From: Archaeoglobus sp. JdFR-37
GTDB taxonomy: Archaea > Halobacteriota > Archaeoglobi > Archaeoglobales > Archaeoglobaceae
Length of the DNA: 34,141 nucleotides
Direction of reading: 5' to 3'
NCBI GenBank assembly: GCA_002010215.1
Contig: MTMY01000003.1
Location: 124,001-158,141, forward strand
The position numbers and the translations under genes are program-made. Position 1 is the stretch's first letter. The number at the start of each line of letters is the position of its first letter. This document shows positions 1 through 34,141 of the stretch, piece after piece. Under the pieces are notes generated by a model. That model was given only the letters and a program-made list of their open reading frames with translations. It did no database searches and was not told where the DNA came from.

Positions 1-1063
1 GAAATTTGAGACATTCAAACAGGAGACTGAGAAGAACAAAGTAGTTGTTCTCGAAACAAAAGATGATGTATGGAAGCCGCCAACAGCTTTCAAGAATCCT
101 TCTGTTGCCAAACCCTTTGAGTTGCTGACAACATCATTCTCAATTCCAAAATACACGGAAGTTGACCCCACAACCGTCATGGCATTCTTCTTCCCAATAT
201 TCTTTGGATTCATGTTGGGCGACATTGGATACGGTGTAATCCTGATTGGCCTGTCTCTCTGGCTCTCAAGAATCTTCAAAACAGAGGGCTGGCAAAGCCT
301 TTTGAGAATCCTTCTGTATTCCGGCATATCCACAGTTATATTCGGTCTGGGCTTTGGAGAGTTCTTTGGATTCGAGCTATTCGGACATGAGAGCATTCTT
401 GGTGGGGAATTCGAGCACTGGGAGCCTATATTGGGCAACAGGCTTTACGATGCGCCAAAACTGCTTGTGGTAACTCTGGCGGTAGCAGTAATCCACATGA
501 GTCTGGGCTTCATTTTCGGAATCAGAAATGTTGCCAAAGAGCACGGTTGGAAACATGCCATTGAAGAGAAATTTAACTGGTTCATGGCGCTTATAAGCAT
601 AGCATTTATCATCACGGGCTTCATAATGAATACGCTCGCTGGAATTCCCGTGTTCTCTTTGAATTTCGCCTACATCGCAGCTGTACCCCTGATATTGGCC
701 TGGGCGGTGCTTACGGTGATGGGAGAAGGGCCGATGTTTCTGATAGAGTACCTCACGTTACTCAGCAACACCATAAGTTACGCTCGATTGCTGGCTGTTG
801 GCTTGGCGAGCGTTGGCTTTGCAATAGCTTTCAACAAAATAGCCTTTGAAATGCTAATGCCTGCTGGTATAGTGGGCTTGATAGCCGGGATTATCATACT
901 TGCCTTAGGACATTTCATAAACATACTTCTTGGCATACTCGATCCCGGCCTTCAGAGTTTGCGACTCCACTATGTGGAGTTCTTTGTGAAGTTCTTTGAA
1001 GGGGGTGGCATACGCTACAACCCCTTTGGTAGGATTAGAAAATACACAAAGGAGGAGGTGTAA
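1..1063 (+). CDS. atpI: A/V-type ATP synthase subunit I (a), 5'-truncated by the window edge
   Basis: Frame is open from base 2 (KPPTAFKNP...PFELLT); motifs EVDPT, GFMLGDIGYG, SNTISYARL, LRLHYVEFF..F; first gene of the ATPase cluster. Confidence 0.97.
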   Translation, partial: KFETFKQETEKNKVVVLETKDDVWKPPTAFKNPSVAKPFELLTTSFSIPKYTEVDPTTVMAFFFPIFFGFMLGDIGYGVILIGLSLWLSRIFKTEGWQSLLRILLYSGISTVIFGLGFGEFFGFELFGHESILGGEFEHWEPILGNRLYDAPKLLVVTLAVAVIHMSLGFIFGIRNVAKEHGWKHAIEEKFNWFMALISIAFIITGFIMNTLAGIPVFSLNFAYIAAVPLILAWAVLTVMGEGPMFLIEYLTLLSNTISYARLLAVGLASVGFAIAFNKIAFEMLMPAGIVGLIAGIIILALGHFINILLGILDPGLQSLRLHYVEFFVKFFEGGGIRYNPFGRIRKYTKEEV

Positions 1064-1066
1064 AAA

Positions 1067-1282
1067 ATGCCTGTAGAAGGTTTGGTAGCAATTGGTGCTG
1101 GTCTGGCTGTAGGATTGGCTGGAATAGGTGCTGGATTGGGTGAACAAGCAATCGGTGCTGCTGCAGTAGGAGCAATGGCAGAGGATCCAGAATTCTTCGG
1201 TAAAGGTCTGCTGATGACCGTTATACCGGAAACCATCGTCATATTCGGATTGGTCGTAGCGTTCCTGCTGATGTTCATCTAA
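1067..1282 (+). CDS. atpK: A/V-type ATP synthase subunit K (c, proteolipid), single hairpin
   Basis: 71 aa, Gly-rich helix 1, IPET ion-binding glutamate in helix 2; SD GGAGGTG upstream. Confidence 0.97.
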   Translation: MPVEGLVAIGAGLAVGLAGIGAGLGEQAIGAAAVGAMAEDPEFFGKGLLMTVIPETIVIFGLVVAFLLMFI

Positions 1283-1311
1283 CTTCATTTTATATTAAAA
1301 GGGTGACAGGA

Positions 1312-1863
1312 ATGCCTTTGGAACCAATAATTGAAGAGATCACAAGAAAGGGACAGCTAAGAGTTTCAGAGATTCGCAGTGAGGCTGAGAAAGAGGCAAG
1401 TCAGATAATTGAAGAAGCAAAGGAGAAAGCTGAAGAGTTGCTGAAAAAAGCGAGAGAAGAGGCTGAAAGAGAGTCAGAGAGATTGAGAAAGCAGGAAATA
1501 GCTGCGGTGAACCTGGAGCTTAAAAGAGAAGAACTCAACAAAAGAAAGGAAGTGCTTGATGAAGTATACAGCAGACTCATAGAGAGATTGAGAAACATGG
1601 ATGCAGAAGAAAGAAAGAAGATCCTGAGCAAAATTATCGAGAAATATGGCATGGATGGCTACAGAATTTACTCCAATAAAGAAGATGAAGAGCTTGTGAA
1701 AAAACTCACGAATATGGAGTACGCTGGTAACATCAATTGTGTTGGTGGGGTAATAATCGAGAGCCCCGATGGCAGCTTCAGAATAAATATGACATTTGAT
1801 GAGCTTGTTAAGGGAATATACGAGGGCAAGATGAAAGAGATTTCAGATATGCTTTTCAGGTGA
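1312..1863 (+). CDS. atpE: A/V-type ATP synthase subunit E
   Basis: N-terminal coiled coil, C-terminal GGVIIES..G..RINMTF motif; ATG 1312 preferred over GTG 1303 (GGTGA SD). Confidence 0.93.
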   Translation: MPLEPIIEEITRKGQLRVSEIRSEAEKEASQIIEEAKEKAEELLKKAREEAERESERLRKQEIAAVNLELKREELNKRKEVLDEVYSRLIERLRNMDAEERKKILSKIIEKYGMDGYRIYSNKEDEELVKKLTNMEYAGNINCVGGVIIESPDGSFRINMTFDELVKGIYEGKMKEISDMLFR

Positions 1864-1869
1864 AATTCC

Positions 1870-2910
1870 ATGGCGTTGCTAAGAAGAATTAGTACAAAGC
1901 CAGCTGAATGGGCATATATCGTTGCCAGAGTAAGGGTAATGAGCAGGAAGCTCATACCCAGAGAAGACTACAACAAGCTTCTGAACATGGACATCCATGA
2001 GATTGCCAGGTATCTGGAAGAGAGTGAGTATAAGAGGGAGATTGATGAGTTAGCCTACAAATACAGCGGAATGGACCTCGTAGATTATGCCCTCTCGCTC
2101 AATCTTTCGAGAACATATTCCAAGCTGATCAGAATATCCAAGGGTGTGCCAAGGCAGCTTATTGTTCAGTATCTCCGTAGATATGACTTCTGGAATCTGA
2201 AGAATATAATTCGCGGGAAGATGTTCGGCTTTCCAAGAGAAGAGGTTGAGGCAACACTGGTAATCGCTGGAGAATACGATGAGCAGTTTTACAGAGCGCT
2301 CATGGCTAAGGAAACCATTGAAGACATCGTAAAAACCTTCGAGGGCAAACCTTTCTATCCAATTCTGGATAAGCTCGTAAAGGCATGTCCACTGGCAGAA
2401 TTCGAGGACGAGCTTGACAAGTTCTATTATCAGAGTCTCACTTCTATATCCCCCGAAACAATAGATATGAAATACTTCTTGGAGTTCATAAGAATGGAGA
2501 TTGACATCAAAAACATCAAAACAATTCTCAGACTGAAGACAGAAGGAGCTGAGATGGACGAAATAGTGCCCAAGATTGTTCCCGGCGGATATCAGCTGAA
2601 AGAAGATGTTGCAAGAAGGCTGGCAGCTATGGAATTGGATGAGCTCATGAAAAGCCTGGAGGGCTTCTGGTTCCATGAAGCAATCAAGGATGTCCTAAGA
2701 GAACCTCTAAGCAGGATTGAGGTGTACTTTGACAGAATGTGGGCACAGAAAGTAGTGTCTAAATCGCATCACTTCCCGCTCTCGATACTACCTGTATTAT
2801 CCTACATGCTTCTTAAGAAGATAGAAGTAGATAATCTCAGGATTTTGGCCAGGGGTAAGGCTGAAGGATTGCCAACAGAAGCCATCAAGGAACAGCTGGT
2901 GATAGTATGA
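1870..2910 (+). CDS. atpC: A/V-type ATP synthase subunit C (AC39 family)
   Basis: YIVARVR, EIDIKNIKTILR, EVDNLRILARGK motifs; operon position. Confidence 0.95.
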   Translation: MALLRRISTKPAEWAYIVARVRVMSRKLIPREDYNKLLNMDIHEIARYLEESEYKREIDELAYKYSGMDLVDYALSLNLSRTYSKLIRISKGVPRQLIVQYLRRYDFWNLKNIIRGKMFGFPREEVEATLVIAGEYDEQFYRALMAKETIEDIVKTFEGKPFYPILDKLVKACPLAEFEDELDKFYYQSLTSISPETIDMKYFLEFIRMEIDIKNIKTILRLKTEGAEMDEIVPKIVPGGYQLKEDVARRLAAMELDELMKSLEGFWFHEAIKDVLREPLSRIEVYFDRMWAQKVVSKSHHFPLSILPVLSYMLLKKIEVDNLRILARGKAEGLPTEAIKEQLVIV

Positions 2911-3212
2911 AGAAGATGGCCGTGATTGGAGATCCAGAATTCAATGTTGGTTTTAGGCTTGTGGGTATTAGAGATATTTATGATGTTAGCAGTCAAGAAG
3001 AGCTTGAAAAGGCTGTGAGGGAGACTCTTACCCGAAAGGATGTAGGTGTTGTTGTTATAAGGTACGATTTACTGAAAAAGCTTCCTTATGCTCTCCAGAG
3101 GGAGGTTGATGAGAGCGTTGACCCCACCTTTGTTGCGGTGGGTGGAGAAGGTGGAATTGAAGAAATTAGAGAGAAAATAAGAAGGGCGATAGGTGTTGAC
3201 CTATGGAAGTGA
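2907..3212 (+). CDS. atpF: A/V-type ATP synthase subunit F
   Basis: AVIGD...GFRLVGI and [10 protein letters not shown] motifs; ATGA overlap with atpC. Confidence 0.96.
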
Positions 3213-3214
3213 AA

Positions 3215-4936
3215 ATGGCAGTTGGTGAGGTTTATCGTGTATCTGGACCACTTGTAGTGGCAGAAGGATTGAAAGCCAGAATGTACGACGTGTGCAGGGT
3301 GGGCGAAGAAGGACTGATGGGTGAAGTCGTTGGACTTGTAGGCGATAAGGTGTTGATACAGGTTTACGAAGATACCAGCGGTATAAGGCCTGGAGATAAG
3401 GTAGAAAACACAGGAATGCCCCTCAGCGTTGAACTTGGCCCAGGTTTGCTGAAGTCCATTTATGATGGGATTCAGAGGCCATTACCTGTGCTGAAGGACG
3501 CAAGCGGCGATTTCATTGGGAGAGGTATTCACGCTCCTGGGCTTGACAGAAAGACCAAGTGGGAATTCACTCCCACTGTTAAGAAGGGTGAGAAGGTAAG
3601 TGGTGGAGACATAATCGGTACGGTTCCAGAAACCGAAATCGTTGAGCACCGCATACTTGTTCCTCCAAGGGTAAACGGTGTTATAACCGAGATTTATGAG
3701 GGGAGCTTTACTGTGGATGAAACTGTAGCTGTTCTTGATAATGGCACTGAGCTGAAGCTCTATCACACTTGGCCGGTAAGAGAATCTCGCCCCTTCAGAG
3801 AGAAGCTCCCGCCAGTCGTTCCGCTCATAACTGGACAGCGCATTCTAGATACTCTCTTCCCCGTGGCAAAAGGTGGTACGGCAGCAATTCCGGGCCCCTT
3901 CGGAAGTGGCAAGACTGTCACCCAGCATCAGCTCGCAAAATGGAGTGATACGCAAATAGTGGTGTACATTGGATGTGGAGAGAGAGGTAACGAGATGACT
4001 GAAGTGCTTGAGGAATTCCCAGAGCTTGAAGACCCGCGAACCGGCAAGCCGCTGATGGAGAGAACAGTGCTCATAGCCAACACTTCTAACATGCCCGTTG
4101 CGGCAAGAGAAGCCAGCGTTTATACGGGAATGACAATTGCAGAATACTTCAGAGATATGGGTTATGACGTGGGCCTGATGGCTGACTCCACAAGCAGATG
4201 GGCGGAAGCTATGAGAGAAATTTCAGGAAGACTTGAAGAGATGCCCGGTGAAGAAGGATATCCCGCTTATCTTGCTTCTCGTCTCGCAGAATTCTATGAG
4301 AGAGCTGGCAGAGTAAGAACGTTGAGCGGAAGCATTGGGAGCGTAACAGTTATCGGTGCAGTATCTCCGCCAGGCGGAGACTTCAGTGAGCCTGTGACTC
4401 AGAACACCCTCCGTATTGTGAAGGTCTTCTGGGCTCTCGATGCCAAGTTGGCTGCAAGGAGACACTTCCCAGCCATAAACTGGCTACAAAGCTACAGCCT
4501 TTATGCTGATACCCTTAATGAGTGGTTTGTGGAGAACGTTGCTTCAGACTGGAGTGAACTGAGAACCTGGGCCATGGAGGTGCTGCAGGAGGAGGCAAGT
4601 CTGCAGGAGATTGTCCAGTTGGTTGGTAGCGATGCGTTGCCAGAGTCGCAGAGACTGCTTCTGGAAGTTGCTAGGCTCATCAGGGAGGTTTACCTACAGC
4701 AGTATGCATACCATCCTGTGGACACCTACTGTGATCCCAAGAAGCAGTATGATTTGCTCAAAGCCATTAAAGAAGTGAATGACATGTTCTTCAAGGCTCT
4801 GGAGGCCGGTAAGCTGGTTGATGAGATAATAAACGTTCCGGGCAAAGAAGAGTTTGCAAGGGCCAAGTTTGAGGAGAACTACAAAGAAGTCCTTGAGAAG
4901 GCGGTTGAAACCATGAAAAAGGCACTTCTGGGGTGA
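3215..4936 (+). CDS. atpA: A/V-type ATP synthase catalytic subunit A, no intein
   Basis: Walker [37 protein letters not shown]; start ATG 3215 or 3203. Confidence 0.99.
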
Positions 4937-6327
4937 GCTGGATGAAGGAGTACAGAACTATAAATCAAGTTGCTGGACCTCTTATTTTTGTAGAAAAGAC
5001 TGAACCTGTTGGATATGGAGAACTGGTCACAATTACCCTCCCAGATGGTTCAACCAAGAGAGGTCAGGTCCTCGATACTTCCAAAGATATCGTCATCGTT
5101 CAGGTTTTTGAGGGGACACGAGGCATCGATACTGGTTCAGCTGTTCGCTTCGTGGGGGATATAGTCAGACTGAATGTCAGCTACGACATGCTTGGAAGAA
5201 TTCTCAGCGGTTCTGGTGATCCCATTGATGGCGGGCCAAAAATAGTGCCTGAAGAGAGAAGGGAGATCATAGGTGCAGCCATCAACCCCTATGCAAGGGA
5301 ATATCCGAGGGAGTTCATCCAGACCGGAATTTCCGCCATTGATGGAATGAACACTCTGGTGAGGGGACAGAAGCTTCCCATCTTCAGTGGAAGCGGTCTG
5401 CCCCACAACGATATAGCTCTGCAAATAGCAAGACAGGCAAAGGTTAGAGGAGAGGGTGAGGAATTCGCTGTTGTATTCGCAGCCATGGGTATAACAAACG
5501 AAGAGGCACAGCACTTCATGAAGGACTTTGAGAGGACAGGAGCTCTTGAGAGGGCAGTAGTTTTCCTGAATCTCGCAAATGACCCGGCTATAGAAAGATT
5601 GCTTACACCACGTATGGCTCTAACAGCAGCAGAATTCTTGGCTTATGAGTACGATCTCCATGTTCTGGTCATCCTCACAGACATGACCAACTACTGTGAG
5701 GCTCTTAGAGAGATATCGGCTGCGAGAGAAGAGGTGCCTGGAAGAAGAGGATATCCGGGTTACATGTACACCGATCTCGCTACCATCTACGAGAGAGCTG
5801 GCCGTATAAGGGGCAGAAAGGGAACCATCACCCAGTTCCCCATCCTCACAATGCCTGGAGACGACATAACCCATCCGATTCCCGACCTTACTGGCTATAT
5901 CACAGAGGGTCAGATAGTTCTGAGCAGAGAGCTCCATGCAAAGGGCATATACCCACCCATAAACGTGCTACCCTCCCTCAGTAGACTGATGAAAGAAGGA
6001 ATTGGAGAGGGTAGGACGAGAGACGATCACGTTCAGTGGAACGACCAGATGTACGCTGCATATGCTGAGGGTGTGGATTTGCGTGGCTTGGTTGCTATAG
6101 TTGGTGAAGAGGCTTTGAGTGAGAGAGATCGCCGCTATCTGCGCTTCGCTGATGAATTCGAAAGGAGGTTCGTGCAACAGGGGAGGTATGAGGACAGAGA
6201 CATCGATTACACCCTTGATCTGGGCTGGGAGCTCCTTGCAACCCTGCCCGAGGGAGAGTTGACCAAGATCGAGAGGAAGTACATCGAGAAGTATCATCCT
6301 GTCTACAGGAAGAAAGCAACTGCTTGA
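4933..6327 (+). CDS. atpB: A/V-type ATP synthase subunit B
   Basis: [36 protein letters not shown] motifs. Confidence 0.99.
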
Positions 6328-6354
6328 ATCATCTAATTTTTTAGAGGTGTCATC

Positions 6355-6981
6355 ATGGCAGAAGTCCAGCCAACACGAATGGAGCTAATAAAGCTCAGAA
6401 GAAGGATAAAGATGGCTACTAGAGGTCATGCTCTCCTCAAAATGAAAAGAGACGGCCTCATAATGGAATTCAGAGACATTCTGGAAGAGGCCAAAGAAGT
6501 TATCGGTGGAATGGTGGAGAAGTACGAGAGTGCTAGGGAAAGACTGGCCATCGCAATGGCCGCTGATGGAGTTATAGCCGTCAAATCCATAGCCCTATCA
6601 TGCCATACCGAGCCCAGTTTTACCATCAAAAAGAAGAACATAATGGGTGTGGTAGTTCCAGTAATAAAGCGAGAGAAAGTCAGGAAGAGGGTATCTGAGA
6701 GAGATTACGGTGTCATTGGGACAACAGCCAGAATAGATGAGGCAGTGGCAGCATATGAGGAGCTGGTAGATGCTATTCTTGAGGTTGCTGAACTTGAAAC
6801 GACACTTAAAAGGCTTATTGAAGAGATTGAAAAAACCAAGAGGAGAGTCAACGCTCTGGAATACAGGGTAATCCCGGACATGGAAGCGACTGCCAAATAT
6901 ATATCCTTCAGGCTTGAGGAGATGGACAGAGAGAACATAGTCAGGCTGAAGAAGATAAAGGCAAAGATGGCAAAGACCTGA
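6355..6981 (+). CDS. atpD: A/V-type ATP synthase subunit D
   Basis: PTRMEL, NIMGV, KTKRRVNALE motifs. Confidence 0.98.
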   Translation: MAEVQPTRMELIKLRRRIKMATRGHALLKMKRDGLIMEFRDILEEAKEVIGGMVEKYESARERLAIAMAADGVIAVKSIALSCHTEPSFTIKKKNIMGVVVPVIKREKVRKRVSERDYGVIGTTARIDEAVAAYEELVDAILEVAELETTLKRLIEEIEKTKRRVNALEYRVIPDMEATAKYISFRLEEMDRENIVRLKKIKAKMAKT

Positions 6982-6993
6982 AAAATCTGAAAG

Positions 6994-7152
6994 ATGATCT
7001 TTGAAAAAATTTACCGCTGGCTCAGCAATGAGGAAAACTTGGTCAGAATACTCAGATACTGGTGGATAATCTCTACTTTGAGGATAGTTATTGGAACCTC
7101 AATTCTAATTTTAATTCTTCTCGGCTACACTTTTTCCCATTACAAGCCGTGA
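6994..7152 (+). CDS. Putative 52-aa single-pass membrane microprotein (not in ORF track)
   Basis: Hand translation MIFEKIYRWLSNEENLVRILRYWWIISTLRIVIGTSILILILLGYTFSHYKP*; amphipathic N-terminus plus hydrophobic helix; fills most of the gap 12 bp after atpD. Confidence 0.6.
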   Translation: MIFEKIYRWLSNEENLVRILRYWWIISTLRIVIGTSILILILLGYTFSHYKP

Positions 7153-7194
7153 GATTTGTTAGGTTAGAGTAATTCAGGGTGAGGTTAGGAGTGT

Positions 7195-7377
7195 ATGCCG
7201 TACTACGAAGTCTGGATAGATCTTTCCAAGAGAAACGAAATTGAAAAGAGACTGAAAGAAGTTTGTAGGGAAGTTCATGAGGCCTTCTGCGACTATCACT
7301 ACATTGTGGAAGTGAAAGACGAGAAAGAGCTGTCACTGGAAGGAGTTATAAGAGTGAGAAGACACTACAACTGCTGA
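7195..7377 (+). CDS. Small protein, possible stand-alone Lrp/AsnC ligand-binding (RAM)-like domain
   Basis: SD AGGAG; VHEAFCDYHYIVEV...EL..EGV resembles the RAM pattern of the Lrp at 33878; TGATG overlap with the next gene. Confidence 0.6.
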   Translation: MPYYEVWIDLSKRNEIEKRLKEVCREVHEAFCDYHYIVEVKDEKELSLEGVIRVRRHYNC

Positions 7378-7718
7378 TGATGATTGAGGAGTTAACTGAA
7401 AAAGTAGTCAGGTTCAGAAATGCAAGAGACTGGCAGAGGTACCACACACCAAAGAATCTTGCAGCATCCATATCTGTGGAAGCTGCAGAACTTCTAGAAA
7501 TCTTTCAGTGGTCTGAGGATGGATACGAGGTTGTGGAGGATAAGAGAGAAAAAATTGCTGAAGAAGTGGCGGACATCTTCATTTATCTACTGCTTCTCTG
7601 CCATGAATGTGGCATTAATCTTATCGAGGCATTTAACAAGAAAATGGAAATAAATGAGTCAAAATACCCGGTGGAAAAAGCAAAAGGCAAATCCTCAAAA
7701 TACACAGAGCTGGATTGA
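7377..7718 (+). CDS. MazG-like nucleotide pyrophosphohydrolase (dCTP pyrophosphatase/RS21-C6 type)
   Basis: RDWQRYHTPKNLA..EAAELLE.FQW, EEVADIFIYL, N..KYP motifs. Confidence 0.92.
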   Translation: MMIEELTEKVVRFRNARDWQRYHTPKNLAASISVEAAELLEIFQWSEDGYEVVEDKREKIAEEVADIFIYLLLLCHECGINLIEAFNKKMEINESKYPVEKAKGKSSKYTELD

Positions 7719-7723
7719 GAGTT

Positions 7724-8185
7724 TTAGAGATACATTGTGTCAAATCCGGGCTTGTCAAATTCGTGCTGAACATTCCAGATTATGTAAAGCTTGCATTTGA
7801 AGATCTCTCGCAAAGCACCCATAAGTTTGCTCTTGGTAAGCTCATCTTCATATATCGGTATCGAGAATTCCACTCTCTGAACATTCTCCGCATCGGGCAC
7901 CATCCTGAATTCAGCTTCTCTGAAAAGCAGGTCCATTTTCCACCGATGAATCATTTTCTTTTTCTTTTCTGGAGGAAGAGAGAGCAGAGCTCTGTAGTGG
8001 TTCTCAGCAAGGACTATACCGCTCACAACCACTATGAAATCCTTGTCCACGGGTTTTACAACATCTGAAACCTGATTCGAGCCAGGAGGGAATTCTACGA
8101 TGTAGTGGAAGACTGCCCTCTCATCCGGCACATCAGCTTTCAGTATTCCCTCTTCCGCCAGCCACTCCTTCACAATTTCTCTCAT
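7724..8185 (-). CDS. Conserved archaeal protein, DUF2299-like
   Basis: Begins with the I..WL.EEG pattern, contains IYEDELTK..LM; clean ORF with SD GAGGAG. Confidence 0.7.
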   Translation of the reverse strand: MREIVKEWLAEEGILKADVPDERAVFHYIVEFPPGSNQVSDVVKPVDKDFIVVVSGIVLAENHYRALLSLPPEKKKKMIHRWKMDLLFREAEFRMVPDAENVQRVEFSIPIYEDELTKSKLMGALREIFKCKLYIIWNVQHEFDKPGFDTMYL

Positions 8186-8203
8186 CTCTCATCTCCTCTC
8201 CTC

Positions 8204-8812
8204 TCATCTTTTCTCCCTCGGAATACATACTATCTCTCGTATCTGCATATCGAAAAAGTTGTTCATGTGGGCTGACCTGATAACGACGGCAGTATCAGCT
8301 CCCCTGCCTCTACCCGCCACGGCAACAACTTCTTCGATAGGTATGGCTCCACTGTCAGCAGCCATAATGGTTATTTCCACACATACTTTCAGACCGTGAC
8401 CGAAGAGGGAACGGAGAGCTTCGGCAATGGCCTCTGTTCTGGAGGCTCCGCCAAGCTTTCTGCTTATACTCCTCTCCAACCCGCTGAGTATGTGGCTCTG
8501 CCTTACGATGGTCACTCCCTGAGCTCTCAACCACTCTTCCTTCTCTGGAGCCATACTGTCTTTCCCTTCCTCATAAAAACCCCTGTGGTAGGTGACGCAG
8601 ACCAGTTGCAGGTTTAGTCCCTTCTCCTTTAGTATTTTTACAGCCTTTATTGCAGTCTCACCTGTGGCTGAAGCCACAACCATATAGTTCAGGCCGAGTT
8701 CTTCTGCCCTTTTGATAGCCAGTTCCAGAGTTTTCTCAGTATTCTGCTTACCTGGTTTCTCAAAATAGTAGATTCTGGCTTCCATCAACTTCGATTCACT
8801 AAATTCACCCAT
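8204..8812 (-). CDS. Pyruvate kinase C-terminal alpha/beta domain protein (COG1751 type)
   Basis: [46 protein letters not shown] motifs; alternative start 8785. Confidence 0.88.
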
Positions 8813-9147
8813 CAGATCACCGCCTGTAAAGAGAACATATAAATTATCGATAGGAGCATCAGGAGGATTGCAAGGATTAAAGCAAGGCTTGCATACTTCG
8901 AATCTCCAAAGACTATAGGTATAGGGCCTATTAACACAACTCCACCGGCTTTAACTTCTCTTCTGGGCTTTCTTTCCATTTTCTCTATTTCCTCCCTTTT
9001 CTCCCATTTATATTCTTCCCACTCCTCCTGTTCCTCCAACTCTCTGAACTCTAAATCCCGATACCCAATCTCAACTCTTTCTGTAAGTCCTCTGATTGTC
9101 AGAAGGATGCCAGCTGCAATCATGACGATAGCAATCAGTTCAAGCAT
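8812..9147 (-). CDS. DUF131/TIGR00304-type membrane protein with charged loop
   Basis: [14 protein letters not shown] signature flanked by TM helices. Confidence 0.85.
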
Positions 9148-9150
9148 TGT

Positions 9151-9363
9151 TCACCACCTCGTGAAGAATAGAAGCATCAGAAGGAAGAAGGCGGCTATGA
9201 ATATACTTATCACCGCCATGTCTGGTGAGGAGGCAAAGATGATGGGGAACGGCCCTATGACTACCACTCCCCCGTACTCCACACTTTCTGCCTGTGAGAT
9301 TAGGAGCAGCGATATACCCATGAAAATGAGAGCAATTCCTACGAAGATTTTGATGGGGTTCAT
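9151..9363 (-). CDS. DUF131/TIGR00304-type membrane protein (short paralog)
   Basis: GGVVVIGPFPIIFAS signature; ATG 9363 preferred. Confidence 0.8.
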   Translation of the reverse strand: MNPIKIFVGIALIFMGISLLLISQAESVEYGGVVVIGPFPIIFASSPDMAVISIFIAAFFLLMLLFFTRW

Positions 9364-9488
9364 AAGTTTATTTACAGTGGAAGTGTTAAAAAATGTGACG
9401 TGGAGCATTCTTGGAAGACGTAAATGAATGGATGTGAACCCCGATGGGTATCGTTACATTTTTCTATAACGTTAGGGGTACTTTGGCT

Positions 9489-9710
9489 ATGTGCCTTTCA
9501 AAAAAGGAGAGAGAATTCATTCAGGACTGGCTTGAAGTCATGGATGGTGAGATGAGGTTAACTGAGTTCGTTGATAAATGGAAGAGCCAGGGGAGGGACT
9601 GGAAGGTTTACATGAGAGTACTGAGACACAGGATATCGAAAAAATACGAGATGATGTTAAAGGATGCGTTGCTGATGAAGGAGTTTCTGGATCTCAACCA
9701 CCATCCCTGA
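9489..9710 (+). CDS. Hypothetical small helical protein
   Basis: 73-aa charged ORF with GGGGT SD-like sequence before ATG 9489; alternative start 9444; no family recognised. Confidence 0.6.
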   Translation: MCLSKKEREFIQDWLEVMDGEMRLTEFVDKWKSQGRDWKVYMRVLRHRISKKYEMMLKDALLMKEFLDLNHHP

Positions 9711-10659
9711 CAATTTTGGCAATGAAAAAGCCAGAACATCTGTGTTTATGGGGGAAAAGCCTCTTCGCTTTCCTGATCTCCGGATTAAGCTTCAGGCCTG
9801 GAAGCTCTGTCAGAGCATCATCCCCATAACTGACTTTCTCAAGATAAACATCGAATTCATCAATGACCTTGGACACAACAAGCTCATTTTCCTCTGGTGT
9901 CATTGAGCAGGTTGAATAAACTACCACACCACCTCTCTTCACGCTCATGATGGCGGATCTGAGGAGATCAAGCTGAAGGGAGGAGCAAAATCTTATGTCA
10001 TCCTCCCCTCTGCTAGTCTTTCTTGAGGGGTCCTTATGTATTACTCCTTCTCCGGTGCATGGAGCATCAAGCAGTATTTTATCAGCTTTGATGTTGAGTT
10101 CATGAAACCTTGTCGCGTTCATCCTAATTACTGCAGTGTTCATGACGCCCATTCGGTGGATGTTGTCTACAAGTGGCCCGATTCTTTCGGGATTAGCCTC
10201 TATGGCCAGCAATCTCCCCCTATTTCCCATGAGCTGTGCCAGAAAGGTTGTTTTGCCTCCAGGAGAAGCTGTAAAATCAACCACAAGCTCATTGGGATTG
10301 GGATTGAGTTCAATAGGAGGTATGCATGAGCTCTTATCCATCACATAATAATACCCCATCAGATACTCTGGGGTGGCTCCTACACTGAATGGCTCCTCCA
10401 CAATCTCGTAGCAATAAGGAACCTCAGTCTCCTTCAGCAAAAAACCTCTTTCTTTCAGCCTTTCCAAAAGCTCTTCTTCGCCGATTTTGAGGGTATTCAC
10501 CCTTATGTACTTGGGCACTCCTTTCTCCATTGCCTCAAGTATTTGCCTCGCCTCCTCACCAAAAAAAGCCAGCCATCTCCTCACTATAAACTCATCGTAG
10601 CCATATTTCTCTGCCAGCTTCCTAGATAAATCTGAAGAGGGAAAGTCAAGCACTGTCAT
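9694..10659 (-). CDS. RsmB/NOL1/NOP2/Sun family RNA cytosine-5 methyltransferase
   Basis: IRVNTLK, DFTASPGGKT, ILLDAPCTGEG, VYSTCS..PEENE, GFFIAK motifs; ATG 10659 preferred. Confidence 0.95.
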   Translation of the reverse strand: MTVLDFPSSDLSRKLAEKYGYDEFIVRRWLAFFGEEARQILEAMEKGVPKYIRVNTLKIGEEELLERLKERGFLLKETEVPYCYEIVEEPFSVGATPEYLMGYYYVMDKSSCIPPIELNPNPNELVVDFTASPGGKTTFLAQLMGNRGRLLAIEANPERIGPLVDNIHRMGVMNTAVIRMNATRFHELNIKADKILLDAPCTGEGVIHKDPSRKTSRGEDDIRFCSSLQLDLLRSAIMSVKRGGVVVYSTCSMTPEENELVVSKVIDEFDVYLEKVSYGDDALTELPGLKLNPEIRKAKRLFPHKHRCSGFFIAKIVRDGG

Positions 10660-10666
10660 TTCGAGG

Positions 10667-11200
10667 TCATCTATCGAAGAACGGGTTTTTGCCCAGAGAA
10701 GCAAGGGGGATTCCCATTACCACATCCGCCTTTGCAATTCCCAGCATTCTTGCAGCCACACCTATACGGTACATCACCCTGCTATCTACTCCAAAAATGC
10801 TACCAAGCTTTACCGCTGAGCCGATTGCAATCCCCATGTCCAGCACCCTAAACACGCAGTTCGGGCCAATGAAGTCTCTACCCTCCTTTCTAGCAGATGG
10901 CATCTCGTTGCAGTTAAAGCCGCAGGCACCGCAGTTGAGCATCAGAGGTTCTCCACCATCAACGCCTATGAGGAGGACACCCTCTGCCTTTCTGACTCCA
11001 TTGGCATCTCTTATGAAGTTCTTTCCTCTGCTTTCAGCCAACTCCTCCATCTTCTCAGCAATCCTATCCTTATCTTCTCCATCCACAAAAATTATCTCTA
11101 GGTAGTCTTCCCCCTTCCCCTTGGGGGCGGTTCTGGCAGAAACAGCCATCAAATATGCTGCAATTTTTATTGCTTCCTTTCTGAATTCCTCCTCTTTCAT
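10667..11200 (-). CDS. DUF2148-type ferredoxin-domain protein
   Basis: SARTAPKGKG, NCGACGF.C, GPNC...DMGIAIGSA, DSRVMYRIG, KNPFFDR motifs. Confidence 0.88.
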   Translation of the reverse strand: MKEEEFRKEAIKIAAYLMAVSARTAPKGKGEDYLEIIFVDGEDKDRIAEKMEELAESRGKNFIRDANGVRKAEGVLLIGVDGGEPLMLNCGACGFNCNEMPSARKEGRDFIGPNCVFRVLDMGIAIGSAVKLGSIFGVDSRVMYRIGVAARMLGIAKADVVMGIPLASLGKNPFFDR

Positions 11201-11253
11201 CCCATCACACCTCCTTACGATTTAAGCTCTCAACTCTCTAATCCCCTAAACCA

Positions 11254-12093
11254 TCAAAATGCACCGCCAGTGAATGCGATCAGTCCTATAAACATGGCTT
11301 TAAGCGTATCCTTCCTAAGTTTTCCTATCTCTTCTTTGCTTACTCCAGAAATTAACTTTCTGGAAATGCTGATGAGCATGGCATCTGTTATGGCAACTGG
11401 AATTATATACTTGAGATCCATAAATTCTGACAGAGTTAATGGCAAAAGGCTCAAGGCAACCGATGTAAGGAAGAGTACTGCAGAGATCCTTGATGCGAAG
11501 CTTATGCTTTTTACTCTCGCAACCGTCCTTACATTCCTCAACGCATCCCCCTCAACATCCTCTATTCCCTTCATTATCTCCCTCGCAAGCCCCGAGACGA
11601 AAGCGATGGCTGAGAGCACCACCACAGGAAGCCCAACGAGTCCAGCGACGACGCCTCCGAAGAGAAAAGGTGCTGCCATGGATGCAGCAATGTATACATT
11701 TCCTGCAACACCAAATTCCTTCAGCTTCACGTCGTATGCATAGCCCATTGCGGTTATAAAGAAGGCAAATAGGAAAGCATCATAGGATATCTTGAGGGCC
11801 GAGATGAGACCTGCCGGAGCCAGAATGATTGCAAAGAAGAGAGCATGTTCCTTTTTCAGCTCACCCCTCACCAAGGGTCTGTCTAACCTTCTGTTGGCAA
11901 TGTCAACTTCGTAATCAAAATAATCGTTCAAGGCGAAAGCTGAAGCCTGAAGAAAAAGGGCCGTGAGAAATCCGAAAAATGCTTTTTCAGCATCAAAGTT
12001 TGTGGCAGAAGAAATCACCATACCTGCTATTACTGCTATTCCGTACATTATTCCGTGCTCAAGTCTTAAAAGCTGCCAGACTGCCTTGATCAT
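11254..12093 (-). CDS. Digeranylgeranylglyceryl phosphate synthase (UbiA family)
   Basis: [19 protein letters not shown] and [13 protein letters not shown] motifs; multi-TM; ATGA-coupled to GGGP synthase. Confidence 0.92.
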
Positions 12094-12779
12094 GGTATCG
12101 TGGAGAGGTAGGCATCAATCCCCTCATCGTAGATGACGTTGCCCACCACAATTATGTCAGCATATCTCAGCATTTTTTCAGCCTTTTCAGCACTGTTAAT
12201 GCCCCCACCATAAATCAGCACACTTTTCTCCAATACACTCTTGACTTCTCTCACAATTTCTGGCTCGCCATAGGTTCCGCTGTATTCCACATATATTGCA
12301 TCCAGATTCAGTACCCTCTCTCCCACCACTGCAAAACTTGCCGCTTGAATTGGTGTCAGGTCAGTAATTGCATCTGTAACTCTTGCCACTGCTGAAGAAG
12401 GATTCAGAACTATATAACCTTCAAAGACGGTTTTGTCAACTACCTCAAAAAACTTCTTGAGACTTGCATAGTTGTTCTCAACCCATTTTGCGTGCTTTCC
12501 TGTAATCCACTCCCCCTTTCTGGAATTCAGCACTACAGGAACGAAAAGGTAGTCAGCCTCATAAACAACATTTGTCGGGTCTGAAGGCTCCATGATTGTC
12601 GGAAGGGCGTGTTCTTTCACGGCCTCGAACAACTTCTTTGCCTTTTCGTAGGTTACATTCTGGGTTCCACTCACCATGACCGCATCAGTGCCACCTTCCG
12701 CAACAGCCTTGATTATCTCTGGAGTGTTCTCCTTGTCTGGATCAAGCTTCGTTATGTGACGCCATTTTCTCCAGCTCAT
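12090..12779 (-). CDS. Geranylgeranylglyceryl phosphate synthase (group I, PcrB-like)
   Basis: [42 protein letters not shown] motifs; start ATG 12779. Confidence 0.95.
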
Positions 12780-12911
12780 TGGCACCATTTCAAGCCATTC
12801 AGATTTAAGTTTTTGGTCATCCGATGATTCTAATCCGATGGTATCTAACGTCATTGGGACATAATTGGGGGTCAGCCAATTTTTATATAACATCTCTGCA
12901 ACCCCCTCTTC

Positions 12912-13505
12912 ATGAATTCCCTAGATCTTTTCAGCTTCGCAGCCATGGTTGCCCTGATCAGCCTTAGCGGCGTCATGGCTCCAGGCCCGTTATTTGCAGC
13001 AACCATTGCAGCAGGAAGAGACGATCCAAGAGCAGGATTTATGATATCTGCCGGTCATGCAGCAGTCGAAATCCCCTTAATCGCCATCCTCTTTCTCTTC
13101 GGCTCATTTCTTGGAGAAGTTGAGAGGAGAATTCTGGCTTTTGTTGGAGGAGTTGTTCTACTATATATCGCTTACACGGAGCTTCGAAGCGAGATGGAAA
13201 AGAAAGTTTTCAGGAATTTTTTCACCGGAGCCATTATGAGTGCCCTCAACCCTTACTTTCTGCTGTGGTGGGCTACCATTGGTCTTTCACTGGCAACGAA
13301 GGCTGTGGACCTTGGAATGATTGGGCTTCTGGTTTTCATCGTTGTCCATGAAGCTTGTGATTTTGGCTGGCTGGGCTTTGTAGGATACAGCTCAGGTAAA
13401 GGAGCCACAATCTGGGGAGATAAAGCAGTTAAAACCCTTAAAATTGTATCATCCGGGCTTTTAGCAGTGTTTGGAATCTACTTCATCGTATCTGCACTTA
13501 TTTGA
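12912..13505 (+). CDS. LysE-family translocator
   Basis: [24 protein letters not shown] motifs; hydrophobic. Confidence 0.9.
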
Positions 13506-13542
13506 CAGATTTGAATCCACCGATTGATCCCACAGAATTGAA

Positions 13543-14220
13543 TCACAAAGTTGGATCAACAATACCTTCATACCCTATTTTGACTCTCCAGCTTCTGGGT
13601 TCAAGCCCCTTGATTATACTCTGGTCAATGCTTAGGATGAAGTTGTCATCACCAAAAATAGCATCATCCTTTCTGATGCCGATTATTACGTCATAGAGCT
13701 TTTCGACGATACGATTAAGATGTTCATCCAGAATTCCTGCAGAATAATAATCTAGAAGTGTTATTCCGTCTGGAATGGCATCAAAAAGCCTCAAGATCTC
13801 GCCAAGAACAGTCTTACCGTGAATTGCCGGAATAAGGTAAAGCCCACGTATCATTAGAAACGCATCATTTGGGAGGGTTGAGAGGACGCTTTCCAGAGAT
13901 TTTAATTCCTCCTCGACGTCACCACTCTTTATGAACTCATAAAGCATGCCATAGCTGCAATCCCTTGTGTTGCCAATTTTGATTATTTTCATTCTCTTGA
14001 AAATTTCAGCTAGCTGGGGGTTCTCATTTTTAAGAGACTTATATATTTCACCCATTCTTCTGCTGGAAGTTTCAGAATAACTGACCACATAAAGTTCCTT
14101 TATTTTTGAGAAATGAGGAATGATGTTGTAAAAAGTGAAAACCATAGCTGCATAAGTATCCTCGTAAACAAGTCTTGTTCTCCTACCGTCCATTTTCTGA
14201 AACAGGTATTCGAAGTCCAT
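13543..14220 (-). CDS. Hypothetical protein, DUF257/degenerate KaiC-like fold
   Basis: Alpha/beta pattern ending ...EKLYDVIIGI...ILSIDQS; no Walker A; SD AGGTG before ATG 14220. Confidence 0.55.
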   Translation of the reverse strand: MDFEYLFQKMDGRRTRLVYEDTYAAMVFTFYNIIPHFSKIKELYVVSYSETSSRRMGEIYKSLKNENPQLAEIFKRMKIIKIGNTRDCSYGMLYEFIKSGDVEEELKSLESVLSTLPNDAFLMIRGLYLIPAIHGKTVLGEILRLFDAIPDGITLLDYYSAGILDEHLNRIVEKLYDVIIGIRKDDAIFGDDNFILSIDQSIIKGLEPRSWRVKIGYEGIVDPTL

Positions 14221-14332
14221 AATTGCACCTTGAATTGTGATTGTAGTAGTTGTTGTTATAATCATAAAATCTTTAAAATCTTTTCGTTCAATTCACGATA
14301 GATTTTATTTAACTCCTGCGTGAATTTTGGTT

Positions 14333-15760
14333 ATGAAAGTTGTGACTTCTGAGGAAATGGCGATTATAGATGTTAATTGCGAGTATTATGGTCTTTCGAG
14401 ACTCCAGCTCATGGAAAATGCTGGTAAAGCCGTTGCTGAAGAGGTCAAAAAGAGATTTGAGGATTGTAACGTAACTATTCTGGCTGGAACCGGGAACAAT
14501 GGTGGAGATGGATTTGTTGCAGCCAGATTTTTGAAGGATTACGATGTCGAAGTGCTCCTTCTCGGCAGAGGGAGAGACATAAGGAGTGAAATTGCCAGAA
14601 GAAACTTTGAGATTTTGAAGATATGCGGCGTGAAAATAGCGGAGATCAGAGATTCAAATGAAATAGAGAAGGTAGAAGAAATAGAAAGTGAAGTTATTAT
14701 TGACGCCATGTTAGGAACGGGCTTTAAAAGTAATCTCAGACAGCCCTTTGCCAGAGCTATAGATGTTGTGAACTCCAGCAATGCCTTTGTTGTTGCAGTT
14801 GACGTTCCAAGTGGTCTGAACCCCGACACAGGGGAGTATGTAAAGGCAGTAAAGGCTAATGTAACGGTTACATTCCACGCCGCAAAGCCTGGGTTACTTA
14901 AGGCAAGAGATGTTTCAGGAGAGGTGGTTGTTGCTGATATAGGTATTCCTGAATTTTTGGAGAGGCTTTGCGGTCCTGGGGATGTAAAATCCACCTACAG
15001 ACGTTTCGATAACGCTCATAAAGGCATGCACGGCAGGGTTATGATACTGGGCGGTGGCGAATATACTGGAGCCCCTGCTCTGGCAGCCATGGCAGCCTAT
15101 GCAGCAGGAGCAGATATAGTGACAGTTGTTACACCTGAGAGGATAAAAGGAATCATCGCATCATTCAGCCCGAATCTCATTGTGAGAGGAGTAAAAGAGC
15201 TCTCTGTGAGCTGTGTGGAGGAAATTGCAGAACTTGCTGCCAGACATCATGTGGTGGTGGCAGGCATGGGGACAGAGAACATTGCTGAGCTCATGGAGGA
15301 GCTTTTCAAGTTTGAGGTGGACAAGGCTGTTTTGGATGCCGGTGCCCTGCTTGACAAAGTTCCTGAAAATAAAGAAGTAATTTTAACACCTCATGGAGGA
15401 GAGTTCAGGAGAGTTTTCGGAGGTGAACCCTCTCCTGAGAACGTTATGAAAGTAGCAAAGAAAAGCGAGGCAACAATTCTGCTTAAGGGAGAAAAAGACG
15501 TCATCAGTGATGGGAAAAGGATGAAGGTAAATCAAAGCGGAAATGCGGGCATGACTGTAGGCGGGACGGGAGACGTTCTTGCCGGAATATGTGGAGCTTT
15601 CCTAGCACTGAGTAATCCTTTCAGAGCTGCCTGCTCTGCAGCCTTCGTCAATGGGATGGCTGGCGACATGTGCTTTCAGAAAAAAGGTTACAATTTTACG
15701 GCAACGGATGTGGTAGAGAGGGTGGCAGAGGCGATAAAGAAGTGTTTGGAGTTTGATTAA
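14333..15760 (+). CDS. nnr: Bifunctional NAD(P)H-hydrate epimerase/dehydratase
   Basis: LMENAG, GNNGGDG, DAMLGTG, AVDVPSG, HKG..G, TPH.GEF, GGTGDVLAG motifs. Confidence 0.96.
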   Translation: MKVVTSEEMAIIDVNCEYYGLSRLQLMENAGKAVAEEVKKRFEDCNVTILAGTGNNGGDGFVAARFLKDYDVEVLLLGRGRDIRSEIARRNFEILKICGVKIAEIRDSNEIEKVEEIESEVIIDAMLGTGFKSNLRQPFARAIDVVNSSNAFVVAVDVPSGLNPDTGEYVKAVKANVTVTFHAAKPGLLKARDVSGEVVVADIGIPEFLERLCGPGDVKSTYRRFDNAHKGMHGRVMILGGGEYTGAPALAAMAAYAAGADIVTVVTPERIKGIIASFSPNLIVRGVKELSVSCVEEIAELAARHHVVVAGMGTENIAELMEELFKFEVDKAVLDAGALLDKVPENKEVILTPHGGEFRRVFGGEPSPENVMKVAKKSEATILLKGEKDVISDGKRMKVNQSGNAGMTVGGTGDVLAGICGAFLALSNPFRAACSAAFVNGMAGDMCFQKKGYNFTATDVVERVAEAIKKCLEFD

Positions 15761-15779
15761 GGCAAAATTTTACTGAGAG

Positions 15780-16223
15780 GTGGTCTGCATACCTCCACTC
15801 AACTCAAACCTTCATGCAAACCCCCCACCAGGATATCAGCCATTCAACATACCGTATCAGACAGTTTTACCTTTCGTTTTCACCTTCGACTATCTGATTG
15901 ACTTTGCCGTGCTTGCAGCGGTTTTTACAATCCTCAAAACGGGAGTAAAAATCAGAGATAAAAAATTTGCAGCCTACATTCTGATTGTAACAGTAGGCGG
16001 CATGATTATTGACTTCGCGGTAATAGAATTTGTAAAGTCTTTCCTTTTCTCACGTCAGGCCATTATTCTCAACACAGAATTTCTGGCATTCATATTTTTG
16101 GCAGTCTACAATTTCATTCTGGCCAAACTGATATATGAGCTGGACTCTGGTCATGCAATGCTTGCAGCAATTGCAATGGGGATTTTCAGTAATCCTGCTC
16201 TGTGGATGGCCTTACTCCTCTGA
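15780..16223 (+). CDS. Hypothetical integral membrane protein
   Basis: About 4 hydrophobic segments after a Pro-rich N-terminus; start codon uncertain. Confidence 0.6.
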   Translation: MVCIPPLNSNLHANPPPGYQPFNIPYQTVLPFVFTFDYLIDFAVLAAVFTILKTGVKIRDKKFAAYILIVTVGGMIIDFAVIEFVKSFLFSRQAIILNTEFLAFIFLAVYNFILAKLIYELDSGHAMLAAIAMGIFSNPALWMALLL

Positions 16224-17261
16224 TTTACTTTTATCTTGACCTTCAGTCTCCTGAGGTTCTTGACTCTCTTCGCTCTCCCTTCTAATCCTTTTCCTGTACT
16301 CCTCATACCTCTTCCTTGCCTCTTCAGCCTTCTGTCCATCACCAAGCTTCTCATAAGCCTCAGCAACGTGTTTCCACCATGCCTCATCCTCTTCAGCTTC
16401 TTTTTCGCAGTACTCAGCATACTTCTGCCATGCAAGCCCTGCTTTTTCAACCTCGCCAAGCTTCTCATACAGCTTTCCAACATCTTCCCAGAACACTCCT
16501 TCTTCCTGGGCCTCCTTTTCGTAGTACTCTATTGCCTTTCTGTAGCACTCCTCTGCCTTATCCTTTATCCCCGCTTCGTTGTACAGCTGAGCTGCATCTT
16601 CCCAGTACCAAGGCTCATCCTCCGCATATCTAACCAGACACTCGGCAGCCTTCTCTTTGTTCCCTGCCTTCTTCCAGAACTCGTAAGCCTCTTTCCAGTA
16701 GTATGACTCCTCTTTCTCCTCTGCAATCTCCTCATAAAGCCTCGCAGCATCCTCGAACCTCTCAGCCTTCTCATAGCACCAAGCAGCTGATTCTTTCATT
16801 CCAGCCTTAATGTAGTTCTCCGCAGCTCTAACATAATCTCCCTTCTTTTCGAACTTCCTAGCTGCTGCTCTGTAATTTCCTGACTTCTCTAAGGATTCAG
16901 GACTCCGCAACCTCTCGGAGATGCTAAGGTCGGGTTCACTGATGTACCACAGTCCAAGAGCTGCAGAAAGGGCGTAGAAGGCTATAATGTAGACGATGTG
17001 TAACGGCTGATCCCAGCTGTAGGATTGATAGACGGCATAACCACTTATTGCGGTCACAATCAGACTCATAACTCCATATTTGATATTCTTGGCATAGAAC
17101 AGCACGCCTGTCATCACTGCCAGCATCAGCGTCAACATGGCAAAACCTAGACCGAGAATAAGTCTAAGCAGGAATATTCCACCAAAATACCACCAGATGG
17201 CTGCAATTAGTGCAACTACTATCAAAGCAAATGCAACAATGGCTGCAGTAAACCTATCCAT
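16212..17261 (-). CDS. Membrane-anchored TPR/SNAP-like helical repeat protein
   Basis: About 4 N-terminal TM helices then repeats AA..Y.KAG..E.AA and YW..A...Y.K.G; acidic tail. Confidence 0.8.
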   Translation of the reverse strand: MDRFTAAIVAFALIVVALIAAIWWYFGGIFLLRLILGLGFAMLTLMLAVMTGVLFYAKNIKYGVMSLIVTAISGYAVYQSYSWDQPLHIVYIIAFYALSAALGLWYISEPDLSISERLRSPESLEKSGNYRAAARKFEKKGDYVRAAENYIKAGMKESAAWCYEKAERFEDAARLYEEIAEEKEESYYWKEAYEFWKKAGNKEKAAECLVRYAEDEPWYWEDAAQLYNEAGIKDKAEECYRKAIEYYEKEAQEEGVFWEDVGKLYEKLGEVEKAGLAWQKYAEYCEKEAEEDEAWWKHVAEAYEKLGDGQKAEEARKRYEEYRKRIRRESEESQEPQETEGQDKSKSEE

Positions 17262-17346
17262 ATTTTCCCACCCTCCGGATATTCATCCTCTAGGCATTCA
17301 TTTTTCTGGTAAAGTATTTTATCCTTAATTCTCCAGCATCCCTGGA

Positions 17347-18996
17347 ATGATCGACAGAGAGTTACTGGAGAGGTTTTACACAAAGATATTCTCTATTCCA
17401 AAGAAAAGGCTTTCGGTAGCTATTGGCATTGTTTCCATAGTCTTTGCATCCATTTTGAATGGAATGGCTGGCAAAGCATTCTTCGCACAGCGATACTTTT
17501 TCATCGGTTTAGCTTTTATAATTTCTCTATTTATTCTGAGACCGGTAATAGGGGCCGCATATAACAGCAGAAGAATTTTTTTCCTGTCGTTAATTCTACT
17601 CATAGGGGTTGAAATATTTGACTTTATTGTCATACATCTTTCCGCTTTTGACTTGATAGTTGTAGCTCCAGCCTCTCTAAGCTTTTTCCTGATTCTGGTG
17701 CTATATTTTACTTCCAGAGTCCACTTCAAATACGTTCTAACGTCATCAATCATCCTTCTTTTTTTGGTATATCCTGTTAACCATCTGTATTCCTTCCAAG
17801 CCCCCCATCGATTGACTGCATACATGATTGCATCGTTAGCAGGAGCTCTGTTTTCATTTGCTTACATGCGGTACATAGACAGGAACATCGGCGGAATTGC
17901 AATCAAAGAGCTTCTCAGGAGCTTTATACTATTCTGGCTCACCAGCGATGCAAACTATTTCGAAAAGGAGCTTGAGAAGTATGGTGTGGAGAAGAAGGGT
18001 TCTGTTAAGTGTTTGACCATTGGAGATGTAAAAATAACCTCATCCACATTTCATCCAGGCCCCATCAGGAACATCGGTGGAGGAAGCTTGGTCGGGGCAT
18101 TTCTGGAGAGATACAGCATGTATCTGCATTCAGCCTCGAAACATGAGGACAATCCTGTGAGTGGTAGAGAAGTGGAAAAAATAGTTTCTTCGGTGGTTTG
18201 CGATGAGGTAGGGCTGAGAGCTTTTAAGCCCTTCAGCGTTGAGGGAAAACGCTACACACTTCACGTCTTCCCCTTTGATCATGCAACCCTTCTGATTCTC
18301 GATGGTAGAGATGCTGCCGATGATTTGCCGTCTCAGCTCAACGATGTAGCCAAAAAGTACTTCATCAATCCAATACTATGCGAGGCGCACAGCTGCTACG
18401 CTGAAGGCTTTGAGGTGTCAGCGGAGGACATACTGGAGATTGAGGAACTGTTTGAAAGAGCTTCGGATATTGAGACAGAGCAGGCAGAGTTAAAGTATGC
18501 TTTCCACACTAAGAAAGCTGAGAGTCAGAGCTTATGCGGCCATATTTCTTTCCTCCTTCTCAGGTATGTCAGTTACTCTGGAAACACATCAGAAAAATAC
18601 GGAATTCTGCTTCTCGACTCCAACAATGTTGAGAGAGAGCTTAAAAGAAAGGTTGAAGAGTTTGGGGATGAAAGAGGAGTAAAAATAATAGTTACCAGCA
18701 CCGATAATCACGCCAAAACAGGTGTCTCGCCAAAAATAGGTTACAAACCCGCTGGGTTAGAAGACTGGAGCGTTGTGCAGGGTTTTCTTGAAGAGGCTCT
18801 TGCAAAAGAAGTAAAGAAAGCTGAGAAGATATGTTACGGTATCAATGAGGTTGTGGCGAAAGTTATGGGTAGGAGATTTTTTGAGAGCGTAGAGAGAGCC
18901 TTCAGAGAGATCGGTGAGACAGCTATCTATCTCTTTCTCCTCCTCTCCTCCCTCAACATTGTGTTGACTGTGCTGCTGGGCCTCACGATAATCTGA
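17347..18996 (+). CDS. DUF2070-type membrane protein
   Basis: N-terminal TM block, HPGP.RNIGG, H...HEDNP, EAH, DSNN, STDNH motifs, C-terminal TM. Confidence 0.85.
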   Translation: MIDRELLERFYTKIFSIPKKRLSVAIGIVSIVFASILNGMAGKAFFAQRYFFIGLAFIISLFILRPVIGAAYNSRRIFFLSLILLIGVEIFDFIVIHLSAFDLIVVAPASLSFFLILVLYFTSRVHFKYVLTSSIILLFLVYPVNHLYSFQAPHRLTAYMIASLAGALFSFAYMRYIDRNIGGIAIKELLRSFILFWLTSDANYFEKELEKYGVEKKGSVKCLTIGDVKITSSTFHPGPIRNIGGGSLVGAFLERYSMYLHSASKHEDNPVSGREVEKIVSSVVCDEVGLRAFKPFSVEGKRYTLHVFPFDHATLLILDGRDAADDLPSQLNDVAKKYFINPILCEAHSCYAEGFEVSAEDILEIEELFERASDIETEQAELKYAFHTKKAESQSLCGHISFLLLRYVSYSGNTSEKYGILLLDSNNVERELKRKVEEFGDERGVKIIVTSTDNHAKTGVSPKIGYKPAGLEDWSVVQGFLEEALAKEVKKAEKICYGINEVVAKVMGRRFFESVERAFREIGETAIYLFLLLSSLNIVLTVLLGLTII

Positions 18997-19006
18997 AATG
19001 ACTTGA

Positions 19007-19138
19007 TCATCTAAGGAGAGACCGGCAGTTCCTGCACAGCCCGTGGTGGAAGTGACAAAGGCTGCATATTGGCTTTAAGCATCTTCTGCACTTCATTGTG
19101 GCAATTCTGGTTTTGCAGACCTGGCACTTCTCTGCCAT
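19007..19138 (-). CDS. 43-aa zinc-finger microprotein with four CxxC pairs (not in ORF track)
   Basis: Hand translation MAEKCQVCKTRIATMKCRRCLKPICSLCHFHHGLCRNCRSLLR*; 37 bp downstream of thi4, same strand. Confidence 0.85.
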   Translation of the reverse strand: MAEKCQVCKTRIATMKCRRCLKPICSLCHFHHGLCRNCRSLLR

Positions 19139-19175
19139 TCTGTCATCTCTTTTTTTGTATTTTTGGTTTCTTCCG

Positions 19176-19958
19176 CTATTGTTTCCTCTCCAAATCCCAC
19201 ATTATCTGTTCTGCAACTCTCCTTCCACTCAGCAGCATCCCTCCAAATATTGGCCCCATCCTCGGCAAGCCATGCACCGCTGAGACCGCCATGCCTGCCA
19301 CATAAAGTCCTTCTGCAACCTTTCCAGTCTTCTCAACCACAAGCTTCTCTGAAATCTCGCTGTAAGCGGACTTCTCGCCATGAATAAATATCTCAAGTTC
19401 CGGTATTTTTCTTGCAGCGACGCTTACGACCTCGGCATCATGTCCGGTTGCGTCAACAACAGCCCTGCTCTCAATCATCAGCGGGTCAACATGTAGGCCT
19501 GATATCTGAACAGCGCTCCATTGGATTAGCACACCTGTTATACGGAGCGGATCATCCCTAAAAACCACATCGTCAACAGTCACGCCGTGAATTATCCTCG
19601 CTCCACTGTCTATGGCTGCAACAGCCAGCTTGGCCATCATCTCACTGGCATCCACCACATAAAGCCCATTTTCAGCCTCTTTAAGCCTCACTCCTACCTC
19701 TTCCAGAATCTCGTGGGCGGGCTCTTCAATGACAATCTTGTGGAAGAGCATTCCTCCCCCACCTATACCACCTCCAAAGCTAAGGCGGCGCTCGAAGACA
19801 ACGGTTTTGAAGCCAAATTCGCACAGATAGCGGGCAGCAGTCATGCCTGCTGGGCCAGCTCCAACCACCACAACATCTGTTTCAACGATATCCTCCCATT
19901 CCTTGGCGGCTTCCCTGACTATGTATCTCGTAATCCCCTTCTCACTGAATGTAGGCAT
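19176..19958 (-). CDS. thi4: Sulfide-dependent thiazole synthase Thi4 (His type)
   Basis: [45 protein letters not shown] motifs; start ATG 19958. Confidence 0.95.
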
Positions 19959-20030
19959 GATGGAGCAACAGACTATCATCTATAAAATTCATGCGGAAGC
20001 TTTTTTATTTAGAAGAGTATTGATACAGTT

Positions 20031-20240
20031 ATGCCAATAGAAGTCAGCGATAGGGGCGATAGAGGGGCAAAGAGGTGTGACATTTGCGGCAAGCTGATAA
20101 GGGAGGCTGTTATAGTTAAGACTTGCTGCAACAACAAAGCCAGAAACTTCTGCAGTCAGAAGTGCTATTCTGTGTGGAAAAGAGAATGGCTGAGGAGACA
20201 GGAGCAGTTGAGAGGTGGCGTTAAGAGGCCTCTTTTGTGA
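20031..20240 (+). CDS. Small Cys-rich metal-binding protein (TRASH/MYM-like)
   Basis: CDICGK...TCC...FCSQKC pattern; divergent from thi4. Confidence 0.75.
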   Translation: MPIEVSDRGDRGAKRCDICGKLIREAVIVKTCCNNKARNFCSQKCYSVWKREWLRRQEQLRGGVKRPLL

Positions 20241-20357
20241 AGCTATTGATTGTTGAGTAATTGTCAGTAATTTTTTGGATATTAAGTTAAACCCATCCAC
20301 TAAATCCATCAGTAAATTACCGGGTAAATTATTTAGCAGCCCTGCCAACTTCAGCCC

Positions 20358-21848
20358 ATGGAGCTTCTAGCAGAACTCATCGCACTCCTCCTTATAGCAT
20401 GCGGTGTCGGTGTTGCCGTCAAATACATTCGCATACCCTACACCATAGCCCTCGTTCTTGTAGGATTGCTGGTGGGGATGACAGAGATTTTTCCCGAGAT
20501 ACAGCTGACTGAAGACGTTGTTTTTACCCTCATACTTCCTCCTCTTCTCTTTGAGGGTGCTCTGGCCATGGATATAAGGCATTTGAGGGATAACATAAAT
20601 CCTATCCTGACGCTGGCAACCGCCGGTTTGTTGCTCACAATTCTGGTAACCGGCTACATCACCAGCCTAGTGGGTATACCCTTACTATTAGCCCTGATCT
20701 TCGCAGCAATGGTGTCTCCAACCGATCCAGTGTCGGTTCTGGCCACATTCAGAAAGCTTGGAGCACCAAAGAAGTTAACCACGCTTATAGAAGGAGAGAG
20801 TATCATCAATGACGGTACAGCTGTGGTCATCTTCTCCATTCTTCTGGAGATGCTGAGAGGCGACGTTAGCATACTGAATGGTTTTGCAGAATTCTTGCTG
20901 GTCTGTGCCGGCGGAGCTGCAGTAGGCTTTGTTGTGGGATATGCAGCCTACAGAATTCTCTCCTACATAGACGATCCGCTGATTGAGGTGACAATAACCT
21001 TAATCCTTGCCTTCGGAACCTTTCTGATTGCAGAACAACTGGGAGTTTCGGGAGTTATAGCAGTTGTTGCTGCTGGCCTGATAATCGGCAATTACGGAAC
21101 AGAGTTTTCTATGTCTCCATCCACCCGCCTCACCCTCATCAATTTCTGGAGTGCCGTGGTTTTTCTGGTTAACTCTCTGGTGTTCATACTCATAGGAATC
21201 GATACCCACATTTTTGAGCTTGTGAAGTATTGGAATTATGTAGCCATAGCAATTCCGGCGGTATTAATTGGAAGGGCTGTCACAGTCTATCCTGTTCTGA
21301 CAGCTTTCAGAGTAAAAGCATCTTGGCAGCATGTTGCTTTCTGGGGAGGTCTGCATGGAACAATTCCCGTCGCTCTCGCCCTCAGCCTTGAAACACCTAT
21401 GAGAGATACCTTATCGGCTATGGCTTTTGGAGTTGTCATTTTTTCCTTGGTGATTCAGGGATTAAGCTTAGATTATTTCGCAAGAAGGCTTTTCAGGAAG
21501 GATGAGCGGAGGGAGAAGTACGAGGAAGTTAGAGCGAGACTCTACGGAATAAGCAAGAGTGCTGAAGAAGTGATGGAGCTGGCGAGGCGAGGTGAACTGG
21601 ATCAGAATGTGGCTGAAAGCATTGCGAAGGAGCTTGAGAACAGGGCTGAAGAACTCAGAATTAAAATCTCAAACATTCTTCAGGATGAGGACCTCAGGCT
21701 GGAGGAATACCGAAAGGCCTGGAATAATGTGCTGGAAGTTCAGAAAAGTGCAGTTTTTGAGCTTCTACGCAGAGGAATTATCAGTGAAGAGGTAGCAGAG
21801 AAGCTTGTAAAGGAGATAGACGAGCAGAAGGTTCAGGAGATGGACTGA
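20358..21848 (+). CDS. CPA1-family Na+/H+ antiporter (NhaP/NhaG-like)
   Basis: LPPLLFE, SPTDPVSV, EGESIINDG, GVSGVIAVV motifs; soluble C-terminal tail. Confidence 0.94.
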   Translation: MELLAELIALLLIACGVGVAVKYIRIPYTIALVLVGLLVGMTEIFPEIQLTEDVVFTLILPPLLFEGALAMDIRHLRDNINPILTLATAGLLLTILVTGYITSLVGIPLLLALIFAAMVSPTDPVSVLATFRKLGAPKKLTTLIEGESIINDGTAVVIFSILLEMLRGDVSILNGFAEFLLVCAGGAAVGFVVGYAAYRILSYIDDPLIEVTITLILAFGTFLIAEQLGVSGVIAVVAAGLIIGNYGTEFSMSPSTRLTLINFWSAVVFLVNSLVFILIGIDTHIFELVKYWNYVAIAIPAVLIGRAVTVYPVLTAFRVKASWQHVAFWGGLHGTIPVALALSLETPMRDTLSAMAFGVVIFSLVIQGLSLDYFARRLFRKDERREKYEEVRARLYGISKSAEEVMELARRGELDQNVAESIAKELENRAEELRIKISNILQDEDLRLEEYRKAWNNVLEVQKSAVFELLRRGIISEEVAEKLVKEIDEQKVQEMD

Positions 21849-21974
21849 TGGTACCGGTGGTAGAAATTTGTTGAAGAGTGGATGGCCTCTTTGCAGATGG
21901 CCTCTTTTCACCAAACTGTTCACCAAAAAAGATTTATTGTGAGTATGTCATTTCTTATCTCACAAGTGATGATT

Positions 21975-23444
21975 ATGGAGCCAATAATACTTGATACTAC
22001 CCTTCGGGATGGAGAGCAAACGCCAGGTGTTTCGCTGAGTGTTGATCAGAAAGTAATGATAGCCGAAGCTCTGGATAAGCTGGGAGTTGACATAATTGAA
22101 GCCGGTACAGCAATCTCTTCAGAGGGTGAGTTTGAGGCGATAAAAGCAATCTCTCAGTCCGGATTGAAGGCAGAGATCTGCAGCTTCGGCAGGATAAAGA
22201 AAGAAGATATTGATGCTGCCGCCGATGCGGGAGCAGATTCAATCTTCATGGTTGCCCCATCTTCAGACATCCACATTTCCGCCAAGTTCCCCGGCAGAAA
22301 GAGAGAGGACATAATAGAGATGTCTGTGGAGGCCATAGAGTACGCAAGGGAGAGAGGACTAATAGTAGAGTTTGGAGGGGAAGATGCTTCAAGGGCAGAG
22401 TTTAACTTCTTGATGGAGTTGTACAGAGCGGCTGTGGATGCGAAGGCCGACAGGCTTACCTTCACAGACACTGTTGGAGTTTTCACCCCCGACAGGGCCA
22501 TGGAAACCATGAAAAAGATCAAGGCTGAGTTCAAATTGCCGCTTGCTTTCCACGGCCACGATGACTTCGGGCTTGCTACTGCCAACACAATATTCGCCAT
22601 AAGAGGGGGCGCTGACGAGGTACACGTTGCCGTAAATGGGTTGGGAGAACGAGCCGGGAATGCAGCACTCGAAGAGGTCGTGATGGCCCTAGAGTTCCTT
22701 TACGGTATAAAGACAAAGGTGAACAAGCAGGCCATCTATCCAACCTCCCAGCTGGTGGAGAAGCTCACACGCATCGTTGTGCCGCCAAACAAGCCAATAG
22801 TTGGAGATAACGCCTTTACCCATGAAAGCGGAATTCACACATCGGCTCTTCTGAGGGATACCACTACCTATGAACCTATATCTCCTGAGATCATAGGAAG
22901 GAAAAGACAACTCGTTCTGGGCAAACATGCTGGAAGGGCAAGTGTTGAAGCTATAATGAAGGAGTTCGGCTACAGAGCGAGCAAGGAGCAGCTGAAAGAG
23001 ATACTCTCCAGAGTTAAGGAGATTGGCGATAGAGGGAAGAGGGTGACGGATGCTGATGTGAGAGCCATCATCGAAACAGTGCTGCAGATCAGGCATGAGA
23101 AGAAGATAAAGCTTCTGGACCTTTCCATTGTGAGTGGAGTCAACGTAACACCCACTGCAAGCGTCAAGCTCCAGATTAACGGCAGAGAGGTTGTGGAGGC
23201 TGCTGTAGGTCTTGGTCCGGTTGACGCTGCCATCAATGCTATAAAGAAAGCCATATCTGAGTATGCGGACATAGAGCTGGTAAGCTATCACGTAGATGCC
23301 ATAACAGGCGGCACTGATGCTCTCGTTGATGTCGTCGTTCAGCTCAGAAGAGGTGATAAGATAGTCACCGCCAGGGGGGCGAGGACAGACATTATCATGG
23401 CATCCGTGGAGGCGTTTCTTGAGGGCCTGAATATGCTTATTTAA
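21975..23444 (+). CDS. cimA: (R)-citramalate synthase / 2-isopropylmalate synthase family, probably CimA
   Basis: DTTLRDGEQTPG, H.HDDFG.A.AN, GLGERAGNA, HESGIH, LGKHAG, regulatory domain GPVDA; next to ilvBH. Family certain, CimA versus LeuA inferred. Confidence 0.8.
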   Translation: MEPIILDTTLRDGEQTPGVSLSVDQKVMIAEALDKLGVDIIEAGTAISSEGEFEAIKAISQSGLKAEICSFGRIKKEDIDAAADAGADSIFMVAPSSDIHISAKFPGRKREDIIEMSVEAIEYARERGLIVEFGGEDASRAEFNFLMELYRAAVDAKADRLTFTDTVGVFTPDRAMETMKKIKAEFKLPLAFHGHDDFGLATANTIFAIRGGADEVHVAVNGLGERAGNAALEEVVMALEFLYGIKTKVNKQAIYPTSQLVEKLTRIVVPPNKPIVGDNAFTHESGIHTSALLRDTTTYEPISPEIIGRKRQLVLGKHAGRASVEAIMKEFGYRASKEQLKEILSRVKEIGDRGKRVTDADVRAIIETVLQIRHEKKIKLLDLSIVSGVNVTPTASVKLQINGREVVEAAVGLGPVDAAINAIKKAISEYADIELVSYHVDAITGGTDALVDVVVQLRRGDKIVTARGARTDIIMASVEAFLEGLNMLI

Positions 23445-23479
23445 TTTTATTATTTTGTAATATTTTATTATTTTGTAAT
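23444..23479 (+). repeat. Perfect 18-bp tandem duplication (ATTTTATTATTTTGTAAT x2), probable T-rich terminator of cimA
   Basis: Units 23444-23461 and 23462-23479 are identical. Confidence 0.85.
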
Positions 23480-23523
23480 TTTGAAATATCTGCAGACTAC
23501 ACTCCATTGAAAAGTGATAAAAA

Positions 23524-24090
23524 ATGAAAATGAAAGCGAAACTCCTGCTTGTGGTGTGTATAGCTGTTTTTGCTGTTTCTGCTATTTACCTTATGACCAT
23601 CGGTGAGCAGAGTACGATAAAAAATGCAAGGGAGCTGATGATGAATGCCAGCGAAGTTGGCGAGGGGTGAGAGAGAAGTCTTAGTTACATGGATGATCCC
23701 GAAGCGACTCTTGAGGAATTTTACAGAAAAACTGGAGAAACCGAATTCGAAATAAGTGAGCTAAAAAAGAACGGTGTGAAGGATGGGTGCATACTAATCC
23801 TGAAGAGGGCTAATTCTCCAAAATCTCTTGCTGAAGTTGATGTCTTCGTCTTTGAAAGCATTGAAGGAGCAGAAGGATTTTTTGAATACATCAAGAACCG
23901 AAGTGAGGCGAAAGACTGGAAGAAACTGGATATTGGAGATGAAACAGTTTTTCATTCTACAGATTCGACGCATATATGGTTGAGCAGAGTGTCAAACGCG
24001 TTCGTCAGAGTAATTGTTTGGAATGGAGAAGCGGGAAGGGAGACTGGTATGAGGATTATCAGTAAGATAGCGGGGAAAATAAAGTTTTGA
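23524..24090 (+). pseudogene. Secreted or membrane-anchored protein gene interrupted by one in-frame TGA (23668-23670)
   Basis: MKMKAKLLLVVCIAVFAVSAIYLM...MNASEVGEG*ERSLSYMDDPEAT... continues in frame into track ORF 23689-24090. Confidence 0.75.
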
Positions 24091-24174
24091 TTGCTAAACT
24101 GGTGATATTTCCTTAGTGCTGAACCCAACAAGTTATTCCAAACACATATTTCGAGAAGACAAAAAACCAGATAA

Positions 24175-24192
24175 CCAAAAATTATTTAAATT
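24175..24192 (+). promoter_or_regulatory. BRE/TATA promoter of the ilvBH unit
   Basis: CCAAAA followed by TTATTTAAA (24182-24190); typical spacing puts the start site near 24213. Confidence 0.6.
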
Positions 24193-24212
24193 ATCCAGTG
24201 GATGCTGCGTCA

Positions 24213-24287
24213 ATGTATATCACACTCCAGGCAGGAACAGAAAGAATGCCGCTTCTTTTGCCTGTAGTACTCGTAGTAATTTGCTAA
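24213..24287 (+). CDS. Putative Leu/Val/Ile-rich leader peptide upstream of ilvB (not in ORF track)
   Basis: [24 protein letters not shown]; 9 of codons 14-23 encode Leu/Val/Ile; second in-frame ATG at 24246. Confidence 0.65.
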
Positions 24288-24327
24288 TCTAATTGGTTGT
24301 AGGTGGTTTTATGAAGAGGTGGGTTTT

Positions 24328-25998
24328 ATGAGGGCTGCTGACGCCATTGTCAAGGCTTTGGAAAAAGAGGGTGTTAAACACATTTTCGGCATACCCGGAG
24401 GAGCCATAATCGAGGTGTACGATGCACTGTTCGATTCAGAGATAAGACACATACTTACCAGGCACGAACAAGCTGCTGTTCACGCTGCTGATGGATACGC
24501 AAGGGCCACAGGAAAGACGGGTGTTGCCTTTGCCACATCGGGACCTGGGGCCACAAATACAGTCACAGGCATTGCAACGGCTTATATGGATTCATCGCCT
24601 GTTGTGGTCATGACAGGGCAGGTTGCCAGGAGCCTGATAGGTAACGATGCCTTTCAGGAAGCGGATATTGCTGGCATAACCATGCCCATAACCAAGCACA
24701 ATTACCTTGTGACGGATGAAAAACAGCTTTTGAAGATAATCAAGGAAGCTTTTCACATAGCTTCAACGGGCAGACCCGGGCCTGTGCTAATTGACCTTCC
24801 AAAAGATGTCACCCTTGCTGACATCGAGTTTGACTATCCTGAGAAGGTGGATCTGATGGGCTACAAGCCCAAGTATGTGGGTCATCCAAGGCAGATAAAG
24901 AGGGCTGCTGAACTCATCATGCAGGCCGAAAGACCGGTTATAATGGCCGGAGGTGGTGTGATACTTTCAAACGCTACTGAAGAGCTGACGAAACTTGCAG
25001 AAACAATCCCGGCCTATGTGGTTACAAGTCTGATGGGGAAGGGAGCCATTCCTGAAACCCACCCCCTCAGCCTAGGCTTTGTGGGTATGCATGGGGCAAA
25101 ATATGCCAATTACGCTGTTCAGGAGTCTGACCTTATAATAGCAGTCGGAATCCGGTTCTCTGACCGAAGCACCGGTAGACTGTCAAGTTTCGCCCCTTAT
25201 GCAAAAGTGATTCATATTGACGTGGATCCGGCAGAGATAGGGAAGAATGTGAGGGTTGACGTTCCAATTGTCGGAGATGCAAAGCTGATTCTCAGAGAAC
25301 TCATCAGGTTCATCCAGTATAAGCAGCGGAAAGAGTGGGAAGAGAAAGTTGAGGGATGGAGGAAGGCATATCCCCTGAGATACAGAAAGGATGACGAGAG
25401 AGTGAAGCCCCAGTATGTTATAGAGAAGATCTACGAGCTTCAGCCCGATGCAATAGTCACAACTGAGGTTGGCCAGAACCAGATGTGGGCCGCCCAGTAC
25501 TTCAAAGTCCACTACCCACGCCAGTTCATAACCAGCGGTGGTCTTGGCACTATGGGATTCGGCTTTCCGGCGGCGATGGGAGCAAAGGTGGCGTTTCCTG
25601 AGAAGACTGTGGTTGACATAGCTGGGGACGGCAGTTTTCTTATGAACATCCAGGAGCTTGCCACGTGCGTTGACTTTGGCATAGCTGTTAAGGTTGTTAT
25701 TCTCAACAACATGTTTCTGGGGATGGTCAGGCAGTGGCAGGAGCTGTTCTACGATGAGCGCTATTCAGCAACATGTCTGAGATGCAAAGAGATGAGCTTT
25801 GAAAAGATTGCAGAGGGATTCGGAGCTATAGGCATGACTGTTGAAAGGCCCAGTGAGGTTGAGGACACGCTTAAGGAGGCGTTTGAGATTGACGATGCTC
25901 CTGTCATCATGGACTTCAGGGTTGACAGGCTGGAGAATGTCTATCCAATGGTTCCGGCTGGAGCAGCGCTGAATGAGATTATAGACAAGGAGGTGTGA
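24328..25998 (+). CDS. ilvB: Acetolactate synthase large subunit
   Basis: [45 protein letters not shown] motifs; ATG 24328 after GAGGTGG SD. Confidence 0.97.
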
Positions 25999-26000
25999 TT

Positions 26001-26489
26001 ATGCGCCACACAATTGCTGTGCTGGTTGAAAATAAGCCAGGTGTGCTGGCGAGGGTGGCTGGCCTTTTCAGGCGAAGAGGCTTCAACATCGAAAGTCTGG
26101 CTGTGGGGACAACTGAGAGGGAAGACCTCTCTAGAATGACTATAGTTGTGAGCGGAGACGACTTCGTGCTGGAACAGGTTATGAAACAGCTAAACAAGCT
26201 CATTGAAGTGATTAAGGTTAGTGATGTCAGCAAGAACAGTGTTGAGAGGGAGCTCGTTCTGATAAAGGTCGCTGCAAATCCCCAGAATAGAGGGGAAATC
26301 ATCGAGATAGCCAGCATTTTCAGGGGCAGAATTGTTGATGTTGCAAGGGATAGCTTCGTAATCGAAGTTACGGGAGATGAAGATAAAATCAATGCCTTTA
26401 TCGACCTCATGAGACAGTACGGGATAAAGGAAGTGGCAAGGACGGGTAAGATTTCGATGCAGAGGGGTTCAAAGGCTCTGCAGGTTTAG
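26001..26489 (+). CDS. ilvH: Acetolactate synthase small regulatory subunit
   Basis: VENKPGVLARVAGLF.RRGFNIESL ACT domain, EVARTG; ATG 26001 after GGAGGTG. Confidence 0.96.
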   Translation: MRHTIAVLVENKPGVLARVAGLFRRRGFNIESLAVGTTEREDLSRMTIVVSGDDFVLEQVMKQLNKLIEVIKVSDVSKNSVERELVLIKVAANPQNRGEIIEIASIFRGRIVDVARDSFVIEVTGDEDKINAFIDLMRQYGIKEVARTGKISMQRGSKALQV

Positions 26490-26520
26490 TTTCATTCCAC
26501 ATATTTATCCTACTATTTAT

Positions 26521-26547
26521 CCCGCCCACCCGGCCCGCCACCGTCCC
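26521..26547 (-). other. Canonical G-quadruplex-forming motif in a convergent intergenic region
   Basis: Minus strand GGGACGGTGGCGGGCCGGGTGGGCGGG: four G3 tracts with loops of 2,1,1 plus a spare G3. Confidence 0.55.
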
Positions 26548-26592
26548 AAAGTTTCAACAATAATTAGCTTAAAAACGGACAAAATGAATAAA

Positions 26593-26823
26593 TTAAACGA
26601 ATCTTTTAAGCCTTTCTTCATTCTCCTCATAAAACTCCCGGATGTGTCCCCTCTCCTCATCATCCGGAGTCCTTGCAAAGAATAGCTCTATAAAGGCCCA
26701 GTAATATCCGTAAAGCAGACCTTTCAAAAAGCTGTCATTTTTCTCCAGCAAAAGCTCGTTATCATTCTCAAGAATCTCAATTACCTTATTCAGCTTTCTC
26801 TCAAGAAGTGAGTCCACATTCAT
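26593..26823 (-). CDS. Hypothetical small protein
   Basis: MNVDSLLERK...; ATG overlaps the radical SAM stop (TGATG). Confidence 0.7.
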   Translation of the reverse strand: MNVDSLLERKLNKVIEILENDNELLLEKNDSFLKGLLYGYYWAFIELFFARTPDDEERGHIREFYEENEERLKRFV

Positions 26824-27812
26824 CACCCCAGCAGGTGTATATTGCCTATGTTCACATTCCTTAAATGTTTTTTCGCTACTTTGTAGCATTCAAGAACCTG
26901 ATTTCTTGGAGTTATTGGCAGGTCTCTCAGTCTATAATCGGGATGGAATATCAAAAGGGAATAAGGGATTTCGGGACTCAAACTTGCCATGAAGGAAGCT
27001 ATCCCCTCTACCTCCTCAGCATCCACGTAATAGGGAACGAGTAGCGTTGTAACCGAGAGAACCTCAGGATACTTTTCAAAGATGGCTTCAAAGTTTTTAT
27101 GGACAGGCCTATTACTTCTTCCTGTAAGGATGACGTGAAGATCTTCATTCCATGCCTTCAGATCGAATTTAACTGTCCCCCCACTCTCGCTGCTTAGTTT
27201 TGCAGCCTCCAGAGCGAGCTTTGTATTTCCTGCCCCGTTCCACTCCCAGCAGATCATGATGTCACTTCTCTTTTCAAGAGCGAGCCTGCTGAAATTCAAT
27301 GCGAAACCCATCTGGGGTTCAGGGGAACCGCCAAAGTGGCATATGCACTTCACAGTTTCATCCATTGCTCTCCTAACCATATCATCAACCGTGACTGGCG
27401 GTGCTCTGTTAACGTGCTTGTGCTGCCAATTCTGGCAGTAAAGACAGTCGAAGTTGCAGCCGTAGTAAAAGACCGCCAGATTGTAACCGAACATGCTGCT
27501 CCCCTTACAGAACCAGGCATTACAGCAGTTGGTGGGTAAAGGGTCTTTGTAAGCGTGCAGCAAAGCCCTTCTGGTAGTTGAGCGAGAGACAATTTTCCCA
27601 TCCTTCAAGAAGCGAATTCTGCAAAGCCCCTCGTCTTCAATCCTGCACTGATTGGAGCAGAGGTTGCAACTTGCCTTTTCACTACCACCAATAATCTCCA
27701 GACCCTTATGCAGAGTTTCGGCTATTTCAGCACGACTCTTTGCACAGCTCGGACAGACGGGTATGGTTTTTGATGGTCTTGGATTGTCGCAGATGATGCA
27801 CTGGAGTCCCAC
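26823..27812 (-). CDS. Radical SAM protein, PflA/AmmeMemoRadiSam-like, with N-terminal Cys clusters
   Basis: GCNFDCLYCQNW, C.LC.N.C....G.C, FGGSPEP, FDLKAW, FHPDY, V.IGN motifs. Confidence 0.9.
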   Translation of the reverse strand: MGLQCIICDNPRPSKTIPVCPSCAKSRAEIAETLHKGLEIIGGSEKASCNLCSNQCRIEDEGLCRIRFLKDGKIVSRSTTRRALLHAYKDPLPTNCCNAWFCKGSSMFGYNLAVFYYGCNFDCLYCQNWQHKHVNRAPPVTVDDMVRRAMDETVKCICHFGGSPEPQMGFALNFSRLALEKRSDIMICWEWNGAGNTKLALEAAKLSSESGGTVKFDLKAWNEDLHVILTGRSNRPVHKNFEAIFEKYPEVLSVTTLLVPYYVDAEEVEGIASFMASLSPEIPYSLLIFHPDYRLRDLPITPRNQVLECYKVAKKHLRNVNIGNIHLLG

Positions 27813-27869
27813 AAAGAATAGTTGGAAGGAAAGTAAAAAGTTTATTCTATGGTTGCTCAGCGAATCTCA

Positions 27870-28763
27870 TCACTTGATCACGAACTTCCAGTCCCTCTCT
27901 ACAATGGGCGGCGTATCCTTCACGGGGTTTCTGGAGATAAAGCGTAGGTGCTCTGGCTCTTTCAGCTTCCTCAGGTTCACTAAAATGCAGCCCGGAATTT
28001 TAACGGGGAAACCGGTTTTCTTCTGCACTTCGGCAGCTCTGGCAACGAACTCATACATACTCTCAGCCCTCTCAAAATCGAAGCCCAGAGCAGCAAGGTC
28101 ATCCATGTTCTGCCTGTAAACGGAACACGGCTGGAAGAACATCTCTTTCATACTGTATTTCGAAGCTATTTCAGCTATACCTTCTATTTCGTTATCATTT
28201 ATCCCCGGCAGGTAGATGGTTCTGACGATACCATAAATATCCGTCTCACTCAGAAGCTTTATTGCCTCGATAACTCTACCAAAGAAGTCTCCACCTGTTA
28301 TTGCGGCATAATTTGCTGCATTATCGGAATCAAGACTAACCATAACTAGATCCACTCTGTCCTCAAGAAGCGGTAAAGCCTCTTTCAGGAACACTCCATT
28401 GGTCTGGATGTCTATTCTTATGTCCCCAAATATCTGCTTCAGTCTGTCTACCACATATGCAACTTTTTCAGGATACAGAAGAGGCTCACCAAACTGGGAG
28501 ATGGTTACAGACTTCACGTTTTTAGTATCGCCATAAAAACCGGGTTTTGGGGCAACGTTAGACAGAACAGCTGGACGGGAGTAGCAGAAAACGCAGTTCA
28601 GGTTGCAGTTATGGGTAATCTCGTAAGTTGGATGGTGTTTTGGATTCGATATGCTCTCATCTATCCCCTCGCAGTGAATGCAGTGTCTTACGAAATCTAC
28701 TTTCCGAATGTACTCCCAGACATCCTGAGTGTCCAGGGCGTTCTCAGACTTCCAAGCCTCCAT
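27870..28763 (-). CDS. Radical SAM protein of unknown function
   Basis: CNLNCVFC, SQFGEPL, QTNG, PGIND motifs; extra HCIHCEG upstream of the SAM motif. Confidence 0.9.
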   Translation of the reverse strand: MEAWKSENALDTQDVWEYIRKVDFVRHCIHCEGIDESISNPKHHPTYEITHNCNLNCVFCYSRPAVLSNVAPKPGFYGDTKNVKSVTISQFGEPLLYPEKVAYVVDRLKQIFGDIRIDIQTNGVFLKEALPLLEDRVDLVMVSLDSDNAANYAAITGGDFFGRVIEAIKLLSETDIYGIVRTIYLPGINDNEIEGIAEIASKYSMKEMFFQPCSVYRQNMDDLAALGFDFERAESMYEFVARAAEVQKKTGFPVKIPGCILVNLRKLKEPEHLRFISRNPVKDTPPIVERDWKFVIK

Positions 28764-28863
28764 CGCAGCAGGGGGAAAGCAAGAGTTTAAAAATTTTAGC
28801 TGGCATATGTAGTAACATTAGCAACATCTGGTTTGGTAACGTTTGACGGTATTCTATAGCCCT

Positions 28864-29346
28864 TTAAACCTTGCAACAGTCCTTTGTTAAGTCCGCCATT
28901 TGGACTTCTCTATTATCATCTCGTTCCCCAACAGTAACGCTCTCCAGTATCCTATTAATAAATTCCACGTAAAATTGCCTGCAGCACCTGCCAGACGGAT
29001 TTGTGATGAGGCAATGCCCACCATTTCCTATACCCGTCATTTCCTCCACCTGCTCAACGCTTCTGGCTCCCCTATTTATTGCTTCGATAACATCCTCCTC
29101 TGTAACCTGCTTGCAGTAGCACAACGGCTTTGGTGATCCCTTCTCCTTGAAAAATACCTTTGTCTTGACTTCTTTAACCGTGAACGTAACTGTACCGTTG
29201 AAATACACAACATGGCATTCAGGAGTGGGGCAGAAGTGGAAGTCATCGCTAATCAGGTGCCAGTATTCGGGATTGACATGGCTTCCAACTGTTATTTTCT
29301 TCACTTTCCATCCCTCTGTTCCGCAGATGGGACAAACATACTTCAT
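28864..29346 (-). CDS. Stand-alone CopZ N-terminal-type Zn/[2Fe-2S] (BFD-like) domain protein
   Basis: CPICG.EGW, FC..PEC.VVYF, PLCYC..VT, C..TNPSGRCC; no HMA domain; ends DCCKV. Confidence 0.88.
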   Translation of the reverse strand: MKYVCPICGTEGWKVKKITVGSHVNPEYWHLISDDFHFCPTPECHVVYFNGTVTFTVKEVKTKVFFKEKGSPKPLCYCKQVTEEDVIEAINRGARSVEQVEEMTGIGNGGHCLITNPSGRCCRQFYVEFINRILESVTVGERDDNREVQMADLTKDCCKV

Positions 29347-29984
29347 TTTTCCACCTCCCTGATCTGAATCCCATTATCTGACAGTATCGTAACGACATAG
29401 GGCTTCGGCACCTTTGCCATTATCTCCTGCGGACTGACCAACGATGGGTTGTAAATTACCACAGCCACACCTTTAGCATAGCTGACCTCAGCTTCCATAA
29501 CTCCCTCTGTCTGCAAAAGAGAAGCTCTTATGGCTTCTGCACAGCTTTCACACGTCATACCATCAACTTTCAGCCTGAGTTCCCTCAGCTCTGAGGCTGA
29601 ATTGACGTTAGCGCTGACATCTGTTCCCTCAGATATCGTGGCGGTGACATAGGGTATTATGGCCAAATTGATAACACCAAAGATGGTGGTGAAGGCGAGA
29701 AGGGTTGTGGTTATGAATTTGCTCTCGCTCCTCAACAACTGTTTATAGCTACAGGCACACTGCTTCGCCTTCCTTCGCAGATGGTTCGCGATGGAAAGCA
29801 GAACAAAAGCTATGCCTGCAAGGATAAAGTAGTTTCTGTAGGCTCCCATGGAAGCTGCTAAGCTGAAATTGCCGATGCCAATGAGAAGGAGAAGCAGGGA
29901 GCCGAGACAGCATGCAGACGAGATGAGGCCACCAACTACACCTCTTGTCGTTCCACCGATGCTGCTGATGTCCATTACCATCAC
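29343..29984 (-). CDS. MerT-like transporter fused to a C-terminal HMA (MerP-like) domain
   Basis: SACC in TM1, YR.YF before TM2, CAC in the loop, third TM, then GMTCESC. Confidence 0.85.
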   Translation of the reverse strand: MMVMDISSIGGTTRGVVGGLISSACCLGSLLLLLIGIGNFSLAASMGAYRNYFILAGIAFVLLSIANHLRRKAKQCACSYKQLLRSESKFITTTLLAFTTIFGVINLAIIPYVTATISEGTDVSANVNSASELRELRLKVDGMTCESCAEAIRASLLQTEGVMEAEVSYAKGVAVVIYNPSLVSPQEIMAKVPKPYVVTILSDNGIQIREVEK

Positions 29985-30328
29985 ACCACCTTTTGAAGGG
30001 TTTTCTGGCCAACATCCTCTTCCTTCAGAATCCCGCAGCTGATGAGCTTCTTCTGATATTCAGTCATGTAATCTTCAAGGTCATCCAGAATTTTGCTCAC
30101 TATCTCACTCATCCTGTAAATCCTGTTTTTCCCCCTCTGTTCTACCTCAACGAAACCACAGTTGAGGAGGCATTTCAGGTTGTGGGAAATTCTGCTCTGC
30201 TCGTACCCAAGCCTGTGACATATCTCAGATACGCTCATCTCTCCTTCTCTTCTGAGGAGCGTCACAATGTCGAAGCGGGTTCTGTTAGACAGTACACTCG
30301 CAAAATGTTTCCATGATTCATACATCAT
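29981..30328 (-). CDS. ArsR/SmtB family transcriptional regulator
   Basis: LSNRTRFDI, SVSEI...QSRISHNL.CL..CGFV...GK.RIY; C-terminal SCG. Confidence 0.92.
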   Translation of the reverse strand: MMYESWKHFASVLSNRTRFDIVTLLRREGEMSVSEICHRLGYEQSRISHNLKCLLNCGFVEVEQRGKNRIYRMSEIVSKILDDLEDYMTEYQKKLISCGILKEEDVGQKTLQKVV

Positions 30329-30358
30329 ATGATGCCAATGTCATTTGTTAGTATATAA
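30326..30358 (-). promoter_or_regulatory. TATA box plus inverted-repeat operator for the ArsR-merT/HMA-copZ unit
   Basis: Minus-strand TTATATAC at 30351-30358; CATATGA-N8-TCATTTG (30326-30347) between TATA and start codon. Confidence 0.6.
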
Positions 30359-30442
30359 GGTTTTGCAGGCTGGAGTTTCATGGCTTAATTGAAGATTAAA
30401 TACATCGGACCATATTTAGATATTTTGTAATGGTAAGATTAA

Positions 30443-30460
30443 TTTAGTAGTTGTTCTAAA
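30443..30460 (+). promoter_or_regulatory. Inverted repeat TTTAG-N8-CTAAA, candidate operator of the ArsR-ATPase unit
   Basis: Ends 9 bp before ATG 30470, adjoining an AT-rich TATA-like segment. Confidence 0.45.
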
Positions 30461-30469
30461 GTTTCCTGC

Positions 30470-31054
30470 ATGGGTGAAATATACCAGAAACCCGTCAGGG
30501 TGAAGAGTGTATTGACTATTGACTCTGAAACAGCCAGAGCCCTCGAAGACCCAATCAGAGTAGCTATACTGGAGATTCTCTCAAAAAAGAGTTGTTCCAT
30601 TGTGGAAATTGCCGAAGAATTGAAAAAAATCGGGATAAGAAAAGCTCTCACAACCATTCGACATCATGTTGATATATTGAAAAAAGCAGGATTAATTGAG
30701 CTTACCAAGCTTGAGGACGTGAAAGGAGGAGTTCTGAAGTATTACGCTTCCAATACCAGAGTCCTCCACCAGAACCTGCCTGAAGGGTTCGAAGAGAGGA
30801 TGAAAGAGGCAATAAAGGATGCTAAGGTGGGAATTGAGAAAATTGTAGATGGGCTGGGTGAGAAATACAGAAAAGAGATTCTTGAGGTGGCTAACAGCCT
30901 GAAGCACTGCCCCTACTGCAGCGATGAGCACTTCGTGGAGTACGTTGTAGTTCAGATTCTTAACAGGGCAATTGCTGAGCTTGTCGAAGAGGAGAAGATG
31001 GCTGCTTTGCTGGGTAAAGAGGGGGGTGAAAATGCAGGAAGTGGAGGTGCATGA
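30470..31054 (+). CDS. ArsR-like winged-helix regulator with C-terminal HCPYC..EH motif
   Basis: ALEDPIRVAILEIL, TTIRHHVDILKKAGLI, KYY; overlaps the ATPase start. Confidence 0.88.
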   Translation: MGEIYQKPVRVKSVLTIDSETARALEDPIRVAILEILSKKSCSIVEIAEELKKIGIRKALTTIRHHVDILKKAGLIELTKLEDVKGGVLKYYASNTRVLHQNLPEGFEERMKEAIKDAKVGIEKIVDGLGEKYRKEILEVANSLKHCPYCSDEHFVEYVVVQILNRAIAELVEEEKMAALLGKEGGENAGSGGA

Positions 31055-33236
31055 AAGCAGAATCCTCAGACATCACGTTAAAATAGGAGGGCTGGCTTGT
31101 TCTTTCTGTGTAAGCACCATAAAGAAGGCTCTCTCTGGAGTAAAGGGAGTAAAGAACGTCAGCGTCTCCCTTGTACACGAAGAGGCTCTCGTCGAATACG
31201 ATCCAGCGCTAATTGAACCGTGGGAGATTGATGAGGTGCTTATAAAGCTTGGTTATACTGTCAGAGATCCCAAGAAACTCATGAGCTTTGAAGAGGAGGA
31301 GGCTGAAGTCATACGGGAGAAGAGAAGGCTAATTATCGCAGGTATTATCGTTGGAATCTCGTTATCTATGATGGTTTCCATGTGGATAGGGATGAAGAAG
31401 TGGTGGTTTCCCTATGCCATGTTTTTCCTGGCTCTCCTGATGGTTTTCGTCTTTGGGTGGCCTATACTCAAGATGGCGTATTACTCCCTCAGACGGGGAA
31501 TTTTGAACCAGCACGTTTTAATGGAATTCGCTGCCTTCAGCGGCATAGCTGGCGGTTTGTTGGGTTATGTATTCCCGGAGTTTCCAAGGGCTGATTTCTT
31601 CGCAGTCTCAATTTTCGTCACTGGATACCACATCCTGTCGGGCTATACATCCCTTCTCGTGAGAACAAAAAGCTCACAGGCTGTGAGAAGACTCCTATCT
31701 CTTCAGCCTCCAACGGCAAGGGTTGTGGTGGAGGGAGAAGAGAGAATAGTTCCTGTAGAACGACTTAAGAAGGGAGATATCGTGAAGGTTAAGCCCGGCG
31801 AGACAATTCCGGTGGATGGAGTCGTTGTCCAGGGAGAAAGCGGAGTCAACGAAAGCATAGTTACTGGCGAGTCTCTCCCGGTGGAAAAGAAGTTGGAAGA
31901 TGAGGTCATTTCGGGCTCGATAAACCTAACGGGAGCTCTCCTGATAGAGGTAACCAGAGTTGGAGAGGAGAGCTTCCTTTACAGAGTTGCCAAGTATGTG
32001 GAGGAGGCAAGGGCTTTAAAACCCAGTATTTTGCAGCTTGTTGATAGAATTCTGAAGTACTATGTCCCCTTCGTGATTTTCTTTGCAGTTCTGGGATTTA
32101 TCGTCTGGACTGTAGGTTTATGGATTTTAACTGGAGAACCTGACATCAAAAAGGCCATCTATGCTTCGCTGGCAGCCCTTGTAATGGGATATCCCTGTGC
32201 TCTGGGCATGTCCACACCTCTGGCAATGATAAGGGGTGGTGGGGAAGCAGCGATTAGAGGAATACTCATGAGAAGCGGCGAAGCATTTCAGGTTTTCAAG
32301 GACGTGAAGAAGGTTGTTCTCGACAAAACCGGTACGCTGACGGAAGGTGAGCCGGAAATCGCTGAAATCAGGGTTTTCGAGGGAAATGAGCGCTATTTGC
32401 TTGCTCTGGCTGCATCTCTTGAAAACAATTCGGAGCACCCCATAGCTAGAGCGATAATCAAGGAGGCTGAAAGAAAGAGAGTATCCATCAGAGAGGCCGA
32501 TAATTTCAGAAGTATGGCTGGATTTGGAGTTGAAGGAGTAATAGATGGTAAAAAGGTAGTTATTGGCAGCGTGAGGCTGATGGAGGAGAAAGGGGTGGAT
32601 GTTAGTGATTTCATTGATGACATAAAGGAAATGGAGGAGAAAGGGCAAACCGTTGTCCTTATGGCAGTGAATGGCAGGTTGATCGGTGTGATGGGCATAA
32701 CTGACAGGATAAGGCCTGATGCGAGAGATGCGATTGAGGAAATGAAAAGGCTTGGACTACAACCTGTGATGCTTACAGGGGATGACGAGAGGGTCGGAAG
32801 GGCTGTTGCGGAGAAGCTTGGCATTAAAGAGGTTATTGCAAACGTTTTGCCTGAACAGAAAGCTGAACACATAAGGATGCTTCAGAGAGAAGGCTACAGG
32901 GTTGCCATGGTTGGAGATGGGATAAACGATGCTCCAGCCCTTATGCAGGCCGATGTTGGTGTAGCAATTGGAAGCGGCACAGACATCGCCATAGAGAGCG
33001 CAGACATAATAATCATAGGCAGCAGACTTTCAGCCCTTCTTGATGCCTACAATATAGCAAAGATGAGCTACAACAAGACCAAGCAGAATCTGGCCATAGC
33101 TTTCTCATTCAATGGTATTGGCGTCCCCCTTGCTGTGATGGGCATCGTCCACCCCATCTGGGCAATGATGGCCATGGTGGCAAGCGTGTCGCTGGTTCTG
33201 TTCAACTCTTTCGCAACAAGATTGCTGCAGGTGTGA
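31032..33236 (+). CDS. Heavy-metal P1B-type ATPase with N-terminal HMA domain and YPC motif
   Basis: GLACSFC, TGES, GYPCALG, DKTGT, SEHP, TGD, GDGINDAPAL; ATG 31032 after GGGGTGA SD. Confidence 0.95.
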   Translation: MQEVEVHESRILRHHVKIGGLACSFCVSTIKKALSGVKGVKNVSVSLVHEEALVEYDPALIEPWEIDEVLIKLGYTVRDPKKLMSFEEEEAEVIREKRRLIIAGIIVGISLSMMVSMWIGMKKWWFPYAMFFLALLMVFVFGWPILKMAYYSLRRGILNQHVLMEFAAFSGIAGGLLGYVFPEFPRADFFAVSIFVTGYHILSGYTSLLVRTKSSQAVRRLLSLQPPTARVVVEGEERIVPVERLKKGDIVKVKPGETIPVDGVVVQGESGVNESIVTGESLPVEKKLEDEVISGSINLTGALLIEVTRVGEESFLYRVAKYVEEARALKPSILQLVDRILKYYVPFVIFFAVLGFIVWTVGLWILTGEPDIKKAIYASLAALVMGYPCALGMSTPLAMIRGGGEAAIRGILMRSGEAFQVFKDVKKVVLDKTGTLTEGEPEIAEIRVFEGNERYLLALAASLENNSEHPIARAIIKEAERKRVSIREADNFRSMAGFGVEGVIDGKKVVIGSVRLMEEKGVDVSDFIDDIKEMEEKGQTVVLMAVNGRLIGVMGITDRIRPDARDAIEEMKRLGLQPVMLTGDDERVGRAVAEKLGIKEVIANVLPEQKAEHIRMLQREGYRVAMVGDGINDAPALMQADVGVAIGSGTDIAIESADIIIIGSRLSALLDAYNIAKMSYNKTKQNLAIAFSFNGIGVPLAVMGIVHPIWAMMAMVASVSLVLFNSFATRLLQV

Positions 33237-33300
33237 GGAAAAATTGAAACCTTCAGAAGCTTTAAATGTTAATATGTATAAATAAGTATGGTGATGGATT

Positions 33301-33840
33301 ATGGAGAAGAAAGATAAAGTAGTTCTAGTCGTTGCAATTCTTGCAGCTTTTGCCATAGGTCTTAGCATTGGAAACATGTTCTGGATGAGCAGATATCAGA
33401 CATATCCTTCCCAGACCCCATATCAGCCGATGATGGGGCCAATGCAGGGATACCAGCAGCCCATGATGGGTTATTCTCCACAGCCCGCCCAGTACAAATC
33501 AAATGGCGAACTGATTTTCATGACCGGTGTTAATGAGAAAGGGGAGAGAATACCATTCGTTGGAGGTCCTCAGTGGCTCTATATGCACGGCGGTGGATGT
33601 GCCAGCTGTCATGGAACTGACGGAAAGGGCGGCATATATCCCATGATGTGTGGTGTAAAAACACCTGATATCAGATATTCGACGCTTACCGAAGAGCACG
33701 GGATGACAGAAGAAGACATAAAGAAGGCCATAACCCAAGGCGTAGATGATGAGGGCGAGGAGCTGGATTACTGCATGCCAAGATGGCAGATGAGTGAGAA
33801 GGACCTGAATGATGTGATAGAGTATCTGAAGGAGTTATAA
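33301..33840 (+). CDS. Membrane-anchored monoheme c-type cytochrome with Gln/Met/Pro-rich linker
   Basis: N-terminal hydrophobic helix, CASCH heme motif, distal MPRW methionine, DVIEYL terminal helix. Confidence 0.88.
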   Translation: MEKKDKVVLVVAILAAFAIGLSIGNMFWMSRYQTYPSQTPYQPMMGPMQGYQQPMMGYSPQPAQYKSNGELIFMTGVNEKGERIPFVGGPQWLYMHGGGCASCHGTDGKGGIYPMMCGVKTPDIRYSTLTEEHGMTEEDIKKAITQGVDDEGEELDYCMPRWQMSEKDLNDVIEYLKEL

Positions 33841-33877
33841 TATTTTAGTTATTTTATTCAATATTCACAATGAAGTT

Positions 33878-34141
33878 TCAACGCAGCCTATTCCCACAGA
33901 AGAGTTTCTTAAGGTCCTCGTCATTATAATTCACCAACAACCTTTTTTCCTCCTTAATTGTGGAGGTGACAAAGTGGGTGCCTGTTTTAACAACTCCGTC
34001 TATTGCATGGATTTCTCTTAGAATCCTTTTGAGGTCCTCCTTATCCTTTGCTTTGGCGATGACTATGAAGTCGAAGTCTCCGAGTACGTAGTAGACGGTG
34101 AAGACTCCCGAGATGGATGCCAACTTCTCGCCTATTTCTTC
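33878..34141 (-). CDS. Lrp/AsnC family regulator, C-terminal part (5' end beyond the window)
   Basis: GV..VYYVLGDFDFIV...IDGV..T.T RAM-domain pattern; frame open to the window edge. Confidence 0.88.
   Translation of the reverse strand, partial: EEIGEKLASISGVFTVYYVLGDFDFIVIAKAKDKEDLKRILREIHAIDGVVKTGTHFVTSTIKEEKRLLVNYNDEDLKKLFCGNRLR

Follow-up and report, generated by a model that had tools for sequence, protein, structure and literature searches.

The acetolactate synthase genes of Archaeoglobus sp. JdFR-37 (ilvB and ilvN/ilvH) are preceded by a short leader open reading frame (ORF) whose tail consists almost entirely of codons for branched-chain amino acids (BCAAs). Sequence comparisons indicate that this ORF is very probably a ribosome-read amino-acid sensor, and its main output is, with slightly better than even confidence, premature transcription termination, which in Archaeoglobaceae would proceed without a hairpin.

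The leader ORF and its surroundings in Archaeoglobus sp. JdFR-37

The window, i.e., the whole stretch of 34,141 nucleotides that was analyzed, contained the features listed in Table 1. Re-reading of the sequence agreed with the initial annotation on the leader ORF, on its tail (nine of ten codons for Leu, Val, or Ile, and GTA for all four Val codons), on the 40 nt between the leader and the ilvB start codon, and on the centering of the TATA box 27 nt before the leader ATG. The downstream genes had been named ilvB and ilvH, and both acetolactate synthase subunits indeed scored above the curated cut-offs; ilvB was 78–83% identical to the nearest taxon-labelled records, which belonged to Archaeoglobaceae or Archaeoglobus. 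A near-identical promoter element preceded the leader throughout the Archaeoglobaceae relatives in the sequence comparison, and the leader ORF is probably read from the start of a leaderless mRNA. An internal ATG at 24246 was rejected as the leader start because it is replaced by ACG in a genome of the same genus (G016), leaving 24213 as the conserved start. The true start of the upstream leuA/cimA-family ORF is probably later than listed.

Table 1. Features of the ilvB leader region of Archaeoglobus sp. JdFR-37 (positions refer to the window).
Feature	Position	Strand	Basis and remarks
leuA/cimA-family gene, upstream context	21882-23444	+	TIGR02090, 566.2 bits, above cut-off
BRE-like purine-rich element	24174-24181	+	Read from sequence; putative promoter role
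TATA box TTATTTAAA	24182-24190	+	Read from sequence; centre 27 nt 5' of leader ATG
Leader ORF, 24 codons	24213-24287	+	ATG at 24213, TAA through 24287; sequence and family conservation
Candidate sensing tract, leader codons 14-23	24252-24281	+	9/10 Leu/Val/Ile, four GTA Val
U-rich 40-nt spacer, candidate premature termination zone	24288-24327	+	Sequence
Two Shine-Dalgarno-like motifs in spacer	24301-24306, 24316-24321	+	U4 run after each
U4 runs in spacer	24307-24310, 24324-24327	+	Sequence
Six-codon mini-ORF MKRWVL	24311-24331	+	TGA overlaps ilvB ATG (ATGA)
ilvB, acetolactate synthase large subunit	24328-25998	+	TIGR00118, 894.6 bits (cut-off 538.35)
ilvN/ilvH, acetolactate synthase small subunit	25995-26489	+	TIGR00119, 234 bits (cut-off 56.9)

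The initial annotation mentioned neither the two U4 runs nor the six-codon mini-ORF. The latter may act as a relay, or it may have arisen as a by-product when a ribosome-binding unit was duplicated. Its counterpart in G016 starts with GTG, and doubled units of a like kind were present in G033 and G059; this geometry was found in only about four Archaeoglobaceae genomes and was seen in none of the remaining family loci. A simple terminator scan detected no hairpin-plus-U terminator in the window, and the leader region of the window folded worse than its shuffled counterparts (z +1.84).

Within this single genome, the composition of the leader was suggestive, short of decisive. In a strict set of 32 short, promoter-led ORFs, the leader was one with six or more Leu, Ile, or Val residues in the last eight codons, but it ranked only approximately tenth among 259 looser candidates (uncorrected p = 4.8e-4), tied with an unrelated ORF that was rich in the same residues. 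Such an unremarkable rank would suit a chance ORF or a non-regulatory relic. However, the leader is regarded as beyond chance because 57 of the 60 family genomes retain it, and a fortuitous origin is scarcely credible when such leaders are conserved in two classes of loci and are matched to two pathways (see below).

Conservation and codon usage of the leader in Archaeoglobaceae

The ilvB gene was present in 60 of the 61 Archaeoglobaceae genomes searched (the exception was 76% complete), and the upstream DNA was compared for all 60. One genome (G002) yielded two N-terminal ilvB pieces, of which L141 was kept and L140, which lacked a leader, was dropped. The promoter was located using a weight matrix that was derived from 41 of these same promoters, and the first ATG was sought 24–34 nt further on. 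A BCAA-tailed ORF was identified in 57 of the 60 genomes and in 17 of 18 genera, which are kin and therefore non-independent. The initial annotation had expected a BCAA-rich upstream ORF before ilvB in relatives, and all of its comparative predictions were borne out, including a BCAA-rich tail, a fixed distance between ATG and TATA box, and a reading frame that was kept over 10–46 codons. The leader ATG was located 27, 28, 29, and 30 nt from the TATA core (first T) in 7, 39, 9, and 2 leaders, respectively. The leaders comprised 18 different lengths between 10 and 46 codons, and their stop codons lay 12–40 nt before ilvB. Their N-terminal sequence was unconserved; the promoter, the distance to the ATG, the frame, the codon tail, and the stop were kept.

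Three genomes yielded no leader in this search. In G026, a 10-codon leader was visible on inspection and the weight matrix had picked another site, and in G048 the contig ended 20 nt upstream. G013 had no leader, its ilvB being located directly behind a leuA-like gene, and retained a U-run near ilvB. In the 1.5 kb that precede ilvB, a leuA/cimA-type gene was found in 14/56 family loci, compared with 37/38 haloarchaea-like loci (described below) and 55/62 other loci.

Leu, Val, and Ile accounted for 333 of the 456 residues (73%) encoded by the last eight codons of the 57 leaders, compared with 25.5% in the source-genome proteome. GTA was used for 161 of 178 leader Val codons, as opposed to 123 of 1402 in ilvB (30 loci) and 17.5% genome-wide in the source genome. 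The Leu/Val/Ile codon signal of the initial annotation was thus confirmed as an enrichment, although it is mainly a Val (GTA) signal rather than an even count of the three amino acids. The candidate sensing tail lay two to four codons before the leader stop. The source genome has three Val tRNAs (GAC, TAC, and CAC), and the reading of GUA in this genome would presumably depend on a single Val isoacceptor, according to the decoding rule. GTA triplets were mostly in the frame of the promoter-positioned ATG in all 57 leaders, including 137 of 138 triplets in the subset of 44 leaders (of 60 loci) that was kept by a stricter promoter filter. The sharing of the ATG frame by GTA triplets in all 57 leaders suggests that the signal is read as codons.

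A hydrophobic C-terminal tail was present in every member, which is what would be expected if the small peptide acted in trans (at the membrane or as an AHAS partner) or as a ribosome-stalling nascent chain. However, the N-terminal sequence is unconserved across leaders of 10–46 codons, selection acts on one synonymous codon, and none of 10 leader peptides scored above the cut-off in Pfam or in NCBIfam; a function of the peptide itself is therefore very improbable. An exact look-up retrieved 0/10 leader peptides from the protein collection, Rfam gave four matches that were all below the gathering score, and no sequence homology of the leader to curated leader families was detected in Rfam, Pfam, or NCBIfam.

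RNA contigs were available for one relative (G043). In three of four runs, the ilvB contig extended 34–46 nt upstream of the leader end and did not reach the promoter, ending at positions 356, 368, and 366 of L123, where the leader occupies approximately 379–323; the contig of the fourth run ended at 308. These contigs, which are unable to show transcript starts, provide a weak hint that the leader is included in the ilvB transcript.

Leaders of the aromatic pathway and of haloarchaea-like loci

An unbiased scan of the source genome ranked at the top a second leader, MSQFVSIWSYGFYFYYWFSFSY, located at positions 72022–72090 of contig C8. This leader precedes genes encoding ADH synthase, dehydroquinate synthase II, dehydroquinate dehydratase, and a prephenate dehydrogenase/chorismate mutase/dehydratase fusion. 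Among 58 genomes with a match, the best 30 loci were surveyed, and a leader rich in F/Y/W preceded ADH synthase in all 30; 28 of these leaders had at least six F/Y/W in 10 codons, L270 had four, and L268 was recognized by inspection. The gap between the aromatic leader and the gene was 22–98 nt, and many of these leaders were followed by a Shine-Dalgarno (SD)-like motif far from the aroA' start. No aromatic leader was found directly before the haloarchaea-like ADH synthase in 30 loci, in which the gene was often located behind another gene. The composition of the leader follows the pathway, and this is not predicted by a general promoter or membrane-peptide explanation. No convincing leaders for other amino acids were found among the 259 source-genome candidates, for which gene calls were crude and downstream genes unannotated. 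A Thr-rich candidate on contig C16 was discarded because it had no real downstream gene.

A second class of ilvB leaders, represented by G067, is here labelled haloarchaea-like, an assignment that is suggested by the shared phylum, the GC content of approximately 0.67–0.72 in the loci listed, and the gene order. The class was sampled in 38 loci (the best 30 of 81 genomes and 8 others), and a TATA-led ORF with a GTA Val codon in its tail was present in 36 of them, the two f16 loci being without it. The tail almost always carried I-V-G near the stop. In the leader tails (36 rows, one of which, L230, was misframed), Val was encoded by GTA at 41 of 65 codons and Ile by ATT at 43 of 51, in contrast to 6 of 1283 and 54 of 669, respectively, in haloarchaea-like ilvB (28 loci). 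A GGGG/CCCC hairpin began right after GTA and spanned the leader stop (mean z -2.96; 29/36 below -2). The stem was invariant, and none of its three consensus pairs was compensatory among 33 aligned sequences. A second ORF with an ATGA overlap was located between the hairpin and ilvB in 28/36 loci, whereas 5.5/35 were expected from shuffling; the six-codon mini-ORF of the window is arranged in the same way. In the three g70 loci, the leader comprised 33 residues twice and 34 residues once, and a T-run was located approximately 40 nt past the stop in each. Across 62 ilvB loci that belong to the phylum's other families, no convincing BCAA leader was found immediately ahead of the gene.

Published data for Haloferax volcanii bear on this class. 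HVO_1508 is ilvB1, and ilvB1 and ilvC auxotrophs of this species exist (PMC4300041). HVO_1509 is an annotated gene of 33 codons plus stop (34 in total) located just upstream of ilvB1, and it was listed as not detected by Ribo-seq and mass spectrometry (PMC10117724, SuppTable 5A); no entry for HVO_1509 or HVO_1508 was found in the supplement of PMC7261190. Its position and length suggest that HVO_1509 is a member of this leader class. An RNA 3' end was mapped to position 1377114 (minus strand), 47 nt past HVO_1509, where it was classified as intergenic, bearing a T-stretch motif, and as a putative termination site; a second method placed the same end at 1377115, with a mean insert of 142 nt (PMC7237163). 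The HVO_1509 leader plus 47 nt amounts to approximately 149 nt, near this mean insert. The study reported 1,543 such 3' ends, and its accessible text portions offer no attenuation reading of the HVO_1509 site (PMC7237163). The mapped end can also be a processing site rather than a terminator.

The near-exclusive use of GTA and the TTT-AGC repeats that occur in the aromatic leader could represent a nucleotide motif. According to such an explanation, a GTAGTA repeat would be bound by a DNA or RNA regulator and the reading frame would be incidental or secondary. The extreme codon restriction (GTA in Archaeoglobaceae, and ATT in the haloarchaea-like class) and the lack of detected HVO_1509 translation (PMC10117724) are compatible with this, as is the observation that mutated control codons in the similar ilvB leader of Streptomyces coelicolor had no effect (PMC1262725). 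On the other hand, every one of the 57 leaders, whose lengths take 18 values, has its GTA triplets in frame with a promoter-placed ATG; Leu and Ile codons, which are unrelated in sequence, are likewise enriched; and in the aromatic operon the corresponding ORF carries F/Y/W instead. A bound nucleotide motif thus appears improbable, and reading of the tail by ribosomes is preferred.

Proposed output of the probable sensor and comparison with known attenuators

The proposed mechanism of the ribosome-read sensor is as follows. The transcript would begin on the leader ATG or immediately beside it, as the spacing from the TATA box suggests, so that a ribosome could load at once in leaderless fashion and translate the Val (GUA)/Leu/Ile tail near the leader stop. 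When charged tRNA is plentiful, the ribosome would finish and leave, and the U-rich RNA past the stop would be bare; on this bare U-tract, the polymerase would terminate, alone or via aCPSF1/FttA, ahead of the ilvB start or close to it. If, in contrast, charging fails for tRNA-Val(UAC), or secondarily for tRNA-Leu or tRNA-Ile, the ribosome would stall, trail the polymerase, and block termination, and ilvBN would be transcribed. A conserved hairpin would be unnecessary in the Archaeoglobaceae version, whereas in the haloarchaea-like version the GGGG/CCCC hairpin would, in addition, have its 5' arm covered by the stalled ribosome.

Several features of the spacer are consistent with this output. 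A T-run of at least four was located between 12 nt before the leader stop and the ilvB ATG in 56/57 family loci, compared with 23/97 ordinary spacers of the source genome, and the U fraction of leader-ilvB spacers was 0.47 vs. 0.29 in source-genome spacers, the background for U content being drawn from the source genome alone. TTTT was found within 12 nt of the ilvB ATG in 39/57 loci, compared with 17/543 source-genome genes with a GGTG motif. The distance from the last GTA to the ilvB ATG had a median of 36 nt (range 28–52), and 36 nt is close to the ribosome-polymerase spacing of bacterial expressomes. No claim is made for compensation between the position of the last GTA and the gap (rho -0.40 for 57 loci; p = 0.09 for 17 genus means). 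The source genome encodes an arCOG00543 KH/beta-CASP nuclease (TIGR03675, 1028 bits; cut-off 580.2), which is presumably aCPSF1/FttA. Archaeal termination occurs at U-tracts with or without aCPSF1, hairpins being unnecessary (PMC13675443; PMC8116511), and mutually exclusive binding of the ribosome and aCPSF1 to Spt4/5 was put forward as a speculation and possible regulatory target in a 2021 review (PMC8116511). The U-rich spacers, the GTA-ATG spacing, the nuclease gene, and hairpin-independent archaeal termination together suggest that a stalled ribosome shields the transcript against U-tract/aCPSF1 termination. Several points argue against the proposed mechanism: the spacer of 12–40 nt is a small target, a GTA-stalled ribosome would leave uncovered the U4 run that adjoins the start of ilvB, the U-run is retained in G013, which has no leader, the U-content background stems from one genome, and the S. 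coelicolor ilvB leader was unaffected by mutation of its control codons (PMC1262725).

The same ribosome sensor could instead have a translational output, in which a ribosome that passes the leader stop, or terminates there, either hinders or supplies SD initiation, a stall at GUA frees the SD, and relay mini-ORFs hand ribosomes to ilvB. An SD-like motif was present 3–29 nt past the leader stop in 57/57 loci, gaps between leader and ilvB were as short as 12–20 nt, and the SD-like motifs behind many of the aromatic leaders, at a distance from the aroA' start, as well as the excess of ATGA relay ORFs in haloarchaea-like loci over shuffled sequences, are in line with such coupling; mycobacterial leaderless poly-Cys ORFs provide a precedent (10.1101/834739). 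RNA folding provided no corresponding signal. Predicted SD accessibility in the 57 family loci equaled that of shuffled leaders at 37 and 70 °C, and masking of the footprint of a stalled ribosome produced a gain in SD accessibility no better than in shuffled leaders (0.03 vs. 0.05 at 37 °C, and 0.07 vs. 0.08 at 70 °C). No conserved fold was found in Archaeoglobaceae leaders (mean z -0.48; 7/57 below -2). Furthermore, the gaps of 12–40 nt (ilv) and 22–98 nt (aro) match no single steric rule, and the H. volcanii 3' end argues for an effect at the RNA level. A mainly translational output is thus considered rather unlikely.

The initial annotation had noted the absence of a hairpin terminator, which holds for the window and most of the family; some Archaeoglobaceae genera do carry a GC hairpin with U's, and the haloarchaea-like class carries its own. 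It had left the output as either translational or factor-dependent, and U-tract/factor-dependent termination fits better, sequestering of the ribosome-binding site by RNA structure being without support.

Leader-peptide attenuation is a textbook form of bacterial control. In enterobacteria, the leaders of ivbL-ilvBN, ilvL-ilvGMEDA, and pheL are SD-led, and their RNA folds alternatively into a terminator or an antiterminator hairpin. The leaders described here share with them cognate codon runs ahead of the first committed enzyme; in contrast, no such hairpins were found in the JdFR-37 window. In E. coli tnaC-tnaA, a ribosome held on the leader keeps Rho off the RNA without a terminator hairpin, with TnaC responding to free Trp by means of its conserved nascent peptide. 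The same factor-exclusion logic is proposed here, whereas the peptide is unconserved in the archaeal leaders and the factor would be aCPSF1/FttA. Rho-dependent attenuation at tnaC-tnaA is named in PMC1262725. In actinobacteria (Corynebacterium glutamicum ilvBNC, Mycobacterium, and Streptomyces), ilvB is likewise preceded by a short ORF with an Ile/Val/Leu run (PMC11857589; PMC1262725). The actinobacterial control codons overlap a hairpin, which resembles the haloarchaea-like version, and the C. glutamicum leader peptide is formed without a ribosome-binding site, according to the title of a reference cited in PMC13158618. Actinobacterial leaders have poly-U terminator hairpins, with an antiterminator in C. 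glutamicum, whereas Archaeoglobaceae leaders have no conserved fold, a TATA promoter, and a focus on GTA. The mycobacterial polycysteine ORFs (Ms5788A) are similar in that a leaderless first cistron carries its cognate codons near the 3' end and operons are sensed independently; however, an RNA duplex hides the downstream ribosome-binding site in that system (10.1101/834739), and no such effect was predicted for the Archaeoglobaceae leader. Very probably, the leader works like an attenuator, yet it shows neither the terminator hairpin of the classical type nor, by prediction, the sequestered SD of the mycobacterial type.

The initial annotation had held that leaders of this kind are not known to be established for archaeal ilv genes. 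In agreement with this, no description of archaeal amino-acid leader-peptide attenuation was found in a literature search that fell short of most subscription journals. An older proposal reportedly placed a Met-Trp mini-leader at the trpY gene of Methanothermobacter, and with the limited journal coverage, absence from print is therefore unproven. In the available portions of the sources, archaeal Ribo-seq papers mention upstream ORFs in general terms only (PMC11456600; PMC10117724; PMC7261190), attenuation is cited from bacterial work only (PMC13158618), and ilv genes are treated with respect to presence only (PMC7002104).

Tentatively, and with confidence a little short of even, these leaders may represent an attenuation form of archaea's own, in which each leaderless mini-gene is geared to one tRNA isoacceptor (GUA-Val ahead of ilvB, and aromatic codons ahead of the ADH-synthase operon) and stalling alone, without a terminator/antiterminator switch, decides aCPSF1 termination; haloarchaea would use a two-tier version with a hairpin, a 3' end, and an ATGA relay ORF. 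The two classes, the two pathway-matched operons in one genome, and the mapped 3' end in the tractable H. volcanii provide natural test cases. If true, this form of attenuation would show for the first time that transcription-translation coupling serves natural gene regulation in archaea. Confirmation of the sensor would explain what mini-genes that are unannotated or labelled "hypothetical" do, offer an in vivo test of coupling and aCPSF1 action, and show that amino-acid synthesis in archaea is subject to post-initiation control.

Neighboring genes in the window and unusual family genomes

The gene upstream of the ilvB promoter was interrupted by a stop codon (see table), and an NCBIfam search with the distal ORF of this split hypothetical protein gave no match. 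Further downstream, the window contained genes that, judged by eye, we take to be a heavy-metal-type cluster, comprising copper-chaperone-like proteins, ArsR-like regulators, and a P-type ATPase.

Coordinates of features in the window and on a second contig (C8) of the same genome
Feature	Location	Strand	Remark
Hypothetical protein, hydrophobic N-terminus	window 23524-24090	+	between leuA/cimA and the ilvB promoter
In-frame TGA	window 23668-23670	+	splits the hypothetical protein ORF
Presumed heavy-metal-type cluster	window 28864-33236		
Phe/Tyr/Trp leader (L241)	G000:C8:72022-72090	-	precedes the ADH synthase operon

Within Archaeoglobaceae, G013 was the sole genome in which ilvB immediately followed the leuA-like gene and lacked the leader (locus L024); this genome, 91% complete, also gave no match in the ADH synthase search. 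Genome G002 contained several partial ilvB matches, and its leader at L141 (G002:C53) was unusually long (46 codons), with a weak Leu/Val/Ile tail.

Short ORFs before ilvB outside the family

The haloarchaea-like loci (L170-L238) harbored a second, Thr/Arg/His-rich relay ORF, which mostly started 56-113 nt 3' of the leader stop and overlapped the ilvB start as ATGA in 28 of 36 loci, vs. 5.5 of 35 expected by shuffling. In five loci of another family, f9 (L162, L175, L185, L204, and L160), the DNA separating ilvB from the leuA-like gene carried a conserved element, a short ORF or motif that starts with MKNNDKLLI; this element ended approximately 20 nt 5' of ilvB, and its tail was not of the Leu/Val/Ile type.

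Aromatic leader of the ADH synthase operon

A leader rich in Phe/Tyr/Trp codons, with recurrent Phe-Ser (TTT AGC) pairs, was kept before the ADH synthase operon in all 30 family loci examined (the best 30 of 58 matching genomes). Many loci presented an SD-like motif soon 3' of the leader stop, although aroA' started 80-98 nt away.

The long-gap loci among L241-L265 also shared a conserved AT-rich, TATA-like run approximately 30 nt upstream of the ADH synthase ATG, with an A-rich tract before the SD. This region is possibly a second promoter.

Follow-up and report, generated by a model that had tools for sequence, protein, structure and literature searches.

What becomes of a metal ion once a mercury-type importer has brought it into an archaeal cell is the question posed by a small operon that encodes an ArsR-family repressor, a MerT-like membrane protein fused to an HMA domain, and a stand-alone relative of the N-terminal Zn/[2Fe-2S] domain of CopZ. 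A preliminary description, made from the 34,141-nucleotide stretch of DNA analysed here (the window), regarded the operon as a mer-like uptake unit with no merA and proposed a MerA-independent route of detoxification or copper uptake. We lean towards a different answer, in which the operon provides sensing, uptake and hand-off, one half of an archaeal mercury resistance system whose reductase gene, merA, lies on another contig.

The window forms the end of contig C1 in a 1.97-Mb genome (G000; 52 contigs, 94.5% complete) that is an Archaeoglobi genome, judged by its closest relatives. The three-gene unit first described is confirmed as three overlapping open reading frames (ORFs) on the minus strand (window 28864-30328). 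ATGA coupling had been assigned to all the genes; it holds for the merT/Fe-S junction, and the arsR/merT junction is instead GTGA or TGATG. GC3 of the trio (0.51-0.58) equals that of the housekeeping neighbours (0.53), thus giving no sign of recent foreign origin. The features are, in window coordinates:

30352..30358, minus strand: TATA-box-like element recognised by sequence, about 24-30 nt upstream of the arsR start; its function and a leaderless transcript are predicted
30329..30344, no strand assigned: predicted ArsR operator 1, a palindrome ATGA-N8-TCAT that abuts the arsR start codon
30313..30328, no strand assigned: predicted ArsR operator 2, a second ATGA-N8-TCAT that forms the first 16 coding bases of arsR
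29981..30328, minus strand: arsR, ArsR/SmtB-family repressor of 115 aa (NF033788) with a CmtR-like soft-metal site
29343..29984, minus strand: merT-HMA (MerTP-like) fusion, 213 aa from GTG or 211 aa from the ATG at 29978
28864..29346, minus strand: stand-alone CopZ N-terminal Zn/[2Fe-2S] protein of 160 aa (Pfam, 2HU9 match)

A divergent unit (window 30470-33840) encodes an ArsR-like HTH protein with CPYC (30470-31054), a P1B ATPase in which YPC replaces CPC in the metal helix and which is without the canonical YN (30972-33236), and a membrane-anchored cytochrome c that closes the unit (33301-33840). The order of these three genes is the same in G001, and the cytochrome c gene adjoins the Fe-S gene in G015 and G083. 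On the other side, two uncharacterised radical SAM genes (window 26823-28763) share the strand of the trio and lie downstream, separated from it by 100 bp; the pair was not found beside the trio in the relatives examined. NicO-type nickel transporters adjoin arsR in G039 and G088, and ORFs like the SBF/ACR3-like permease of locus L030 lie beside merA in G088 and G087 (L030:7282-8064, L050:2176-2976, L060:2139-3104 and L067:434-1486 cover the nickel transporters and these permease ORFs).

The transporter carries the features expected of a MerT-MerP fusion. We identified three long helices by hydropathy and in a structure model, predicted to lie in the membrane, with the CC pair in helix 1 (C25/C26) and the CAC pair in the loop (C76/C78) that had been taken as MerT hallmarks, and a C-terminal GMTCESC HMA domain (C145/C148; all in the 213-aa frame). 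The helix-1 CC is conserved in 12 of 13 aligned MerT-HMA proteins, and the loop CxC and HMA CxxC in all 13. HMA scores 47.5 bits (Pfam cut-off 24.8) and MerT (PF02411) 24.5 bits, below its cut-off of 32.9; the best NCBIfam match is the MerTP fusion NF033556, at 97.8 bits and below the cut-off of 180. In the structure model the HMA domain has a pLDDT of about 90 and the membrane part is of low confidence (43-75). The loop between helices 2 and 3 contains seven Lys/Arg residues along with the CxC pair, and by the positive-inside rule this loop and the N-terminus are predicted to face inward and the HMA domain outward, which supports the orientation originally proposed. A profile search for relatives across 1.84 billion representatives was dominated by multi-HMA ATPases; among 21 hits that were rescanned, two (P0063 and P0126) have an extra cupredoxin domain. 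The MerT-HMA fusion architecture is common among distant relatives, and the protein had no match on plasmids at E 1e-8.

For the third protein, both zf_CopZ and Fer2_BFD are above the Pfam cut-off, and there is no Pfam match to HMA. The identification with the CopZ N-terminal domain is borne out by matches to PDB 2HU9, from A. fulgidus CopZ, in sequence (E 4e-36, 45% identity) and in fold (Foldseek E 3e-13, TM 0.75 by target). All nine core Cys of A. fulgidus-type CopZ are kept, of which we take four to bind zinc and four to bind the [2Fe-2S] cluster; the A. fulgidus domain reportedly reduces Cu(II). An acidic tail, predicted to be disordered (residues 145-156, pLDDT <50), ends in the Cys-Cys (DCCKV) that had drawn attention to the protein. 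Scores are below the cut-offs of NF047645 (86 versus 100) and NF045877 (116 versus 190), and a protein atlas returned known family names only. Complex prediction for the Fe-S protein with the MerT membrane part, a low-confidence region of the model, gave a score of 0.02.

In a tree of 185 such domains (FastTree, 138 columns, midpoint root), the tailed forms of the Archaeoglobi group on a single branch with support 0.88 (26 tips, of which 23 scored as tailed), neighboured by tail-less forms without metal context in metagenomes. The metagenome survey covered 47 of 56 loci (L120-L166), with nine BFD-only matches excluded; L120 is identical to the window. Outside the Archaeoglobi-like group, these loci had no mer gene when compared with the reference set, and a scan of 62 metagenome neighbours gave no mer or HMA family.

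We searched the whole genome for a reductase. The reported lack of merA is true of the 34-kb window only: an intact merA is present on another contig (C10:22304-23695; 463 aa; TIGR02053 571 bits, cut-off 454), a contig of 59 kb on which archaeal housekeeping genes surround it. The best matches of its product are solved mercuric reductases, and in alignment with these it has the redox CxxxxC, equivalents of Tyr264/Tyr605 and a C-terminal LSCCAE tail. The redox Cys pair, the Tyr equivalents and the C-terminal Cys pair are the criteria for MerA in the available portion of PMC8261052, which also notes MerA in two Archaeoglobus genomes. The NmerA domain is absent from the G000 protein. Orthologues of this merA with 77-86% identity occur in G003, G083, G087 and G088. 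The second-best MerA match, on contig C14, was rejected as a merA (325 bits, 35% identity, below the MerA cut-off). Searches of G000 with tblastn gave no match to merB, merF or a second merT; two MerR-family matches have 31-34% identity. Rhodanese and thioredoxin-like genes follow merA (G000:C10:23842-25091; L001:3027-4276). In G039 a split rhodanese copy lies about 1.3 kb from arsR, which hints that both G000 loci derive from one metal island. Given a merA elsewhere in G000, the resistance system is likely a split one, with the trio as its mercury-uptake half.

The importer and merA also occur together across the Archaeoglobi. Among 96 genomes, the MerT-HMA gene is present in seven (the G087 copy is split by a frameshift) and merA in nine (three copies are cut by contig ends). 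Six of the seven genomes with MerT-HMA have merA, versus three of the 89 without it (Fisher p 6e-7, a value inflated by kinship). Importer and reductase genes are on different contigs in G000, and they share a tight operon in two relatives: arsR-merT/HMA-FeS-merA in G038 and arsR-merT/HMA-merA in G037. The latter has no Fe-S gene, which is thus dispensable there, a point against our preferred reading. G001, of the same genus as G000, has the trio plus merA-merB on another contig, with merB directly behind merA (L043:1131-1826); its merA is only 45% identical to that of G000, so that there are two merA lineages within one genus. In G149, from another family, arsR, two unclassified ORFs, a tailed Fe-S gene, one ORF and merA stand in a row. 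The co-occurrence of importer and merA, together with the single operon of G038, makes delivery of Hg(II) from the unit to a MerA encoded in trans the most likely case, and MerA independence is left unsupported for G000. Import by MerT without a reductase is harmful, and an importer that tracks merA is as expected on that ground.

We identified zf_CopZ in 18 Archaeoglobi genomes: 13 have tailed stand-alone forms, four have HMA-fused forms and one (G006) has a form from the bacterial branch. Six of the 13 genomes with the tailed gene have merA. Of the other seven, one (G086; 92% complete, 150 contigs) has an intact importer and indeed the whole trio, with merA not found, and another (G039; 100% complete) has kept arsR and the Fe-S gene and lost the membrane part by deletion. 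The remaining five, three of them single-contig assemblies, have the Fe-S gene alone. Both G086 and these five genomes count against the preferred reading, and in its favour is the finding of an intact importer in just one of the seven. A more sensitive search for the MerA C-terminus in five of the seven merA-less genomes recovered only paralogues of 26-35% identity.

Retention of the Fe-S gene without importer or merA raises the alternative that ArsR and MerT-HMA are a mer uptake module, and that the Fe-S protein serves more generally in soft-metal stress, as a thiol sink or by protecting Fe-S and Zn sites, with no direct hand-off. Consistent with this, the domain occurs in 18 of 52 genomes of family f4, with merA in 0 of 52 among the best three candidates per genome, and Bacillales plasmids have merR-FeS pairs without a transporter. 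Yet the domain has been covalently fused, repeatedly, to the cytoplasmic end of MerT and, in both orders, to MerB, which argues for proximity-dependent transfer, and we regard a general stress role as highly unlikely.

These fusions were identified in a search for longer Fe-S relatives, in which 7999 candidates of lengths 358-2000 were scored (one query row held HMA; MerT and MerB were not in the query). The long relatives form 63 clusters, 59 with Pfam MerT and HMA and four with MerB. The order is Fe-S, membrane, HMA in 57 clusters, according to profiles made for this analysis, and the Fe-S domain of the triple fusions is predicted to be on the cytoplasmic side. None of the 63 is fused to MerA or a P-type ATPase. 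The MerB-Zn/[2Fe-2S] fusions are P0206, P0213, P0215 and P0255; P0206 includes members named from Bacillus. The 59 clusters strengthen the proposed coupling of the Fe-S protein to MerT-type import, and MerT-HMA and MerB as partners point to mercury over copper. The fusion proteins sit on the other main branch of the domain tree, so recruitment to mer-type genes may have happened at least twice (given the midpoint root), and for the window protein the fusions are evidence by analogy. By that analogy, we consider it likely to be a cytoplasmic Hg(II) acceptor, as yet uncharacterised, and an overlooked mercury-handling partner, because many bacteria have relatives of it joined to mercury transporters and lyases. 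A member of the bacterial branch occurs within the Archaeoglobi: the G006 Fe-S gene (L037:5833-6468) is 67-71% identical to the N-terminal part of the bacterial triple fusions and stops where MerT would begin. No merA was found in G006, and a MerT remnant behind the gene was unsupported by tblastn.

Plasmids provide further contexts for the domain. Searches returned 16 and 32 records; the 22 regions viewed were picked to give a wide spread, one of them because of its merA label, and 21 of these are annotated. The context is mer-like (MerR-family, MerT/MerF or merA-merB) in 14 of the 21, and in 12 the Fe-S gene is behind a MerR-family regulator. These 12 are five annotated merR-FeS pairs (three tested regulators pass the Hg-MerR cut-off), three regions with Deinococcus regulators below that cut-off, two Methylomonas merR-merT-merP-FeS regions and two cyanobacterial merR-like-merF-FeS regions, one frameshifted. 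The other regions are one Fe-S-MerT-HMA triple fusion mislabelled merA, one gene 1.5 kb from merA-merB, three P1B ATPase clusters, two genes near arsR-CDF genes and two without metal context. Two-gene merR-FeS units without an adjoining transporter or reductase were seen in L184, L186, L190, L200 and L204 (about 3500-5500). QDV81057.1 (L198:4998-6233), annotated as a mercuric reductase, is a fusion of Fe-S domain, MerT and HMA without a MerA domain. In most aligned bacterial Fe-S proteins the Cys-Cys arm is N-terminal. The source of Methylomonas EFPC1 is a mercury-contaminated stream, described in a paper that does not mention mer genes (PMC8188343).

Some of these arrangements suggest that the Fe-S protein could itself be the end point, reducing or permanently sequestering imported Hg(II) in a MerA-free resistance, with merA a parallel route in G000. 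The Methylomonas plasmids have the Fe-S gene in the usual place of merA, two cyanobacterial plasmids pair it with merF, and the triple fusion is found on a planctomycete plasmid; none of these five plasmid records has merA. The MerB fusions and the G086 trio without a detected merA fit as well, as do the 895 genomes that encode MerB without MerA, according to the accessible text of PMC8261052. Still, the merA counts (two of the 15 plasmid records searched) cover plasmids, not host chromosomes, and a merA distant from merR is known in cyanobacteria, at least from the part of PMC6741143 available. In the Archaeoglobi, moreover, the importer tracks merA and decays without it even where the Fe-S gene stays. 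A one-electron [2Fe-2S] centre is also poorly suited to two-electron reduction of thiol-bound Hg(II). On balance we consider an end-point role unlikely.

In a more far-reaching form of the same idea, the Cys-Cys-armed CopZ N-terminal Zn/[2Fe-2S] domain would be a mer protein that has escaped recognition. Recruited on at least two occasions (in the Archaeoglobi, and in a bacterial branch where it is joined to MerT-MerP or MerB), it would accept Hg(II) at the cytoplasmic face of an importer or lyase and reduce it via its Fe-S cluster: a miniature, flavin-free mercuric reductase. We think this doubtful; if true, such a domain could explain genomes that are positive for MerT or MerB and negative for MerA.

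Other metals have to be weighed as well. The unit could handle copper, silver or cadmium in concert with the divergent pair of ArsR and P1B ATPase; in this reading the Fe-S domain would reduce Cu(II), a role proposed for A. fulgidus CopZ. The ATPase operon is divergent from the trio in both G000 and G001, no other CopZ was found in G000, homologues of the Fe-S gene follow arsR/cadC-P1B ATPase genes in two of the 21 plasmid regions (with a third P1B cluster besides), and cupredoxin domains occur in the two MerT-HMA relatives noted above. However, the two genomes of this genus are the only ones in which the ATPase adjoins the trio, and the lack of any ATPase fusion among the 63 long relatives and the co-occurrence of merA with the importer also speak against such a role. 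By established mer logic, an importer under a repressor that metal excess lifts is sensible only with a detoxifying sink. A copper, silver or cadmium role is distinctly improbable in our judgement.

The repressor is compatible with a soft-metal signal. It scores 72.7 bits with NF033788 (cut-off 55) and 29.4 with the CmtR-type NF047906, far below the cut-off of 150, and its close orthologues occur in 6 of 401 genomes of the phylum, every one from the Archaeoglobi. C37, C53, C57 and C98 are invariant in all eight aligned orthologues. Alignment to SmtB, CzrA and NmtR places C53 and C57 at the end of the recognition helix (helix 4); C98 is in the tail, so that the two helix-4 Cys and the C-terminal tail Cys of a CmtR-type site are present. 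Sites of this type sense Cd(II) too, which counts against a mercury-only reading. The definition of the CmtR site as two helix-4 Cys plus a tail Cys follows the available text of PMC11672702.

Operator 1 ends exactly at the arsR start codon in all seven arsR loci, with a variable spacer. Operator 2 is likewise present in all seven; its Ser codon is TCA in each, and protein constraint may be partly responsible for its conservation. Among the 2599 ATG-started ORFs of G000, arsR alone has ATGA-N8-TCAT at the start-codon position, and an AT-rich box lies at a similar distance upstream in the seven loci compared. The tandem palindrome at the start of arsR suggests that the operon is autoregulated and its transcript leaderless. 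Elsewhere in the genome the operator profile has other high-scoring sites. Before G000 merA the profile score is -2.5, a level reached by 0.6% of genome positions, and no shared operator precedes the orphan merA of G000, G003, G083 or G088. In the preliminary description, a co-regulated merA elsewhere that accounts for the transporter was to tell against MerA independence; a merA does exist elsewhere, and its co-regulation is unsupported, in that the operator of the trio is lacking before it in G000.

Returning to the split mercury resistance system that we favour, gene content and associations were observed, and from these we infer every transfer step of the following scheme. An ArsR dimer on the two ATGA-N8-TCAT boxes would keep its own operon repressed, and binding of Hg(II) or a similar soft metal to C53/C57/C98 would lift this repression. 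The outer HMA domain would then capture Hg(II) in the manner of MerP, and the helix-1 CC and loop CxC would relay it inward in the manner of MerT. In the cytoplasm, the Zn/[2Fe-2S] protein may accept Hg(II) on its flexible Cys-Cys tail, buffer it, and deliver it to the C-terminal Cys pair of the NmerA-less MerA, which is probably expressed independently and would reduce Hg(II) to Hg(0). Our guess is that the Fe-S cluster may keep the tail thiols reduced.

If this scheme is correct, archaeal mer systems, in which a 2012 survey saw hardly any membrane importers (mer transporters absent from archaea except for one merP, in the available text of PMC3466566), gain such an importer and a split layout that places merA in trans. 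The Fe-S protein, soluble, of 16-18 kDa and with a homologue of solved structure, becomes a candidate to act in the cytoplasm between MerT or MerB on one side and MerA on the other, and potentially an answer to how MerB-only genomes, as reported in the accessible portion of PMC8261052, cope with Hg(II). In literature outside subscription journals and supplements, the CopZ N-terminal Zn/[2Fe-2S] domain was not found as a mer component.

Comparison with known systems places the parts of this operon close to described families. The transporter resembles the MerT/MerP module and the MerTP fusion (NF033556; also NF045683, MerT/CopZ fusion) in its three helices, helix-1 CC, inner-loop Cys pair, GMTCxxC HMA domain and association with merA; it differs from MerTP in its score below the cut-off, the CxC form of its loop pair, its archaeal host and, in G000, an unlinked merA. 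The Fe-S protein shares the fold and core Cys of the A. fulgidus CopZ N-terminal domain, but a disordered acidic Cys-Cys tail replaces HMA and the gene is behind a MerT fusion, not that of a copper chaperone. It is a stand-alone Zn/[2Fe-2S] domain of the same superfamily as NF047645 (CopZ_Nterm_CC, putative iron-sulfur cluster-binding metallochaperone) and NF045877 (Csac_0668 family), forms that are catalogued without a mercury role in NCBIfam and in the available text of PMC13188914 and PMC4510573. NF047645 members, like the window protein, have a terminal Cys-Cys arm, and they sit behind MerR/MerT/MerF; unlike them, the window protein has its arm at the C-terminus rather than the N-terminus seen in aligned members, belongs to a separate branch and is below both cut-offs. 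ArsR regulators of mer operons are known from archaea, Bacteroidetes and Streptomyces (PMC3466566, in the part available), and the repressor is like CmtR-type proteins in its two helix-4 Cys and tail Cys. The unit is also reminiscent of the ArsR-run mer operons found in Streptomyces lividans and in Sulfolobus (arsR, TRASH chaperone, merA), with control by ArsR, not MerR, and a small cytoplasmic Cys-rich protein beside an NmerA-less MerA. It departs from them in having a membrane importer, in the Zn/[2Fe-2S] nature of its candidate chaperone, and in allowing merA to be located in trans.
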